DNA of 64,000 nt from an uncultured archaeon (GTDB lineage: Archaea > Asgardarchaeota > Lokiarchaeia > Sigyniarchaeales > SOKP01). The DNA lies in contig CAZWEM010000002.1 of the NCBI GenBank assembly GCA_964632315.1, positions 32,001-96,000 on the forward strand, read 5' to 3'. How positions within the stretch are numbered: the first letter of the stretch is position 1; every line of letters starts with the position of its first letter. Made by a program: the position numbers and the translations under genes. The notes under the pieces were generated by a model. The model saw only the letters and a list, made by a program, of their open reading frames with translations, was not told the DNA's origin and did not search any database. Positions 1 to 64,000 of this stretch are shown here, in pieces.

Positions 1-129
1 AACTACATTTGGTAAAGTTTCAGCGAAATCCCTTAAAGCAGCACAATCAACATATAATCCGATATTAACGCCTCACTCACACACATAAACTCCAATTCTA
101 ATTTGCTCAATGGTCTGTTTATCAGACAA
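1..129 (-). CDS. hdrA: Heterodisulfide reductase subunit A-like flavoprotein, 5' end only (runs off the window), with in-frame UGA (probable Sec) at codon 19
   Basis: Manual translation from TTG at 129: MSDKQTIEQIRIGVYVCE*GVNIGLYVDCAALRDFAETLPNVV, matching the HdrA N-terminal RIGVYVCxCGxNI motif. TGA is at 75-73. SD-like AGGTGA lies 5 nt upstream. Not in the ORF track. Confidence 0.88.
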
Positions 130-393
130 TTAATTCACCTTTTTGTAGATTCACCAATATACTAATAATTAATGAAATTAGATGCTAATTCTTAATATCT
201 TAGGTATGTGAATAGATGAAACAATTTATTTTTTCTGTTTAAATCAGATCAATGATCAATTTCGTAACTCAAATGATCCATATGATTTTACCTATATCTA
301 AAATCTAATTAAATTCATCACATTTAATCAAACGAAAAAATAAATGAAGTTGAATCTTTAATTACTTGAATAAATGATCCATACGTATAGCAT

Positions 394-579
394 ATGTCAG
401 TAAATAACGAGAAGATTAAAGAAGAATTTGCAAAAGAATTCATGAATGAAGAAGGATTAAAGGGTAAGGCAAAAAGGTTAAAGATCATGCGCATAATTGA
501 CATGGTTGGATACGATAAAAGAAAGATACGTAATGCGTTACTAAGATCGGATATAGCTGAAAAAATCTCTCATGATTAA
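394..579 (+). CDS. Small basic hypothetical protein (61 aa)
   Basis: ATG start, protein-like composition, fills the gap before serS. Confidence 0.65.
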   Translation: MSVNNEKIKEEFAKEFMNEEGLKGKAKRLKIMRIIDMVGYDKRKIRNALLRSDIAEKISHD

Positions 580-672
580 TGGTAAACTTAATCCCGCACC
601 ATCAATTATTTATCATAATTATTTTAAAATATGCAAAATTAATGCCATCAATAATTTGAGAATGAAGTAAAA

Positions 673-1968
673 TTGCTTGATATTGAACTGTTCCGGAATA
701 AATTGGATAAAATTATTGAATCTGAAAAGAAGAGATTTAAAGATCCCTCCCATGCTAAAAAAGTGGCTGATTTAGATGTTAAATGGAGAGAAAACCTAAA
801 GAAAGTGGAAGATTTAAACCGAAAAAGGAAAAAACTCTCCATAAAAATCGGTGAACTTGCTAAAACGGGGAAATCAGCCAATATTAATCCATTAAAGGAA
901 GAAGCTAAGAAAATTAAAGAAAAGATTGACTTATTAAAAACTGAACGAGATAATTATCTCCTCGAGAGGGACAAATATAGATACTTAGTGGGAAATATTT
1001 TGCATGAATCGGTTCCTAAGGCAGAAACAGAAGAAGGGAATGAAATAGTAAGAACTGTAGGGAAGTTACCTGATTTTGACTTTAAACCCGCCTCCCATGT
1101 AGAACTAATAGAGTTAATTGACGGCGCAGATACTAGTAAGGCTTCGCAAATCTCCGGTTCACGGTTCTTTTTCCTGAAAGGAGATATCGTCTTGTTAAAT
1201 TTAGCATTACTCAGGTTTGCACTGGATAAGTTAATTGATTTGGGATACTTGCCCATATGGACTCCCTTTTTCTTGAAGTATGATATAATAGAAGCGGCTG
1301 CAGAATTAGCTGATTTCGAAGAACAGCTATATAAAATTCAGGATGAAGACTTATATATGATTGCTACTTCTGAGCAAAGTATAGCAGCTTATCATTATGA
1401 TGAAATAATTGATCCTAGTCGATTACCATTGAAATATGCAGGAATATCATCATGTTTTAGAAGAGAAGTTGGTTCCCATGGAAAGGATACTTTAGGAATT
1501 TTTAGAGTTCATCAATTTGAAAAGGTAGAGCAATTTATCTTTTGCAAACCAGATGAATCTTGGAATCTCCATGATGAACTACTTTCTAATGCAGAATCAA
1601 TATTTCAAGAGTTAGAAATTCCTTATCGAATAGTCAACATCGCTTCGGGAGAACTAAATGATAATGCTGCAAAGAAATACGATTTAGAAGGATGGTTTCC
1701 CGCATCTGAAAACTACCGCGAATTAGTATCTTGTAGCAATTGCACGGATTATCAAGCTAGAAAGTTAAAGATTAGAATGGGAACCGTTGGGTCACAAGAA
1801 CAAAAAGAAATGGTCCATACACTGAATTCTACTGCGATTGCAGTTGAAAGAACAATATGTTGCATTCTTGAGAATAATCAAAATAAGGACCATTCTATCA
1901 ATATCCCTAAAGTACTTCAAAAATACATGAATGGAAAAAAAATTATTAACCCTACAATATTAGAGTAA
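673..1968 (+). CDS. serS: Seryl-tRNA synthetase (class II, standard type)
   Basis: MLDI start, N-terminal coiled-coil arm, ATSEQ, motif 2 FRREVGSHGKDTLGIFRVHQFEKVEQF, ELVSCSNCTDYQAR, HTLNSTAIAVER. Confidence 0.97.
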   Translation: MLDIELFRNKLDKIIESEKKRFKDPSHAKKVADLDVKWRENLKKVEDLNRKRKKLSIKIGELAKTGKSANINPLKEEAKKIKEKIDLLKTERDNYLLERDKYRYLVGNILHESVPKAETEEGNEIVRTVGKLPDFDFKPASHVELIELIDGADTSKASQISGSRFFFLKGDIVLLNLALLRFALDKLIDLGYLPIWTPFFLKYDIIEAAAELADFEEQLYKIQDEDLYMIATSEQSIAAYHYDEIIDPSRLPLKYAGISSCFRREVGSHGKDTLGIFRVHQFEKVEQFIFCKPDESWNLHDELLSNAESIFQELEIPYRIVNIASGELNDNAAKKYDLEGWFPASENYRELVSCSNCTDYQARKLKIRMGTVGSQEQKEMVHTLNSTAIAVERTICCILENNQNKDHSINIPKVLQKYMNGKKIINPTILE

Positions 1969-1977
1969 TTATATAAA

Positions 1978-3210
1978 ATGACAGAAGTATCAATAGAAGA
2001 ATTTGAAGATTTTTATAAAGAAAGGCTTGATGATCTATTCTTCAAGATTAAACGAGCTGTTGGAAAACTCATTTCTGACGTAAAAGGAGGATTAGTTGAG
2101 ATTAAAAAATGTACTGATCACTTTATAGAAGCAGGTGAGGATAAAGTTGATAATAAAGCTCAAAGATCGTTACATTTTTTTTCCGATAAAATTAAAAAAG
2201 AAATCGATGAAATCGAATTACCTGAAGATGAAATTACATATGATAACACTCTTGAGTTATTAAACTCAATCAAAAGACTATTTAACAACATTAATGAAGT
2301 CGCCCGAAAATCATTACCAAAGTTTAAGTCTGAGGTCCAAACAGAGATTAAGGAACTAAATTATTTTACCAGGAAATTGAGCAAGAAACAAGCAACTTTG
2401 GAGCAATTCATGAGAAAAAAATACACTGAACTTAAAGAGGCAGAATACTTATTAAATAAATTACCTAAAATGTTTGCATTAAGAGATAATATAGAAAATT
2501 CTAAGCGAGATTTAGATCAATTCGAACAAGAATTAGCAGAACGTAAGAAAAATGAAGAAGCACTGAATGCAAGGCTTGTAACTTTGGAAAAAAACGATCT
2601 CTTTAGAAAACTAGAAGAAGAAAGAGATAGATTGTTCAAATTGAAAATAAATATAAATGATCAACTGGGTTTTAAAAAAGCTTTAAAGAAAATGAAATTT
2701 AATTTGGAAAAGGGAGAAATTCATGTTTCAAATGTGGATCTGAATTATATCAGAGATTTTTTAAAGGACTCTATCAGGACGTTAGCACAAGAAAGCAGTG
2801 ACTTAATTAAGTTCTCGAGTCTCTTGGTTCAATTACGTCGTATTTTAGAAGAGAACAAATTAAATTTAAAAGCAGATACAAAAGAGAAAACCATTGAGCA
2901 GATTAATATGATTTTTGATACTAAACAGATCTATGACGACATTGAGACTGTAAGGAAAATTAACGAGAACATTATTCAAATTGAAAAAGAAATTGAAGAG
3001 GCAGGATTAGCGACTAAATTAGAAAATATAAAAAATGAGATTTCTGCAAATGCCGTCAAATTAGAGCATCTAGAAAGTGATTTAGAACGGAAGAATAAAG
3101 ACTACATGAGACATTTAAATTCTTTAAAAGAAGAAAGAGAAGAGTTCCAGAGTTTAATTTCAGATGTTTTAAATGAGGATGTCAAGCTTACAATCTCATT
3201 TTCATTCTAA
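1978..3210 (+). CDS. Long coiled-coil hypothetical protein
   Basis: 410 aa, E/K/L-rich heptads, no catalytic motif recognised, 9 nt after serS. Confidence 0.8.
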   Translation: MTEVSIEEFEDFYKERLDDLFFKIKRAVGKLISDVKGGLVEIKKCTDHFIEAGEDKVDNKAQRSLHFFSDKIKKEIDEIELPEDEITYDNTLELLNSIKRLFNNINEVARKSLPKFKSEVQTEIKELNYFTRKLSKKQATLEQFMRKKYTELKEAEYLLNKLPKMFALRDNIENSKRDLDQFEQELAERKKNEEALNARLVTLEKNDLFRKLEEERDRLFKLKININDQLGFKKALKKMKFNLEKGEIHVSNVDLNYIRDFLKDSIRTLAQESSDLIKFSSLLVQLRRILEENKLNLKADTKEKTIEQINMIFDTKQIYDDIETVRKINENIIQIEKEIEEAGLATKLENIKNEISANAVKLEHLESDLERKNKDYMRHLNSLKEEREEFQSLISDVLNEDVKLTISFSF

Positions 3211-3942
3211 AGGGGAATCTATTTCTTTTATTTCTAAATCACGATTATCATTTATATCTTTTTTGAGCAAGGCTAATTTTAAATTATTCTTCAAAAATTT
3301 GAAGGTATGTGTTTCATTCATATTTAACGCTTTAAGGTATTCATATGCTAAAACTAAATCCTGCTTGATATCAATATCAAATCCCGAGCGAAAGGAATCA
3401 TATATTACAAATTTTAATTTTTTCAATTTTGCTTCGTTCACTAAAGCAAATAATGAAGGGATTGTTGGATGGGAAAAAAAAGTAGAAATAATATCAGGCG
3501 GAGATCGCCCTAGTATAGAGACACCACCTGAATGAATTGCGGGACAGATTACTATTTGATGATTTTTAAGAAGGGAAGATAGTTCAATAAAATTGACACG
3601 ATTGATGAGGATAACATCACAAAAAGCAAGGGTTGTTTTTGTAGCGTCATGTTTTTTCATTGCGATATCATTAAAAACCTCAATTACCTCATCGAAGGTC
3701 TTGTTTGAGTTTGCTTTATCTTCTTTAATGGGAATTAATCCGAATTCTTCCGCTAATTCCAGAATTTCGGGACTGGTGCAATAAACTAACTTATTTTCAA
3801 ACGCCTTTACCGTCGATACCTTTAAAGCAAAATCTTTAAATAAAGAAATTGTGAAATTTTTTAATTGTTCTTCTGTAAACACTGATTTTAATCGAGATTT
3901 TGCTCTTGGAAGAGGTGATACTGGAATTAATAGGCTATTCAT
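3202..3942 (-). CDS. cofC: CofC-like 2-phospho-L-lactate/PEP guanylyltransferase (F420 biosynthesis family)
   Basis: IPVSPLPRAKSRL N-terminus, central GG, C-terminal FDIDIKQDL. Confidence 0.75.
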   Translation of the reverse strand: MNSLLIPVSPLPRAKSRLKSVFTEEQLKNFTISLFKDFALKVSTVKAFENKLVYCTSPEILELAEEFGLIPIKEDKANSNKTFDEVIEVFNDIAMKKHDATKTTLAFCDVILINRVNFIELSSLLKNHQIVICPAIHSGGVSILGRSPPDIISTFFSHPTIPSLFALVNEAKLKKLKFVIYDSFRSGFDIDIKQDLVLAYEYLKALNMNETHTFKFLKNNLKLALLKKDINDNRDLEIKEIDSPLE

Positions 3943-4011
3943 AATCAATTATCTGATAGAATGAAAAAAATAATAAAAAGACATTCAAATGTTCGAAATT
4001 AAAATAATTTT

Positions 4012-4578
4012 TTATTTCAAGTTATTTAGTATTAAAATTGAGAGTGCTTCAAAACAAGCATTTACATTCTTATTTAACTTAGCTGAGGTTTCAAAATAAT
4101 TAATACCATACTGATCAATCAATTGTTCTATCTCATCAGCGTCAACTTTCTTTTCTAAATCTGATTTATTCCCTATAACGATGTACGGTACTTCTCCACT
4201 TAATTCTCTTAATTTCTGAACCCAGAAATCTACTTGTTTAAAAGTTGCTATATCATCCAAGCTAAAAATTACCATAGCTCCAACTGCTTGAACAAAATAA
4301 TACTCATTAGCAAATAGATTCTGTTCTTGTCCACCGATATCCCAGAAGTAAAGTTTAAATCCCTTTTCTTTTATGTCTTTAGTTATATGAGGGTTCTTGA
4401 GGTTTAATCTATCGATGACATTCTTCAAATCAACTTCTTTTATTAGAAAATTAGCACCTACTGTCTGGTGATATTCTGGGCTGAATTTGTCATCTACATA
4501 ACGTGCCAAGAGGCTGGTTTTGCCCACTGAAGGTGCTCCAAGAAGCACGACCTTCCCACGGTAACTAATCTTTACCAC
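4012..4578 (-). CDS. Rab/Ras-like small GTPase
   Basis: G1 GAPSVGKTS, G2 TVG, G3 WDIGGQE, G4 NKSD, G5 ETSAK. Confidence 0.95.
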   Translation of the reverse strand: MVKISYRGKVVLLGAPSVGKTSLLARYVDDKFSPEYHQTVGANFLIKEVDLKNVIDRLNLKNPHITKDIKEKGFKLYFWDIGGQEQNLFANEYYFVQAVGAMVIFSLDDIATFKQVDFWVQKLRELSGEVPYIVIGNKSDLEKKVDADEIEQLIDQYGINYFETSAKLNKNVNACFEALSILILNNLK

Positions 4579-4645
4579 CCTAGATTTATAATAATATGCA
4601 AATCTTTTTTTGATTTAAATTTAATTTATTTTCTATTTAAACGAA

Positions 4646-5497
4646 CTATGAATACGGTGCTTTTTTTGATGTAAGTTGAATTTCTTTCGTTTCTGAACTA
4701 ATGAAATGTCTAAATAAATGTTCATATCCCGTTAGCTGATTCCGCTTTCCATTTTCCATCCAGAGCCCAGAAGTGTATTCGGGAGCCTCTTTTACTTGAT
4801 CTAGAGTCGTAAGTAAGAATTCATCGTCTGTGATGATCAAACCAAATGGTATCACACTGTCCCCTTCAATAGAATGGATTTTTACATTCATTTTCAATAA
4901 TTTCTTTATTTCCTCTTTTAATGCGTCAAAATACTTTAATGCTAACACGATTTGAATATCAGAGGAAAATTTTTTATTCCAGATCTCCTTTAAAAGCCAT
5001 TCATATCCTCCCAATTCATCCATGAGTAAGTCTGGTGTAATGATAAAGAAAATGCGAGATTCAGCATTATTAATTAAATCTTTTATTTTTTTTCGAATCT
5101 TATCGCTACTATTAATCGACCAAACTCTTGGACCTGATTCTTCTTGCTCAACCTCTAATTCTCCTAAAGATTTCTCGATCAGCATGCTTTCATTAATTTT
5201 TTGCTTGTAATCTTCTCGAATTACCTTAAAAATTTTTTCAATTGGAATAATTTGATAATTTGCTCCTCTCTTTACCGGTTCTTTTTGGATAAATCCTCGC
5301 TCCATCAACCTATTCAAACTATCATATACGCGAGCACGATCTACCCCAGAGTATCTAGCGATGTCTGCGGGACTAAGGATTTTGTATTTCGAAAGAGTTA
5401 GCAACACTTTAGAATCATTTTTTGTAAATCCTAATGATTGTAAACCTTCCTCAATATCATCTTCGTCGTATTTTTCCAGTTCATCTTCAGTGCTCAA
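4646..5497 (-). CDS. TrmB-family transcriptional regulator
   Basis: N-terminal wHTH (LQSLGFT...IARYSGVDRARVYDSLNRL) plus TrmB effector-binding domain. Confidence 0.9.
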   Translation of the reverse strand: MSTEDELEKYDEDDIEEGLQSLGFTKNDSKVLLTLSKYKILSPADIARYSGVDRARVYDSLNRLMERGFIQKEPVKRGANYQIIPIEKIFKVIREDYKQKINESMLIEKSLGELEVEQEESGPRVWSINSSDKIRKKIKDLINNAESRIFFIITPDLLMDELGGYEWLLKEIWNKKFSSDIQIVLALKYFDALKEEIKKLLKMNVKIHSIEGDSVIPFGLIITDDEFLLTTLDQVKEAPEYTSGLWMENGKRNQLTGYEHLFRHFISSETKEIQLTSKKAPYS

Positions 5498-5919
5498 TCT
5501 CAGATTCCAACTCGTGGTCCTTTTCTTTCTTAAATATCTTATTATAGATATAATATTTTAATTTTTGTTTCATTATTTTTGATTTTGAGATTTTAGAAAC
5601 TTGTTAAATGCTTAATAAATTCTTGAGAAGCATAAAAAGTAATGAAAGTTCTAATTATATCTGCCACAGTGTAAAATAGCATTGTCAGAAAAATATTATT
5701 ATCTTTTTAATAAAAAAAAAAAAATTATTTTTATAGTGGTATTTTGTCGGTTCGAGTATTTTTAGCACATTTTAGATCCAAAAAATTCTATCAATAAGAT
5801 TTACAAGATCCCTATTTCGAACCATAACATTTATATAATAGAAATTCGTAGATATTATTAATTATAAATCTATTTTAAAATAGTATTATCTTGAAAATAA
5901 AATTGTGGAGGAATAAAAA

Positions 5920-6153
5920 ATGGCTAAAAAGAAACCAGCACCAAAGAAAGCTGAATCTTACATTGCTAAAGCTCCAATAAGAAGATTAATGAAAAAAGAA
6001 GGAGCCGACTTAGTAGCTGCTGAGGCGCTGGATAAATTAATTGGATTTCTTGAGTCAAAAGCGGCTGAAGTAACCAAAGAAGCTCATAAAATCTGCAAAG
6101 CTGAAAAGCGTAAGCGGATTTCTGCTGCTGATATTAGAAATGCAACAAGATAA
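5920..6153 (+). CDS. Archaeal histone with short Lys/Pro-rich N-terminal extension
   Basis: Histone fold APIRRLMK..GA..V...A...RK.I...DI, strong SD GGAGG, leader MAKKKPAPKKAES. Confidence 0.92.
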   Translation: MAKKKPAPKKAESYIAKAPIRRLMKKEGADLVAAEALDKLIGFLESKAAEVTKEAHKICKAEKRKRISAADIRNATR

Positions 6154-6195
6154 AGTAGCAATAACTTTAATTGAAAATTTTTTTTTATCTCTTAT

Positions 6196-6717
6196 TTATT
6201 TTCGTTCAAAAAACTCCTTATTTAGGAAAAGCGAGATATTTTCTTCTAACTTTTTCTTAACAGCTTTTAATCCTTCTGGTAGAACTCTTGTTTTTCCGAC
6301 GATATCAATGAATCCCAGTTCTGATCCATATCTCGGTACTACATGAAAATGAAGGTGTTCAATACTGCCCCCAGCAACTTTCCCTTCATTCATACCAATA
6401 TTGTATCCAATTGGATTGTAAAGTTTATCTAGTAATAGTTGTAACCCTTGGATGGCTTTCGTGATATGCATTATCTCATCTTGAGTTAATTCGAGGAACC
6501 TGAGAATATGTCTATTTGGTATAACCATTAAATGACCGGGATTGTATGGATAAAGATTAAGAGAGATGAATAATATCTCATCTTGGTATATTTTGAGTAC
6601 AACGACCCGTTCATCATCATCTCTTACTCCGCATAAAATACACTTAATGTTAGGTCGCTTTTTGCCCTGTACATACTCTAACTTTCCTAAAGCCTGGAGC
6701 CAGTCATTGAAAACCAT
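6196..6717 (-). CDS. HIT-family nucleotide hydrolase (Ap4A phosphorylase-like)
   Basis: CILC, NLYPYNPGHLMV and the HLHFHVVPR triad. Confidence 0.92.
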   Translation of the reverse strand: MVFNDWLQALGKLEYVQGKKRPNIKCILCGVRDDDERVVVLKIYQDEILFISLNLYPYNPGHLMVIPNRHILRFLELTQDEIMHITKAIQGLQLLLDKLYNPIGYNIGMNEGKVAGGSIEHLHFHVVPRYGSELGFIDIVGKTRVLPEGLKAVKKKLEENISLFLNKEFFERK

Positions 6718-6735
6718 AATGTCTAATCTTCGTAT

Positions 6736-7278
6736 TTATGAATAAAGAGAATAATCAGATCCCGAAAAATCTCGGGCTTTTTCAAGGTCCTCGGGGGTGA
6801 TTTTCCCCTCACAATATTCTGCGAGGATCATATTGCTATAAACCATAGCGTTAAAAACTCGACGTACACGTTTAAAAAAGGAATCTTTTGAGAGAATATT
6901 TGTCTTTGAAATATAAATTTGTTCCGTTATTTCATAACGGAAGTTTTTAATGTCAATTCGGTATAATACATCTTTCATTAAGAAGTGTTTTCTTATATCC
7001 ATGAAAAATTGATTTTTTTTGTTTTGTTCTAACGAGTTAAGAGCAGTGACGTGTGGGGGTGAAATTTGAGTTCCAATTGATAAAATAAGAAGATCTTTTT
7101 TTTTAGGTTTAAATACTACCATCGCTTTTCCAATAGGTCTACCTAATGGATCTTTTCCGGGTGGAAAAATGAATTGAAATCCAAAATCCAATTTTTCATC
7201 CGGAATCTTATTTGGTTGCAAATTCTCGTCTGAAAGATATTCTAAAATAGTATACTTGGTCTTATTATTATCAGTCAT
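6736..7278 (-). CDS. Conserved archaeal protein, DUF2299-like
   Basis: Resembles the DUF2299 layout; co-oriented in an operon-like run. Confidence 0.55.
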   Translation of the reverse strand: MTDNNKTKYTILEYLSDENLQPNKIPDEKLDFGFQFIFPPGKDPLGRPIGKAMVVFKPKKKDLLILSIGTQISPPHVTALNSLEQNKKNQFFMDIRKHFLMKDVLYRIDIKNFRYEITEQIYISKTNILSKDSFFKRVRRVFNAMVYSNMILAEYCEGKITPEDLEKARDFSGSDYSLYS

Positions 7279-7308
7279 TTTTTATTTGCCGACTCAGATT
7301 TTAATATA

Positions 7309-7671
7309 TTAATATTTTCCTCTTGGTCTTACTTGGGGTTGTACTCCAGCATCTTTTAATTTTTGGATATTTTTTTCTAATTCTTCGGTTGGAGTACAAA
7401 ATATTACTTTTAATGAGTCATAATTTATGAATAATGCTCCCACAATCCCTAAACCTAATAGTTCATTATTATTACCCAGGAAAGTATGATCAATATCCAT
7501 TTTTATTGCTTTTATGCCATCTTCCAATTCTACTAATCTTGGCTGGCAAGCAGTAAATCCTATACCCCTATTTTGAATTAAATAGTTCATAAGAGCATAA
7601 TCTAATTCATCATTTATTTCTCCAGCATCTTGGAGAATTCGTGCAATTTTAGGGGATTTTTCAAGGGACAT
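7309..7671 (-). CDS. Hypothetical protein
   Basis: 120-aa ORF co-oriented with its neighbours. Confidence 0.75.
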   Translation of the reverse strand: MSLEKSPKIARILQDAGEINDELDYALMNYLIQNRGIGFTACQPRLVELEDGIKAIKMDIDHTFLGNNNELLGLGIVGALFINYDSLKVIFCTPTEELEKNIQKLKDAGVQPQVRPRGKY

Positions 7672-7695
7672 GAATCTAATAAAAAAAATGATTTT

Positions 7696-7953
7696 TTATG
7701 ATCTATTATCTATCTGAACCCGATCAACACTGTGTAAAGCACAATTCATATCTTCTAAAGCATTTTTAATATTTGTTAAGTTTAAATCGCCGTTTCCTTT
7801 AATAGTTAGAAACACAGATGTAGTTTTCTGGTCTATTTCATCCGTTTTAATTTGTACGAAGGTAACTCCCTCTATTTCCATTATAACTTGCGCTAGTTCC
7901 CAGTTATCCGGTTGATGTGGTTTCAAGACATCGAGATCATATTCAATTCTCAC
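7696..7953 (-). CDS. DUF211-family protein
   Basis: LDVLKPHQP and ALHSVD motifs; SD GGAGG. Confidence 0.85.
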   Translation of the reverse strand: MRIEYDLDVLKPHQPDNWELAQVIMEIEGVTFVQIKTDEIDQKTTSVFLTIKGNGDLNLTNIKNALEDMNCALHSVDRVQIDNRS

Positions 7954-8047
7954 TTATTTCCCTCCTATAAAGACTACTATTATATTTTAAAAATAAATAA
8001 ATTTGAATTATATAATTTATAATTTATTTTTAATTGTAATGTAAACG

Positions 8048-8734
8048 TTATAAAATTTTCTGGAGTTCTTCAATCAATTTTAAAGGAATTCCGTCTAATG
8101 GGATGATAGAATTTGCTTTTTTAAATAGTTCATCTTGGAAAACTCGAGAGATGGGAGTTTTGATACCTATCGATTTTGCTCCAATATTTAAAGCTGCTTC
8201 GATATCCTTACTTGAATCCCCAATTACTATAATTTCATAGGGGCTTACTTTCAAAGCTTCACAAATGTAATTAAGGTGATCGGGATGGGGCTTTAGCATG
8301 GCTACGTTATCTCTACCAGCTATTATTTCGAAATAATGTATTATTCCCGCTTTTTCCAGGGATAATTTTGCATTTCGGAAGGTGTTAAATGTAAATATGG
8401 CTTGTTTAAGCCCTATCTGCTCGATAAACTCTAACACTTTTTCAATACCTGTAATCAGCGAAGCTTCAAGCGCTGCTTTTTCTTCAATTTCAACCACTGC
8501 GTTATTTACATCAGTAATTATTTCTCTAATTTCATCCTGGTTTTTTCCTATTTCTCTAAGTATGTCTTGAGAATTATTAATCAAGTCAAATGTACTTAAC
8601 TGCGTTCTAAAAAATTCTCTGGAGACTCCCTTTTCTTTTAAAAGTTTGATTACTATTCTTCTAGCTCTAAGTGAATCAATTTTAAAATTGATTAATGTAC
8701 CATCAAGATCCCATACAATTGCTTTGACCCACAT
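8048..8734 (-). CDS. HAD-superfamily phosphatase (phosphoglycolate phosphatase-like)
   Basis: WDLDGTL, KPHP, IGDSSKDIEAA. Confidence 0.92.
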   Translation of the reverse strand: MWVKAIVWDLDGTLINFKIDSLRARRIVIKLLKEKGVSREFFRTQLSTFDLINNSQDILREIGKNQDEIREIITDVNNAVVEIEEKAALEASLITGIEKVLEFIEQIGLKQAIFTFNTFRNAKLSLEKAGIIHYFEIIAGRDNVAMLKPHPDHLNYICEALKVSPYEIIVIGDSSKDIEAALNIGAKSIGIKTPISRVFQDELFKKANSIIPLDGIPLKLIEELQKIL

Positions 8735-8740
8735 TTTTAT

Positions 8741-9313
8741 TCAATATTCAAGATTAGTATAAATTGGACCTTTCGGAGTTAATTGCGATTTTTTAAGTTT
8801 GATGCCAGTGACTGAAAACGGTCCAAAATACGTGTTCTTATTCGTTTCGATTAGATTTTTCAAAGAACTAAAATTTTTATAATTTATTTTTTCTTTCCTT
8901 AGTCTTCCAATAGTTAAATGAGGTTCAAATTTGGTCCTCTTATCTTTTTTAATTTCTAATTTAGTATAGAGAAGTTCCTCCAATTTATCTTTTGCATCTT
9001 GAATAATTTGAACATTTCCCCTTACCTTTGTCCAAATAACGGAGTATTTTCTGAATTGTCCAACACCTTTAAGTTCATAACTATAGTTTTTATCTGGGAA
9101 ATATTTTGCATTTATTTCATTCATCAGGATAGAATAAATTTTGGGCGCAAGTTGCTCGGGAATGTTTCCCAAGAACTTGATTGTTAGGTGTAGGTTTTCA
9201 GGTTCAACCAATTTAATTTTAGATTGGTTTTGTTTAAGACGATCGCAAAAGTCTTGGATTTTTTCTATAGTACTATCATCTTTTAATTCAATAGCTAAAA
9301 AACTTCTAATCAT
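8741..9313 (-). CDS. thpR: RNA 2',3'-cyclic phosphodiesterase (2H family, LigT/ThpR)
   Basis: RSFLAI, two HLT motifs, C-terminal SQLTPKGPIY. Confidence 0.92.
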   Translation of the reverse strand: MIRSFLAIELKDDSTIEKIQDFCDRLKQNQSKIKLVEPENLHLTIKFLGNIPEQLAPKIYSILMNEINAKYFPDKNYSYELKGVGQFRKYSVIWTKVRGNVQIIQDAKDKLEELLYTKLEIKKDKRTKFEPHLTIGRLRKEKINYKNFSSLKNLIETNKNTYFGPFSVTGIKLKKSQLTPKGPIYTNLEY

Positions 9314-9411
9314 TTTCCATATCAGCCTTATTTTTCCAATAATTTATTATTTTCCATTCACGGTCAAATAGACTTTAGGTTTCATTATCCCATTAAAAAT
9401 ATAAAATATAG

Positions 9412-10374
9412 CTATCTTTTTATTTCTCCGGGCAAGTAAAAGGGATATTGTTTCTTGAATACTTTTGTCTTCAAAAATCGGTCAAATTTGCGTACACTTT
9501 GGAAGATCTCCCACATTTGAGCATCGCTATCATAATATTTTCTAACTTCTTCAAAATTAATTGGTTCAATTTCGAACTCATTTGCCTCTTCCGCAAAAAA
9601 GTTATTCACCAGTCTTAATAATGCTGGTATCAATTCTGGTTTTTGCTCCTTGAAGAAATTTGCCACGAGATCAATAGTGACCTTCTTCCAGTCATAATAC
9701 CTTCCGACTGTTTCTTCAAGAAACAATGCTTTCAATAACCATCTTAAAAATGATGGGGCACTTTTTAATAGTAGTTCTGCTTGCATGGACTCAGCTCCGT
9801 TTACTCGAAGCATCGGAGTACTTGTATCTAAATAACATAATTTAGTATTTTCATCAATTTTTGGATCATCCGGATTAAAATTGATAACAGAAAAATTAGA
9901 TATTTGCCCATCTAATCCCAGGTCAAGTCTCTTATTTTTTCGATTGTAATCCCATACTTTTTTCATTTCTCTCATTACTAAATGAACCAGCAATAAAATA
10001 TCATCATTTTTTAAAACGTGAATTACACGGTTTCCTATCGAATTATAAGGAACTTGTTCTTGAACACAATAAAATTGAATGTTCCCTGAATCGTCGAAAA
10101 ACCAAGTTACTCCATAATCGGGTAGTGTCAATTTGACTTCATCTTTTAAAATTCGATTATATTCATTATAGGCCCACGTGTGTCTTTTAACTTGCTCTTC
10201 GGAATCAAAAATAGGTATCCTTTTGTAGGCAAGTTTAGAAGGATCACCTACTAACTCAAAGACCATACTAATCTCTCCATAACCAAGTATTTTAATTGGA
10301 ATTATACCCTCTTCAGGGTGAACTGTATCAATATTTTTTTCAAACTTTTTTAATAATTCAATATCAATATTCAT
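9412..10374 (-). CDS. DUF6206-like protein with a putative protein-kinase-like fold
   Basis: LGYGEIS Gly-rich loop, AYKR, DGQISN, YLDT. Confidence 0.6.
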   Translation of the reverse strand: MNIDIELLKKFEKNIDTVHPEEGIIPIKILGYGEISMVFELVGDPSKLAYKRIPIFDSEEQVKRHTWAYNEYNRILKDEVKLTLPDYGVTWFFDDSGNIQFYCVQEQVPYNSIGNRVIHVLKNDDILLLVHLVMREMKKVWDYNRKNKRLDLGLDGQISNFSVINFNPDDPKIDENTKLCYLDTSTPMLRVNGAESMQAELLLKSAPSFLRWLLKALFLEETVGRYYDWKKVTIDLVANFFKEQKPELIPALLRLVNNFFAEEANEFEIEPINFEEVRKYYDSDAQMWEIFQSVRKFDRFLKTKVFKKQYPFYLPGEIKR

Positions 10375-10467
10375 GGTTGATCCACTTTATTTGCGATACA
10401 ATAAAATAGATTTAATTTTTCAAAAATATAAAATTAATTACCTTAATTTAGAAGCAAGTCATGAAGA

Positions 10468-12000
10468 GTGAGAATTTTATTGAATTTAAATAAATTGAAG
10501 GTTTTGTCTAATGAAGATCTTGATGAGATTAATAATACGACAATGAATCTTTTGGAAAGTGTAGGAATTCGAGTTAAATCTGTAGAGACAAGAAGATTTT
10601 TAAAAGAAAAAGGAGCAATTATCAATGGGGTTGACGAAGCTCAAGTTAAATTTCCTAATTGGTTAGTAAAGGAAAGTCTAAGCCAGGTACCTAAAAATTT
10701 TTCGCTATGGGGGCCTGATGGATCCTATAAAATGACGATCGACACAGATTCTATCCATTTTGGGACATTTGGAGCCGCAGTAAACATGTATGATCCTATT
10801 AAAAAAAAAAAGATTAGAAAAGCAACTCTTTATGATACAATTGAACATATTAAAGTTTCAAATACGTTAGAAAATATTGATTGCTCTCACATGGATGTGT
10901 GGCCAAGTGATGTTCCTTTCACAGAATTACACTGCCATACCATAAAAGGATGGGCAAATAACAGTTATAAACCCTATGGAATGAGTTGTTTTGGTAAGAT
11001 AGCAAGTCAAGACATGATTAATTTAGTTTCAATAATAGTAGGTGGTTCAGAAGAAGCAATAAAAAAACCAAGGCTAATTGGAGTTTTCAATCCGACATCA
11101 CCGTTAAGATTAGAAAAAATTCAATTGAATGGTTTAACTGTCTTCGCAAGGAATCAACAACCATTGTTGATAAGTGCTGCCGCAAGTGCAGGATCTACAG
11201 CTCCAGTAACATTAGCGGGTGTTCTTACACAAGCCAACATGGAAGTACTTTCAGGCATCATTCTCGCTCAACTATTAAGTCCTGGAACTCCAGTTTTGTA
11301 TGGATCCACTAACACGATCATGGATCCCATAACAGGTAACAATGCTTATGGGGCGATTGAAATGACGTTACTAACAATAGCTAGTGCTCAACTCGCAAGA
11401 TTCTACCAAATTCCCTCCAAAGGTTCAGGGGCATTAACAGATTCTAAAATCTTCGATATGCAGAATGGTATAGAAAGGATTATGGGGCTTTCAGCAGCTA
11501 TAAATGCGGGACATAATTACATCACTTGCGCGGGTACCTATGAATCTTCCTTGTCAGAAGCATTAGAATTGCTAGTAATTGATGATGAATTAATTGGAAT
11601 GTTGAAAAGAGAAAAACTAGGAATTGAAGTTAGTGAAAACACTTTAGCTAGTGCAGAAATAACAAGCGCATTCAATTTGAAGAAAAATTATCTCGGAACC
11701 AAACATTCTGTTAAAAATACGAGAAAAGAAATTTTTATCCCAAAATTAATGAATAGAGAAAAAAGAGGGCGCTGGTTGAGATCTGGTTCGAATAACATTT
11801 TTAAAGTTGCACAAGAGAAGGTAAAAGATATTTTAAGCACCTATGAAAGCCCAAATCTTCCATCATCGATTAATAAAGCATTAGATGAATATATTAAACA
11901 AGTTTCTAAGCGTACTTTAGAAGATTATGCTAAATTGGAAGGTTTAAACGATACCCAAGATCCAAAAAACATAGGAAGTTTACAGTTTAACAATCAATAA
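10468..12000 (+). CDS. mttB: Non-pyrrolysine MttB-superfamily corrinoid methyltransferase (MtgB-like)
   Basis: SPLRL, GSTAPVTLAGVL.Q.N.E.LSG, PGTPV.YG and GALTDSK, with Leu at the Pyl-equivalent site and no in-frame TAG. Confidence 0.88.
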   Translation: MRILLNLNKLKVLSNEDLDEINNTTMNLLESVGIRVKSVETRRFLKEKGAIINGVDEAQVKFPNWLVKESLSQVPKNFSLWGPDGSYKMTIDTDSIHFGTFGAAVNMYDPIKKKKIRKATLYDTIEHIKVSNTLENIDCSHMDVWPSDVPFTELHCHTIKGWANNSYKPYGMSCFGKIASQDMINLVSIIVGGSEEAIKKPRLIGVFNPTSPLRLEKIQLNGLTVFARNQQPLLISAAASAGSTAPVTLAGVLTQANMEVLSGIILAQLLSPGTPVLYGSTNTIMDPITGNNAYGAIEMTLLTIASAQLARFYQIPSKGSGALTDSKIFDMQNGIERIMGLSAAINAGHNYITCAGTYESSLSEALELLVIDDELIGMLKREKLGIEVSENTLASAEITSAFNLKKNYLGTKHSVKNTRKEIFIPKLMNREKRGRWLRSGSNNIFKVAQEKVKDILSTYESPNLPSSINKALDEYIKQVSKRTLEDYAKLEGLNDTQDPKNIGSLQFNNQ

Positions 12001-13037
12001 ATTCCGATTTTTTCATTTAATGTCTTAGCGACAGCTAAATTACGGCTTGCCATTTCAATTGGCTCCCAGGGCCATTCACATCCAGCTGCATAAATATAGT
12101 GACCGTTTGGTTTTCCATCTCGAAGAGTTTTTTCTACCTCTTTCATTACATCGTCAATAGAATAACTAGAACTTCCTAATATTTGCGTGTTTGTATTACC
12201 TCTGAGACAATTTTTATTTTGTAGTTTTTCTTTTGCCATTCTTAGATTTACTTGATAATCCAAATCTAGAATCGCTGCGTCAGTACTAGAAACTAGTTTA
12301 AGCATATCTCGTCCTTCCTTATCGACTGTTGAGTTATCCCCACATATATGATATAAAACGGGCACATCCTTTTGTATAAAATGAAAGAGGGCTCTTGTTG
12401 CATCTAAGCAACACAACTCATATCTTTTTGGACCAATTTGCGAAATTGCTGAATCTCCCGCGCCAATTATGTCTGCTCCTGCTTCTATTTGTAATTTAGC
12501 AAATTCTTTTTGAATTGGGATTATTCGTTGAATTAAGTTTTTAATTTTTTTATCCCAATCTTCGTATCTACATAATTTTAACACGTTAACGAGATCAAAT
12601 AAGCAACATATTTCAGCGAATGGTGCTTCTATCCATCCAACTATGCATTGAGTTCCACCAACCATTTCAGAAAGTAACTTGACAGAATTTACTCGATTTT
12701 GAATTCTTATATTAGAGAGTAATTCTGGTTCTTCTATAGCATCAAAATCTGTAATACTTAAGGGTTTTTTTGCAATAGGTGTATGACTAGACCAATCAAT
12801 TTCAACCCCCCATGCATTTGCTTCTCGATATGCATCAGTAGATACATTCACGTGATCGATGCCAAAAAAATCTGCACACTTAATTTGAGCTTTTGCAAGT
12901 ACTGTAGGATTTTGGCAATATTCATGGTTATAATCTACATTCATCAAACTTGCCGCTAAGTGCATAATGAATGGATGGAAGGGAATTTTTTCGGGAACTC
13001 CATTTATTGCTGAGAATGTTAAATCTTTTGAATTCAT
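11994..13037 (-). CDS. MtaA/CmuA (uroporphyrinogen decarboxylase superfamily) methylcobamide methyltransferase
   Basis: EANAWG, AGADII, Zn ligands HICG and GCE. Confidence 0.85.
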   Translation of the reverse strand: MNSKDLTFSAINGVPEKIPFHPFIMHLAASLMNVDYNHEYCQNPTVLAKAQIKCADFFGIDHVNVSTDAYREANAWGVEIDWSSHTPIAKKPLSITDFDAIEEPELLSNIRIQNRVNSVKLLSEMVGGTQCIVGWIEAPFAEICCLFDLVNVLKLCRYEDWDKKIKNLIQRIIPIQKEFAKLQIEAGADIIGAGDSAISQIGPKRYELCCLDATRALFHFIQKDVPVLYHICGDNSTVDKEGRDMLKLVSSTDAAILDLDYQVNLRMAKEKLQNKNCLRGNTNTQILGSSSYSIDDVMKEVEKTLRDGKPNGHYIYAAGCEWPWEPIEMASRNLAVAKTLNEKIGIY

Positions 13038-13165
13038 CAGGGATTGTAAAGATCAATTATATTTTGAAATTCTATATTAATACTGACTTAAATTATTTTT
13101 TAAGAATCTTTTTTTTCAGTACTTAATTTTGTTCCTACAAGCTAAACAATAAAGGAGATTATGTC

Positions 13166-15199
13166 ATGAAATTTTCAAGTAATATGAGTCAAGAGGAAAG
13201 AATGGATTTTACTGATAAAGCGTTGAAAGATCTCAGCTTAAAAGAAAAGATTCATTTAATGTCTGGTCACGGATTCATAAAGTACTTACTGCTTGATATG
13301 GGATTTGGAAAAAGAGCTTTTCCAGCAGGGGGAGTTAAGAGATTAGGAATTCCTCCCTTTAAATTTACAGATGGGCCACGAGGTGTCATAATTCCTGGTT
13401 CTACATGTTTTCCAGTCTCAATGGCTAGAGCCGCAAGTTGGGATCTGGATCTTGAGGAGAAAGTCGGAGATATAATAGGAAAAGAAATCCGAGCACATGG
13501 AGGTAATCTTTTTGGAGGTGTTTGTATCAATATATTGAGACATCCAGCAGGAGGACGTGCTCAAGAGACTTATGGAGAAGACCAATATTTGTTAGGTGAG
13601 TTTGGAGCCGCTTTAGTTCGTGGTGTCCAGAAACATAACGTCATGGCAACTGTAAAGCATTATGCAGCCAATAACATGGAAAATGCACGATTCAAGATAA
13701 ATGTTAAAATGGATGAGAGAACATTAAGAGAAGTCTATTTACCCCATTTTAAACGATGCATCGATGCAGGGTGTGCTACGGTAATGTCTGCATATAATAA
13801 GGTTCGAGGAGAACATTGTGGACACAATCCTTACCTTTTAAGGACTATTCTGAAACAAGATTGGGGATTCAAAGGTTTTGTTCACTCAGATTGGATATAT
13901 GGATTAAAAGACACTCTGAAAGGGATTAGGGGAGGATTAGATGTAGAGATGCCCATGGGGAGATTTTATGGAAAAAAGCTATTAAAAGCCGTAAAAAATG
14001 GTGAAGTTCCCATAGAATTAATAGATGACGCAGCAAGAAGGATAATACGTACCACATTGAAATATACTAACAAGGGAGATGATGATAAATATCCTAAAGA
14101 TTTAATTGCAAGTGAAGCACATGTCAAATTAGCTCGTAGAGCTGCTGAGGAGAGCATGGTCTTACTGAAAAATGAAGATTCAATTCTGCCATTTAATCTC
14201 AACAACATAAAAAAATTAGCGATAATCGGGAGGTTAGCTGACTTAAAAAATACAGGAGATCACGGCAGTAGCAACGTGAAACAGGATAATATTATAACTC
14301 ATTTAAGCGGAATACTAGATTTTTGCAAAGGAAAAGTTGAAATTACCTATAATGAGGGCAATGATGAAGAAAGCTTGAAAGAAGCAGTTACGAATGCAGA
14401 TGCAGTAGTTATAGTTGTTGGTTATACTCATGAGGATGAAGGAGAGTATATCAAAATGTTTGGAAGAGAGGTTGGTGGTGACAGAGATAATCTGGGTTTG
14501 CATACTGAGGATGTGAGGTTAATCAATGCAATTGCTGAATTAAACAATAAAATAGTAGTGGTTCTTGTGGGAGGCTCTGCGATAATGATGGAAGAATGGA
14601 AATCGAAGGTTAATGCAATTTTAATGGCATGGTATTCGGGAATGGAAGGAGGAAATGCTTTAGCGCACATTTTATTTGGAAAAGTGAATCCAAGCGGTAA
14701 ATTACCATTCACCATCCCAAAGGATCCAAACCATTTACCATACTTCGATAAAAATGCCGATGAAATAGAATATGGATATTACCACGGTTATGCGTTATTC
14801 GAAAAGCAAAATATAGAACCCGCATTTCCGTTTGGATTTGGATTGAGTTATACTGATTTTGAATATCAAAATCTAAAAGTAGAAAAAAATGAGAATCAAA
14901 TAGTAGTAAAGTTCACTGTAAAGAACGTTGGTTCAGTGGAAGGAGATGAAATTATCCAAGCATATATGGGCTTTGAAAATTCTAAAATAGATCGTCCATT
15001 AAAACTCCTTAAAGGATTTATTAGAATTAATTTAAATCCAAATGAAGAGAAGGAAGTAGTTATTCGAATAGATAAGAATAATCTAAGATGGTATAATCCT
15101 GAAACAAAAGAATGGGAGTTTGAAAATATGGAATATTCAGTTCACGTAGGTGGATCTTCCAAAACAGAGGATCTTTTAACAGAGAAAATATCGCTATAA
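13166..15199 (+). CDS. GH3 beta-glucosidase with C-terminal Fn3-like domain
   Basis: TDGPRG, GRAQETYGED, KHYAAN, SDW nucleophile, NPSGKLP, FPFGFGLSYT; no signal peptide. Confidence 0.95.
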   Translation: MKFSSNMSQEERMDFTDKALKDLSLKEKIHLMSGHGFIKYLLLDMGFGKRAFPAGGVKRLGIPPFKFTDGPRGVIIPGSTCFPVSMARAASWDLDLEEKVGDIIGKEIRAHGGNLFGGVCINILRHPAGGRAQETYGEDQYLLGEFGAALVRGVQKHNVMATVKHYAANNMENARFKINVKMDERTLREVYLPHFKRCIDAGCATVMSAYNKVRGEHCGHNPYLLRTILKQDWGFKGFVHSDWIYGLKDTLKGIRGGLDVEMPMGRFYGKKLLKAVKNGEVPIELIDDAARRIIRTTLKYTNKGDDDKYPKDLIASEAHVKLARRAAEESMVLLKNEDSILPFNLNNIKKLAIIGRLADLKNTGDHGSSNVKQDNIITHLSGILDFCKGKVEITYNEGNDEESLKEAVTNADAVVIVVGYTHEDEGEYIKMFGREVGGDRDNLGLHTEDVRLINAIAELNNKIVVVLVGGSAIMMEEWKSKVNAILMAWYSGMEGGNALAHILFGKVNPSGKLPFTIPKDPNHLPYFDKNADEIEYGYYHGYALFEKQNIEPAFPFGFGLSYTDFEYQNLKVEKNENQIVVKFTVKNVGSVEGDEIIQAYMGFENSKIDRPLKLLKGFIRINLNPNEEKEVVIRIDKNNLRWYNPETKEWEFENMEYSVHVGGSSKTEDLLTEKISL

Positions 15200-15203
15200 C
15201 TTT

Positions 15204-16391
15204 TTATCTAATAATTTTTTGTTGCTTTAAGAATTCTTCAAGATCCTCCAGATTTTTTTTAAAATTATATCCAAATGCATTAATTCCAGATAAGATTTGA
15301 TTTCCAACAACAACAGCTTTTTGCTTAATGGATATTGGATTTCCATTTATATCTTGATAAGCAATAGGGATTTTGGTCTCTGTAATCCCCCATAATAATA
15401 TTAAACCTGATGGTTCGAGAGTGCAAAAGTAATAATCATCAAGAATTTTGAGGATATTTTGAATTTCACTTGCGTTAAAATTTTTTGTAGAAGACAATTG
15501 GATACCATGGCCTAAAGCTAGCAAAACTCCTTCATCTAATTCATGTATTTGACTTATTTTATCCATGTATTCAATTTCAATAAGACTCCCACGAAGTTGA
15601 CTAATATTGTCTTCCATCATTCTTTGAGTAGCACCAGACTGCCAACCTACATATAGTTTTGTTTTATTTTGGGGATCTACATACGATAAATCGGCGGGAT
15701 GCGTATCATTAACATGAGGAGGTGCATTCTTTTGGTGAGAAAACATACAACGGCAAAATTGGAAATTATAACCCCTCGCAGATGCTATATCTGTTGGATA
15801 TCTTACTTTTTCTGCAATTTTCTCGCCTAAGATTTTATGAAAGCCATTTTGACGAATGTTAAACCTGTTTGCTATATCTTCCAAATTAATATCTTTCTCT
15901 TTCTCTGGAGGATACCAATAGCGTGTTGCTCTAATCGGATTTTCTTCATTTTGGTCAACATTTTCATGGTACCAATCATTAAAATCTAAGTTGATATTGG
16001 CTACTTTAAATCGTTTTGCGATTTCAGGACCATTACATCCATGTTCACGAGATTTATTAGATACAATTCCCTGGAGTATTATCGGAGGTTTACTTAGATA
16101 ACTCTTTACTTTCTGATATTGTTCAGCTTGAAATCTACCTGTTGAAAAACTACCTGAACCAAAAATAAGATTAGTTACGGGACGGTCTTGGCTTACGGGT
16201 ACTAAAGGTTTTATTCGTGATCCCAATTTTTTACCAATTTCTTCCCAAACATCCATGCAGATGGCTCGTAACTCTATGGGAGATATTTTCGTCCAAATTT
16301 TATTCGCTAAGCGATGAATGGAATCAGTATTTTGCTGGCTATCCAGTTCAACTTGGTTTAATAACTCTTCATAAGACACAATATGCACCAA
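15204..16391 (-). CDS. Divergent formyltransferase-fold (PurN-like) protein
   Basis: IFGSGS loop, ARGY, THPADLS and ELDEG occur in PurN motif order, with large insertions. Confidence 0.55.
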   Translation of the reverse strand: MVHIVSYEELLNQVELDSQQNTDSIHRLANKIWTKISPIELRAICMDVWEEIGKKLGSRIKPLVPVSQDRPVTNLIFGSGSFSTGRFQAEQYQKVKSYLSKPPIILQGIVSNKSREHGCNGPEIAKRFKVANINLDFNDWYHENVDQNEENPIRATRYWYPPEKEKDINLEDIANRFNIRQNGFHKILGEKIAEKVRYPTDIASARGYNFQFCRCMFSHQKNAPPHVNDTHPADLSYVDPQNKTKLYVGWQSGATQRMMEDNISQLRGSLIEIEYMDKISQIHELDEGVLLALGHGIQLSSTKNFNASEIQNILKILDDYYFCTLEPSGLILLWGITETKIPIAYQDINGNPISIKQKAVVVGNQILSGINAFGYNFKKNLEDLEEFLKQQKIIR

Positions 16392-16423
16392 TAAAATTGG
16401 TTATTGCATTTGAGGATATTATT

Positions 16424-16888
16424 TTATTTGTTTTTTTTCCTCTTCATAGTTTGTTGAAATTCGATGTAAACTCCTAATTGATCATAAGTATCAATATAAG
16501 CCACCTTTTGTACACCTGCGGTCAATCCTTGATGAACGATCTCAAAACCTTTATCCGTATACTTTTTAACTAACGCATCCACATCTTCCACATATACACC
16601 AAAATGATGTAACCCCTCTTTTCCAGCATCGATGAACTCTTTGAAAATACAATCTCCCTTAACATGTTCTATTAATTCAATCTGGACGTTCAAACTTCTG
16701 CTAAAACCAATATTAGTTTGTATAGTGGTTTCTTTCCCTCGGTAAAGATATGGTGTTGGTTTATTTTCTAAAAACGCAAACTTAGGTAGATCCAACTGTT
16801 CTTCAAGAATTCTAGCTTGCTTCTTAATATCTTTATAGACATAGCCAAGTTGGTTTATTTTTAAATTTCCAAGATCTATTTGCTCCAT
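16424..16888 (-). CDS. VOC/glyoxalase family protein (methylmalonyl-CoA epimerase-like)
   Basis: QLGYV, QIELIE, GLHHFG, YIDT...IEF. Confidence 0.88.
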   Translation of the reverse strand: MEQIDLGNLKINQLGYVYKDIKKQARILEEQLDLPKFAFLENKPTPYLYRGKETTIQTNIGFSRSLNVQIELIEHVKGDCIFKEFIDAGKEGLHHFGVYVEDVDALVKKYTDKGFEIVHQGLTAGVQKVAYIDTYDQLGVYIEFQQTMKRKKNK

Positions 16889-17052
16889 TAATCAAAACCT
16901 AAAATATTAGTCTGATAAAAGCATAGAATTAATGATAAGTTAAAAGTTTATAAATTAGTACGATTAAGAAATGGCAAAACTAAATATTTTATGGCAATAA
17001 AGAAAATATAAATAATAAATAGTAATACTAAAAACATATTTTAGGAATAAGT

Positions 17053-17868
17053 ATGGCAAGACCATTATGGTTCGTGAAACTCTTAGAAAAAACATTTCCT
17101 AATGTTAGATTCATCGCGAAATTAACCAGAATCCCCATAATAGGAAAATTTATAGATATTTTCCTATTTCAAGATGATGAAATCATATATTTACCTAAAG
17201 ACAATGTCATTCCCGTTAATGTTAACCTTGAAAATAAAGGAGATTTAGTATTGCCAACCAGTATTTTGGAACACTTCATTAATAAGGCAAAATCTCACTG
17301 GATAATGAATTTCTGTATTTGCCGTGAATCAATGCAATGCAAGGATTATCCAATCAACCTTGGATGTCTCTTTCTTGGGGAAGCAGTTCATGAAATTAAC
17401 CCTGAATTAGGCCGTTTAGTCTCAAAGGAAGAAGCACTTGAACACGTGAGAAAATGCAGCGAAGCTGGTTTGGTTCACATGATCGGGAGAAATTTATTAG
17501 ATAAGCAATGGCTCGGTGTCAAAGATGGAAAAAAGCTTCTGAGTATATGTAACTGCGACCCATGTTGTTGTCTTTGGAGAGTATCTCCCATGCTATCTCA
17601 AAAAATAGGAAAAAAAATACAAAAAATCGACGGCGTGGAAGTACGAATAAATGATAATTGCATTGGTTGTGGTACGTGTACTGAGGGAATTTGCTTTGTT
17701 GATGCAATCAGAATTGAAAATGAGCAAGCCCAGATATCGGAAGAATGCAGAGGATGCGGTAGGTGTGTCGAAATATGTCCACAAGGAGCTATTGAATTCA
17801 AGATTAATGATGAAACCTACATTTCCCGAGCAATCAAGCAAATTGAAAAAATTATTGATGTGTCTTAA
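17053..17868 (+). CDS. Fe-S protein with C-terminal 2x[4Fe-4S] ferredoxin domain
   Basis: CICR, ICNCDPCCC, CIGCGTC and CRGCGRCVEICP. Confidence 0.9.
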   Translation: MARPLWFVKLLEKTFPNVRFIAKLTRIPIIGKFIDIFLFQDDEIIYLPKDNVIPVNVNLENKGDLVLPTSILEHFINKAKSHWIMNFCICRESMQCKDYPINLGCLFLGEAVHEINPELGRLVSKEEALEHVRKCSEAGLVHMIGRNLLDKQWLGVKDGKKLLSICNCDPCCCLWRVSPMLSQKIGKKIQKIDGVEVRINDNCIGCGTCTEGICFVDAIRIENEQAQISEECRGCGRCVEICPQGAIEFKINDETYISRAIKQIEKIIDVS

Positions 17869-17869
17869 A

Positions 17870-18988
17870 ATGAAGTTGGAAAAGTTCAAGTTAGAAGATT
17901 TTTTTGAAAAATATGAATTTAAGGTTAGGTATTTGCTCTGTGCTTCAGATTGTGAATCATTTACAATTGGAGAACTTCTAGATTTAGAAGATAATGCAGA
18001 CTTAAGATTAAAGCAACATTGGTTAGGGTATACAGAGTCTCCAGGGAGCCCCACACTCCGACTTGAGATATCAAAACTGTATCATAATATTGACCCCGAG
18101 GATATTATTGTATTTTCAGGAGCTGAAGAAGGAATATTCGTATTCATGAATGTTTATCTAAATGCGGGGGATCACGTGATCGTTCAGGAACCAGCATATC
18201 AATCACTTTTTGAGGTGGCAAATGCCTTAGGATGCGAAATAACACAATGGAGCATGAATTATGAGCAAGATTGGGAGCTTGATATAGAGTTCTTAGAAAA
18301 TAATATTAAGGAAAATACAAAATGCTTAATTCTTAATTTTCCCCACAGCCCTACTGGGTACTTACCCTCAAAAAAGAAGTATGATGAAATTGTCAAGATA
18401 GCAAAGGAAAGAAACGTAGCGATCTTTTCTGATGAAGTATATCGCTTTCTTGAGCTTGATCCGGGTGATGAACTTCCCCCGATGTGTGATGTATATAGCA
18501 AAGGAATTTCTTTAGGGGTGATGTCTAAATCTTTTGGATTAGCTGGCTTACGTGTCGGATGGATTGCTTCCAAAGAGAAACCATTATTGAGAAATCTCTT
18601 ATCTTTAAAAAACTACACGACTATATGTAATAGTGCTCCAAGTGAGTTTTTAGCGATGTTAGCATTGAGGAACAAGAAGCCAATCCTTGAAAGGAATAGA
18701 GAATTGATCAAAACAAATTTAAAATTATTAGAGGATTTTTTCAATGAACATGAAAATGTTTTCTCTTGGGTCAAACCAAAGGGTGGATCTGTTGCATTCC
18801 CTAAATTACTCATTGATGATGATGTGGATCGGTTTTGTCGAGATCTACTTGATGCTAAAGGAGTTTTACTCATGCCAGGTACCATTTTTAATTACAAAAA
18901 CCCACATTTTCGAATAGGTTTTGGTCGAAAAAATATGCCTATTGCAATACAACACTTTGATAACTACATTGCAGAAAACTATGATTAA
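17870..18988 (+). CDS. PLP-dependent class I/II aminotransferase
   Basis: SDEVY and SKSFGLAGLRVGW. The real start is the ATG at 17870; the 17651 extension overlaps the upstream gene. Confidence 0.92.
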   Translation: MKLEKFKLEDFFEKYEFKVRYLLCASDCESFTIGELLDLEDNADLRLKQHWLGYTESPGSPTLRLEISKLYHNIDPEDIIVFSGAEEGIFVFMNVYLNAGDHVIVQEPAYQSLFEVANALGCEITQWSMNYEQDWELDIEFLENNIKENTKCLILNFPHSPTGYLPSKKKYDEIVKIAKERNVAIFSDEVYRFLELDPGDELPPMCDVYSKGISLGVMSKSFGLAGLRVGWIASKEKPLLRNLLSLKNYTTICNSAPSEFLAMLALRNKKPILERNRELIKTNLKLLEDFFNEHENVFSWVKPKGGSVAFPKLLIDDDVDRFCRDLLDAKGVLLMPGTIFNYKNPHFRIGFGRKNMPIAIQHFDNYIAENYD

Positions 18989-19260
18989 TGAATACTAAAA
19001 CTATATAGGTAAGGAAACTCTTTTTTACTAAATACTGGGTTAATTTTTAGTAATTATTACTTCAAAATATTCGATATTGAAGATTTTTTCATCTGTTTAA
19101 AAGATGGATTTTTGATACTTGTATCAAATCTAATTTTTTCTATTGAGGTGGGGTATTTAATTATTTTAATGAATATTCCCGCTCATAAAGTTTTCAACAA
19201 TCTAAAAAGAGAATATGAGTAGGTCATGCCCATAAAAACAAATGAAGGATTTAAGCAAAA

Positions 19261-20688
19261 ATGATAAAAGGAACAAAAAGATGGACCGGAACGGTCAAAT
19301 GGTATGATGAAAAGAAAGGGTTTGGATTTATAACACTTGATAGTGATGGTAGGGATATTTTTTTACACCGCACAGCACTTCAATCAAATGGGTATAATAA
19401 TGTTAGTAATGGTGATAGCCTTACATTCACAATTCAAGAACAGAAGAAAGGCTTTGCCGCTCTTGAAGTAAAGCGGAAAAAAACAGAAGATGATTTAGAA
19501 TTTTCAAAATCGGAAGTCAAAATGTCATTGCAATATAATCAAACTGAAAGTGATGTAAGTTTTGATGATCTTAACTTAGACCCTAAGATTTTACTTGCAA
19601 TAAGAGATTCAGGTTATAAAGTTCCGACACCAATTCAAGCTCATACAATTCCTATTATATTGGAGGAAAAAGATGTATTAGGTTGTGCTCAAACAGGAAC
19701 AGGTAAAACTGCTGCTTATGCTTTTCCTATCTTGCAGCGATTGATTGTAAAAAACGACAACAACATAAAAAAAAGCCGTAAAATAAGTGTTTTAGTTGTT
19801 GCTCCTACAAGGGAACTTGCGATTCAAATAAAAAACAGCTTCAGGGTTTACGGAAAATATACTGGATTAAAAAGTATTGTGGTTTATGGAGGAGTTAGCC
19901 AAAATCCTCAAGTGAAAAAACTAAAACAAGGCGTGGATATTTTGGTTGCAACCCCCGGTAGATTGCTCGATTTGATGAGACAGGGTCATATAAACTTAAG
20001 TCATATTGAGGTTTTTGTTTTAGATGAGGGTGATAGAATGCTAGATATGGGTTTCATCCATGATATTCGTTCTATCATCAAGTACATTCCTAAAAAAAAC
20101 CGACAGACACTTCTTTTCTCTGCTACAATACCACATGAAGTTATAAAACTAGCTAATAGTATTCTGAATGAACCAATAAAAATAGAAATATCACCAGATC
20201 AACCAACCTTGGAGATTATTAAACAAACTGTATTTTTAATCACCAAAAAGAAAAAAGAAATATTATTAGAGAAATTACTTAAAGATAAATCGATTACAAG
20301 AGCATTAGTTTTTATACGTACAAAACATAACACCAATCGAGTTGTTAAGCGCCTAAAAAGGAAGGGAATTCAAACTGATGCTATACATGGGAATAAATCA
20401 CAAACTGCACGTCAACAGGCGCTTCAAAGCTTTCGTACTGGAAAGACTAGGGTCTTAGTAGCAACAGATGTCGCATCTCGTGGAATCGATGTAGATGATA
20501 TCTCTCATGTTATCCAATTTGATTTACCTGATGAACCAAAAACCTACATACATCGAATTGGGAGGACAGCAAGAGCAGGTGCAGGTGGTGTAGCTTATAG
20601 TTTTTGTGAGGAAAATCAAAAACAGAAGTTAAAAGAAATCGAAAAGTTAATTCGAATGCGATTAAAATTAGTAAGAAATTATGTCTAA
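19261..20688 (+). CDS. Cold-shock domain fused to an RhlE-like DEAD-box RNA helicase
   Basis: CSD: GTVKWY, KGFGFI, DIFLH. Helicase: PTPIQ, AQTGTGKT, PTRELA, TPGRL, DEGD, SAT, HRIGRTAR. Confidence 0.93.
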   Translation: MIKGTKRWTGTVKWYDEKKGFGFITLDSDGRDIFLHRTALQSNGYNNVSNGDSLTFTIQEQKKGFAALEVKRKKTEDDLEFSKSEVKMSLQYNQTESDVSFDDLNLDPKILLAIRDSGYKVPTPIQAHTIPIILEEKDVLGCAQTGTGKTAAYAFPILQRLIVKNDNNIKKSRKISVLVVAPTRELAIQIKNSFRVYGKYTGLKSIVVYGGVSQNPQVKKLKQGVDILVATPGRLLDLMRQGHINLSHIEVFVLDEGDRMLDMGFIHDIRSIIKYIPKKNRQTLLFSATIPHEVIKLANSILNEPIKIEISPDQPTLEIIKQTVFLITKKKKEILLEKLLKDKSITRALVFIRTKHNTNRVVKRLKRKGIQTDAIHGNKSQTARQQALQSFRTGKTRVLVATDVASRGIDVDDISHVIQFDLPDEPKTYIHRIGRTARAGAGGVAYSFCEENQKQKLKEIEKLIRMRLKLVRNYV

Positions 20689-20776
20689 ATTCCTCTTTTT
20701 AAAGAAGTCCTAACCATATTTCAGGTTTTTTATTTTTAAAAAATAATCTTTACAAAATAAAAAAGAGAAAAACGAG

Positions 20777-21664
20777 TTAAATTGAAATTCCATTCATTTT
20801 CGCTAAAACTTTGTACAAACCTTGAGTTCCAAGATTTTCTAATCCTAAGGCTGTTGCCGAGATGTAGAATTGATATGCTAATGCTAAACCAGGTAAAGAT
20901 AAATTCATGGATTTCGCCTCTTTTAGAGCAATTCCCATGTCTTTAATGAAATGCTTAATAAAAAATCCAGGATCGAAATTATTATCAACAATACGAGGCC
21001 CAAGATTATTAATTGACCAACACCCAGCAGCTCCTTTTCCAATAACGTCGATCACTTCATTGAGGTCATTTCCTGCCTTGTAAGCATATAAGAGAGATTC
21101 AACTACTCCGATCATCGTAGATGCTATTAAAATTTGATTACTCATTTTCGTGTGTTGTCCTGCTCCTGCCTTTCCCATATACGCAATATTTTTTCCCATT
21201 AATTCGAATAGTGGAAAAATTTTATCATAAGTCTCTTTATCTCCGCCTGACATAATGGCTAATGTTGCATTCTTAGCTCCAACATCACCACCAGAAACAG
21301 GTGCATCCACGGAAGATACTCCTTTCTTTTTTGCTTCTTCATAAATCTTTTGGGCGAGTGAGGGTTCCGAAGTGGTCATATCTACTATAATATCTCCCTC
21401 TTTTACCCCTTTCAAAATACCTTTCTCTCCTAAATATACCTCTTCAACATCATTAGGAAATCCCACAATAGTGAATACTATATCGCTATTTTGGGCAACT
21501 TCCATGGGGTTTGAAAACCACTTGGCTCCTTTATTAATTAGCTCAAGAGCTTTTTCCTTTGTTCGATTGTATACTGAAACTTCATGACCAGCATCGATGA
21601 GATGTGCACACATCGATTTACCCATTACTCCCGTTCCAACCCAACCAATCTTCATTATCATCAA
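20777..21664 (-). CDS. NAD(P)-dependent beta-hydroxyacid dehydrogenase (3-hydroxyisobutyrate/tartronate semialdehyde reductase family)
   Basis: GWVGTGVMG, DAPVSGG, KMSNQ, FIKDM. Confidence 0.93.
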   Translation of the reverse strand: MMIMKIGWVGTGVMGKSMCAHLIDAGHEVSVYNRTKEKALELINKGAKWFSNPMEVAQNSDIVFTIVGFPNDVEEVYLGEKGILKGVKEGDIIVDMTTSEPSLAQKIYEEAKKKGVSSVDAPVSGGDVGAKNATLAIMSGGDKETYDKIFPLFELMGKNIAYMGKAGAGQHTKMSNQILIASTMIGVVESLLYAYKAGNDLNEVIDVIGKGAAGCWSINNLGPRIVDNNFDPGFFIKHFIKDMGIALKEAKSMNLSLPGLALAYQFYISATALGLENLGTQGLYKVLAKMNGISI

Positions 21665-21787
21665 AATTAAATAAGTATGTTTTTAATATAATGAATTTAG
21701 AATGGTTTGTAAATTTTATTCATAACATATTGAATAGTTCTCAAATTCGTGGTGATTACCCAGAAAAAGTGTATTAGAATAAGATGG

Positions 21788-23230
21788 TTAGGATTCCCAA
21801 AAAATATTACCTTTTTTTACATTATCGAGTCTGGTACGGTGTTTTAAGGCAGATACCGCTTGAACTGCTTCCTTTATGGAATGGAAGACAGGTATGTAAG
21901 CTAATTCTAATGATTCAATGATCATCTCATATTTCGTGACATATGGTATAAAGCATACAACAGGCTTCTTCTTCGATGCTACGATGTTTGCGATTCTTCT
22001 TCCAATTTGGAATGATATGTTGGGAGGGTAAGGAAGCAGTAGTAAGATGATACATTCAATTCTTTCAATATCAGAGAGATAACGAATCATTTCCTCGATA
22101 TCTGTATCGAGTACCGACCCAGTTAAATCAATAGGATTATTAAATGAAGCAATATCTCGGGCAACGGGATTCATCAATTCCTTCATTTCTGTTTTTTCTT
22201 CCTTAGTAAAATCTACACGATTTAGTCCATATGTTTTGAGCATATCAGCAGCTATTACTCCATGACCTCCTGAGACGGAGAGGATAACTACATCTCCATA
22301 GGTGACGACATTATCTCCAAAAGGATTCTTGCGATGGGAAAGCACATCAAATACTTTCAAACACGTTAATAACTCGCGCTCGGAATGGGGCTGGATGACT
22401 AAATTTTGCCGTAATGCAGCATATTGTATTTTATAGTTACCCGCAAGACTAGCAGTGTGAGAGAGAGTTGCAACCTTTCCTTCTCTGGTTATCCCTCCAA
22501 AAAATGTAATGACCGTGTCTTCAGATTCCCGTGCAAACTTTAGAAATTCTCTAGCATGACCTTCTTTAAATCCTTCCAAATAAAAAGCAATATTTGAAGT
22601 ATCGGGATCAACCTTGCTAAAGTATTCCAGAAGCATGACCTCATCCACAACGGCCCGATTACCAATTGATACCGCAGTTGAGACACCAATGTTACGTTCC
22701 TTGAACTTAACGAAGAATTGATCCACTAGTACCCCACCTGATTGAGATATAAGTGCTACAGAACCTTTGGGAGGTCTAGTTATTCTTTCGGTTGGCAAAA
22801 ATATCGTATCAACTAATGGAGGTGCATAGACACCAAGACAATTAGGTCCAAGTACGGCAATATCATTTTCAAAAGCAACTTTTTCTAATTTATCTTGTCG
22901 TTTTCTTCCTTTTATCCCAATTTCAGCAAAGCCACCTCCAATAATAACTGCCGAGGGAATATTAAGATCTGCGCATTGTTGTATATAATCTAAAGTGTCA
23001 TCAGCTCCAACTGCAATCACGAGGAGATCGGGGATTTCTGGTAAAGCGTCTAATCGTTCATATAGTGCTATCCCTTCAATTTCTCCCCCTGTAGGATAGA
23101 TGCCATAAACCTTTACTTGCATCTCAAATTCATTTTTAAGCATTACGATCCTGCCAGGACTTAAATGATTCTTTTTGGAAATTCCCACCACGGCCATTGA
23201 TTTTGGCTTGAAGAGTTTTCCTAGCTCGAT
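21788..23230 (-). CDS. NDP-forming acyl-CoA synthetase alpha-type subunit (AcdA-like)
   Basis: GPNCLG, ISQSGG, SHTASLAG phospho-His, NPIDLTG. The conserved LFKPKS lies upstream of the ORF-track ATG (23197), so the start is placed tentatively at ATC 23230. Confidence 0.85.
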   Translation of the reverse strand: MELGKLFKPKSMAVVGISKKNHLSPGRIVMLKNEFEMQVKVYGIYPTGGEIEGIALYERLDALPEIPDLLVIAVGADDTLDYIQQCADLNIPSAVIIGGGFAEIGIKGRKRQDKLEKVAFENDIAVLGPNCLGVYAPPLVDTIFLPTERITRPPKGSVALISQSGGVLVDQFFVKFKERNIGVSTAVSIGNRAVVDEVMLLEYFSKVDPDTSNIAFYLEGFKEGHAREFLKFARESEDTVITFFGGITREGKVATLSHTASLAGNYKIQYAALRQNLVIQPHSERELLTCLKVFDVLSHRKNPFGDNVVTYGDVVILSVSGGHGVIAADMLKTYGLNRVDFTKEEKTEMKELMNPVARDIASFNNPIDLTGSVLDTDIEEMIRYLSDIERIECIILLLLPYPPNISFQIGRRIANIVASKKKPVVCFIPYVTKYEMIIESLELAYIPVFHSIKEAVQAVSALKHRTRLDNVKKGNIFWES

Positions 23231-23358
23231 TTTGCGTTCATCTCTTTATTTGAATTATGCTGGTAAAAAATATAATTATTAGTTCAATAAAAGTCAAAGC
23301 AATCTTTATTAATAATGATGAGAAATAACATCATCTCATATTAAATTATGTGATAATA

Positions 23359-24759
23359 ATGGCAGAAAATTCAAAAAGAAATGAAAAAGGATTTTCTTAT
23401 AAAAAAGCTATCAGTTATAGCGTAGGTCAACTCTCAGATATTGCTTCCTATCAAGCGTTCACATTTTTAACGTTTACGTATTACTTTGCGGTGGTTGGAA
23501 TTGACATTATCTTTATATCAATAGGGTTTATCATATGGTCCTTTTGGAATAGCTTTAACGATACCTTAATCGGATATCTTTCGGATAGGACGCATACCCG
23601 CTGGGGTAGAAGGATTCCTTGGATCATGTTTTCCCTAATTCCAATTGCTTTAATGATGGTGCTTCTATTTACTCCTCCCTATATTTTTGGTTTGACTGGT
23701 GAGGCAATAAATTTTACGTATTTCATGATTATCATCATACTTTTTGAACTATTTTTTACGATGTATGATATCAACTTCACCTCTTTATATCCTGATATCT
23801 TTCTCACGGAAGAAGAAAGAACGAAAGGAAACAATGTAAGGCAAATATTTGCTATTTTCGGGTTGATAGCTGCATTTCTGCTTCCTGGAATTTTCATTTC
23901 GAACTATACTAATCCTCAACCGGGGGAGTATCCCATGTTTGGGATTGTTGTTGCAATTATTGTAGTCGCTGCTGGTGTGCTCTTCTTAATTTTTTCCCCT
24001 AGAGGAAGAACAGAATTTAGAGATGATTATAAAGGAGCACCGAGTTTTTTTAACAATCTTAAAATTTGCATAAAAAGCAAGAGTTTCATTCGCTATATTC
24101 CAGCTGAAATAGCAAATTGGTTCGTATATGGAATGTTACCGACCATTGTTCCTATTTACGGCCAATTCGTCTTAGGTTTTACTGATCCTTTCATGATCTC
24201 TTTACTATTAGGAGTGACATTTTTATCTGCTGCTTTGTTCATGACAATCCTTTGGAAGCCCGTCGTTCAAAAATTGAAACCAAGGAAATCATGGTTGATT
24301 TCTATGACTATCTGGATCATAACGCTAATTCCATTGTTCTTTTTAGGATCACACATGGAATTATTCGCATTTATCGTATTTTTCTTGATTGGAATCGGCT
24401 TATCAGGTTCACTTTACATAATAGATATCATTATAGCGGATATCGTAGATGAAGATGAGGTGAACACGGGTACACGAAGAGAGGGTGGGTATTACGGCGT
24501 TAATATATTCTTTCAAAGATTTGCTACCGTTTTTGTGTTTTTAATTATCGGCCCCGTATTTTTAATTGCTAATTGGGGAGAATTCAATCCAATCACCATC
24601 CCCACATTTAGTATTCGAAGCTTAATGGTCATCTATCCTTCGATTGCATTAGTAATTGCCTTGATTGCTATTTACTTTTATCCCTTGGATAATGAAAGGT
24701 TAAGACAAGTAAAACAACAGAGGGATGAAATCCATCAAACTAAAATTTCAAAAATCTAA
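23359..24759 (+). CDS. MFS transporter, GPH/MelB glycoside-cation symporter family
   Basis: NDTLIGYLSDRTHTRWGRRIPW, ADIVDEDE..TG.RREG.YYG, about 12 TM segments. Confidence 0.93.
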   Translation: MAENSKRNEKGFSYKKAISYSVGQLSDIASYQAFTFLTFTYYFAVVGIDIIFISIGFIIWSFWNSFNDTLIGYLSDRTHTRWGRRIPWIMFSLIPIALMMVLLFTPPYIFGLTGEAINFTYFMIIIILFELFFTMYDINFTSLYPDIFLTEEERTKGNNVRQIFAIFGLIAAFLLPGIFISNYTNPQPGEYPMFGIVVAIIVVAAGVLFLIFSPRGRTEFRDDYKGAPSFFNNLKICIKSKSFIRYIPAEIANWFVYGMLPTIVPIYGQFVLGFTDPFMISLLLGVTFLSAALFMTILWKPVVQKLKPRKSWLISMTIWIITLIPLFFLGSHMELFAFIVFFLIGIGLSGSLYIIDIIIADIVDEDEVNTGTRREGGYYGVNIFFQRFATVFVFLIIGPVFLIANWGEFNPITIPTFSIRSLMVIYPSIALVIALIAIYFYPLDNERLRQVKQQRDEIHQTKISKI

Positions 24760-24809
24760 TTTTCTTTTTTTTGGAAATTTATTTATTTTATACTTCTTGA
24801 AATTATGTT

Positions 24810-25598
24810 ATGAGTAATGAGAACTTACGATCGGTCTCAGTTAATAAGAATAATGAAGCTAAATTTTACAGTTATATAAAGGACAATTTTTCAGAATTCT
24901 TCTTTTTCCACGTGGATTATGCTCAATATCCAGAAGATACTGATGTCTACATGGCTATAGATGAAAAAGAAGATATCCACGGGTTATTATTAATATGGAA
25001 GGGTCGAAGATTTCAGTTAAGAGGATCAGCTGATAATATAGAACTGTTACTTAATAACAAGAAAATAAATCCAATATCGATAACTGGATTTGAAGCCCAT
25101 AAAAAATTAATAGCGAAATATTTCCCAGATTATACAAAAGAAACTGCCATGTACCGAATGGAAATGGATAGAGAAGATCATAAAGATTACGAGAAATATC
25201 CATTTGAAGTTTTATCAGATTCACATAAAGAAGAGATCGCTCACTTTATGAATGTTACTGATCCAGTCTATTGGGGTTCTCGCCAACCTGAAGACATCAC
25301 CATTGATGAGAATAACATTATTTATGGTATTTTTGAAAATAATAGGCTAATTTCCTTTACTAGTTTTTGGAAGTATGAAAAAGTAGGATATATTACCATA
25401 GTAGGGACCCATCCAGATTATTGGAATAAAGGATACGCAAGTTCATTAGTCTCTAGTGCATTAAAATATCTTTTCCAAGAAAGAGAAAAGTGTCTCATCA
25501 CAGTGAGAGTTAAGAACCCTCCAGCGATTCATGTTTACGAGAAATTAGGATTTAGGATCCAAAATACTCAGTATCAATTTGAAAAAGAAAATATTTAA
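24810..25598 (+). CDS. GNAT-family N-acetyltransferase
   Basis: VGTHPDYWNKGYAS (motif A) and NPPAIHVYEKLGF (motif B). Confidence 0.9.
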   Translation: MSNENLRSVSVNKNNEAKFYSYIKDNFSEFFFFHVDYAQYPEDTDVYMAIDEKEDIHGLLLIWKGRRFQLRGSADNIELLLNNKKINPISITGFEAHKKLIAKYFPDYTKETAMYRMEMDREDHKDYEKYPFEVLSDSHKEEIAHFMNVTDPVYWGSRQPEDITIDENNIIYGIFENNRLISFTSFWKYEKVGYITIVGTHPDYWNKGYASSLVSSALKYLFQEREKCLITVRVKNPPAIHVYEKLGFRIQNTQYQFEKENI

Positions 25599-25656
25599 TC
25601 TTTATTTAGTTTATAGTTGAATTAGATTTTAATCTTAAAATTAGTAATGAAGAATC

Positions 25657-27048
25657 ATGAGTAAAAAAGAAAGAAGTTCAGGACGAAAAGCAATTTTCTA
25701 TAGTTGTGGTCAAATAAGCGATGTGACCGCGTACCAATCCTTTATACTATTAATCTTTACTTTTTATTTTGCTGTCGTGGGGATCGGTACGTGGTGGATG
25801 GTATTGGGATATTCTCTTTGGAGTGTTTGGAATGCGTTTAATGACCCCTTGATGGGATTCATATCTGATAGAACTCATACGAAAATCGGCAGAAGATTAC
25901 CTTATATCATAGGGGCATTCATTCCTTTGGCTATTACAGTTGTGTTTTTATATTATCCTCCCATAAGTTTTGGAGATACAAACCAATTAGCTAACTTCAC
26001 TTACTTTCTCATAATTATCGTCATATTTGAATTGTTTTACACCATTTACAGCTTAAACATGACCTCGTTATTCCCAGAAGTTTTTATGACACAACAAGAA
26101 CGAACGCAAGCCAATAATATAAGGCAAGTTTTTACGATAGTTGGATTAATCTTCGCTTTCATTTTACCTGGTTTGATAATTGACGATTATAGAGATCCAA
26201 ATGACTTACCGCAGTATCAGTTATTTGGAATCATCGCAGCGATTATTATTATTGCCTTTGTATTACCATTCCTTTTCTTCGGCCCCAGAGAAAAATCGGA
26301 ATTCCAACATGACTATCAAAAGGCATTTGGATTTTTCGGAAATATAAAATACTGTTTTAAAAGCAGATCATTTAGATGGTATATCATAGCAGAAACTTGC
26401 GTGTGGTTCGTCTATGGAATGCTTCCCACTATTGTTCCCTTGTATGCTGGAGAAGTGTTAAATGTTATCGGATTCAATACTTCACTACTGTTAGCAACCA
26501 CTTTTTTATCAGCAACCATATTCATCACCTTTCTCTGGAGACCAGTTGTTAGGAAAATTGGGAATCGAAAAGCATGGATCATTTCATTTATCATTTGGAT
26601 CGCTGCTTTATCTGGTACTTTATTTATATCTGAGTTTATTGGCGGTTTAATCGTATTTTTCTTGATTGGCATTGGTTTATCAGGCTCCTTATTTATCATA
26701 GATCTGGTAGTAGCGGATATTGTCGACGAGGATGAACTCAGTACGGGTATGAGGAGAGAAGCAGGATATTATGGAGTAAACGCATTTGTTTTACGGTTCT
26801 CCAACGTGCTTGTAATCCTTGCCATAGGACTCGTATTTTCAGGAACGGAATGGGAAAGTGAATACGTTGCAAATCCGGGTATAAATGTTACCATAGGATT
26901 AAAAATTTTAATGTTTGTGCTTCCCGCGATTGCTTTAGTAATTGCTGCAATAGCAATCTATAAGTATCCTTTACATGGACAAAAACTGAGGGAAATGAAA
27001 GAGCGATTAGACGTATTACATGAAGAAAAACGAGCTAGAACTCCATAA
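25657..27048 (+). CDS. MFS transporter, GPH/MelB family (paralog of 23359..24759)
   Basis: NDPLMGFISDRTHTKIGRRLPY, WFVYGMLPTIVP shared with the paralog, ADIVDEDE. Confidence 0.93.
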   Translation: MSKKERSSGRKAIFYSCGQISDVTAYQSFILLIFTFYFAVVGIGTWWMVLGYSLWSVWNAFNDPLMGFISDRTHTKIGRRLPYIIGAFIPLAITVVFLYYPPISFGDTNQLANFTYFLIIIVIFELFYTIYSLNMTSLFPEVFMTQQERTQANNIRQVFTIVGLIFAFILPGLIIDDYRDPNDLPQYQLFGIIAAIIIIAFVLPFLFFGPREKSEFQHDYQKAFGFFGNIKYCFKSRSFRWYIIAETCVWFVYGMLPTIVPLYAGEVLNVIGFNTSLLLATTFLSATIFITFLWRPVVRKIGNRKAWIISFIIWIAALSGTLFISEFIGGLIVFFLIGIGLSGSLFIIDLVVADIVDEDELSTGMRREAGYYGVNAFVLRFSNVLVILAIGLVFSGTEWESEYVANPGINVTIGLKILMFVLPAIALVIAAIAIYKYPLHGQKLREMKERLDVLHEEKRARTP

Positions 27049-27203
27049 AAACTAATTTTTTTCTTTTATATTTCTACAATTTTTTTACAAAATTCAAGGA
27101 TTAAAAATCTTTTCACTTTTCTATCTTCGCAAATAGATTTATATAGTAAACTGGTTGATATTATGTAATTATAGCTTGAAATCTAAAAGTCCTTGGCTAA
27201 AAG

Positions 27204-28025
27204 TTGACACCTAAAATTTCGTGGTCAGAAACTTCACAAATTGATTCAAAAAAAGCTAAAGAAATGGCAGAATACTTTGAAAATCGCTCTCAGTATAAAG
27301 ATCAAAAGAGAGTTAATTATGCATTAAAGAAGTTGTTAAATCCAAAAAACGAAGAGAAAATTTTGGATGTTGGTTGTGGAACAGGCGTTTTGACTCGCTT
27401 AATTGGATCAAGCTTATTTCCAAAAGGATCCATTACTGGAATTGACATATCAAATCACTTTATTGCATTAGCTCGCAATTACGTTCAAGATTTAAAGTAT
27501 AAATCCATCATTAATTTTGATGTTGGAGATGCTGAGAATTTACCTTATCCTGATGAGTATTTTGACGCAACATTTGCAACTCGACTATTAATATATATTC
27601 ACGATCCCCAACATGCTGTTAAAGAGATGAAAAGAGTTGTCAAAGAAAATGGTTGTATAGTATTAGCAGATTGGGATTATGATTCCTTAGTAGTAGATCA
27701 TTTAAATCGTTTAATAACAAGAAAAATAATTCATTGGCGAACAGATAACAAAGATGGGAATAATTGGAGCGGTAGACAACTTTTTCGTTTATTAAAAGAA
27801 CAAGATCTTAAAGATATAATTATAAAGCCTGTAATTACAATCGCAACTGATGATGATAACTCTCTAACCAAGTCCATTTTTGGTGCTGCATCTGGAGCTC
27901 TCGAAGCAGCCATAATTACAGAGAATCAGCATAAAGCATGGATTTCCGAACTTGAGGGAAGGCTTCAGGAAGGAAAATTTTTTGCAAGTATCGTATATTT
28001 TCTTGTAAAAGGGACTAAAGCTTAA
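27204..28025 (+). CDS. Class I SAM-dependent methyltransferase (UbiE-like)
   Basis: ILDVGCGTG, GIDIS, GDAENLPY..EYFD, EMKRVVK..G. Confidence 0.9.
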   Translation: MTPKISWSETSQIDSKKAKEMAEYFENRSQYKDQKRVNYALKKLLNPKNEEKILDVGCGTGVLTRLIGSSLFPKGSITGIDISNHFIALARNYVQDLKYKSIINFDVGDAENLPYPDEYFDATFATRLLIYIHDPQHAVKEMKRVVKENGCIVLADWDYDSLVVDHLNRLITRKIIHWRTDNKDGNNWSGRQLFRLLKEQDLKDIIIKPVITIATDDDNSLTKSIFGAASGALEAAIITENQHKAWISELEGRLQEGKFFASIVYFLVKGTKA

Positions 28026-28041
28026 TTACATAATCATTTAA

Positions 28042-29058
28042 ATGGAAAGAAAAAGGATGAAATATTCAATTGGTATAGGTCTAACAAATAATTGTAATTT
28101 ACACTGTGCTCATTGTTATCGAAATCAAAATGAAATCTCAAATATCACACTCAAACAGATTCAGATATTGTGTGATGCTTTACCCATTCAATCGATTGGA
28201 CTGGGTACTGGTGAGAATATTTTAAACCCAGAATTTTTACAGATCGTTTCCTTTTTATCGGAACAAAACATTAAATTGAGTTTAGCGTCAAATGGGCTCA
28301 CATTAACATCTCTTGCGGAGGATTATCTTCAATTATTCAATGATCTAGAAATATCGATAGATTTTCCAGATAAAGAAAGGCACGACAATTTCAGGGGTCC
28401 AGGTAATTGGGATCTTACCCATCAAGCAATAAAAAAGACTAAGGATTTGGGTATTCCAACGACGATTCTTACAACATTAATGAGTGTAAATTATAAAGAG
28501 ATGGATAAAATGGTAGATCTCGCCAGAAAACACGAGCTTAACTTGCGAGTTAGTGTATGCCAATCAGTCAATTCAAATAAATTTCATTTAAAATATGAAG
28601 AATTTTGGGAAGGATTCCGATTACTCTTTAAGAAAGGTAAATTAATCTCTTGTTCTGAACCCGTGGTCAGAGCAGCTCTTGGACTAAATGATGTTTATTC
28701 ACCCTGTGGACATAAGAGTATTCGAATTAATCCAAAAGGAGAGGTTATACCATGTGTATATTGGGAAGGAATCAATTCAACCACAAATTCTGTACCAAAG
28801 ATCGAGGATCTTAAAGAAATAAGAGAAACCATTTTGAATACATACTATTTCAATTTAGCCCGTGAGATACCTTCTGTAGCTGCTAGTTGTCGATGTCATG
28901 GGGGATGTGCAAGCCGAAGAGCTTTAAGCGGTAATTTGAACTCTCATGATGAATATTGTCCTTGGGTTAGAGGGGATGAGATTGAACTAATTTGGCAGAA
29001 AGCAGATTCACAAGATTTGGTTAGAGTAAATAATAATTGTACTACAATAGTGAACTAA
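28042..29058 (+). CDS. Radical SAM enzyme with SPASM/Twitch-like C-terminal domain
   Basis: CNLHCAHC, GTGEN, PC...I.P.GEV.PC, CRCHGGC.SR, YCP. Confidence 0.92.
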   Translation: MERKRMKYSIGIGLTNNCNLHCAHCYRNQNEISNITLKQIQILCDALPIQSIGLGTGENILNPEFLQIVSFLSEQNIKLSLASNGLTLTSLAEDYLQLFNDLEISIDFPDKERHDNFRGPGNWDLTHQAIKKTKDLGIPTTILTTLMSVNYKEMDKMVDLARKHELNLRVSVCQSVNSNKFHLKYEEFWEGFRLLFKKGKLISCSEPVVRAALGLNDVYSPCGHKSIRINPKGEVIPCVYWEGINSTTNSVPKIEDLKEIRETILNTYYFNLAREIPSVAASCRCHGGCASRRALSGNLNSHDEYCPWVRGDEIELIWQKADSQDLVRVNNNCTTIVN

Positions 29059-29059
29059 G

Positions 29060-29680
29060 ATGGAAAAAAGCGCAATCATTATCCTCATTCGAAATCCCAT
29101 ATTAGGTTGTGTAAAAACTAGATTAGCAGCAGATATAGGTGATATAAACGCGCTAAACATATATAAATCGCTTCTTCATTATACACAAGACATAACAAGT
29201 AGCATTGCCTCATCTCGTTTATTATTTTATTCGGATTTTATCGATTTCAATGATGATTGGGAAGATACAACATATAAAAAGTATTTACAGTCTGGAAATG
29301 ATTTTGGAGAGAAGATGTTAACCGCATTTAATATTGCTTTAGCCCAACATGAATTAGCTATAATAATAGGGAGCGATTGTTTCGAATTAAACTCCGAAAT
29401 TATTGAACTTGCTTTTGAAAAGTTAAAAAAGTTTGATGTGGTCCTTGGTCCAGCAAAAGATGGGGGTTATTATCTAATGGGATTGAAAAAAGGTTACCCT
29501 GAACTATTTCAAGATAAAAATTGGAGTACAGATTCAGTTTTATCAGAAACTCTCAACACAGTAAAAAACTTAAAGCTGAGTTATTCTCTATTACCACTTC
29601 TTGGTGATATTGATACATTAGAGGATCTCAAGGAATCACAATTATATGAACAACTTGACCTTAAATCCAAAATAACTTGA
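29060..29680 (+). CDS. TIGR04282/DUF2064-like transferase (CofC-related fold)
   Basis: P.LG.VKTRLA..IG, QSGNDFGEKM, IIGSDC, LGPAKDGGYYL.G, DIDTLEDL. Confidence 0.9.
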   Translation: MEKSAIIILIRNPILGCVKTRLAADIGDINALNIYKSLLHYTQDITSSIASSRLLFYSDFIDFNDDWEDTTYKKYLQSGNDFGEKMLTAFNIALAQHELAIIIGSDCFELNSEIIELAFEKLKKFDVVLGPAKDGGYYLMGLKKGYPELFQDKNWSTDSVLSETLNTVKNLKLSYSLLPLLGDIDTLEDLKESQLYEQLDLKSKIT

Positions 29681-29701
29681 TTACCCAAAAAGGAAATCAT
29701 C

Positions 29702-30514
29702 TTGAAGAACATCGAAAAAAAATTCATTGATACTCCAAAGATAAGTATTATAATAATAACATTAAATGAAGTAAATACATTAGAAAAATGCTTAAATTCC
29801 TTGAGACAAGCCGCAAAATTTCCAACAAAAAAAAGAAGCATTCCCATTGAAATTATTGTTAGTGATGGAGGATCAACCGATGGAACAATAAAAGTCGCTG
29901 AAAAATTTGCTGATACAATAATTAGAACTTCGCCTAGTCGTTACCTTCAGTGCAATATGGGAGCAAAAATAGCGCGATCCGATAATCTTTTATTTTTGCA
30001 TTCTGATACACTTCTCCCACCAAATTCCTTACTTCGAGTCGTACACTTTCTTAATAATCCAACCTTTATTGGAGGGTCATTTTCAAAAAAATGGGTTTGG
30101 TCGCAAAATTTTAGCCCTTCCAGTTTCATAAAGTTTGCTGTTTTTATCTTTCAAGGTATTGGAAACTTGCTCTCCAGAACTTTTCTGGCATACCCAGCGG
30201 ATAATGGTATATTCATGCGAAAAAAGATCTTTAATAAGTTAAATGGATTTAGTCAAATGTGGATTTGTGAAGGTTTTGATCTTAGTCTTCGAATGAAAAA
30301 ATTTGCACGAAATTTAAGCGTAACGGATAGAAGATTTCACCGTTATAAAAACGGTATTGCCCGTATTTATATTAACCATGTAAGCACTTCAACTCGCCGT
30401 TTCGAGAAATCTGGTTTTTTTCCAACATTATTCAAGTGGATATTCATTCTTTTTCTATGGGGTTTAGGAATGCCCCAAGAAAAATCGAGGCTATTATTTA
30501 AAAAATGGAATTAA
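29702..30514 (+). CDS. TIGR04283-like GT2 glycosyltransferase
   Basis: ISIII..LNE, VSDGGSTDGT, QCNMGA, LFLHSDT, STRRF. Confidence 0.85.
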   Translation: MKNIEKKFIDTPKISIIIITLNEVNTLEKCLNSLRQAAKFPTKKRSIPIEIIVSDGGSTDGTIKVAEKFADTIIRTSPSRYLQCNMGAKIARSDNLLFLHSDTLLPPNSLLRVVHFLNNPTFIGGSFSKKWVWSQNFSPSSFIKFAVFIFQGIGNLLSRTFLAYPADNGIFMRKKIFNKLNGFSQMWICEGFDLSLRMKKFARNLSVTDRRFHRYKNGIARIYINHVSTSTRRFEKSGFFPTLFKWIFILFLWGLGMPQEKSRLLFKKWN

Positions 30515-30624
30515 ATCATTACTGCATACATGAGGTTAGACATTAATAGAATTTAATACATAAAATTAAATATCAAAGAGATAAAAGATTTCAATAATTC
30601 AATAAAATTAGAAGTGATAAATGC

Positions 30625-31428
30625 ATGAGTAGTGAGAATAAGGAACAAACAAACTTGGAAGAATCAAAACAAAAGGAACGTACTCGCAATCGATTGGTGG
30701 GACCTGGTCTTGGATTAGTTGCCTTAGGGATAATCTATTTTATATGGTATATCATGCCTTTTTCAATATCGTTTTTAGAAGGAAAACCGCTATATATCCA
30801 TAATTGGGGGTATAGCATTTGTTATCTTACCATAGGGCTAGCGTGGTATCATAAAAGTATAGTAGCGCGTGTAATTGCATTGATACAAGCATCATATCTA
30901 CCTATTTTAGCTTCTGGCTCTGTTGATCCCTTTATCATGGTTTTAATTATATTTATAACTTTAGCAGTTTTTGGAGTTGTGGTCATTATTGAAAGGAGTA
31001 GAGAGAACTTTTACTTCAAAGAGCGACTACAAAAAAGAACGTGGGAATGGCTTAATTTGCATTTACTTGTGGTATCTTGGTTTTTAATTATACATGTAGG
31101 ATTCTTATTTTTAGTCGTACGAACGCCAACTGAGATTTCTCTTTTAGAAGTTGGATATCCCGTTGGGTGGTTGATCTATTATCCACCAGAAATCATCGAA
31201 ATTTCAACGTGGATGTTCGATATAACGATGATCACTTGGGGAATAGTCGCTTTTTACGAACGATTTAAGATGGGATATAATTTTCAGAATAAACCATGGC
31301 CAAGATGGAGTTTTTGGGTAATAGTCATAGCTATGATTCTTGGTATAGTTGGTTTAATAATACAAGCTCTAACTTATGGATTTCAAGTTAATAATATTTT
31401 AGATTTGCTAAATAATGCTTCTAGTTAA
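30625..31428 (+). CDS. Polytopic membrane protein of unknown function
   Basis: About 7 hydrophobic segments. Confidence 0.8.
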   Translation: MSSENKEQTNLEESKQKERTRNRLVGPGLGLVALGIIYFIWYIMPFSISFLEGKPLYIHNWGYSICYLTIGLAWYHKSIVARVIALIQASYLPILASGSVDPFIMVLIIFITLAVFGVVVIIERSRENFYFKERLQKRTWEWLNLHLLVVSWFLIIHVGFLFLVVRTPTEISLLEVGYPVGWLIYYPPEIIEISTWMFDITMITWGIVAFYERFKMGYNFQNKPWPRWSFWVIVIAMILGIVGLIIQALTYGFQVNNILDLLNNASS

Positions 31429-31460
31429 ATATTTAAGCGAATTTTGAATTAAAAAAGAAA

Positions 31461-31485
31461 TTTCTTCAAGTTTCCCTTGAAGAAA
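31461..31485. other. Perfect 10-bp inverted repeat (terminator hairpin or operator)
   Basis: TTTCTTCAAG-tttcc-CTTGAAGAAA in an intergenic region, followed by T-tracts. Confidence 0.45.
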
Positions 31486-31573
31486 AAAGCATAATATTAA
31501 ATTGCCTTTCTTTTTTTCTTTTTAAAAAATTTAGATTCCCTTTTTATAGTTCTAATAACTTTATTTCTCAAAG

Positions 31574-32302
31574 ATGGATATAGAAAAAATCTGGAATGAA
31601 GGGGATTGGACTAAGATGGCACGTGATATGACACGTGCTATTCAAAATTTCCCAAAAGATTCGAAAGTCATCTTGATAGTAAGACATTCCCATAGAAATG
31701 AACCAACTGGTTCAGAAAAGTTATACAAGCTTAAATTAACTCCATTAGGTCATGAAATTGCTAAGAGGTTTGGTGAAGAATTACCTAAAAACAGACCCAT
31801 TCAACTATATCATAGCGTAGTATGGCGATGTCAGGAAACAGCAGAAGATTTCTTAGAAGGTTTTCAGAAAAAATCAGGTAAAGGAGCGATTAAAGGGAGT
31901 TTGAAAGTATTATATGATATAGGTGCTTCACCAAACTTTTTCGATGATTTGTTTAAAGAAAAAGAACCCTTTGATCCAACGCGGTTCTTACATTTATGGG
32001 CAGTAGGATATTTTTCCCCGGATGAAATCATGCCATTTCAAGAATATTCAAAAAAAGCTGCTGAAATTATATGGAATAAACTAAATGAGGGTCCTAAAAA
32101 TGCAGTGGATATCCATATTTCTCATGATCTTTTTATAATTGCCTTGAGATATGGATGGTTTGGATTGCCACCCCCTGTTGAGTGGATCCCATTTTTAGGA
32201 GGATTCGCCTTTACAATTAAAGATAGGATGCTTCGTGTTTTCGATAACAATCAGTTTTTCGAAATGAAAGCTCCGTACTGGTGGAAAAATTTAGAAAAGT
32301 AA
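31574..32302 (+). CDS. Histidine phosphatase superfamily protein
   Basis: IVRHS, LTPLG, RCQETA, ISHD. Confidence 0.88.
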   Translation: MDIEKIWNEGDWTKMARDMTRAIQNFPKDSKVILIVRHSHRNEPTGSEKLYKLKLTPLGHEIAKRFGEELPKNRPIQLYHSVVWRCQETAEDFLEGFQKKSGKGAIKGSLKVLYDIGASPNFFDDLFKEKEPFDPTRFLHLWAVGYFSPDEIMPFQEYSKKAAEIIWNKLNEGPKNAVDIHISHDLFIIALRYGWFGLPPPVEWIPFLGGFAFTIKDRMLRVFDNNQFFEMKAPYWWKNLEK

Positions 32303-32420
32303 TAGTTTAAACATTTTCTTTATATTTATGAAAAATTATCTTGATCTCATTAAAACTTCTTAAAGCCAAAAAGATAATAAAAAGAAATTAACTAAATTAA
32401 ATTATTTTTTAAAAAAAGTC

Positions 32421-33341
32421 TTAGAACTCGTAGCCACATTTCTTACAAACGTGCTTTTTGGCATACATCGGAATGTGACCAACATAAGAGAGCACTTTAG
32501 ACTTATCTTCAGTTTGTTTAATGTCATGTCCAACAGCGCCACACATGGGACAGGTCACTCTCTCGTCGGCAGCAAAACCTCCCGCTCCAATTTCAGGAGG
32601 CTTTAATTCACTCAACTCTGTTTCAGTTTCTTCAATTCGTGCAGTCTGAGCTTCAATAAGTTTTTCTTTATCACCAATTTCCCCAGATAATTCGCCTATT
32701 TGTGCCTCTTTTTGGGTTAATTGGTTATTTAACTCCTCTAATTTATTCTTGAGTTCTTGATTTTCTGCTTGGGATGCATCTAACTTACTATTAACATCTT
32801 GAAGTTGTAAATTAAGCTGATTAAGCATGTCTTGGCTCTCTTCATTAGAGCCTTGAACATCTCCGAGCTTTTGTTTCAATGAATCTATCTCAGAATTCAG
32901 ATTACCAACCATTTCTTTCGAGGCAGATAATTCTCCTTCCTTATGTTGTAATTTTGATTCCAATTCAGTTGTTTTATTGTTGGCAGATTCTAATTTACTT
33001 GTTAATTCATCCACTTGCGAGCTAAGGCTGTTTATTGTTTGTTCTGCTTTTTCAATCGCAGAACCACTGGCTGATTTAAGTTGCTCTAATTCTTTTACTT
33101 TTACTTTTGTATTCTCCACTTCTTGTTTTGACGAATTAAGCTGATTTGTAGTAGTCATTAATTCCTGACTTGTTTTTTTAAGGTTATCTTGGACTTGGGT
33201 CAGTTCCTTCTTGTTTTCACTTAATTGTTGCTCTAAATCATTCACTTTGGCCCTTAAGTCAAGAAGAAACCTTCCTTCAACCTTTTGGCTCTTTTCCGGT
33301 TTACTTTCAGCTAACGCCCAGTCTATACTAATTTTACTCAC
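32421..33341 (-). CDS. Long coiled-coil protein with C-terminal zinc ribbon
   Basis: About 220 aa of heptads followed by CPMCG...CKKCGYEF. Confidence 0.85.
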   Translation of the reverse strand: MSKISIDWALAESKPEKSQKVEGRFLLDLRAKVNDLEQQLSENKKELTQVQDNLKKTSQELMTTTNQLNSSKQEVENTKVKVKELEQLKSASGSAIEKAEQTINSLSSQVDELTSKLESANNKTTELESKLQHKEGELSASKEMVGNLNSEIDSLKQKLGDVQGSNEESQDMLNQLNLQLQDVNSKLDASQAENQELKNKLEELNNQLTQKEAQIGELSGEIGDKEKLIEAQTARIEETETELSELKPPEIGAGGFAADERVTCPMCGAVGHDIKQTEDKSKVLSYVGHIPMYAKKHVCKKCGYEF

Positions 33342-33650
33342 TCTCGTACTAGTATAATTGTATATTTTAATAATTATTATTAAGAATTCTATAAGAGAAT
33401 TAATATTTAATTTTAATGAATTAAAAATAAGCCTTAAATTTTCTCAACGTAAAGAAAAAAAATGATGGAATTTTAAGATCTTGCACGTATTTATTGATGA
33501 TCAATTAGCATGAATTGCTCATCTACAGAGAAATAAGATAATTATAGGACGTATTGTAAATTATAATAATTTATATAATCCGTAGGTTTACTATTATTTA
33601 TCTTTTTGAATAAGTTTTTTATTATGAAATAGAAAAAATAAGTGAGCAGT

Positions 33651-33935
33651 ATGGAAAATAAAGAAATTGGCAGGATTTTGATCATTTTAGGCGGTGTTAT
33701 CGGCTTAATCGAAGCTATCATTGGTTTTTTCGGATGGGGATGGTTTGGGTGGATCGGCTCAATTATAGGATTAATTGTCTCAGTATTGATATTATTATCT
33801 GTTTTTAGACCAGGAAATCCGATTCCATATACTCCTATTATTGAATTAATATTAACTATATTGTTATTGATATTTGGCTCTTGGATAGGCGGTATTATAG
33901 GCATTATTGGCGCAATATTACTTCTCATAGATTAA
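33651..33935 (+). CDS. Small Gly/Ile-rich membrane protein
   Basis: 3-4 hydrophobic helices with GxxxG patterns; T-tract downstream. Confidence 0.75.
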   Translation: MENKEIGRILIILGGVIGLIEAIIGFFGWGWFGWIGSIIGLIVSVLILLSVFRPGNPIPYTPIIELILTILLLIFGSWIGGIIGIIGAILLLID

Positions 33936-34134
33936 ATCCTAACTCTTTATTTTTTTTTTTTAATTTCACCTTATTGTAAATATCTTAGAAAAACGACTAT
34001 TAGTCAAAAAATCATGGTGAAATTCAATAATGTGGATTAAAGGAAAAAATCAAAAAGTGTATTAAATTTTTATTTGAGGGTGATAAATATATATTAATTA
34101 AGCAAAAAGGAAGTGGAATGGAATCGAAAAAGAC

Positions 34135-34965
34135 TTGAGAGGAGTAAAAAACTCGTTTATATCTACTTCAGGCGTATTGAAGACACCATTCTCCATAATA
34201 GTGTTGTTCGAGTTTCTTGTGGGAGTGTTTATAGTAATCTTAACACATTCGTGGTATGTAAACAACTTATATTATTATTTCACGGGAAAAGTGATCTTTC
34301 CTCTTCCAATACATGATGCATTATGGGTTAGAATCGTGTTAATCCTTCTAATACCCTTAAACGTTTATGCTACGTTATTTCTCTTTTCATTTACCATAAT
34401 TGCCTTTTCAGTAATAATTTTCAAAATCCTAAATATGATATGCCCTCCAAGGGAAGGGAGATTCAAAAAGGGGAGTAAAGAATGGAAGTACATGAACAAG
34501 CGATTTTGGACGGCCTATTTTCCAATATGGTTGGCAAGAGCCCTTCCGATACCATGGGTAGATATTGTTGCATATCGTTTATTTGGTGTTCGTATTGGAA
34601 AAAATGTGGTTTTATATGAGGGATATGTAGATCCATTTTTCGTGGAGATAGGAGATTTTACGATGACTTCCTTAAACATTTGTATTTTTTCTCACTTAAT
34701 TTACCACGATGAAGTCATAATTCGAAAGGTTCACATTGGGGAGGCTTGTGTCGTAGGGCCCCATACAATTGTATCTCCAGGGACAATCATGGAAGATAGA
34801 GCAATATTGGGAGCTAACAGTTATACAGACTTTGACCAGAAATTAGAGAGTGATCTCATCCACGTTGGAAATCCCGTTAATATCAAATTACCACTCCAAT
34901 CAGTGGAGGATTCTCAAAAAAAGGTGAAAAGAGTAAAGACAGAAAAAACAGAGGGGGAGGATTAA
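34135..34965 (+). CDS. Membrane-anchored hexapeptide-repeat (left-handed beta-helix) acyltransferase-like protein 1
   Basis: TM helices, PREG, RLFGVRIGKNV, IGEACVVG...VSPGT. Confidence 0.8.
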   Translation: MRGVKNSFISTSGVLKTPFSIIVLFEFLVGVFIVILTHSWYVNNLYYYFTGKVIFPLPIHDALWVRIVLILLIPLNVYATLFLFSFTIIAFSVIIFKILNMICPPREGRFKKGSKEWKYMNKRFWTAYFPIWLARALPIPWVDIVAYRLFGVRIGKNVVLYEGYVDPFFVEIGDFTMTSLNICIFSHLIYHDEVIIRKVHIGEACVVGPHTIVSPGTIMEDRAILGANSYTDFDQKLESDLIHVGNPVNIKLPLQSVEDSQKKVKRVKTEKTEGED

Positions 34966-35703
34966 ATGTTCCAACCCGCAAGTTTGAAAGGAGTATCACC
35001 AGTCCCAGTTGATGAGAGGATTAGAAGAGCCATTCTACCCTTGTATTATCTCATCATTATAATAAGCTTTTTTCCCATTTCGATCCTCGAATACTATTAC
35101 ATTTTGGCATTTTGGCAAGATTCATACTACTTCATTTTTTTGTTACTCTTTCCATTTAATTTAGTAATAATCATCCATCTCCTTCAGTTGAGTGCATTAA
35201 TAATTGCGGGTTTAATTTTAAAAATCACTAATTTGATACATGCTCCAAAAGAAGGTATTTTCAACCGAAATGTAAAAGATAGAGACTATCTTTTCTGGAA
35301 CATTCGAAACATCATAAAAAAGTGGCCTTTATACTTAACTTCTTCAAATCCCTTTCCTTGGTGGAAAAACAGGTTTTCTTTACGATTCTTTGGGGTGAAG
35401 ATTGGGAAACATAGTATCGTAGACAATTCGTGGTTATCATCAGAGTTTCTAAAAGTCGGAAAAAATGTGATCTTAGGGATGAACAGCACCCTAATTACCT
35501 TTGGAATCGAGCAAGATAAATTTTTTATCAGGAAAATCCTCATTGAAGACGAGGTTTTGATCGGAGCAAAATGTTCAATTCTTCCTGGAACCCACATAAA
35601 GAGAGGGGCAAAACTTGCTGCTCACTCATATACTAATTATGATGAAATTCTTGAAGAGCAACAATTATATGGGGGACATCCAGCAAAATTAATAATAGAT
35701 TAA
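34966..35703 (+). CDS. Membrane-anchored hexapeptide-repeat acyltransferase-like protein 2
   Basis: TM helices, PKEG, RFFGVKIGK, IGAKCSILPGT, GGHPAK; abuts paralog 1. Confidence 0.8.
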   Translation: MFQPASLKGVSPVPVDERIRRAILPLYYLIIIISFFPISILEYYYILAFWQDSYYFIFLLLFPFNLVIIIHLLQLSALIIAGLILKITNLIHAPKEGIFNRNVKDRDYLFWNIRNIIKKWPLYLTSSNPFPWWKNRFSLRFFGVKIGKHSIVDNSWLSSEFLKVGKNVILGMNSTLITFGIEQDKFFIRKILIEDEVLIGAKCSILPGTHIKRGAKLAAHSYTNYDEILEEQQLYGGHPAKLIID

Positions 35704-35792
35704 AAATCAATTAAAGAAACGCGGAAAATAAGTATCATCGATAATTATATCAAGATAGTAAGCTATAAAATTGTATTACAAGAGATAATATA

Positions 35793-37028
35793 ATGGAATA
35801 TGCAACGATTCTCCCACAATATAATGTTATTCTTATTCGTTATGCTGAAATCTGGTTGAAATCTCAAAAGGTTAAGGTTAGGATGTTAAAAACTATGATG
35901 AACAACATTAAAATTGCTCTAGAACGTGAAGAAGTACCATTCCACAAATATCAAATGAGCAAAGACTCATCCCGAGTATTTTTCTTTTTTAACAATGAAG
36001 ATATGTTTAATGCAATAAATGTCATTTTAAGAGTGTTTGGTATCCATTCTATTAGTCCAGTATTACGGACCTCAAATAAAGCAAAAAATATAATAGAGAG
36101 ATCTATTGAAGTAGCTAAGAAAATCATGAATCCGAACGATAGTTTTGCGGTACGAGTAAAGCGTTCAGGAGACCATGATTTCACTTCTATAGAGCTTGCT
36201 AGTTTGGTTGGGAAGGAGATAAATGACAAATTAAGCTATTTAAATTTGAGTGTTAATCTAACTAATCCAGACAAAATAATTTATATAGAAGTACGAGATG
36301 ATTTTAGTTATATCTTCACGGATATTATTACATCACCTTGGGGAGGATTACCAATAGAATCGAGGAAGAAATTATTTATTCTTGATATTGGGAGATTGAA
36401 TGATTTGACTGCAGGTTTTTTAATCATGAGAAGAGGATCAGAAATCCATCCGATCTTATTTAAAATGAGAGATGACACAAAATATATTAAAAAATGGATC
36501 GAGAATTGGAGGCTTGCTGGACTTTATTCTCCTTATAAGAACTTTACAATAAATATTATTGATCTACATGCAATCATAACTGAGGTAATTCCCTTATTAA
36601 AAAACAAATCTTTAATTTGTTCATTATGCCGGATACTACGGTTTGCTACCATAGACAAGTTAAAAGATAATTTAGAAATTCCAGTTTTTCAAAAAACTCG
36701 AGCAATAGTTGATGGAGTTAGTTTTAATGACATGAATGATTGTTACGATGAGATAGATTTGAATTCCTTGGAATTAAATTATCAGTTTTCAGGATTTCCA
36801 ATTTTTACTCCTTTAATCGGGTTTAACCAGCAAGAGATAAAGGAATTAAATGAAAAGATATCAAAAGAGTTAATAAGATTGAATTATTGCGAATTAAAAC
36901 CACAAAATCAAATATTCCAAGCAGAAGAGGTCATAGAAACATTCAAGCGTCTTGATTTGGAATCATTAGTAAACAAAGCATTGAAGGAAATGAAAAAAAT
37001 AACAATTTCATTGTTAAGTGGAGAATGA
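35793..37028 (+). CDS. ThiI-like THUMP-domain protein with degenerate PP-loop
   Basis: IRYAEIWLKS, VFGIHSIS, THUMP (FAVRVKRSG.H.FTS...VNLTNPD..IYIEVR), GGLP. SGGIDS is replaced by IGRLND; CSLCR is retained. Confidence 0.85.
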   Translation: MEYATILPQYNVILIRYAEIWLKSQKVKVRMLKTMMNNIKIALEREEVPFHKYQMSKDSSRVFFFFNNEDMFNAINVILRVFGIHSISPVLRTSNKAKNIIERSIEVAKKIMNPNDSFAVRVKRSGDHDFTSIELASLVGKEINDKLSYLNLSVNLTNPDKIIYIEVRDDFSYIFTDIITSPWGGLPIESRKKLFILDIGRLNDLTAGFLIMRRGSEIHPILFKMRDDTKYIKKWIENWRLAGLYSPYKNFTINIIDLHAIITEVIPLLKNKSLICSLCRILRFATIDKLKDNLEIPVFQKTRAIVDGVSFNDMNDCYDEIDLNSLELNYQFSGFPIFTPLIGFNQQEIKELNEKISKELIRLNYCELKPQNQIFQAEEVIETFKRLDLESLVNKALKEMKKITISLLSGE

Positions 37029-37108
37029 TATAATCCTATAAATTAAAAAAAATAAATTTAATTAAGAGAGCATATTTTGAGATTTAAAGAGCATAATATT
37101 GAGATAAA

Positions 37109-37390
37109 ATGGTCAAGATCGAATTAAATCTGTTTAACCTTTTTGCTCTCAGAACTAAAAAAGATAAATTGGAATATGAAGGAAATACCGTAGGGGACAT
37201 CATAAAGCAATTTATCACTGATTATAAAGAAGATCTAGGAGAAGGAGTATTAACTAAAAATAAAAAAAAATTAAATCCTCAAATGTTAGTTTTGTTGAAT
37301 GGTAGGAACGTTACATACTTGGAAAATTATAAAACTAAATTGAAAGCGGGGGATAAGCTCTACCTATCTTTTCCAATAGCTGGTGGCTGA
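37109..37390 (+). CDS. MoaD/ThiS/SAMP/Urm1-like ubiquitin-like protein
   Basis: VLLNGRNV, LKAGD, C-terminal PIAGG. Confidence 0.93.
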   Translation: MVKIELNLFNLFALRTKKDKLEYEGNTVGDIIKQFITDYKEDLGEGVLTKNKKKLNPQMLVLLNGRNVTYLENYKTKLKAGDKLYLSFPIAGG

Positions 37391-37515
37391 TTATTCACTA
37401 TTAATTTATATAGATCTGCACTCTTAAAACTCGAAAAGTAAGAATTTATTAGTCTTAACTTCAATATTAAATTTATAGAGTCTTTTTCCTATATGTTAAA
37501 TTAAATTGATGGTGA

Positions 37516-38457
37516 ATTACGTTTACGAAAAAAGTAGCATTTCTGGGTCTTGATAATGCAGGAAAGACGTCAATTATAACAGTAATTACAAAAAGATTCG
37601 GATTTGAAGAGGAGGTTTTGAATCTACTCCCAACTAGGAAAATAGCCAGAGATGCATTTAAATTCTTAGGGATAGAATTTATTAGGATGGATTTTGGTGG
37701 CCAATCACAGTATAGAGAAGAATACTTAAAGAATCCGACAAAATACATCTCAGGTACTGATCTAATTTTCTATGTTATAGACGTTCAAGATTTTGATAGG
37801 TATGTTGAAACCATAGATTATTTAGATAAAATACTTATATATCTTAAAGAAGAGCAAGAATATCCCCCATTAGCAATTTTATTACATAAATTTGACCCTC
37901 AACTTGTAAAAGACAAGGAAATAAATAGCAGGGCATTAACGATAAAGCAAGCTTTGACCAGGTATAGTAATGACTTTGATATTTTTTTCTTTGAAACGTC
38001 TATTTATGATGTTAAATCAGTAATGGACACTTTTTCAAGCGGATTATCATTATTATTTGATAAAATAGAAATTGTTTCTCAATTATTAGCAGAAATAAGT
38101 AAAAACTACGATACCCTCCTTATTGCATTATTTGATTCAATGGGTATTACGATCGGAGAATATTATCGACCTCACATGCAATTAAAAGAAAAAATGCGCA
38201 TATATGATAAGTATTTAGATGTACAGAAAAGAATTATGGCAGAAAATAAAAAGTTATATGAATTCTCTGATAAATTCGATAATGGAGAGCGATATTCTGG
38301 ACTTATTGAAGTTTTATCATATGGAGAATTGGAATTTTACTTACTTTTTGTCATTGAAGAAGATCCAGAAAACTTGGGACAAACTGTAGAAATTCTGAAT
38401 AAGATTGAATCTGCTAGACCTCAGATGGAAAACATCATTTTCCAGATAATTCAATGA
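37516..38457 (+). CDS. Rag/Gtr-like small GTPase with probable C-terminal roadblock-like domain (non-canonical start)
   Basis: The frame is open upstream of the ORF-track start and reads ITFTKKVAFLGLDNAGKTS (G1), then PT, DFGGQ, HKFD, TSIYD. C-terminal LIALFDSMGITIG. Confidence 0.85.
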   Translation: MTFTKKVAFLGLDNAGKTSIITVITKRFGFEEEVLNLLPTRKIARDAFKFLGIEFIRMDFGGQSQYREEYLKNPTKYISGTDLIFYVIDVQDFDRYVETIDYLDKILIYLKEEQEYPPLAILLHKFDPQLVKDKEINSRALTIKQALTRYSNDFDIFFFETSIYDVKSVMDTFSSGLSLLFDKIEIVSQLLAEISKNYDTLLIALFDSMGITIGEYYRPHMQLKEKMRIYDKYLDVQKRIMAENKKLYEFSDKFDNGERYSGLIEVLSYGELEFYLLFVIEEDPENLGQTVEILNKIESARPQMENIIFQIIQ

Positions 38458-39518
38458 TCTTTTTCGTGTGATCTTATAAATTCACCTAATTTTTGTTTAT
38501 TAGGTGCTTCTTGACGAGTTATTTTATATAAGGAGGAAAATGTCGCATATTTCATGCAGTCTAAACTCGTCTTCTTTAATACTTGAACATTTTCTGGAAG
38601 AAATAAACGATCAAATTCTTCTTTGTTACCTATTAAATGGTACAATTGTGATAAAAATCCAGCAGCAAAAGCATCCCCGGCTCCGGTTAAATCTACAATA
38701 TGATCAATTTCAATAACTGAAAATTCTAAATGTATCTCATTCGTCAATAAATGAGATCCTCTCTTTCCTTCAGTATAGATCCGTATTTGGGCATATTTCT
38801 TCAATAAAGCATCAGCTTGTTCAACTTTTAACGCCTTTCCTAATATTTTAATAGCATCATCAAAATTGATGAATAAAATATCTTTCTTCTCTTGAATTAA
38901 TTCATCTAAAGTCGTCAAGGTTTGAATAGCTTGAAATTCAACTGTAACTACAGTAATTAGATCCTTCCTTGATCCAATTGTGAATAAATTAGAATATTTT
39001 TCAGAAAAAGGAGTTGAAAATAGTATTTTTGCATTATCAAATATACTTTCATTAATTTCAATTTGGTTGAAATTCATTTTTTGTTTCAAATTTGGTGCAA
39101 TGTATATTTTTGTTGTAATTTGAGACTTAATTATCGTGCTTACAGGAGTTAGTTCATCAATCTGGTATATATTCTCAGTAATTATGCTTAATTTGTTTAA
39201 CTCTTCGATCATCCAATTACTTCTTCGACCAATGACAGAGATTAGCCTCGTGGGAATGCCTAATGCAGAAATAATTTCTGCAGTGTTATTTCCATTTCCA
39301 CCTCTCTTTAAATAGCTAGAACCTTCTATTTTCTTAGAAATGTTTTCAATACCATTTGTAATTACTTTTTTTATGACTTTTGAATTTAGATCATCGGGAT
39401 TATATTTGATAAAATTAGCTAAATCAGATGTTAATTTTTCGATAATAATTTGATAAAAATTACTCTCATAGTATAGATCTTGATGTAATTCTCCAATAAT
39501 CACAATCTCTTTTCTCAT
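38451..39518 (-). CDS. PfkB/ribokinase-family carbohydrate kinase
   Basis: GGNGNNTA and VDLTGAGDAFAAGF. The real start is ATG 39518; the longer ORF overlaps the tRNA. Confidence 0.9.
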   Translation of the reverse strand: MRKEIVIIGELHQDLYYESNFYQIIIEKLTSDLANFIKYNPDDLNSKVIKKVITNGIENISKKIEGSSYLKRGGNGNNTAEIISALGIPTRLISVIGRRSNWMIEELNKLSIITENIYQIDELTPVSTIIKSQITTKIYIAPNLKQKMNFNQIEINESIFDNAKILFSTPFSEKYSNLFTIGSRKDLITVVTVEFQAIQTLTTLDELIQEKKDILFINFDDAIKILGKALKVEQADALLKKYAQIRIYTEGKRGSHLLTNEIHLEFSVIEIDHIVDLTGAGDAFAAGFLSQLYHLIGNKEEFDRLFLPENVQVLKKTSLDCMKYATFSSLYKITRQEAPNKQKLGEFIRSHEKDH

Positions 39519-39561
39519 ACTAAAGTCATTCAAAGCTTTTTGATAATGATTAGCTAAATAA

Positions 39562-39665
39562 CGCAGATGGAGGGATTTGAACCCCCGCGCGCTTTCACGC
39601 ACCAGCTTTCCAAAGTTTTTAAAAAACTCCTCGAGGCTGGCGTCTTACCACTAGGCTACATCTGC
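39562..39665 (-). tRNA. tRNA-Ser(CGA) with a 22-nt intron at 37/38 (39608..39629)
   Basis: Acceptor GCAGATG/CATCTGC, G73, D-loop AGTGGTA, anticodon stem CCAGC/GCTGG, loop CT-CGA-G|A, long variable arm with GAAA loop, GGTTCAAATCC T-arm, relaxed BHB; CCA not encoded. Confidence 0.9.
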
Positions 39666-39792
39666 AGTTTAAAGATTATTAATTGACTGATTGTATTTAA
39701 TAATTTAATTATTTGGATAATAATAATTTTTTCTGATGTAAGTAAACATAGTAGAAGTTTTATTTAAATAAGAAAAGTGTAAAATTATATTA

Positions 39793-40095
39793 TTAGTTAG
39801 AAGTAGGGATGTAAATTTTTAATTTTAATGAAGGATCGAATAATTTTATTAACCCTTCTTGTTCATACTTTTCCAATAATAACTTGGCAGTGGAAATCCG
39901 TATATCGTATTTTAATGCTAGATCTGAAGCTAAAATTGATTTTTTCTTCAGCAGGCTTTCTTTAATTTCATCCTCTAAAGCACCAGGGATAAATGCATCT
40001 CTTTCTACAATATTGATTTGCTTTGATCTTCCGTACTTTCTTTTTAAATTCAAGGTTGCTTTTCTTGTTAATAACTTGTCTTCTTTCTCAGACAC
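39793..40095 (-). CDS. rps25e: Small-subunit ribosomal protein eS25
   Basis: Basic N-terminus and wHTH ILASDLALKYDIRISTAKLLL..YEQEGLIK. Confidence 0.82.
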   Translation of the reverse strand: MSEKEDKLLTRKATLNLKRKYGRSKQINIVERDAFIPGALEDEIKESLLKKKSILASDLALKYDIRISTAKLLLEKYEQEGLIKLFDPSLKLKIYIPTSN

Positions 40096-40234
40096 AGTAA
40101 TCACAATTAGTTGAACAAATCTTATAACAGTTTATTTATAAAATATTTAAATTATAATAAAATTTTTGATTCTTTGTGAAGATAATCGAAAGACCCTTCT
40201 ATCCTTAAAATTATGCAACTAAAGTGACTAAAAT

Positions 40235-40867
40235 TTGAATGACGGATACAAATTCGAAATTAAACGTAAAAGACCTGAAGATATTTATAGAAATGTATTC
40301 GACTATTATGATTCTGATGAGATTTCAAAATATGCGGAATCAAAAAGTTTAATGAATATACAAGAAAAAATAACTATCAGGGCATTAGAAATTTTAGAAC
40401 TCAACAATAAGAATGCCTTGATTTTAGATTTAGGTTGTGGTCCAGGGTTTGCGGGTATCTATTTAAATGAACTCGGATATAAAATCATTTCCATAGATCT
40501 TTTATTAGATTTCCTAAGATATTATGATATTAAAGAATTAAGTCCAATACAGAGTGACATGAGTTTTCTTCCTTTTCGATCACGCATTTTTGATGCGATA
40601 GTTTCAATTTCATCTTTACAATGGCTTCACAGAATTTATCATTCGAAAACTACTATTAACTTAATTAAAAATCTTGCTGCAGATGTCTATAAGATATTAA
40701 AACCCTCATCAAAAGCAATATTTCAATTTTATCCTAAAAATGACAGTATTATGAAGGAAATAGGGAAGATTTTTATTGAATCCACTCCATTGGAAGGAGG
40801 TTTTATAATAGACAATCCAGAATCTGCAAAAAAAAGGCAAATTTTTCTAATTCTTAACAAGAATTAA
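40235..40867 (+). CDS. Bud23/WBSCR22-like SSU rRNA guanine-N7 methyltransferase
   Basis: RPE, IQ.KIT.RALE.L.L, ILDLGCGPG, PFR...FDAIVSISSLQWL, QFYPKND and GG.IIDNPES.K follow the eukaryotic Bud23 motif series. Confidence 0.85.
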   Translation: MNDGYKFEIKRKRPEDIYRNVFDYYDSDEISKYAESKSLMNIQEKITIRALEILELNNKNALILDLGCGPGFAGIYLNELGYKIISIDLLLDFLRYYDIKELSPIQSDMSFLPFRSRIFDAIVSISSLQWLHRIYHSKTTINLIKNLAADVYKILKPSSKAIFQFYPKNDSIMKEIGKIFIESTPLEGGFIIDNPESAKKRQIFLILNKN

Positions 40868-41036
40868 TTCTCGTTCGATTTAAGAGCGATTTATCTTTAT
40901 TGAAATCCAATGAAATACAATTTGTTATTTATTAGCTAAGAGTTAAATATGAAAAATTGTATAATAGATGGTAAAAAGTCCCACTTTTTAAATAAATAAA
41001 AATTGAATTTTCAAAAAACTTTTGTGTGAAATTTTA

Positions 41037-44000
41037 ATGATACAAAAAAAATTAAGTCAAAAACAACGCAAATTATTGGGTTTAACAACTCTTTTTGTCG
41101 TATTAAACATTCCCTTGCTATTAGGAATTTTTCCTTTAACAAGTCAGGACGTTGTTTCAAAACAAACTGAAGATAATGATGAAACATTGAATGTAAATGA
41201 TGTTGGATATGATTTATGGTGGAATACAAACTTTGAATATCGAAGTCTGATAAACATCACTAATCCCTATAATGAAGCATTTGATGATTTCGTCACTAAG
41301 ATTTCATTCAACTATACTACATATGTCACTATGGGTAAAATGAACGATAGTTTGAAAGACGTTAGAATAGTTCAAAATGGAATAGTAAAAGAATATTATA
41401 TTCAAAAAGATTTTCCTAACGAAGATATTGCAACAGTTTGGTTTAAAGTCAATGTAAGTGCCGGTCCTATAGTACAACAAGATACCTACATGTACTATGG
41501 TAATAACTCTATAGGGTTTGATGCAAAACTAATGGCTAAAAATCCAGATGGGTTAATTTGGTACAATTGCGAAGAAGGTTCGGGAAATATTTTAATTGAT
41601 AGCATGGGGAACTACAATGCCACTATTCATGCAGTTGGTGCTGATTTGTGGGATTCATCTGATCCTGCGATTGGAGCCTATTCTTTAACTTTTACAAATA
41701 ATGATTATATTGCCATACAAGATCTTTATTTTGAAGGTAGGAATACAATAGATGCACTTACAGTAATGGTATGGTTTAAGACAGCAGCATCCTCCTCTTC
41801 ATATACGGATAATTGGGCATTTTTCGATTTTGATCGTTCTGAAACATTTAATTTCTTCATTACACCAGGAACTGGAGGGAATCCAACGACTCCTTGTACA
41901 GAAGGAAGTATTGGTTTTGGAACATCCGCTCAAGGCTCTTCACCTGTCACTTCTGACTTTTTTAGTAATACGGATCATTTAAATGATGGAAGATGGCATT
42001 TTGCAGCTGCTAGCTACGATGGACTGGATAAAAGAATCTACATTAATGATTCTTTAGATAATACAGATCTCAATGCTCATGCAGGGCTAGCTTTAGGAAG
42101 AGATACGACTCGTTATGGATTCGTTGGTGATGGTTCTGAAGCATCTACTTTTGATGGAAATCGAAATGGCTTTTATTATACAGGAAGTTTAGATGAAGTT
42201 CGTTTTTTCGAACAATCTTTGGACGCGAACAGAATAGAACAGATATATAATGGTTATGAATTAGCGACTACATTGAACGAGGAACAAATACGATTTGCAC
42301 AAATAAGCGTCATAGCTAAGGATGTAGATGGTCGTATAGTACCAAACGTTGAAGTGACTCTTTACAATGAAACTGGCCCATTTTTAACTCAAACTACTGA
42401 TTCTAGAGGATTAGTGGAATTTATTGAAGTCCCTTTTGGAGATTATAATATGACAGCTAATTTTACATCTTCTCTCGGGGTGGAAAAAATGGTATTTAAT
42501 AGCAGTGAAATTGGAAAAGAATACTCCTTTAACGGACTAATATATAAGGTCTATATCGAATTAGATATTTGGGCGATTGATTTTCAAGTGGAAGATTGGA
42601 ATGGAGATCCAATGGATCAAGGTTTTATCGAAATATGGGATACTGATTCGAAAAACACATTGATTGATAACTTAACAATCAATCCTGATACAGGTTTACA
42701 GACTTTTAGATGGCTTAATACATCATCATATTACTATGAAATTTACTATAATAATCCTGATTATACTCCTCAGATAACTAAAATGAACAGTAGTACCATC
42801 TTACGCTCGAATTACGTTAATAACTTTAAAACCTTCACAAGAACTATAAATATAAATGAATCCGCGACTGAATATGTTGCACCATATTTTGGATTAAATG
42901 AGAACTATTACACGAGTGATTCTAATTCGACTGAGATTGGAAACACAAAAATTATCGATGCCACGTTCCAATTAGACAAAATGTTAGAGAGATTACATGA
43001 GATATATATTTACACGATTTCCAATAAGTACGATCCTACGTTTTATGATCCAAATGAGATATTTTATAAAAATTATGTCACTGAGACTTCTGATATCATT
43101 AACATTAATGTTACTGAAGCTACTGATGCTTTTGGATTGAGAATGGAATTATCATGGCTAAATACTTCAGCAAATTGTAATGGTACCGTTAATATTACAT
43201 ACACTCAAACATGCAATCAATTTATAAAACTCAACATGTCAAAATTAGAGATTAGAGTATTCGATTATACAGGAATTCCCGATCCTATTCAATATATCAT
43301 CGTGGAGGTTCGAAACAATTCTACAAAGGATTTAATAACGAGCCTTATTACTGATCCTGATGGAATCGCCACGGGTCAAACTTTAGGAGGTTATGGTTTT
43401 TGGTATTTGAATGACGTCTATGAATTTTCGCTGGAATTTTATGGTACACCAAATCGACCATTTAATGTTACCTATTCAGATCAGTGGGTAAAAGGAGATT
43501 TTGTTACTTCGTATAACTACACACTAAGTAAGGCATCTCTTCTGGAATTTGAAATGAATATCAATTTAGATAACTTCTTATCCGAGTTTAGAAATCAAAC
43601 TTGGGACACATCCACTGATTGGGGAGACAATATGAGCTTTGAAGTCAATTATACGATTTCAAGTGACGGAGGAAATAGCTGGAGCGCGATTTCGAGCCCG
43701 GATTATGCAATCTATAAAGTAAGAAAAGTTGGATTCAGTTCCATCTTGCTTAGCGGAGATATGGATGATCAAGGTAATGGAAATTATTCAATCACACTTA
43801 ATTCTGGTTCATTGACTGCAGGATTATCTTATACTTTAAGTGTATATGGGAGTAAAATTGGCTATATTGATCCTGATCCTGCTATAATGAGTTTCCAGGT
43901 AAATAGTGTTCCTACTAGTCTTACTTTCTATAATTACTCAAATCCAACACAAAGTATAACTTCTATATCTCAATACTATGGAGAATCAATGAATGTTTCT

Positions 44001-46595
44001 ATATTGTATAATAATAGTAATACAGATAATCCACTGTTGGGTGCTACTCTTAATTTTAATTGGGATTACGGTTCTGGTTCAATCATGAGCGATACGCGTA
44101 CTGGCTATGAAGAGTATTATGTTTTACAGATAGATACCACTTCATCACCTAATACGGGATTGTTTAAGTTCAAAGTTTCAGCGGAATTAGAGAATTATAC
44201 ATCACAAGTGAATGTGAATTTCGATGTATTCATACTTGATCGTCCCACCTTAATTAATGGAACAAGTCAAGTATTATACATTAGCGAAAATGTATATGCG
44301 CTTGATTCACAAACTTTCATATTCAATTATACTGATACAAACTCAGATAGCTTGATTGACAGTGCTAATGACGTTAATTACTTCTGGCAGAAATTAGATG
44401 AATTAGGTAATCCTATAATTGGCGAGACAGATTCCGGAGTATTAACTGAACTACCTAGCAACCTTTATCTTCTAAGTATTGGAACTGACGTTATGGAAGT
44501 AGGGGATTATTTTGTATACGTAACACTTCAAAAATTTAACTATGAAGACAGAGCAGCAATAATATCCTTATCAATTTTAGAACGTCCAACAAGATTAAAT
44601 GGCAGCTTGTCACTTCCTACAGTTTTTAAAAGTATAGACCAATTTGAGTCTTTTAATTTTACATTCACTTACACTGATTCATTAACATCTCAATCAATTA
44701 CTGATCTTGACATACAATCGTATAATTATAGCAGTGATGCTGAATCTTCTTCTGGTAATATTCCTCTTGGATATGATTCGAACAAAAAAATTTATTATCT
44801 TGATGGATTTGATACATCTACAAAGCCAAATGGCACGTATATTATAGATGTCTTTTTTGGGAAGCAGAATTACTCTAGTCAAACTGTGAGAATTAATTTA
44901 GTGATTAATTTTGTAATCAGTGATTATAATTCATCATTAAATCTAATTTCCAAAAGCCCACTTGATTTTTCTAATGATATTTACTGGAGAGATGAGGTAA
45001 CCGTTACATTCAATTTCACTACCAGTGATCCAACAAATGGAACTATTTTAAGTGACCCAGATTCTTTATACTTACAATTCCTTTATGATTCCCTTAATCC
45101 AATTGGAACTCAGATTAATTTACTCGGTTACAAGATTGCAACAGGAATTTATTCATACACCTTTAACACATCAGCATTTAATTTTGTTGGGGGTTATTCC
45201 TATTACATTAGCATTAAAGGTGGAAAATCTCCATATACTGCACCTCATGAGCTTCAGATATTATTCAAGGTACAATCTATTTTAACTCAACTTACAGTGC
45301 ATAATTATACAACTAATAACGAATATTCTCCATATGTAATTAATACATATTGGAATCAGCAATTCAATATTACGATTAGATATTCTGAAATTGCAACTGG
45401 TTGGAATATTGAGGGAGCTACAGTTAGTTTCAGTTGGTTCTTCGGATCTGGAGTAATTCAACCTGATTCTGTCAAGGGAAATGGATATTATACTTTTTTA
45501 TTTGATACGGGCAACGCTACTGAAACTTCCGTATATAATATCCAGTTAATAGCGACAAAGCAAAACTTTACAGACGGATTACCATACACCACTTTTCAAA
45601 TTAATATTATGGATAGGCCTACTGAATTAAACTCAACGGGTAATGTTTTCTATGTCAATGAAAAAATATACATACTTGATGTACATAACTTTACATTTAG
45701 ATACATTGATGTCTTAAGTTCCTCACCGATTTCTAATGCTGATGAATTAAGTTATATTCTTCAGAAGTTAGATTCAAATGGATACCCAATCTCAGGGGAA
45801 ACTTTTACTGGCTCTTTAATTGAAAATTCTCAGAATTATTATGTACTTGATTTAGACACGGAATCACTATCAAGTGGAGAATATTCCATCTTGATTACAT
45901 TACGCAAGGATAATTATGAATATCGAACTTCTGTTATGACTTTAACCGTACAAAAACGAGTATTTTCAATACAAATGAGCATCGATAATGAAATAGAAAT
46001 TGACGCAGCAAAATCTTTGCAATTCCAAGTAACTTTAACTGATCCGAATAATAGTTCAGCTACGGTTTCTGGAGCGGAAGTATACTTAATGATTGGTGGA
46101 ACCAGATACGATGCAAACGAAATAGATGATGGAGTATATCAATTCGATATTCCTGCCCTGGCGGATCCATTCTTTGTACCTGAATTCTTCAGGCTTGAAT
46201 TACACATTGAAAAGACAAATTTCCTTAATGAACAGAATACAATTACACTCAATGTAAAGATGAATGAAATCTTTCCGGGGGTTCCAACATTTTATTTCAT
46301 ACTGATTGTGGTTGGTGTGGCTGCTGTTGTAGGTTCACTTGTAGCATATCGAGCAATCCAACAAGCAAGAATTCCAAAGTTTGTTAAGAGGACAAGAGCG
46401 ATGAAAAAAGAGATAAAAGGACGCAAATCGATATCAGATAGTCTATTGTATCCAAGTAAAGAGGAATATATCCTAAAAGAACAAGGAGATAAATGGGACA
46501 TGATAGGTTTATCACTAGGAAGTATTTTAGGAATTGACACGAAAAGAAAGAAAACTATGCCAAAAACTCCTGAAAATGAGGGAGGTGTTGATTAA
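41037..46595 (+). CDS. Giant cell-surface protein: N-terminal signal/TM, DUF2341-like, LamG, Ig-like repeats, C-terminal TM and basic cytoplasmic tail
   Basis: WWNTNFEYR...YMYYGN, DGRWHFAAASYDG...GSLDEVR, repeated RPT.LN boundaries, many NxS/T sequons, TM FYFILIVVGVAAVVGSLVAY. Confidence 0.9.
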   Translation: MIQKKLSQKQRKLLGLTTLFVVLNIPLLLGIFPLTSQDVVSKQTEDNDETLNVNDVGYDLWWNTNFEYRSLINITNPYNEAFDDFVTKISFNYTTYVTMGKMNDSLKDVRIVQNGIVKEYYIQKDFPNEDIATVWFKVNVSAGPIVQQDTYMYYGNNSIGFDAKLMAKNPDGLIWYNCEEGSGNILIDSMGNYNATIHAVGADLWDSSDPAIGAYSLTFTNNDYIAIQDLYFEGRNTIDALTVMVWFKTAASSSSYTDNWAFFDFDRSETFNFFITPGTGGNPTTPCTEGSIGFGTSAQGSSPVTSDFFSNTDHLNDGRWHFAAASYDGLDKRIYINDSLDNTDLNAHAGLALGRDTTRYGFVGDGSEASTFDGNRNGFYYTGSLDEVRFFEQSLDANRIEQIYNGYELATTLNEEQIRFAQISVIAKDVDGRIVPNVEVTLYNETGPFLTQTTDSRGLVEFIEVPFGDYNMTANFTSSLGVEKMVFNSSEIGKEYSFNGLIYKVYIELDIWAIDFQVEDWNGDPMDQGFIEIWDTDSKNTLIDNLTINPDTGLQTFRWLNTSSYYYEIYYNNPDYTPQITKMNSSTILRSNYVNNFKTFTRTININESATEYVAPYFGLNENYYTSDSNSTEIGNTKIIDATFQLDKMLERLHEIYIYTISNKYDPTFYDPNEIFYKNYVTETSDIININVTEATDAFGLRMELSWLNTSANCNGTVNITYTQTCNQFIKLNMSKLEIRVFDYTGIPDPIQYIIVEVRNNSTKDLITSLITDPDGIATGQTLGGYGFWYLNDVYEFSLEFYGTPNRPFNVTYSDQWVKGDFVTSYNYTLSKASLLEFEMNINLDNFLSEFRNQTWDTSTDWGDNMSFEVNYTISSDGGNSWSAISSPDYAIYKVRKVGFSSILLSGDMDDQGNGNYSITLNSGSLTAGLSYTLSVYGSKIGYIDPDPAIMSFQVNSVPTSLTFYNYSNPTQSITSISQYYGESMNVSILYNNSNTDNPLLGATLNFNWDYGSGSIMSDTRTGYEEYYVLQIDTTSSPNTGLFKFKVSAELENYTSQVNVNFDVFILDRPTLINGTSQVLYISENVYALDSQTFIFNYTDTNSDSLIDSANDVNYFWQKLDELGNPIIGETDSGVLTELPSNLYLLSIGTDVMEVGDYFVYVTLQKFNYEDRAAIISLSILERPTRLNGSLSLPTVFKSIDQFESFNFTFTYTDSLTSQSITDLDIQSYNYSSDAESSSGNIPLGYDSNKKIYYLDGFDTSTKPNGTYIIDVFFGKQNYSSQTVRINLVINFVISDYNSSLNLISKSPLDFSNDIYWRDEVTVTFNFTTSDPTNGTILSDPDSLYLQFLYDSLNPIGTQINLLGYKIATGIYSYTFNTSAFNFVGGYSYYISIKGGKSPYTAPHELQILFKVQSILTQLTVHNYTTNNEYSPYVINTYWNQQFNITIRYSEIATGWNIEGATVSFSWFFGSGVIQPDSVKGNGYYTFLFDTGNATETSVYNIQLIATKQNFTDGLPYTTFQINIMDRPTELNSTGNVFYVNEKIYILDVHNFTFRYIDVLSSSPISNADELSYILQKLDSNGYPISGETFTGSLIENSQNYYVLDLDTESLSSGEYSILITLRKDNYEYRTSVMTLTVQKRVFSIQMSIDNEIEIDAAKSLQFQVTLTDPNNSSATVSGAEVYLMIGGTRYDANEIDDGVYQFDIPALADPFFVPEFFRLELHIEKTNFLNEQNTITLNVKMNEIFPGVPTFYFILIVVGVAAVVGSLVAYRAIQQARIPKFVKRTRAMKKEIKGRKSISDSLLYPSKEEYILKEQGDKWDMIGLSLGSILGIDTKRKKTMPKTPENEGGVD

Positions 46596-46596
46596 A

Positions 46597-47706
46597 ATGC
46601 CAGTTGGATTAGTTGTGATGAAATGGGATGAAAGAGTCGGTACTGAAATACTAGCAAAATATCCAGAAGAGATAATTGTTACCGATAAAACTCTAATGCA
46701 GGTCTATAGTACACATGAATATAGTGGTGACTCCGGTATGATCAGTTTAATGGTTGGATCATTAAATATTGCTTCATACTATACCGGACCTGAAAAAGGA
46801 TATTATGTTCTACTATTATTAAACCTTGACGACGACCCAGATTCATATGAGGGAGGTTTGATTGATGTTTCTAGGATCATTCTGCAGAATTTGGAGGAGG
46901 AAGCTTATCTAAGCATGATACCTTCACTCTTCCAGAGATTGTCTATCTATCCCACCCTCAATGACGAACAAAGAATTGCGATAACTTACCAAGATGAAAT
47001 CAAGAGAATGATAATTAGCAGGTTGAGAGAAGAAGGTGTTGTTTCAAAATCAGAATTAATGGTGTGGTTGAAAGATAAGTATAAACAAGGTTTCGTCGAT
47101 TTAGAAGGAGTCTTGACTGAATTAATTAAACGAGAACTTGTGAAGGAAGCATCTGTAAAAGGAATGCCGTCTGAGTTGATCTTTCTCACTCATGATATTA
47201 TGATGTTAAGGACACCTCCAGTTCAGCTTTTAAAAGATCCCGCAGATCGAGGGTTACCTGCTCAATTAGCTGAGGATTATCGAGTAGAAGTCAAAAAGTT
47301 CTTTCAGAATTATAAACCATCGGAACAAGATAATTTAAGAGTAATAGATATCATTGTAAATCCTCAAGTATATGAAACTTTGAAATTACTTAGAAATGCT
47401 ATTGTCACTAAAAATGATCTTGAAAAACTCAAGAAAAAAGGAGTAGAAGATATTGATGACGTACTTAAAATGCTCTGGGAAAGCCAAATGATCCAAGTAT
47501 TTCAAGATGATTCTAACAATGAATATTACGCTTTATTATCTGATTTTTACGTCAATTTGATCTTTCCAAAATACTTATTGAACATAATTAAGGCAGAGTA
47601 CGAAAAAAAGTCGAAAGCAGAGCAAGTTTTAGTTGAATATCTTAATGTTTTAGAAGATACTTATTTAGAATCTAAATCAGTAACCAAAGTAAAAGCAAAA
47701 GAATAA
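46597..47706 (+). CDS. Putative longin/uDENN-like domain protein with C-terminal winged-helix-like regions
   Basis: ATG 46597 (SD GGAGGTG, 1 nt after the upstream stop); GLVVMKWDERVGTEILAKYP resembles a uDENN/NPRL2-type first hairpin. Confidence 0.6.
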   Translation: MPVGLVVMKWDERVGTEILAKYPEEIIVTDKTLMQVYSTHEYSGDSGMISLMVGSLNIASYYTGPEKGYYVLLLLNLDDDPDSYEGGLIDVSRIILQNLEEEAYLSMIPSLFQRLSIYPTLNDEQRIAITYQDEIKRMIISRLREEGVVSKSELMVWLKDKYKQGFVDLEGVLTELIKRELVKEASVKGMPSELIFLTHDIMMLRTPPVQLLKDPADRGLPAQLAEDYRVEVKKFFQNYKPSEQDNLRVIDIIVNPQVYETLKLLRNAIVTKNDLEKLKKKGVEDIDDVLKMLWESQMIQVFQDDSNNEYYALLSDFYVNLIFPKYLLNIIKAEYEKKSKAEQVLVEYLNVLEDTYLESKSVTKVKAKE

Positions 47707-47743
47707 TTTTTTTTTTATTTTATATTTCTTTTTTATTTTAATT

Positions 47744-48730
47744 TTAATGTGGATTTGAAGCTATTCCTATAAGCAAACCTTGATGTTCAAAGATATCAAT
47801 ATTATTTAATCCGTTTTTATTCATCTCTAAATATAATTCATCATATGTATAAATACGGTTGATAAGTGCTGCTTTATATAACTTAATCAACTCATTGATA
47901 AAGATATTATCTGTCATTTGAAAATCTGCAACAGCAACAAGAATAATATATCCTTTAGGTTTGGTTACCCTTACAACTTCCTTTAAGATCTCATTTCTTG
48001 TCATTTCATAAAACTTTGGAGTTTTTTTATATACTGGTATAAAAGTGGCATCGAAAAAATTTTCTCTTTCTCGAAAAAGACCCCCTACAATTTCACTGTA
48101 ACGATACTTCCCCTTATTTATAGCAGATTTCGATTGGTTAATTTCATTTTTTGAAAGGATATAAATCTCGTTGCTAAATGATGAGATTTGATTTAGAATT
48201 GACAGTGGGACAAATTCAGATAACCAAATAGATAATACTCTATTAAAATTTTGAGTTCCAACTTTATCTAAAAATTTTTTGAAGAAATTTTCACGATATT
48301 CAGTTGATTCCATAACGTTATTATTTATAAGGAATTTAAGCAATAATTTTGGTATGAAATTAGTGTAATTAGTAGGATTTACTGCGACTTTTCCAGTTGT
48401 ACCATTATAAGTTAGTAACCCTCGTTTTTCAAGTTTGTCAAGGCTATAATAGAATTTTCCGGTTGACAATTTTTTAGGCACAGTAATAAATTCTTGAAAT
48501 TTAAGGGATTGAGGATTATCTTCAAGTTCTACTGGAGATTTACGCTCTCTAAACTCAATAAATTGCTTAACTTCAGTGAATAAAACGTGTCTCACCACTG
48601 GTTCTGAATATCGAGCTAAAAATTGTAAGATGATGATTTCTGCAATTGATAAATCAGCAAAATCCGAGATTGTATGATAAAGCGCATATTGATAATAATC
48701 ATCTTTATTTTCCAAATAAAGGCATCTCAA
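47744..48730 (-). CDS. wHTH regulator fused to a degenerate SAM-methyltransferase-fold domain
   Basis: LSTGKFYYSLDKLEKRGLL (PadR-like) and FFDA...ILKEVVRVTKPKGYIIL; no GxGxG. Confidence 0.65.
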   Translation of the reverse strand: MRCLYLENKDDYYQYALYHTISDFADLSIAEIIILQFLARYSEPVVRHVLFTEVKQFIEFRERKSPVELEDNPQSLKFQEFITVPKKLSTGKFYYSLDKLEKRGLLTYNGTTGKVAVNPTNYTNFIPKLLLKFLINNNVMESTEYRENFFKKFLDKVGTQNFNRVLSIWLSEFVPLSILNQISSFSNEIYILSKNEINQSKSAINKGKYRYSEIVGGLFRERENFFDATFIPVYKKTPKFYEMTRNEILKEVVRVTKPKGYIILVAVADFQMTDNIFINELIKLYKAALINRIYTYDELYLEMNKNGLNNIDIFEHQGLLIGIASNPH

Positions 48731-48875
48731 TTTTTCAAATCTCTATAAATTAGGTATAAAACGCTTACCATTTAAGTTTTTCTAAAATCAGAGAAAAAAA
48801 TCTCTAATTTAATCGGGAAATTTATAAATTCTTGTTCATTAATGAATCCACCAATAAAAATTAAACGTGATCACA

Positions 48876-50237
48876 TTGGAAGGAAAAATTCCAAAAGAAT
48901 TTGATGAAATTGATATGGAAAATCTGTCAAAGCCTAATGCTTTACCTGAAGACATTGATTATGAGAACCATATCATTGGTACTTATACCGCAATGCTCCA
49001 CAGAAAAATGGATGCATTCTATATGATGCAAGCGGTTTGTGTAGAGCAATCCACGGGAACATTTGTCCCTGTCCCAGCAGAAACTCCAGAAACAAGAAGA
49101 AAACATGTTGCTAAGGTTATCGGATGGTGGAGATTTCCTGATTTTGAATATGAAGGTGCTGAAGATTTTTTCGGTAGTCCAAAGATGTATCAGTACGTCG
49201 TACAAATTGCATATCCCTTGAATTTCAAACCACAATTCCCCATGTTATTCACTACAATCTATGGGAACATTTCAATGGGAGGACCTCTTAAATTAGTAGA
49301 TGTTAGATTTCCAAAAGCGTTCTTAAAAGATTTTAAAGGACCAAAATTTGGAGATGTGGGAATCCGAAAAATCTTGGGAGTAAAAGAGCGACCATTATTA
49401 AATAATATGATCAAACCTTGTGTTTATACAGATCCAAAAGTAGGGGCAGAATTAGCTTATAAAGCTGCTGTTGGAGGATGTGATGTTATAAAAGACGATG
49501 AGTTAATCGCTGACGTTGAATTTAACCCGATCACAGAGAGAGTTACGGCTTTTATGGAAGCATTAGATAAAGCGGATTCAGAAAAAGGTGAAAAAACTCT
49601 ATATACTGTAAACATAACGGATAGGGTAGACAGAATGTTTGAGCTAGCTGATATAGTTCAAGAACATGGTGCGAATGCAATAATGGTCAATCACATCTCA
49701 GTAGGATATTCTGCCTTACGAAAATTAGCGGAAGATCCTTCTGTAAAAGTACCAATTTTAGGGCACATGGATTTCGCTGGAACATTATATCAAGATCCTG
49801 TGAGTGGTGTTTCTAGTCCTTTAGTACTTGGTAAATTTGGGCGATTAGCAGGGTGTGATTTCATAGTTCACCCGGCTCCATACGGAAAGGCTCCAACTAC
49901 TGCAGATAGATTCAAAGAAACTGCTAGACAAATGGTGATGCCAATGCGAAATGCCCCACATATCAAGAGAACAATGCCAATGCCAAGTGGAGGTATTACA
50001 CAGAGTCTTGTTGAAAAATGTGTTGCTGATTTAGGGACTAACATAATGATTGGAAGTGGTGGAGCTATTCATGCTCATCCAGATGGACCTATTGCAGGAG
50101 CAAAATCATTTAGACAAGCAATTGACGCTGTAATGCAAGGAATTCCAGCTAGAGAATATGCAAAGGATCATAAAGAATTAGCAGTTGCCTTAGGTTTGTT
50201 CGGAGTTGGAAAGAAAACAGAATTTACTTCTGTCTAA
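48876..50237 (+). CDS. RuBisCO-like protein (form IV RLP)
   Basis: EQSTG, GNIS, GPKFG, IKP, IKDDE, PYGK, PSGG, GGAIHAHPDG. K177 and R295 equivalents are replaced by C and M. Confidence 0.9.
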   Translation: MEGKIPKEFDEIDMENLSKPNALPEDIDYENHIIGTYTAMLHRKMDAFYMMQAVCVEQSTGTFVPVPAETPETRRKHVAKVIGWWRFPDFEYEGAEDFFGSPKMYQYVVQIAYPLNFKPQFPMLFTTIYGNISMGGPLKLVDVRFPKAFLKDFKGPKFGDVGIRKILGVKERPLLNNMIKPCVYTDPKVGAELAYKAAVGGCDVIKDDELIADVEFNPITERVTAFMEALDKADSEKGEKTLYTVNITDRVDRMFELADIVQEHGANAIMVNHISVGYSALRKLAEDPSVKVPILGHMDFAGTLYQDPVSGVSSPLVLGKFGRLAGCDFIVHPAPYGKAPTTADRFKETARQMVMPMRNAPHIKRTMPMPSGGITQSLVEKCVADLGTNIMIGSGGAIHAHPDGPIAGAKSFRQAIDAVMQGIPAREYAKDHKELAVALGLFGVGKKTEFTSV

Positions 50238-50256
50238 ATATATTCCTTTTTTTAAT

Positions 50257-51243
50257 TTAATTTTTAATAAAATATTTTTCAAAAACTTCTTCTGCGTCTT
50301 CAAAATAGGTTTTTGATATGACTTTTAATAAAGGTTTGACATTATTGGGTAATAAATCTTTCACGATAGGGTTACCGTGGAGATCCAAGGTTCTAAGATT
50401 AGAAAGTTGGTTTATAAAATTCATCTCGCTAATATCTTTTATCTTATTGTTTGAAAGGTTCAAATATTCTAAGTTTTGTAAGTTCACTATATTGTTTACA
50501 TGCTCTATTTGATTATTGGAAAGATCGAGTTTTTTAAGATTTTTTAAATTAACTAAACCAATTACATCTGAAATATTTGAGATATTATTCTTCCAACCAA
50601 AAGGTAGTCCTTTAGGTTCTAATTCTAAATCTGAAAGATCTAATTCATTTACAGTTAAATTTTGTTTATCAATTTCATAATAAAAATTTGGATATATTCT
50701 TGAAAGATTTAATATGGTTAATAAATTTATTAAAATACTCGACAATTGTGCATGTGTTAAGTTTTGTAATCCAAATTTATTATCTAATCTTTTTATCATT
50801 GATATATATCGATTTAGATAATCTTCCTTGTTTTCATCAATAACATGTGATAATTTTGTAAGAATTAATTTTTTAGATTCTTCACTCGCTATTTTATCTA
50901 ATATTTTTATAATAGAAATTAACGTAAAATAGGATTTTTCGTACTTAATTCCCCAAGTCATCAATGGAAGTGCCTTTTTTGGAAAATTTTGACCTATTAG
51001 AACAATCGCTATATTTCGGATCTTCTCATTCAAATCAGTAACCATTATTCTTTCTAATAGCTCAAAATATTTGGATGAATGCATTCCAAGATTTGCTAAA
51101 GCAACCAGTGAGGAAACTCGTTCCTTTTCATCATCACAGTTATCCAAAATTAGAATTAAGAATTTAATTGCTTCAGCCCTTCTCAAATCTAACTGAAGGT
51201 ATTTATTAATAACTTGATCTACTTTTAAATATAACTTGGTCAT
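50257..51243 (-). CDS. HEAT-like N-terminus plus short leucine-rich repeat protein
   Basis: LLERIMVTDLNEKIR helix pair; LKKLDLSNNQI, LEYLNLSNNKI, LRTLDLHGNP. Confidence 0.88.
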   Translation of the reverse strand: MTKLYLKVDQVINKYLQLDLRRAEAIKFLILILDNCDDEKERVSSLVALANLGMHSSKYFELLERIMVTDLNEKIRNIAIVLIGQNFPKKALPLMTWGIKYEKSYFTLISIIKILDKIASEESKKLILTKLSHVIDENKEDYLNRYISMIKRLDNKFGLQNLTHAQLSSILINLLTILNLSRIYPNFYYEIDKQNLTVNELDLSDLELEPKGLPFGWKNNISNISDVIGLVNLKNLKKLDLSNNQIEHVNNIVNLQNLEYLNLSNNKIKDISEMNFINQLSNLRTLDLHGNPIVKDLLPNNVKPLLKVISKTYFEDAEEVFEKYFIKN

Positions 51244-52382
51244 TTGTATACTCTCTTCTTTAATAACATCTCTTTAAAGGTGGATTTTAAGCGGTTAAAA
51301 GGTTTTAAAGTGCCAGAAAAAGGGGAATCAACCACATGTTGGATATACTTATCAAATTCTTCTTCTAATAGACTTAATTTCTTCAAATTTCCTTCTGAGA
51401 GTATGTATAAAAAATATTCATTTGGATACTTTTTAAAAGTTAAAAATCTATAATTTTGAAATCCTAACTTCACCGCAATCCATCTTGGATAAGCACCTGT
51501 ATTCCCTAATGTATTGGCTGCAATTGCCTCGATCCTAGCAGTAAGAGCAGATTCCTTCATCTCTTTTTCCTCCTCGGGATCATCATATTCTCCGGGGGCT
51601 TCAAGTTCTAATTCGTCTCCAACTAATAGCGAGATTACACCAATTGACATGGATGATAAACCTAAATAATCTACTCTAATCTGATCTTCTACATAGGAAA
51701 AATCTTGATCAGAGACAACTTGATTATCTATCAAGTCCTTAAATTCTTTATTTATGTAATTAAGTCTTGCTTCAAACTTTCTATCGATCTCATGTTTTTC
51801 TAACTTATCTAAATTATTCACATCCTTTCCAACAATTAGTTCTTCATAAAATTTAGCCATTTGCTCCAAAAACCACTTTGCTTGCATATCTGGAAATGTA
51901 CCAAAAATTATATAAATAATATCATTTCTTACATAAAACTGGCATTTTTTTTCTCCTTCTTTTTCCGATATCAAGAGCATCTTGTCCAAGACTCCCCCTA
52001 GTATGCTTGTTGCTATGAAATCGAGATTATTTGTCAGTTCAAGTAAGTATTTCAAACCATTATTATTACAATATAATTGGGTGCGATCTTTTGATGTTAT
52101 CCCGACTAATTCAATTTTTTCATTGAGATTTACTCCTATATCCTTCTTTACTTGAATCTTATCCCCAAATTTATCCGAGACTGTGCTCTTTTTTTTTTCG
52201 AATTTCTTTGGAATTTTTCTACCATTAGAATCGGCATCTTCAGTTGAATAATTGAACTTAATTTCAGGAATGAATGTTCCACACTTTGGACAAAGCTGAT
52301 CTTTCGGGTACGGCCTAACGAGGATATAACCACAGTTTTTGCATTTAATATTTTCTTTTGGAACGGAAAAAAAATTCGGAAT
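51240..52382 (-). CDS. Zinc-ribbon plus probable tandem longin-like domain protein (non-canonical start)
   Basis: The frame is open from 52421 with no ATG/GTG/TTG before 52055. The extension encodes CKNCG...CPKCG. Start placed tentatively at ATT 52382 after GGGGT. Confidence 0.65.
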   Translation of the reverse strand: MPNFFSVPKENIKCKNCGYILVRPYPKDQLCPKCGTFIPEIKFNYSTEDADSNGRKIPKKFEKKKSTVSDKFGDKIQVKKDIGVNLNEKIELVGITSKDRTQLYCNNNGLKYLLELTNNLDFIATSILGGVLDKMLLISEKEGEKKCQFYVRNDIIYIIFGTFPDMQAKWFLEQMAKFYEELIVGKDVNNLDKLEKHEIDRKFEARLNYINKEFKDLIDNQVVSDQDFSYVEDQIRVDYLGLSSMSIGVISLLVGDELELEAPGEYDDPEEEKEMKESALTARIEAIAANTLGNTGAYPRWIAVKLGFQNYRFLTFKKYPNEYFLYILSEGNLKKLSLLEEEFDKYIQHVVDSPFSGTLKPFNRLKSTFKEMLLKKRVYK

Positions 52383-52446
52383 GATACTTAACCCCAGTAA
52401 TAATTGATATAAAAAAATATTCTATCTTGAATATATAAGAAATATG

Positions 52447-53538
52447 CTATAAATATTTCTTTGCAATTTCGTGAAAAGTAGATAAAAACTTATTATTTTC
52501 TTCCTCAGTGCTGATCGTGACGCGTAGGAAATTGTATAAATTGGGTTTACTAAAATGTCTCACCATAATCTTCAATTCTCGGAGATCCCATAAAAATTTT
52601 AAAGTAATTGATTGATCGTCAAATTTTATAAAAATGAAATTAGCATCTGATGGCATTACTCTGATTCCCTTGAATTTATTTAAATCCTCAGAAAGTCTAA
52701 TTCTTTCATTAATTATTTTTTGATTTTGTTCAAAGACCTTCTTTCGGTGCTTTATACAAGAGAGTGCTGCTTGCTGAGCTAAAGAACTAGTATTGTATGG
52801 TAATTTAACTTGGTTCATTTCCTTGGTGATTTTAGCATTTGATAACGCATAAGCTAAACTTAAACCAGCTAAAGAAAATGTCTTAGAAAGAGATCTGCAC
52901 ACAATTAAATTATCTATTTTCCGTAATAATGGTAAACATGTAGTTTCTGAGAAATCTCCATAGGTTTCATCAACAACAACAATTCCAGAGAATGCGTTGC
53001 ATAACCTTTCAATCACATCTGTTTGAAAGGATTTACCATTAGGATCATTAGGTGAATTAACAAACATTATCTTTCCTTGAACATTAAATGCACTGTCTGG
53101 AATAGAGAAATCTTCATTAAGTTTTATTTCTTTAACTTTTGCTCCATAAAGATTCGCTAATACTTTATACATTCCGTAACTTGGATAAAAAACGATTACT
53201 TCATCACCAGGGTCAATAAAAACTTTGGATATAATATCAAGAATCTCGTCTGCACTATTTCCAATAACTACAGTATTACGATCAGTTAGTGTTTCTTTGT
53301 CTCTTAATAATTGATTGAGGATAGCCTTTCTCACCTCAAGAGCAAGTGGATCTGGATATTTGTTAAGATTAGGAAAATCGTTTAAGGAATTTTTTAAATC
53401 CTCTATTATTTCAGTTAAAGGGGGATACGCATTTTCGTTCGTATCTAATCTTATCCAACTTTCATCATCTTGCTTTTCTATTGGTTCAAAAGCAGTATAT
53501 TTTTTAATCGAATCTCTGATAAGGTTTTCAAAATCCAT
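52447..53538 (-). CDS. hisC: Histidinol-phosphate aminotransferase
   Basis: LDTNEN, YPD, NSPNDPNG, VDETY, RSLSKTFSLAGL, NFIF, LRVTI. Confidence 0.88.
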   Translation of the reverse strand: MDFENLIRDSIKKYTAFEPIEKQDDESWIRLDTNENAYPPLTEIIEDLKNSLNDFPNLNKYPDPLALEVRKAILNQLLRDKETLTDRNTVVIGNSADEILDIISKVFIDPGDEVIVFYPSYGMYKVLANLYGAKVKEIKLNEDFSIPDSAFNVQGKIMFVNSPNDPNGKSFQTDVIERLCNAFSGIVVVDETYGDFSETTCLPLLRKIDNLIVCRSLSKTFSLAGLSLAYALSNAKITKEMNQVKLPYNTSSLAQQAALSCIKHRKKVFEQNQKIINERIRLSEDLNKFKGIRVMPSDANFIFIKFDDQSITLKFLWDLRELKIMVRHFSKPNLYNFLRVTISTEEENNKFLSTFHEIAKKYL

Positions 53539-53766
53539 ATAGTATTACCTATAAGATATTAATACTTAATTCTAAAACACTAAATATTTACTATTATATG
53601 TCTCAAATCTTCATAAATTTTTTCTTTATTTTCTTTGAATAGAAAGTAAATCTTTTATTTTCCCTTTTGAAAACTCAATTTTTAAATTTGTCAAAACTAT
53701 TTGAATAATATACTGTATTACACAATTTTTTGAAGAGTTGAGAAAGTTATTCCTTCGTACGCGCTA

Positions 53767-54645
53767 ATGTTTAACGTTTTAGAAGGTGGGGTTAGTGAAC
53801 CGATAAGTTGGGGTGAAGAAAATCTCACTAATGAGAGATCTATAATAATATTAGATGAATCAAATCAAGTGGTCTGGTTATGGCATGGAAGCATGCAAGG
53901 TTTAGTAGCGAGAAGAACTGCATTAAGGCAAGCCGAATCCCTCAAGGGACATGGCTACACTGTTGGTAAAAGCATAATTGGAAGAGATATCAAAAGTATT
54001 CGGGAAATTGATCAGAGGAAAATAGGCAGAGATCCGACAACAGATGAGCAATATGCTGAATTAGAAAAATTATTAAATAGCGATTGTAAAAAATTAGAAA
54101 ATTTTGTAGTTACATTCGACCTCATGGAAAAAGAGCCCACACCTGTAAAAGTGATTAGAGAAGAGCCCATTGTGAGTGAACCCATTAAAAAAGAAGAACC
54201 CATCAAGAAAGTAAAACCCATAAAGGTTGTAGAAACTGAACCAATAAAAGAACCCAGTTCTACTACTTCTAAGCCGGACATTAGGTCCGCTTCTGAATAT
54301 GATTTAAAACCAGTTATAGATCAAGATATTGAATCACCAGATGTTAAACTTCCAGCTATTGAACCCAAACCAGTCCCAAGTGCTCCAAAGTTAAACTTAG
54401 AATTAGAAGCTAAAATTGGTTTTGTTTTAGTTGGAATTATGGAGCATTATGACGATATATGGGTTTCTAAAAAGGGAGATGGTAGCTATTCTGTGGAAAT
54501 GATGGATGGACCAATATGTTCATTTAAAGTAACTGAAGGTTCAAAAATTTCATTTAGTTCAGATTCTTTTAAGGGTATTTCTACAAATGTGAAAACAGAA
54601 ATTCAAAAGAAATTTGTTGAACTTGGAAAGTTGATTGGAAAATGA
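53767..54645 (+). CDS. Gelsolin-like domain, Pro/Glu/Lys-rich linker and unknown C-terminal domain
   Basis: LTNERSIIILD....VWLWHG.....ARRTALRQA matches the gelsolin-repeat core. Confidence 0.7.
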   Translation: MFNVLEGGVSEPISWGEENLTNERSIIILDESNQVVWLWHGSMQGLVARRTALRQAESLKGHGYTVGKSIIGRDIKSIREIDQRKIGRDPTTDEQYAELEKLLNSDCKKLENFVVTFDLMEKEPTPVKVIREEPIVSEPIKKEEPIKKVKPIKVVETEPIKEPSSTTSKPDIRSASEYDLKPVIDQDIESPDVKLPAIEPKPVPSAPKLNLELEAKIGFVLVGIMEHYDDIWVSKKGDGSYSVEMMDGPICSFKVTEGSKISFSSDSFKGISTNVKTEIQKKFVELGKLIGK

Positions 54646-54752
54646 AGCATTAATAAGATAAGTGGAAAATACAATACAAAATTATTATAACTCTTTTTTT
54701 CTTATTCTTTTTTAATATCACATTAAAACCGAGAGGTTTCTTTGTATCGAAC

Positions 54753-56507
54753 ATGAAATTTAAAAAATTAGCAAGTCTATTTTTTAAACTCGAGAGTACG
54801 AGTAAAAGATTAGAAATGATTGATCACTTATCTAATTTCTTTCAAGAAATTAAGGATAGTAAGAATTATGAGGATGTGGATAAAATTGTTTATCTCCTTC
54901 AAGGTCAATTAGTTTCAAACATTAAACAAGCACCTAAAATTGGAATTGCTGAAAAAATGATCATTGAAGCATTGTCCGTTCATTCGGGTATCGAAGGAAC
55001 GAAGATTAAAGACATTTTACTAAAAAAAGGAGATATAGGAGTTACAGCAGAGATAATTCTATCAAAGAAAAAGAAGCAGAAATCACTTTTTGATTTTGAT
55101 AAAAATGTAGGCGATAAGGAAACATTAAATATTTCAGAAATATATCAAGCTTTAAAAAAGATAGCAGAAACTGAAGGAGTCGGCTCTCATGATTCTAAAT
55201 TAGGAATTTTGAGGAGTTTGATGACTCGTTGCTCACCACTGGAAACCAAATATTTACTAAGGATAATCACTTCAACACTTAGAGTAGGTGTTTCAACACT
55301 TACTATAATTGATGGATTGACTTTAGGTTTTACTGGAGATAAGAAAAATAGACCGATAATCGAATACGCATATAATATACATCCAGATTTAGGTGAGATT
55401 GCTCAAATGTTAGCAGAGAAAGGGATTGAATCCATAAAAGATGTTTCAATAGAATATGGAACACCTATTCGAAGCATGTTGGCCTCAAGAGTACCTTATA
55501 GTGAGATCTTAGAAAAGGTAGGAGTACCTTGTACAGCGGAGTATAAACTTGATGGAGAGAGACTCCAGATCCATAAGCAAGGCTCGAAAGTTCAGTTGTT
55601 TTCGAGATTGATGTTGGATATCTCTGAACAATATCCTGATGTTTGCGAAGCAATCAGAAAATGTATTAGAACAGAAAACGCAATCCTTGAAGGTGAGGTA
55701 GTCGCAATGGATGCGTTTTATGAAAAAATGCGTCCTTTTCAAGTATTAAGCAAAAGAAGAAGAAAATATGATGTAAAGGATATCTCAAAAGAAATTCCCG
55801 TATGCCTTTTCCTGTTTGATCTTTTAGTTTTAGAGCAAGATTCACTGATAGATAAACCTTTCCCGATTCGTAGAGAGGCTCTTGAGAAAATTGTCGATGA
55901 GCAAGATGAGATTAGATTAGTAAAATCCGTAATCATCCATAATACAGAAGAATTGATTGATTTCTTCAATGTTGCTAGGGAAAATGGTAATGAAGGAATA
56001 ATGGCAAAATCCATAAAAGAAAATTCGACTTATCAAGCAGGTAATAGAGGATTCCACTGGATTAAGTTGAAGGGTTTAGAAGGGGGTAAATTAAAAGATT
56101 CTATAGATGTAACATTAATTGGAGCATTTTATGGCAGAGGAAGAAGAAAAGGGGTTTATGGAACTTATATTGGTGCGGTATATGATCCTTTAAATGACAA
56201 ATTCGAAGCATTTACCAGAATTTCTTCGGGTTGGACGGATGAAATAATGGAAACCTTGAAGGATGAAATGAAAAAGCATGAAGTAGATAGAAAGCCATTT
56301 GAGGTTATTTGTGATGACAAACCAGATCAATGGTTAAATCCTGAATTCGTTATAGAGATCTTCGGAGATGAAATTACAAGAAGTGAAAAATTTTCTTCTC
56401 TAGGATATTCAATGAGATTTCCAGTATTTCACCGAATTCGAAGAGATAAAGGCCCTAAAGATTCTACTACTGTTGAAGAAATAGAACGCTTGTATGAAAC
56501 ACAATAA
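54753..56507 (+). CDS. lig: ATP-dependent DNA ligase
   Basis: EYKLDGERLQIH, ILEGE, FDLL, EGIMAK, WIKLK, MRFPVF.RIRRDK. Confidence 0.97.
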   Translation: MKFKKLASLFFKLESTSKRLEMIDHLSNFFQEIKDSKNYEDVDKIVYLLQGQLVSNIKQAPKIGIAEKMIIEALSVHSGIEGTKIKDILLKKGDIGVTAEIILSKKKKQKSLFDFDKNVGDKETLNISEIYQALKKIAETEGVGSHDSKLGILRSLMTRCSPLETKYLLRIITSTLRVGVSTLTIIDGLTLGFTGDKKNRPIIEYAYNIHPDLGEIAQMLAEKGIESIKDVSIEYGTPIRSMLASRVPYSEILEKVGVPCTAEYKLDGERLQIHKQGSKVQLFSRLMLDISEQYPDVCEAIRKCIRTENAILEGEVVAMDAFYEKMRPFQVLSKRRRKYDVKDISKEIPVCLFLFDLLVLEQDSLIDKPFPIRREALEKIVDEQDEIRLVKSVIIHNTEELIDFFNVARENGNEGIMAKSIKENSTYQAGNRGFHWIKLKGLEGGKLKDSIDVTLIGAFYGRGRRKGVYGTYIGAVYDPLNDKFEAFTRISSGWTDEIMETLKDEMKKHEVDRKPFEVICDDKPDQWLNPEFVIEIFGDEITRSEKFSSLGYSMRFPVFHRIRRDKGPKDSTTVEEIERLYETQ

Positions 56508-56511
56508 AATT

Positions 56512-57852
56512 TCATTCAATTATTTTAACATTCTTCTCTTTTAAAGTTTGAATATCGCCTATTGGTTCTTTAAAATTATTTTGCCCAACGTAAATCTCTT
56601 CTAAGAATTCGAGTTGAATAAGCTCTTTGGGAAAGCTTGTTAAATTATTCCTTGAAATATTTAAAATTTTTAAACCTTTTGGAAACTTAATATTCTCTGG
56701 AAACTTTTTTAAGTTGTTATCACTTAGATTCAAATATTTTAAAGAATGCATATTACTGAGATCGTCTGGAACTTGTTCTAAATCATTTCTTTCCAAATCT
56801 AAATATTCTAGTGAGGATAATTTTGTAAGAGAAATCGGTAGAGCCTTGAGTAAATTCCAACTTAGATTCAGATTTTCTAATTTAATTAAATTTACTATAG
56901 ATTCTGGGACCTTAGTTAGCTTATTATCATGTAGATTTAGAATTTTGAGATTTCCCAGGTTTCCTAAGCTCTCAGGTAAAAACTCTAAATTATTTAATCT
57001 TAAATTTAAAATTTCCAAATTATTAAGTTCAGAAATACTTTCTGGTAAGTAATTTAGTTCATTTTTCCATAAAGATAACTCTTTTAACCATTGTAAACCA
57101 CCTATTGTGGAAGGGATTTCATTAATATTGTTCACATTTAAATTTAAGACATCTAAAGAGTTTAACGAATCTATCCAACGGGGTATTTTAGTCAATTGGT
57201 TGTATTTTAAGATGAGCCTTTTAAGTCCCTGAAGATATTTCAAGGATTCAGGAAACACGGTTAATTCTTTAAAAGTGAAATCCAAAGAAACAATGTGACA
57301 CTCTTGAATTTTATATTTTAAGCGCCAGAATACTTTCTTTAAATAAATTAAAATTAAATAATTGATCATTATATCTTTGATTTTTGTGATGTTTTTCATC
57401 GATTGTTCTTCAATACAAACTTTAAAGTCAATATCTTGGACATTATTCTCCAAAAACCTTAGGTTAAGATGTACCGATTTAATAATATAATTTACGAGAG
57501 CCTCGATAATAATGGCTAAAGTAGCAGGAGAAATTTCATGATATAATGCCCATAACATCGGGTTGAATGTCCTTTCTTCGAAGTTACCACTCAGAAAACT
57601 AGCTGCTGCGCTTCTTATTGCTTCACTTGAATCAGAAATTAAAAGATTTTCAAATACTTGGAAAATAATATCCGATTTTGCACCAAAATTGATACCTTCT
57701 TTTCTGATTCTATTAATTATATCGATAGCTGAAATTCTTAAACTCACGGAAGTTCCACTTTCTATTAAAGTTGTTAGTTGATCTAACAAAGAATCTTTAT
57801 CTAAAGATTTATCGAGAAATTTATCTAAAAGATCTGCCGGTACTTTTTCCAT
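56512..57852 (-). CDS. HEAT-like N-terminus plus leucine-rich repeat protein
   Basis: FENLLISDSSEAIR followed by about ten 23-aa LxxLxLxxNxLxxLP repeats. Confidence 0.92.
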   Translation of the reverse strand: MEKVPADLLDKFLDKSLDKDSLLDQLTTLIESGTSVSLRISAIDIINRIRKEGINFGAKSDIIFQVFENLLISDSSEAIRSAAASFLSGNFEERTFNPMLWALYHEISPATLAIIIEALVNYIIKSVHLNLRFLENNVQDIDFKVCIEEQSMKNITKIKDIMINYLILIYLKKVFWRLKYKIQECHIVSLDFTFKELTVFPESLKYLQGLKRLILKYNQLTKIPRWIDSLNSLDVLNLNVNNINEIPSTIGGLQWLKELSLWKNELNYLPESISELNNLEILNLRLNNLEFLPESLGNLGNLKILNLHDNKLTKVPESIVNLIKLENLNLSWNLLKALPISLTKLSSLEYLDLERNDLEQVPDDLSNMHSLKYLNLSDNNLKKFPENIKFPKGLKILNISRNNLTSFPKELIQLEFLEEIYVGQNNFKEPIGDIQTLKEKNVKIIE

Positions 57853-57908
57853 ACTATTTTCAATTGGAGTTAATTGACAAATAGCTAAAATTACCAATAT
57901 ATTTGAAT

Positions 57909-59384
57909 TTACTTGTATATCATTAATCCTTTTCTCTCCAAATTTTTAAGAAATTCGGGAGTTTCAGTGATTAAATTAAAATTTAAATCTAAAATTCGCA
58001 AGTTTGAAAGATTTTGGAGAGAGAATGGTAGATCCTCTATTTTATTTCCCCATAAAGATAACTGTTCAAGAGATTTTAACTCACCAATCCAAATGGGTAA
58101 TGAACTAAATTCATTCCAATTTAAATTTAATATTTTCAAATTTTTTAGCTTCTTGAATCCATCTGGTAATGAGCTAATTTTATTATTCCATAAAGCTAAT
58201 TCTCTTATATTACTAAGTTCTCCTATATTAGTTGGTAGTTCTATAATCTCATTGTCATAAAGTTTCAAAGTTTCTAATTGTTTTAGACAATTTATCCATT
58301 TAGGTAGATGTTTAATTTTATTTCCACCTAACCCTAAGATTTTCAAGCTTTTCAGATATTTAATCCCTTTTGGAAGTTTTTCAAAGTTATTTAGTCCTAA
58401 TTCCAACATTTTAAGAGATTTTAATCCTTTCAGTTTTGGAAAATCTTCAAGTAAATTTCCATGAAGATCTAAAACCTCCAAATTGGAAAAGTTTTTCATG
58501 GATTTCGGCAATGAACCTAATAAGTTTGACCTGCAATCTAGTTTCTGCAAATCTTTTAACTTGCCGATTGAAAAAGGTAGATTCCTTACCTTATTGTATT
58601 TTAAGCTTAAAAATTTTAATGATTTCAAATGTTCTATTGAGTCAGGTAAACTCTTTATTTTATTATAACTCAGATCTAACTCAATTAGGTTATTTAGTTT
58701 TCCTAATGAATTAGAGAGTCTTTTTAATCGATTAAACCTTAAATTAAGCTTTTTTAAATTGTTTAATTCTACCAAATATTCTGGAAATTTATTTAGGACG
58801 TTCCATCCAAATACATGACTGCTAACATCAGAAAGATCTAACTCTGTCACAAATAGAGCGTCTACTACATAAGTAAATTGGCCAAATTTATTCTCAAGTT
58901 CCTCAATGATATAAGAATTTTTTAGAATATTTCCCAAATCGAGTGTACTATACTTATGAATTGAATCTTGAGATACTTTAAAACATTGATTATTCGATGT
59001 TAATATAGCATTGATGAGTAGCTCTTTTGAATACTCTGTGTTCATTTTAGCTAACGCATTACAAGCAATTAATAAAATGGGAAGATAATCTTCATTTTCT
59101 AATACCCACTTCATTGGTTTAAAAATCCTTTCTAAAAAGTTATTTTTTAGAACTTCAGCTGCAAAAGTTCTAATATTATTGTGCGAATCTGAAATTAACA
59201 AATTTTCTAACAAGGTAAATACGGATTCATCTTTAACTCCCATTTGTTCAAGAAATTTAATGCTTTCAATTCTTATTTGAACGTCTTCAACGTTTTCTAT
59301 TGTTGATATTAAAAGATCTATCGCTAAATGTTTATTAATTGATTTTTGAAGGTAATTTTTATAAATCCTATCGGGAGCGTCCAT
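57909..59384 (-). CDS. HEAT-like N-terminus plus leucine-rich repeat protein
   Basis: LLENLLISDSHNNIR followed by about twelve LRRs. Confidence 0.92.
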   Translation of the reverse strand: MDAPDRIYKNYLQKSINKHLAIDLLISTIENVEDVQIRIESIKFLEQMGVKDESVFTLLENLLISDSHNNIRTFAAEVLKNNFLERIFKPMKWVLENEDYLPILLIACNALAKMNTEYSKELLINAILTSNNQCFKVSQDSIHKYSTLDLGNILKNSYIIEELENKFGQFTYVVDALFVTELDLSDVSSHVFGWNVLNKFPEYLVELNNLKKLNLRFNRLKRLSNSLGKLNNLIELDLSYNKIKSLPDSIEHLKSLKFLSLKYNKVRNLPFSIGKLKDLQKLDCRSNLLGSLPKSMKNFSNLEVLDLHGNLLEDFPKLKGLKSLKMLELGLNNFEKLPKGIKYLKSLKILGLGGNKIKHLPKWINCLKQLETLKLYDNEIIELPTNIGELSNIRELALWNNKISSLPDGFKKLKNLKILNLNWNEFSSLPIWIGELKSLEQLSLWGNKIEDLPFSLQNLSNLRILDLNFNLITETPEFLKNLERKGLMIYK

Positions 59385-59434
59385 TTTTACAGAAAATGAC
59401 AAGTGTTAAGTTAATAATTATCATTCTTGATTCC

Positions 59435-61342
59435 TTAAAAAAGATATTTCATCAAATCTAGCTCTTGTAGTTTAGATTTTAAAGGTATTCCAGTAGCTGT
59501 ATCCCAACCACGTTCATCATAGTAATCATCCAATAATTGATTTGCGATTTTTGGAGTAATCTGCACATTTCCATAAAAGTCATATAATTCCAAGTTATTT
59601 TCTCCGTACTTTAAAGGCTTAAACCAATTATTTGGGAATCTATCATCTTTTCGAGAGAATCCTTCATTCACGTTAAGGATTTTTAATAAGTTCCACGACC
59701 TTTCGGCAGCTAAAATAAGTTCTTCCCTACTTGACTCAAATCCAGTAATTAGGTTGTAAAATTCAGTCACTAAATCCAAGCTATAAAATCGATTCATTTG
59801 GGCTCTAGCACATAAACCCAATGAAGTTAACACAGTATACCAATCTTCTGAATACCTTGTTAAGCGCCCTACATTTATGAACATCTCTGCTTTAGGAGGT
59901 TTGAATATTCTTTCATGTGCATTTCTTGGAATGCCCATTCTATCAAAATGTGATTTCATTTTTCCTAAACCTCCTCCAGCTCCTACATAAGTTGGAGAAC
60001 CTCCAGAAGCTACGTGTGCACCTTTTGGGTTTACAACTTGCTCGAATTCCATCGTTCCAAGTTTTAAAAAGCGAGGTTCAAAAACTACATCTAATCCTTT
60101 AACCGTGAGTTTTTCTTCTTCAAAATTATCATCTACTTGTTTAACGTTAGCCCAGCCCTTTGCAATTATATCTCCTATTCCCTCCTTATATGTAATAAGT
60201 CCGATAAGCTTTTTAAAAGAAGAAAAATCTTCTTTCCATTCAAATCCAAGATCTTCATTCGAAAGTTCATCTTTTTTTACCATTTTGGAGATAATGTCGA
60301 CTAATGAAGTCATAGTGAGCGAATCTAAGCCGTATCGACTGATTAAGTCATAAATTTTGATTGCTTCTGAATATGATTTCAAACAATCACTAGTTAACAT
60401 CAAAAAAGGATTGATCACTGAGGATGTATAGTTAATTAATCCGTTAAATTCACCTTCTCTTATTTCAAGTATGTCTTTATCTGCCATTGGACATGTAGGA
60501 CAAGCAAATCTTCTTTTCTTTATCATTTTAAGATAGTTCCGATCATTACATTGCCTAGCTTTCCTTTTTTCTCCTTTAGCATTCAAAATCATTCCAACAG
60601 GTAAACTTCTAAGCATCCCTAATTCGATCCATGATTCACGTTGAGGATAATTTCTTATTCTTTCGATAAAAGTTTGATATTTTACCCGAAATTCTTTTGG
60701 ATATGCTATTTCAATTCCATTACTTCCACGTACCACAATAGCTTTTAGGTTTTTGGACCCCATTACTGCCCCTAATCCACCGCGTCCAAAAGTAGACGTT
60801 TTATCGATGAGAGTTAGAGCACCATAAACTTTATTTTCACCTGCTTGTCCAATTGCTATGACTCCACAATCTTTATAGTTTTTCCACATAAAGTCAGTAG
60901 TAAAAATAATGTCTTTTCCCCAGAGATCTTTCGCTTCAACTAATTCAATTTGATTATTGGTTATCATTAAATAGGAAGGTTTCTCTAATCTTCCAGAAAT
61001 AATTAAGTGATCATATCCAGCTTGTTTTAATTGAAATCCAAAACTCATTCCTCCACAGACATTAGCAATTGCTCCTGATGCTGGAAATTTAGTTATACCT
61101 GTTGTTCTTGAAGAGCCAGGCATTATTGTACCAACTAAAGGTCCAGTGCCAATAATGATTGGATTTTCGGGAGAAAAGGGATCTAATTGAGGTTTTAAGC
61201 GTTCTGCTGCTAATAAGCAGTTTATACCCATCCCTCCAATAAATTTTTTTAAATCTTCGAATTTCTCTTTTTGAGTTTTTATCTTGTTGTTTGAAAGATC
61301 TATATCGAGAATGTTCCCAGTATATCCTTTAAAATTCATCAT
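59435..61342 (-). CDS. Aldehyde:ferredoxin oxidoreductase family (tungstopterin) protein
   Basis: GYTGNILDIDLS, IGQAGEN, GRGGLGAVMGSKNLKAI, DDRFP, YYDERGWD..TGIP. Confidence 0.92.
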   Translation of the reverse strand: MMNFKGYTGNILDIDLSNNKIKTQKEKFEDLKKFIGGMGINCLLAAERLKPQLDPFSPENPIIIGTGPLVGTIMPGSSRTTGITKFPASGAIANVCGGMSFGFQLKQAGYDHLIISGRLEKPSYLMITNNQIELVEAKDLWGKDIIFTTDFMWKNYKDCGVIAIGQAGENKVYGALTLIDKTSTFGRGGLGAVMGSKNLKAIVVRGSNGIEIAYPKEFRVKYQTFIERIRNYPQRESWIELGMLRSLPVGMILNAKGEKRKARQCNDRNYLKMIKKRRFACPTCPMADKDILEIREGEFNGLINYTSSVINPFLMLTSDCLKSYSEAIKIYDLISRYGLDSLTMTSLVDIISKMVKKDELSNEDLGFEWKEDFSSFKKLIGLITYKEGIGDIIAKGWANVKQVDDNFEEEKLTVKGLDVVFEPRFLKLGTMEFEQVVNPKGAHVASGGSPTYVGAGGGLGKMKSHFDRMGIPRNAHERIFKPPKAEMFINVGRLTRYSEDWYTVLTSLGLCARAQMNRFYSLDLVTEFYNLITGFESSREELILAAERSWNLLKILNVNEGFSRKDDRFPNNWFKPLKYGENNLELYDFYGNVQITPKIANQLLDDYYDERGWDTATGIPLKSKLQELDLMKYLF

Positions 61343-61586
61343 TTCCCCCCTCAATCAATTCTAATGCTCCATAAAGACAATTATTTGCGCATTCACCACA
61401 GTATACACAATCATCGGAAAATTCAATAATTGGAACTAAACCATATACTTCAGAAATTTTAATTCGCGCTTTGCTTGGATTGAAAGTCTTGGTATATAAA
61501 AATGAACAAGTTAGTTGGCAAATTCGACATCCAACACAATTTTCAGCGGTAATATTAATCTTTTTATTACTCATTTCTTCAATCAT
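61329..61586 (-). CDS. 4Fe-4S ferredoxin subunit partnered with the AOR
   Basis: CVGCRICQLTC and CVYCGECANNC; overlaps the AOR start. Confidence 0.92.
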   Translation of the reverse strand: MIEEMSNKKINITAENCVGCRICQLTCSFLYTKTFNPSKARIKISEVYGLVPIIEFSDDCVYCGECANNCLYGALELIEGGNDEF

Positions 61587-61592
61587 ATCTGA

Positions 61593-63095
61593 TTAAATGT
61601 TAACTATAATTCCTTTATCTCTCATAAGCTTTAACTGTTTAGAAGCTTCAGAAATTTTATTGAAATTAAGATACATAATTTTTAGATTTTTAAGCATAAG
61701 AAGTTCTTTTGGGAGTTTTTCAATTTTATTTCCCCATAAATTAAGTATTTCTAAAGAAGATAAATTGCTTATCCAAGAAGGAATTTCATTCAATGAATTC
61801 CAGCTTAGATTCAATATTTTTAAATCATTGAGTCTGGAAATACATGAAGGAACCGATTCAAGATTATTGTTTCTCAAATTTAATTCTTGTAAACTACTAA
61901 TTAAACCTAACTCAGGAGGGAGTTCATTGATTTGATTATCATGAATAATAAGTTTTTTAAGCCTTGTAAGTAATGAAATCCAAGAAGGAATACTTGTTAT
62001 TTTATTACGCTCAAGACTTAGACTTTCAAGATTATTCAAATTTCTTATTACTTCTGGAAAATCCTTGAGCGCATTCCATCCTAATTCAAGTTGAACAAGG
62101 CTATTAGGTATTTCAAAATCGATTGAAAAGTCAGAGAGTTTATTATGATGGAGATCTAAGAGTTTTAGCTTTTTCATCTTTCCTAATTTTGAAGGTAATT
62201 GACTCAGCAAATTGTCTCTTAAAATTAGAAATTCGAGAAATTTAAGATTATAAACTGTTTCAGGCAACATTTTCAAGTGGTTCGATTTTAGACTTAGGTT
62301 TCTTAACTTTGAAAGAGTTGAAATAGTTTCAGGGAGGTTATAAATATTGTTGTAATTCAAATTCAATTCCTCAAGATGGTTTACTGTATTTATTATTTCA
62401 GGGAACCGCTTTAAATGATTATTGCTTAAATCTAATCTCTTCAAGTTTGATAAAGATAAAATGGCTTCAAGCGAATTAAATAATTTATTTAGATTTAAAC
62501 CTTGATAATCTACATTAGATAAATCAAGACTTAGTATTGCACCCTCATCACTAAAATCAAATTTAATATAACCAAATTTAAGCTTGAGTGAGGATATCAC
62601 CAGATAATTAATGAGGATATTAGCTATTTCCTTGCTATTTAAGGCCTCTAAATTGGCACTATTAGTGAAACCTTTCAAATTATATTTATATTTCTTTTTA
62701 AGCATATTATTTAATAATTTCAATAAGATTTGTTTCACTTCTACATTATTCATCCTTGCAATTTGATTGATTAAATTGATCTTTACAATCAGAGAAGCAT
62801 CTTTTACTAGTACCCATTTTATAGGAGGAATCGCTTCTTCTTTATATAGACCAATTAAAGTTTTAGCAGATTGGATCTTTATTTTATCATCATTATCAGA
62901 TATGAGCAAATTCTCTAAAAGGTTATAAACATTTTTTAATTTAAGATTTAACTTTTGAATTATATTAATGCTCTCTAATCGCGTTTGAACTTGATCAGAA
63001 TTATCAATTAATGCCATTAATAATTCTAGTGCTGAATTTTTATCTAGATCGCCATTCGAAAGATCCTCTATAATAGCTGCTGGAGTAAAAGTCAT
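61593..63095 (-). CDS. HEAT-like N-terminus plus leucine-rich repeat protein
   Basis: LLENLLISDNDDKIK followed by about twelve LRRs. Confidence 0.92.
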   Translation of the reverse strand: MTFTPAAIIEDLSNGDLDKNSALELLMALIDNSDQVQTRLESINIIQKLNLKLKNVYNLLENLLISDNDDKIKIQSAKTLIGLYKEEAIPPIKWVLVKDASLIVKINLINQIARMNNVEVKQILLKLLNNMLKKKYKYNLKGFTNSANLEALNSKEIANILINYLVISSLKLKFGYIKFDFSDEGAILSLDLSNVDYQGLNLNKLFNSLEAILSLSNLKRLDLSNNHLKRFPEIINTVNHLEELNLNYNNIYNLPETISTLSKLRNLSLKSNHLKMLPETVYNLKFLEFLILRDNLLSQLPSKLGKMKKLKLLDLHHNKLSDFSIDFEIPNSLVQLELGWNALKDFPEVIRNLNNLESLSLERNKITSIPSWISLLTRLKKLIIHDNQINELPPELGLISSLQELNLRNNNLESVPSCISRLNDLKILNLSWNSLNEIPSWISNLSSLEILNLWGNKIEKLPKELLMLKNLKIMYLNFNKISEASKQLKLMRDKGIIVNI

Positions 63096-63112
63096 AAGTT
63101 TTGAAAGACCAC

Positions 63113-64000
63113 TTAAATTCTTTCTATCATCATTCCCCCTAATACAATTGGTCCACCAGTAGAATTGTATATTTTCTCGGCGCGCTTTAGTTTAGTTTGA
63201 CTATCTGAATAGATCTTGAAAACTAATTCGCCTTCTTTTATTCTAGAACCTTGTTTTTTTATTATCAACACGCCTGAGTTTTTAGAATAAGGACATCCAG
63301 CTGCTTTAGCTATTTGATTGATAATACTATTTTTAACTTCAGTAATATGTCCAGACTTTACTGCAAAGAATTCTTTTTCATAGGGCCCTAATTCAATATC
63401 TTCAGGTTTGATGCTAGGATTGCCTCCTTGAGCCTCTATTATCTTTTTCATCTTCTTATAAGCTTTTCCCGTCCTTAACAGCTCCTTAGCAAGTGTTTGG
63501 CCTTTACCTCTTTGAGCTTTCCCACCCATCTCCAATAGTATACCTGCTAATTCAGTGGATTTTTCAATTAGTGAATTTGGACCTTTTGAATAATCCATAA
63601 GAAGATTAAGAGCTTCAAGAGCTTCAATTGCTGGTCCAACAGCATGTCCAATTGGTTGATGAGCTAGTGTTAATGCACATTCAGCATCGATCCCAACATT
63701 CTTAGCAATTTCTTTAAAGATATAAGCAAATTCTTTTCCTTTATCTGCTGTAGGAAATTTAGTACCTGGCCCGCAGGGTATATCTAGAACTAATTTTTTT
63801 ACTCCTAATGAAAGTTTCTTTGTTAGAATAGAAGGAATCATTAGGCCTACAGGATCCATATGTAGTGGTCTTTCGACTTCAATTAAAATGTTATCAGCTG
63901 GGGCAGTATTTAGAGCCCCGCCCCAAATAAGGCATGCATTTTCTTTTGATATTATTTCCTTTAGCTCTTCATATTCAAAAGCCACAGGTGCTAAAACCTC
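63113..64000 (-). CDS. deoA: AMP phosphorylase (thymidine phosphorylase family), 3' part; 5' end outside the window
   Basis: EVLAPV, WGGALN.APAD..LI.VERPL..DP, SILTKK, LDIPCG.GTK, QPIG.AVGPAIEA.EAL. Confidence 0.9.
   Translation of the reverse strand, partial: EVLAPVAFEYEELKEIISKENACLIWGGALNTAPADNILIEVERPLHMDPVGLMIPSILTKKLSLGVKKLVLDIPCGPGTKFPTADKGKEFAYIFKEIAKNVGIDAECALTLAHQPIGHAVGPAIEALEALNLLMDYSKGPNSLIEKSTELAGILLEMGGKAQRGKGQTLAKELLRTGKAYKKMKKIIEAQGGNPSIKPEDIELGPYEKEFFAVKSGHITEVKNSIINQIAKAAGCPYSKNSGVLIIKKQGSRIKEGELVFKIYSDSQTKLKRAEKIYNSTGGPIVLGGMMIERI

Follow-up and report, generated by a model that had tools for sequence, protein, structure and literature searches.

A short archaeal Bud23-type methyltransferase gene divergent from eS25 in a Loki-type genome, and its predicted Trm112 partner

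In the small ribosomal subunit of eukaryotes a single P-site guanine is methylated by Bud23, and the locus described here raises the question of whether an archaeon carries the same enzyme, with the same partner and the same target. The gene concerned lies in a stretch of 64,000 nucleotides (hereafter the window) of an uncultured Loki-type Asgard archaeon, which displays a G+C content of about 30-33%. The genome comprises 4.45 Mb in 119 contigs, and close relatives carry the label Promethearchaeota, which together with the nearby Gtr1/RagA-type GTPase listed below identifies the organism as Loki-type. Public sequencing runs containing this DNA are salt-marsh metagenomes, and no RNA run containing it was found among the public runs listed.

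The initial annotation of this DNA regarded Bud23 as a factor generally treated as eukaryotic. According to the reviews of Bourgeois 2017 and van Tran 2018, there is no archaeal Bud23 homologue and no modification is known at the corresponding 16S rRNA position (PMC5372719, PMC6144793). The reviews report that m7G is unseen at the site in the archaeal 16S rRNAs analysed, a set that includes no Asgard or DPANN species (PMC5372719, PMC6144793). Birikmen 2021 found that no eukaryotic ribosome-biogenesis factor is exclusive to Asgard archaea, with BUD23 listed in the supplement among the factors analysed (PMC8481954). Ebersberger 2013 described Bud23 “orthologs” in all taxa, including bacteria, with one domain missing, which suggests that generic methyltransferases had been picked up. 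The first archaeal rRNA m7G was reported by Tsai 2025 in 23S rRNA, where it is made by an unrelated THUMP-type enzyme, and for no other archaeal rRNA m7G is the enzyme known (PMC12124282). A full-text literature search found no paper naming both Bud23 and Asgard. Despite the reviews, it is already known to KEGG-based pipelines that proteins of the present type carry the label of the 18S G1575 methyltransferase; JGI/KEGG names the homologs “18S rRNA (guanine1575-N7)-methyltransferase”.

The core of the locus comprises three elements:

40235..40867, plus strand: short archaeal form of a Bud23-type class I SAM methyltransferase, an open reading frame of 210 residues with a TTG start

40105..40234, no strand: A+T-rich divergent intergenic region of 130 nt, the presumed promoter region of both genes, from the sequence

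39793..40104, minus strand: gene for ribosomal protein eS25, 103 residues, divergent from the methyltransferase (Pfam Ribosomal_S25 PF03297, NCBIfam S25e)

All six motifs by which the initial annotation had likened the methyltransferase to yeast Bud23 are present, and each aligns residue for residue with the yeast and human proteins in the PDB sequence search. They comprise RPE (residues 13-15), IQEKITIRALEILEL (residues 42-56), ILDLGCGPG (residues 63-71), PFRSRIFDAIVSISSLQWL (residues 113-131), QFYPKND (residues 164-170) and GGFIIDNPESAKK (residues 189-201). The basic C-terminal tail of the eukaryotic proteins had been described as missing and is indeed absent, Pfam returning only generic methyltransferase domains and no PF12589 (WBS_methylT); the chain stops at residue 210, 10 residues past the catalytic domain, while PF12589 was present in 5 of the 5 eukaryotic representatives checked with Pfam. 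A crystal construct of yeast Bud23 without the tail still binds Trm112 (PMC5372719), and the tail is thus a mark of the eukaryotic form, not of the catalytic family; eukaryotic functions linked to the tail are consequently not expected in the archaeal protein. The start codon in 92 related loci was TTG in 71, ATG in 10 and GTG in 8. An A/T block is conserved ~12-27 nt upstream of the start in the 92 loci, in which no obvious Shine-Dalgarno sequence was seen, and the transcript may be leaderless or short-leadered.

Similarity searches identified Bud23 as the closest characterised methyltransferase both by sequence and by predicted fold, in line with the initial annotation. In a phmmer search of all PDB sequences, the best match was yeast Bud23 (PDB chain 4qtt_B; E-value of 2.3e-26, residues 13-208 against 3-200), and human BUD23 (6g4w_q) was recovered with an E-value of 5e-24. 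The five top matches are all Bud23 entries from yeast, human and a third species (E-values of 2e-26 to 7e-21, full length), followed, as the next solved structure, by a generic methyltransferase whose E-value of 1.9e-11 is 10^10-fold weaker or more. The alignment with Bud23 takes in two elements outside the Rossmann core, namely the RPE..IQ helix in the N-terminal part and the D.P motif in the C-terminal part, and the catalytic domain shares 30-34% identity with yeast and human Bud23 over its full length. The AlphaFold2 model, built on 57 relatives, displays a Rossmann-type fold (pLDDT of 94.2, pTM of 0.91). Its best 8 Foldseek matches are all Bud23 chains (TM of 0.75-0.92, rmsd of 1.8-2.6 Å), and the ninth falls to a TM of 0.62, with E-values of 2e-19 for Bud23 and 1e-10 for the ninth. 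A search of 1.84 billion representatives gave 274 matches at an E-value of 1e-10 or better, ~60 of which are archaeal-size proteins with the same motifs; among the 150 matches listed, the representatives examined were either archaeal short forms or PF12589-bearing eukaryotic Bud23. By sequence and by predicted fold, these data support the assignment of the window protein to the Bud23 family.

The residues that are kept within the family were compared in four groups, namely Loki type 1 (the window’s own), type 2 (the Loki paralogue plus Odin-like/f5 sequences), DPANN and eukaryotes. Residues G67, G69, G71 and D88 of the SAM motif align with yeast G55, G57, G59 and D77 and are conserved at 91-100% in the four groups, and they belong to a set of ten residues kept at 85% or more across all four (G67, G69, G71, D88, Y33, Q43, S124, S126, Y166 and P167). 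Across ~57 archaeal sequences, Q43, G67, G69, G71, S124, S126, Q129, W130, Q164 and Y166 are invariant, and seven of these (Q43, S124, S126, Q129, W130, Q164 and Y166) are conserved at 97-100% among 38 eukaryotic Bud23 proteins. In particular, Q129, W130 and Q164, which correspond to Q121, W122 and Q157 in yeast numbering, occur in 38/38 eukaryotic Bud23 and 14/14 DPANN sequences; in the window’s subfamily Q129 and W130 are present in 12/12 and Q164 in 11/12.

The same genome contains a second gene of this kind:

Contig 63, 16243-16908, plus strand: Loki type 2 Bud23-like paralogue, 222 residues, best PDB match Bud23

The match of this type 2 paralogue to Bud23 is weaker (E-value of 1.6e-15), it shares 28% identity with the window copy and it lacks the N-terminal RPE motif. 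Residues Q129, W130 and Q164 are changed to N, F and E in 5-6 of the 6 members of the Loki paralogue, so that the window copy is the one that keeps the eukaryote-type pocket. The type 2 paralogue probably acts on a different target. The two genes also differ in position, the window copy being placed beside eS25 and the type 2 copy away from it on a separate contig, where it follows two CheY-type response regulator genes. Some uncultured archaea fuse two Bud23-like methyltransferase domains in one protein (one of 412 residues and four of ~380 residues), an arrangement consistent with joint action of the type 1 and type 2 genes that stand in tandem.

Matches at an E-value of 1e-10 or better were found in 153 of 400 genomes of the phylum. 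They are concentrated in the window’s family (126/134 genomes positive) and in another family of its order (13/14); among the 400 genomes the few other Asgard matches include a family of 1.3-1.4 Mb genomes, and most other Asgard families had none. Most Loki genomes have two matches, and closed genomes of the same order carry such genes. Archaeal-size members outside Loki are named Micrarchaeota, Nanoarchaeota, Norongarragalinales, Diapherotrites and Iainarchaeum, all of them DPANN, and the Bud23-type family, as defined by sequence, is thus not confined to Asgard archaea. The labels Hod-, Hermod-, Thor- and Odinarchaeota borne by loci 50-57% identical to the present one were judged unreliable, since in the 400-genome search matches of 50-58% identity occurred only in the window’s own Loki family.

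A quick tree of 108 rows, with the genome's own generic methyltransferases as its root, places the eukaryotes as sister to all archaeal members and splits the latter into Loki type 1 plus DPANN and the Loki paralogue plus Odin-like sequences. The initial annotation had named a grouping with generic methyltransferases as the result that would speak against Bud23. In the 108-row tree the family stands apart from 3 generic methyltransferases of its own genome (SH-aLRT of 85). In a more careful tree of 55 rows one long outgroup branch falls inside. The careful tree supports the individual groups (eukaryotes 93/82, DPANN 97/91, Loki type 1 core 95/95, Loki paralogue 97/97), and its backbone is without support. 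The trees give no donor and no branching order, including which archaeal group is nearest to the eukaryotes.

The initial annotation placed the methyltransferase head-to-head with eS25, and this was confirmed: the small protein scores 32.3 bits against the Pfam PF03297 cut-off of 28.8, the NCBIfam S25e models agree, and eS25 is divergent across 130 nt here and upstream of the methyltransferase in 92/92 related loci, most of which belong to a single family, so that they do not count as independent. Measured by estimated start codons, the gap between the two genes in the 92 loci ranges from 73 to 174 nt (median 141). A ribosomal role had further been argued from a divergent promoter shared with the gene of a head protein. 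The conserved linkage supports this argument, and the promoter itself is deduced from the 73-174 nt gap; the two genes presumably share a promoter region within the 130 nt. Two deeper families within the same order keep the pairing with eS25 as well, and in these the genes run eS25, type 1, a tandem type 2 and then uS10. In the window’s family the type 2 copy is relocated and lies near uS10 in two genomes; in the present assembly, type 2 is found on contig 63 and uS10 on contig 64. In single-copy lineages outside this order, no eS25 was found within 3 kb of the gene. Both eS25 and uS10 are proteins of the small-subunit head, where the guanine targeted by Bud23 is also located.

Further features surround the pair:

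39562..39665, minus strand: tRNA-Ser of 104 nt, with a long variable arm and an intron in the anticodon loop (Rfam RF00005, 47 bits)

37618-38457, plus strand: Gtr1/RagA-type GTPase of the eukaryotic Rag/Gtr1 type, 1.8 kb away (Pfam)

35793-37028, plus strand: ThiI/THUMP tRNA thiolation-type gene, in the neighbourhood of the locus

41022-46595, plus strand: giant protein of 1857 residues directly downstream of the methyltransferase, with one Laminin_G_3/ConA-like domain

48867-50237, plus strand: RuBisCO large-subunit-like gene (PF00016, E-value of 6e-45)

The tRNA that had been noted at this locus is real, lying just beyond the eS25 gene and matching RF00005 over the full length of the model (1-71), with 26 nt inserted within the anticodon loop; ARAGORN reports no tRNA in the window and missed it. 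Read by eye, it is of class II with anticodon CGA and discriminator G. The anticodon together with the long variable arm identifies it as tRNA-Ser, and its length of 104 nt with the insertion indicates that it carries an intron. The called open reading frame of the neighbouring PfkB kinase overlaps the tRNA, and translation of the kinase probably begins with the Met at 39518. The GTPase is co-located with the eS25 and Bud23-type pair in 80/92 related loci. In the interval 37509-37540, its P-loop, GLDNAGKTS, lies upstream of the first ATG, GTG or TTG of the frame and directly after a TGA, and an ATG-GTG at 37509 stands one base out of the GTPase frame just before a run of six A (acgAAAAAAgt); this anomaly may be due to misassembly of the homopolymer, to a genuine frameshift or to the use of ATT at 37516 as the start. 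The 1857-residue protein contains many N-x-S/T sequons and, near its C-terminus, a hydrophobic segment followed by basic residues, features that make a surface protein probable; 65/92 related loci contain its N-terminal part.

Eukaryotic Bud23 acts with Trm112, and a search for this partner, proposed in the initial annotation, led to a gene elsewhere in the genome:

Contig 41, 5716-6336, minus strand: long-form Trm112, 207 residues (Pfam Trm112p PF03966)

The protein scores 34.6 bits against a PF03966 cut-off of 22 over residues 5-166. The Zn-knuckle signature of Trm112 is [C/D]PX[C/D]...CX2C (PMC5372719), and the contig 41 protein matches it, but with a spacer of ~140 residues, as the two halves of the knuckle are split by a central insertion of ~130 residues. 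Residues C11, C155 and C158 are invariant and D14 nearly so among 40 relatives. The insertion splits the motif and therefore caused the true Trm112 to be missed in a six-frame Pfam search. In a phylum-wide search, same-genus relatives showed the Trm112 motif split by a long insertion, and these were used as queries to find the contig 41 gene; several sources name the relatives “Trm112 family protein”. Two motif-pattern searches of the genome for Trm112 gave nothing useful. A 76-residue protein on contig 56, the weak match given by the six-frame Pfam search, was rejected as Trm112, being a generic TFIIB-type zinc ribbon with a Trm112p score of 18 bits, below the cut-off. Odin-like genomes carry a Trm112 form of ~170 residues.

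The modelled complex of the methyltransferase with the long-form Trm112 reached an ipSAE of 0.92, the best of 3 controls giving 0.00; the complex-score mark applied is reached by 58/80 solved complexes and 2/110 mismatched pairs. The model runs agree in at least 96% of contacts, the pLDDT of the partner is at least 90, and residues 103-115 of the methyltransferase contact residues 1-17 and 166-176 of Trm112. This interface has the β3/β-zipper geometry of the eukaryotic and Haloferax Trm112 complexes (PMC5372719, PMC6144793). Structures of Bud23-Trm112 have already been solved, and the result may thus reflect likeness to them rather than independent evidence. With this in mind, the model supports binding of the methyltransferase to Trm112 via a β-zipper.

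The closest known system is the Bud23/BUD23-WBSCR22 and Trm112/TRMT112 pair, the 18S rRNA (guanine1575/1639-N7)-methyltransferase (KEGG K19306; PDB codes 4QTT/4QTU and 6G4W). The window protein has the same RPE..IQ helix, SAM motifs and SIS..QW and QFYP signatures as yeast and human Bud23. In contrast, it lacks the basic WBS_methylT extension, its gene is fixed head-to-head with eS25, and its predicted partner has the central insertion of ~130 residues, the topology of which recalls the inserted helical domain of eukaryotic Trm112. The host is a prokaryote in which the eukaryotic pre-40S context is not expected, and the activity and target of the archaeal form are predictions. The Trm112-dependent methyltransferases of Haloferax volcanii (Hvo_0019, PDB code 6F5Z; Trm9; Mtq2) are likewise class I enzymes with the same β-zipper (PMC6144793), and Hvo_0019 is among the weaker Foldseek matches (TM of ~0.6, 17-18% identity), but none of the Bud23 signature motifs is present in them, and they act on substrates that differ or are not established. 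RsmG (bacterial 16S m7G527) and TK0008 (m7G in the P-loop of Thermococcus 23S rRNA) are functional analogues as prokaryotic rRNA guanine-N7 methyltransferases (PMC5372719, PMC12124282), although they belong to unrelated families, modify other sites and are not described with Trm112 in these papers.

Which base would such an enzyme modify? The initial annotation suggested that this archaeon may carry the equivalent m7G in its 16S rRNA. Its own assembly contains no 16S rRNA gene; in the 16S rRNA of three carrier genomes, GGAAUCCCUAGUAA lies exactly 55 nt upstream of GCACACACCGCCCGU. We take the second G of GGAAUCCCUAGUAA, by our own numbering, to be E. coli G1338 and yeast G1575. To our knowledge the target G is conserved universally, and its presence is therefore necessary and discriminates nothing.

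A ribosomal role for a member of the Bud23 family is supported by the sequence, the predicted fold, the family-invariant residues, the Trm112 in the genome and the linkage to head-protein genes taken together. In the mechanism that we propose, the window gene would encode the catalytic subunit of an archaeal Bud23-Trm112 holoenzyme, cut down to the catalytic domain, whose β3 strand would pair with the Zn-knuckle domain of the contig 41 Trm112. The complex would act during small-subunit assembly and would place a methyl group on N7 of that guanine in 16S rRNA which corresponds to yeast G1575 and E. coli G1338 and would lie between the P and E sites, on the ridge of the head. Trm112-dependent N7-methylation of this guanine by the archaeal pair is the function we consider probable, with fair but by no means full confidence. 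The labels of the KEGG-based pipelines agree with this reading, while the lack of m7G at the site in the archaeal 16S rRNAs reviewed, the 23S position and unrelated enzyme of the characterised archaeal m7G, and the missing tail speak against it. We infer the RNA substrate, the exact nucleotide and the N7 chemistry, and the binding is that of the model; the finding is, in essence, an ortholog call from sequence with a predicted function.

The protein could instead be a Bud23-fold, Trm112-dependent enzyme with another archaeal substrate, be it some ribosomal protein (eS25, for instance) or a different nucleotide of rRNA or tRNA, and we hold this to be rather unlikely yet worth serious weight. 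Haloferax Trm112 has numerous partners with diverse substrates (PMC6144793), the strict pairing with eS25 would fit any substrate related to eS25 or the head, archaea lack the pre-40S context in which eukaryotic Bud23 acts, and m7G is unreported at the site in archaeal 16S rRNA. Against this, the Q-W-Q residues are kept in the window’s subfamily and in DPANN and are changed only in the Loki paralogue, which argues that the window copy retains the ancestral pocket, and conservation extends over the target G and the sequence around it. A mainly structural assembly factor of the small subunit, in which methylation is dispensable or lost, appears to us improbable. Reviews state for Bud23 that methylation of G1575 is not essential to its cellular function (PMC5372719; PMC4472018), and ribosome biogenesis in yeast and human needs the Bud23 protein rather than its activity, but the strong conservation of the SAM-binding and signature residues over ~57 archaeal sequences is the pattern of an active enzyme, and structural and catalytic roles are not mutually exclusive. 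A merely Bud23-like methyltransferase of small molecules, generic and of the BioC/UbiE/TehB type, is a reading that is very hard to credit for this protein: Pfam and NCBIfam return only generic methyltransferase models for it and NCBI names its relatives “class I SAM-dependent methyltransferase”, but its NCBIfam BioC score of 45 bits is far below the cut-off of 185, its Bud23 match spans the whole protein with the helix and motif outside the core, its fold match drops from a TM of 0.82-0.92 for Bud23 to 0.62 for the next protein, the listed representatives examined are archaeal short forms or PF12589-bearing Bud23, and the 108-row tree places the genome's own generic methyltransferases outside the family.

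Returning to the proposed Bud23-Trm112 holoenzyme, the new elements of the present analysis are the long-form Trm112 on another contig, its modelled binding and the residue-level contrast between the two paralogues. More broadly, and only tentatively, we suggest that Loki-type Asgard archaea and several DPANN lineages may carry a 16S m7G made by Bud23-Trm112 at the P/E ridge, and that in Lokiarchaea an ancient tandem duplication may have given rise to a second enzyme, its pocket remodelled from Q-W-Q to N-F-E, which would act on another site of the head. The pair in Loki, together with Bud23-type genes in DPANN, would point to an origin before eukaryogenesis or to an early transfer, and it predicts a specific, testable 16S rRNA mark in these archaea. 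If this is true, the “eukaryotic” 40S-maturation module would be older than eukaryotes, and these archaea would reveal the role of Bud23 without the eukaryotic tail and the pre-40S context.
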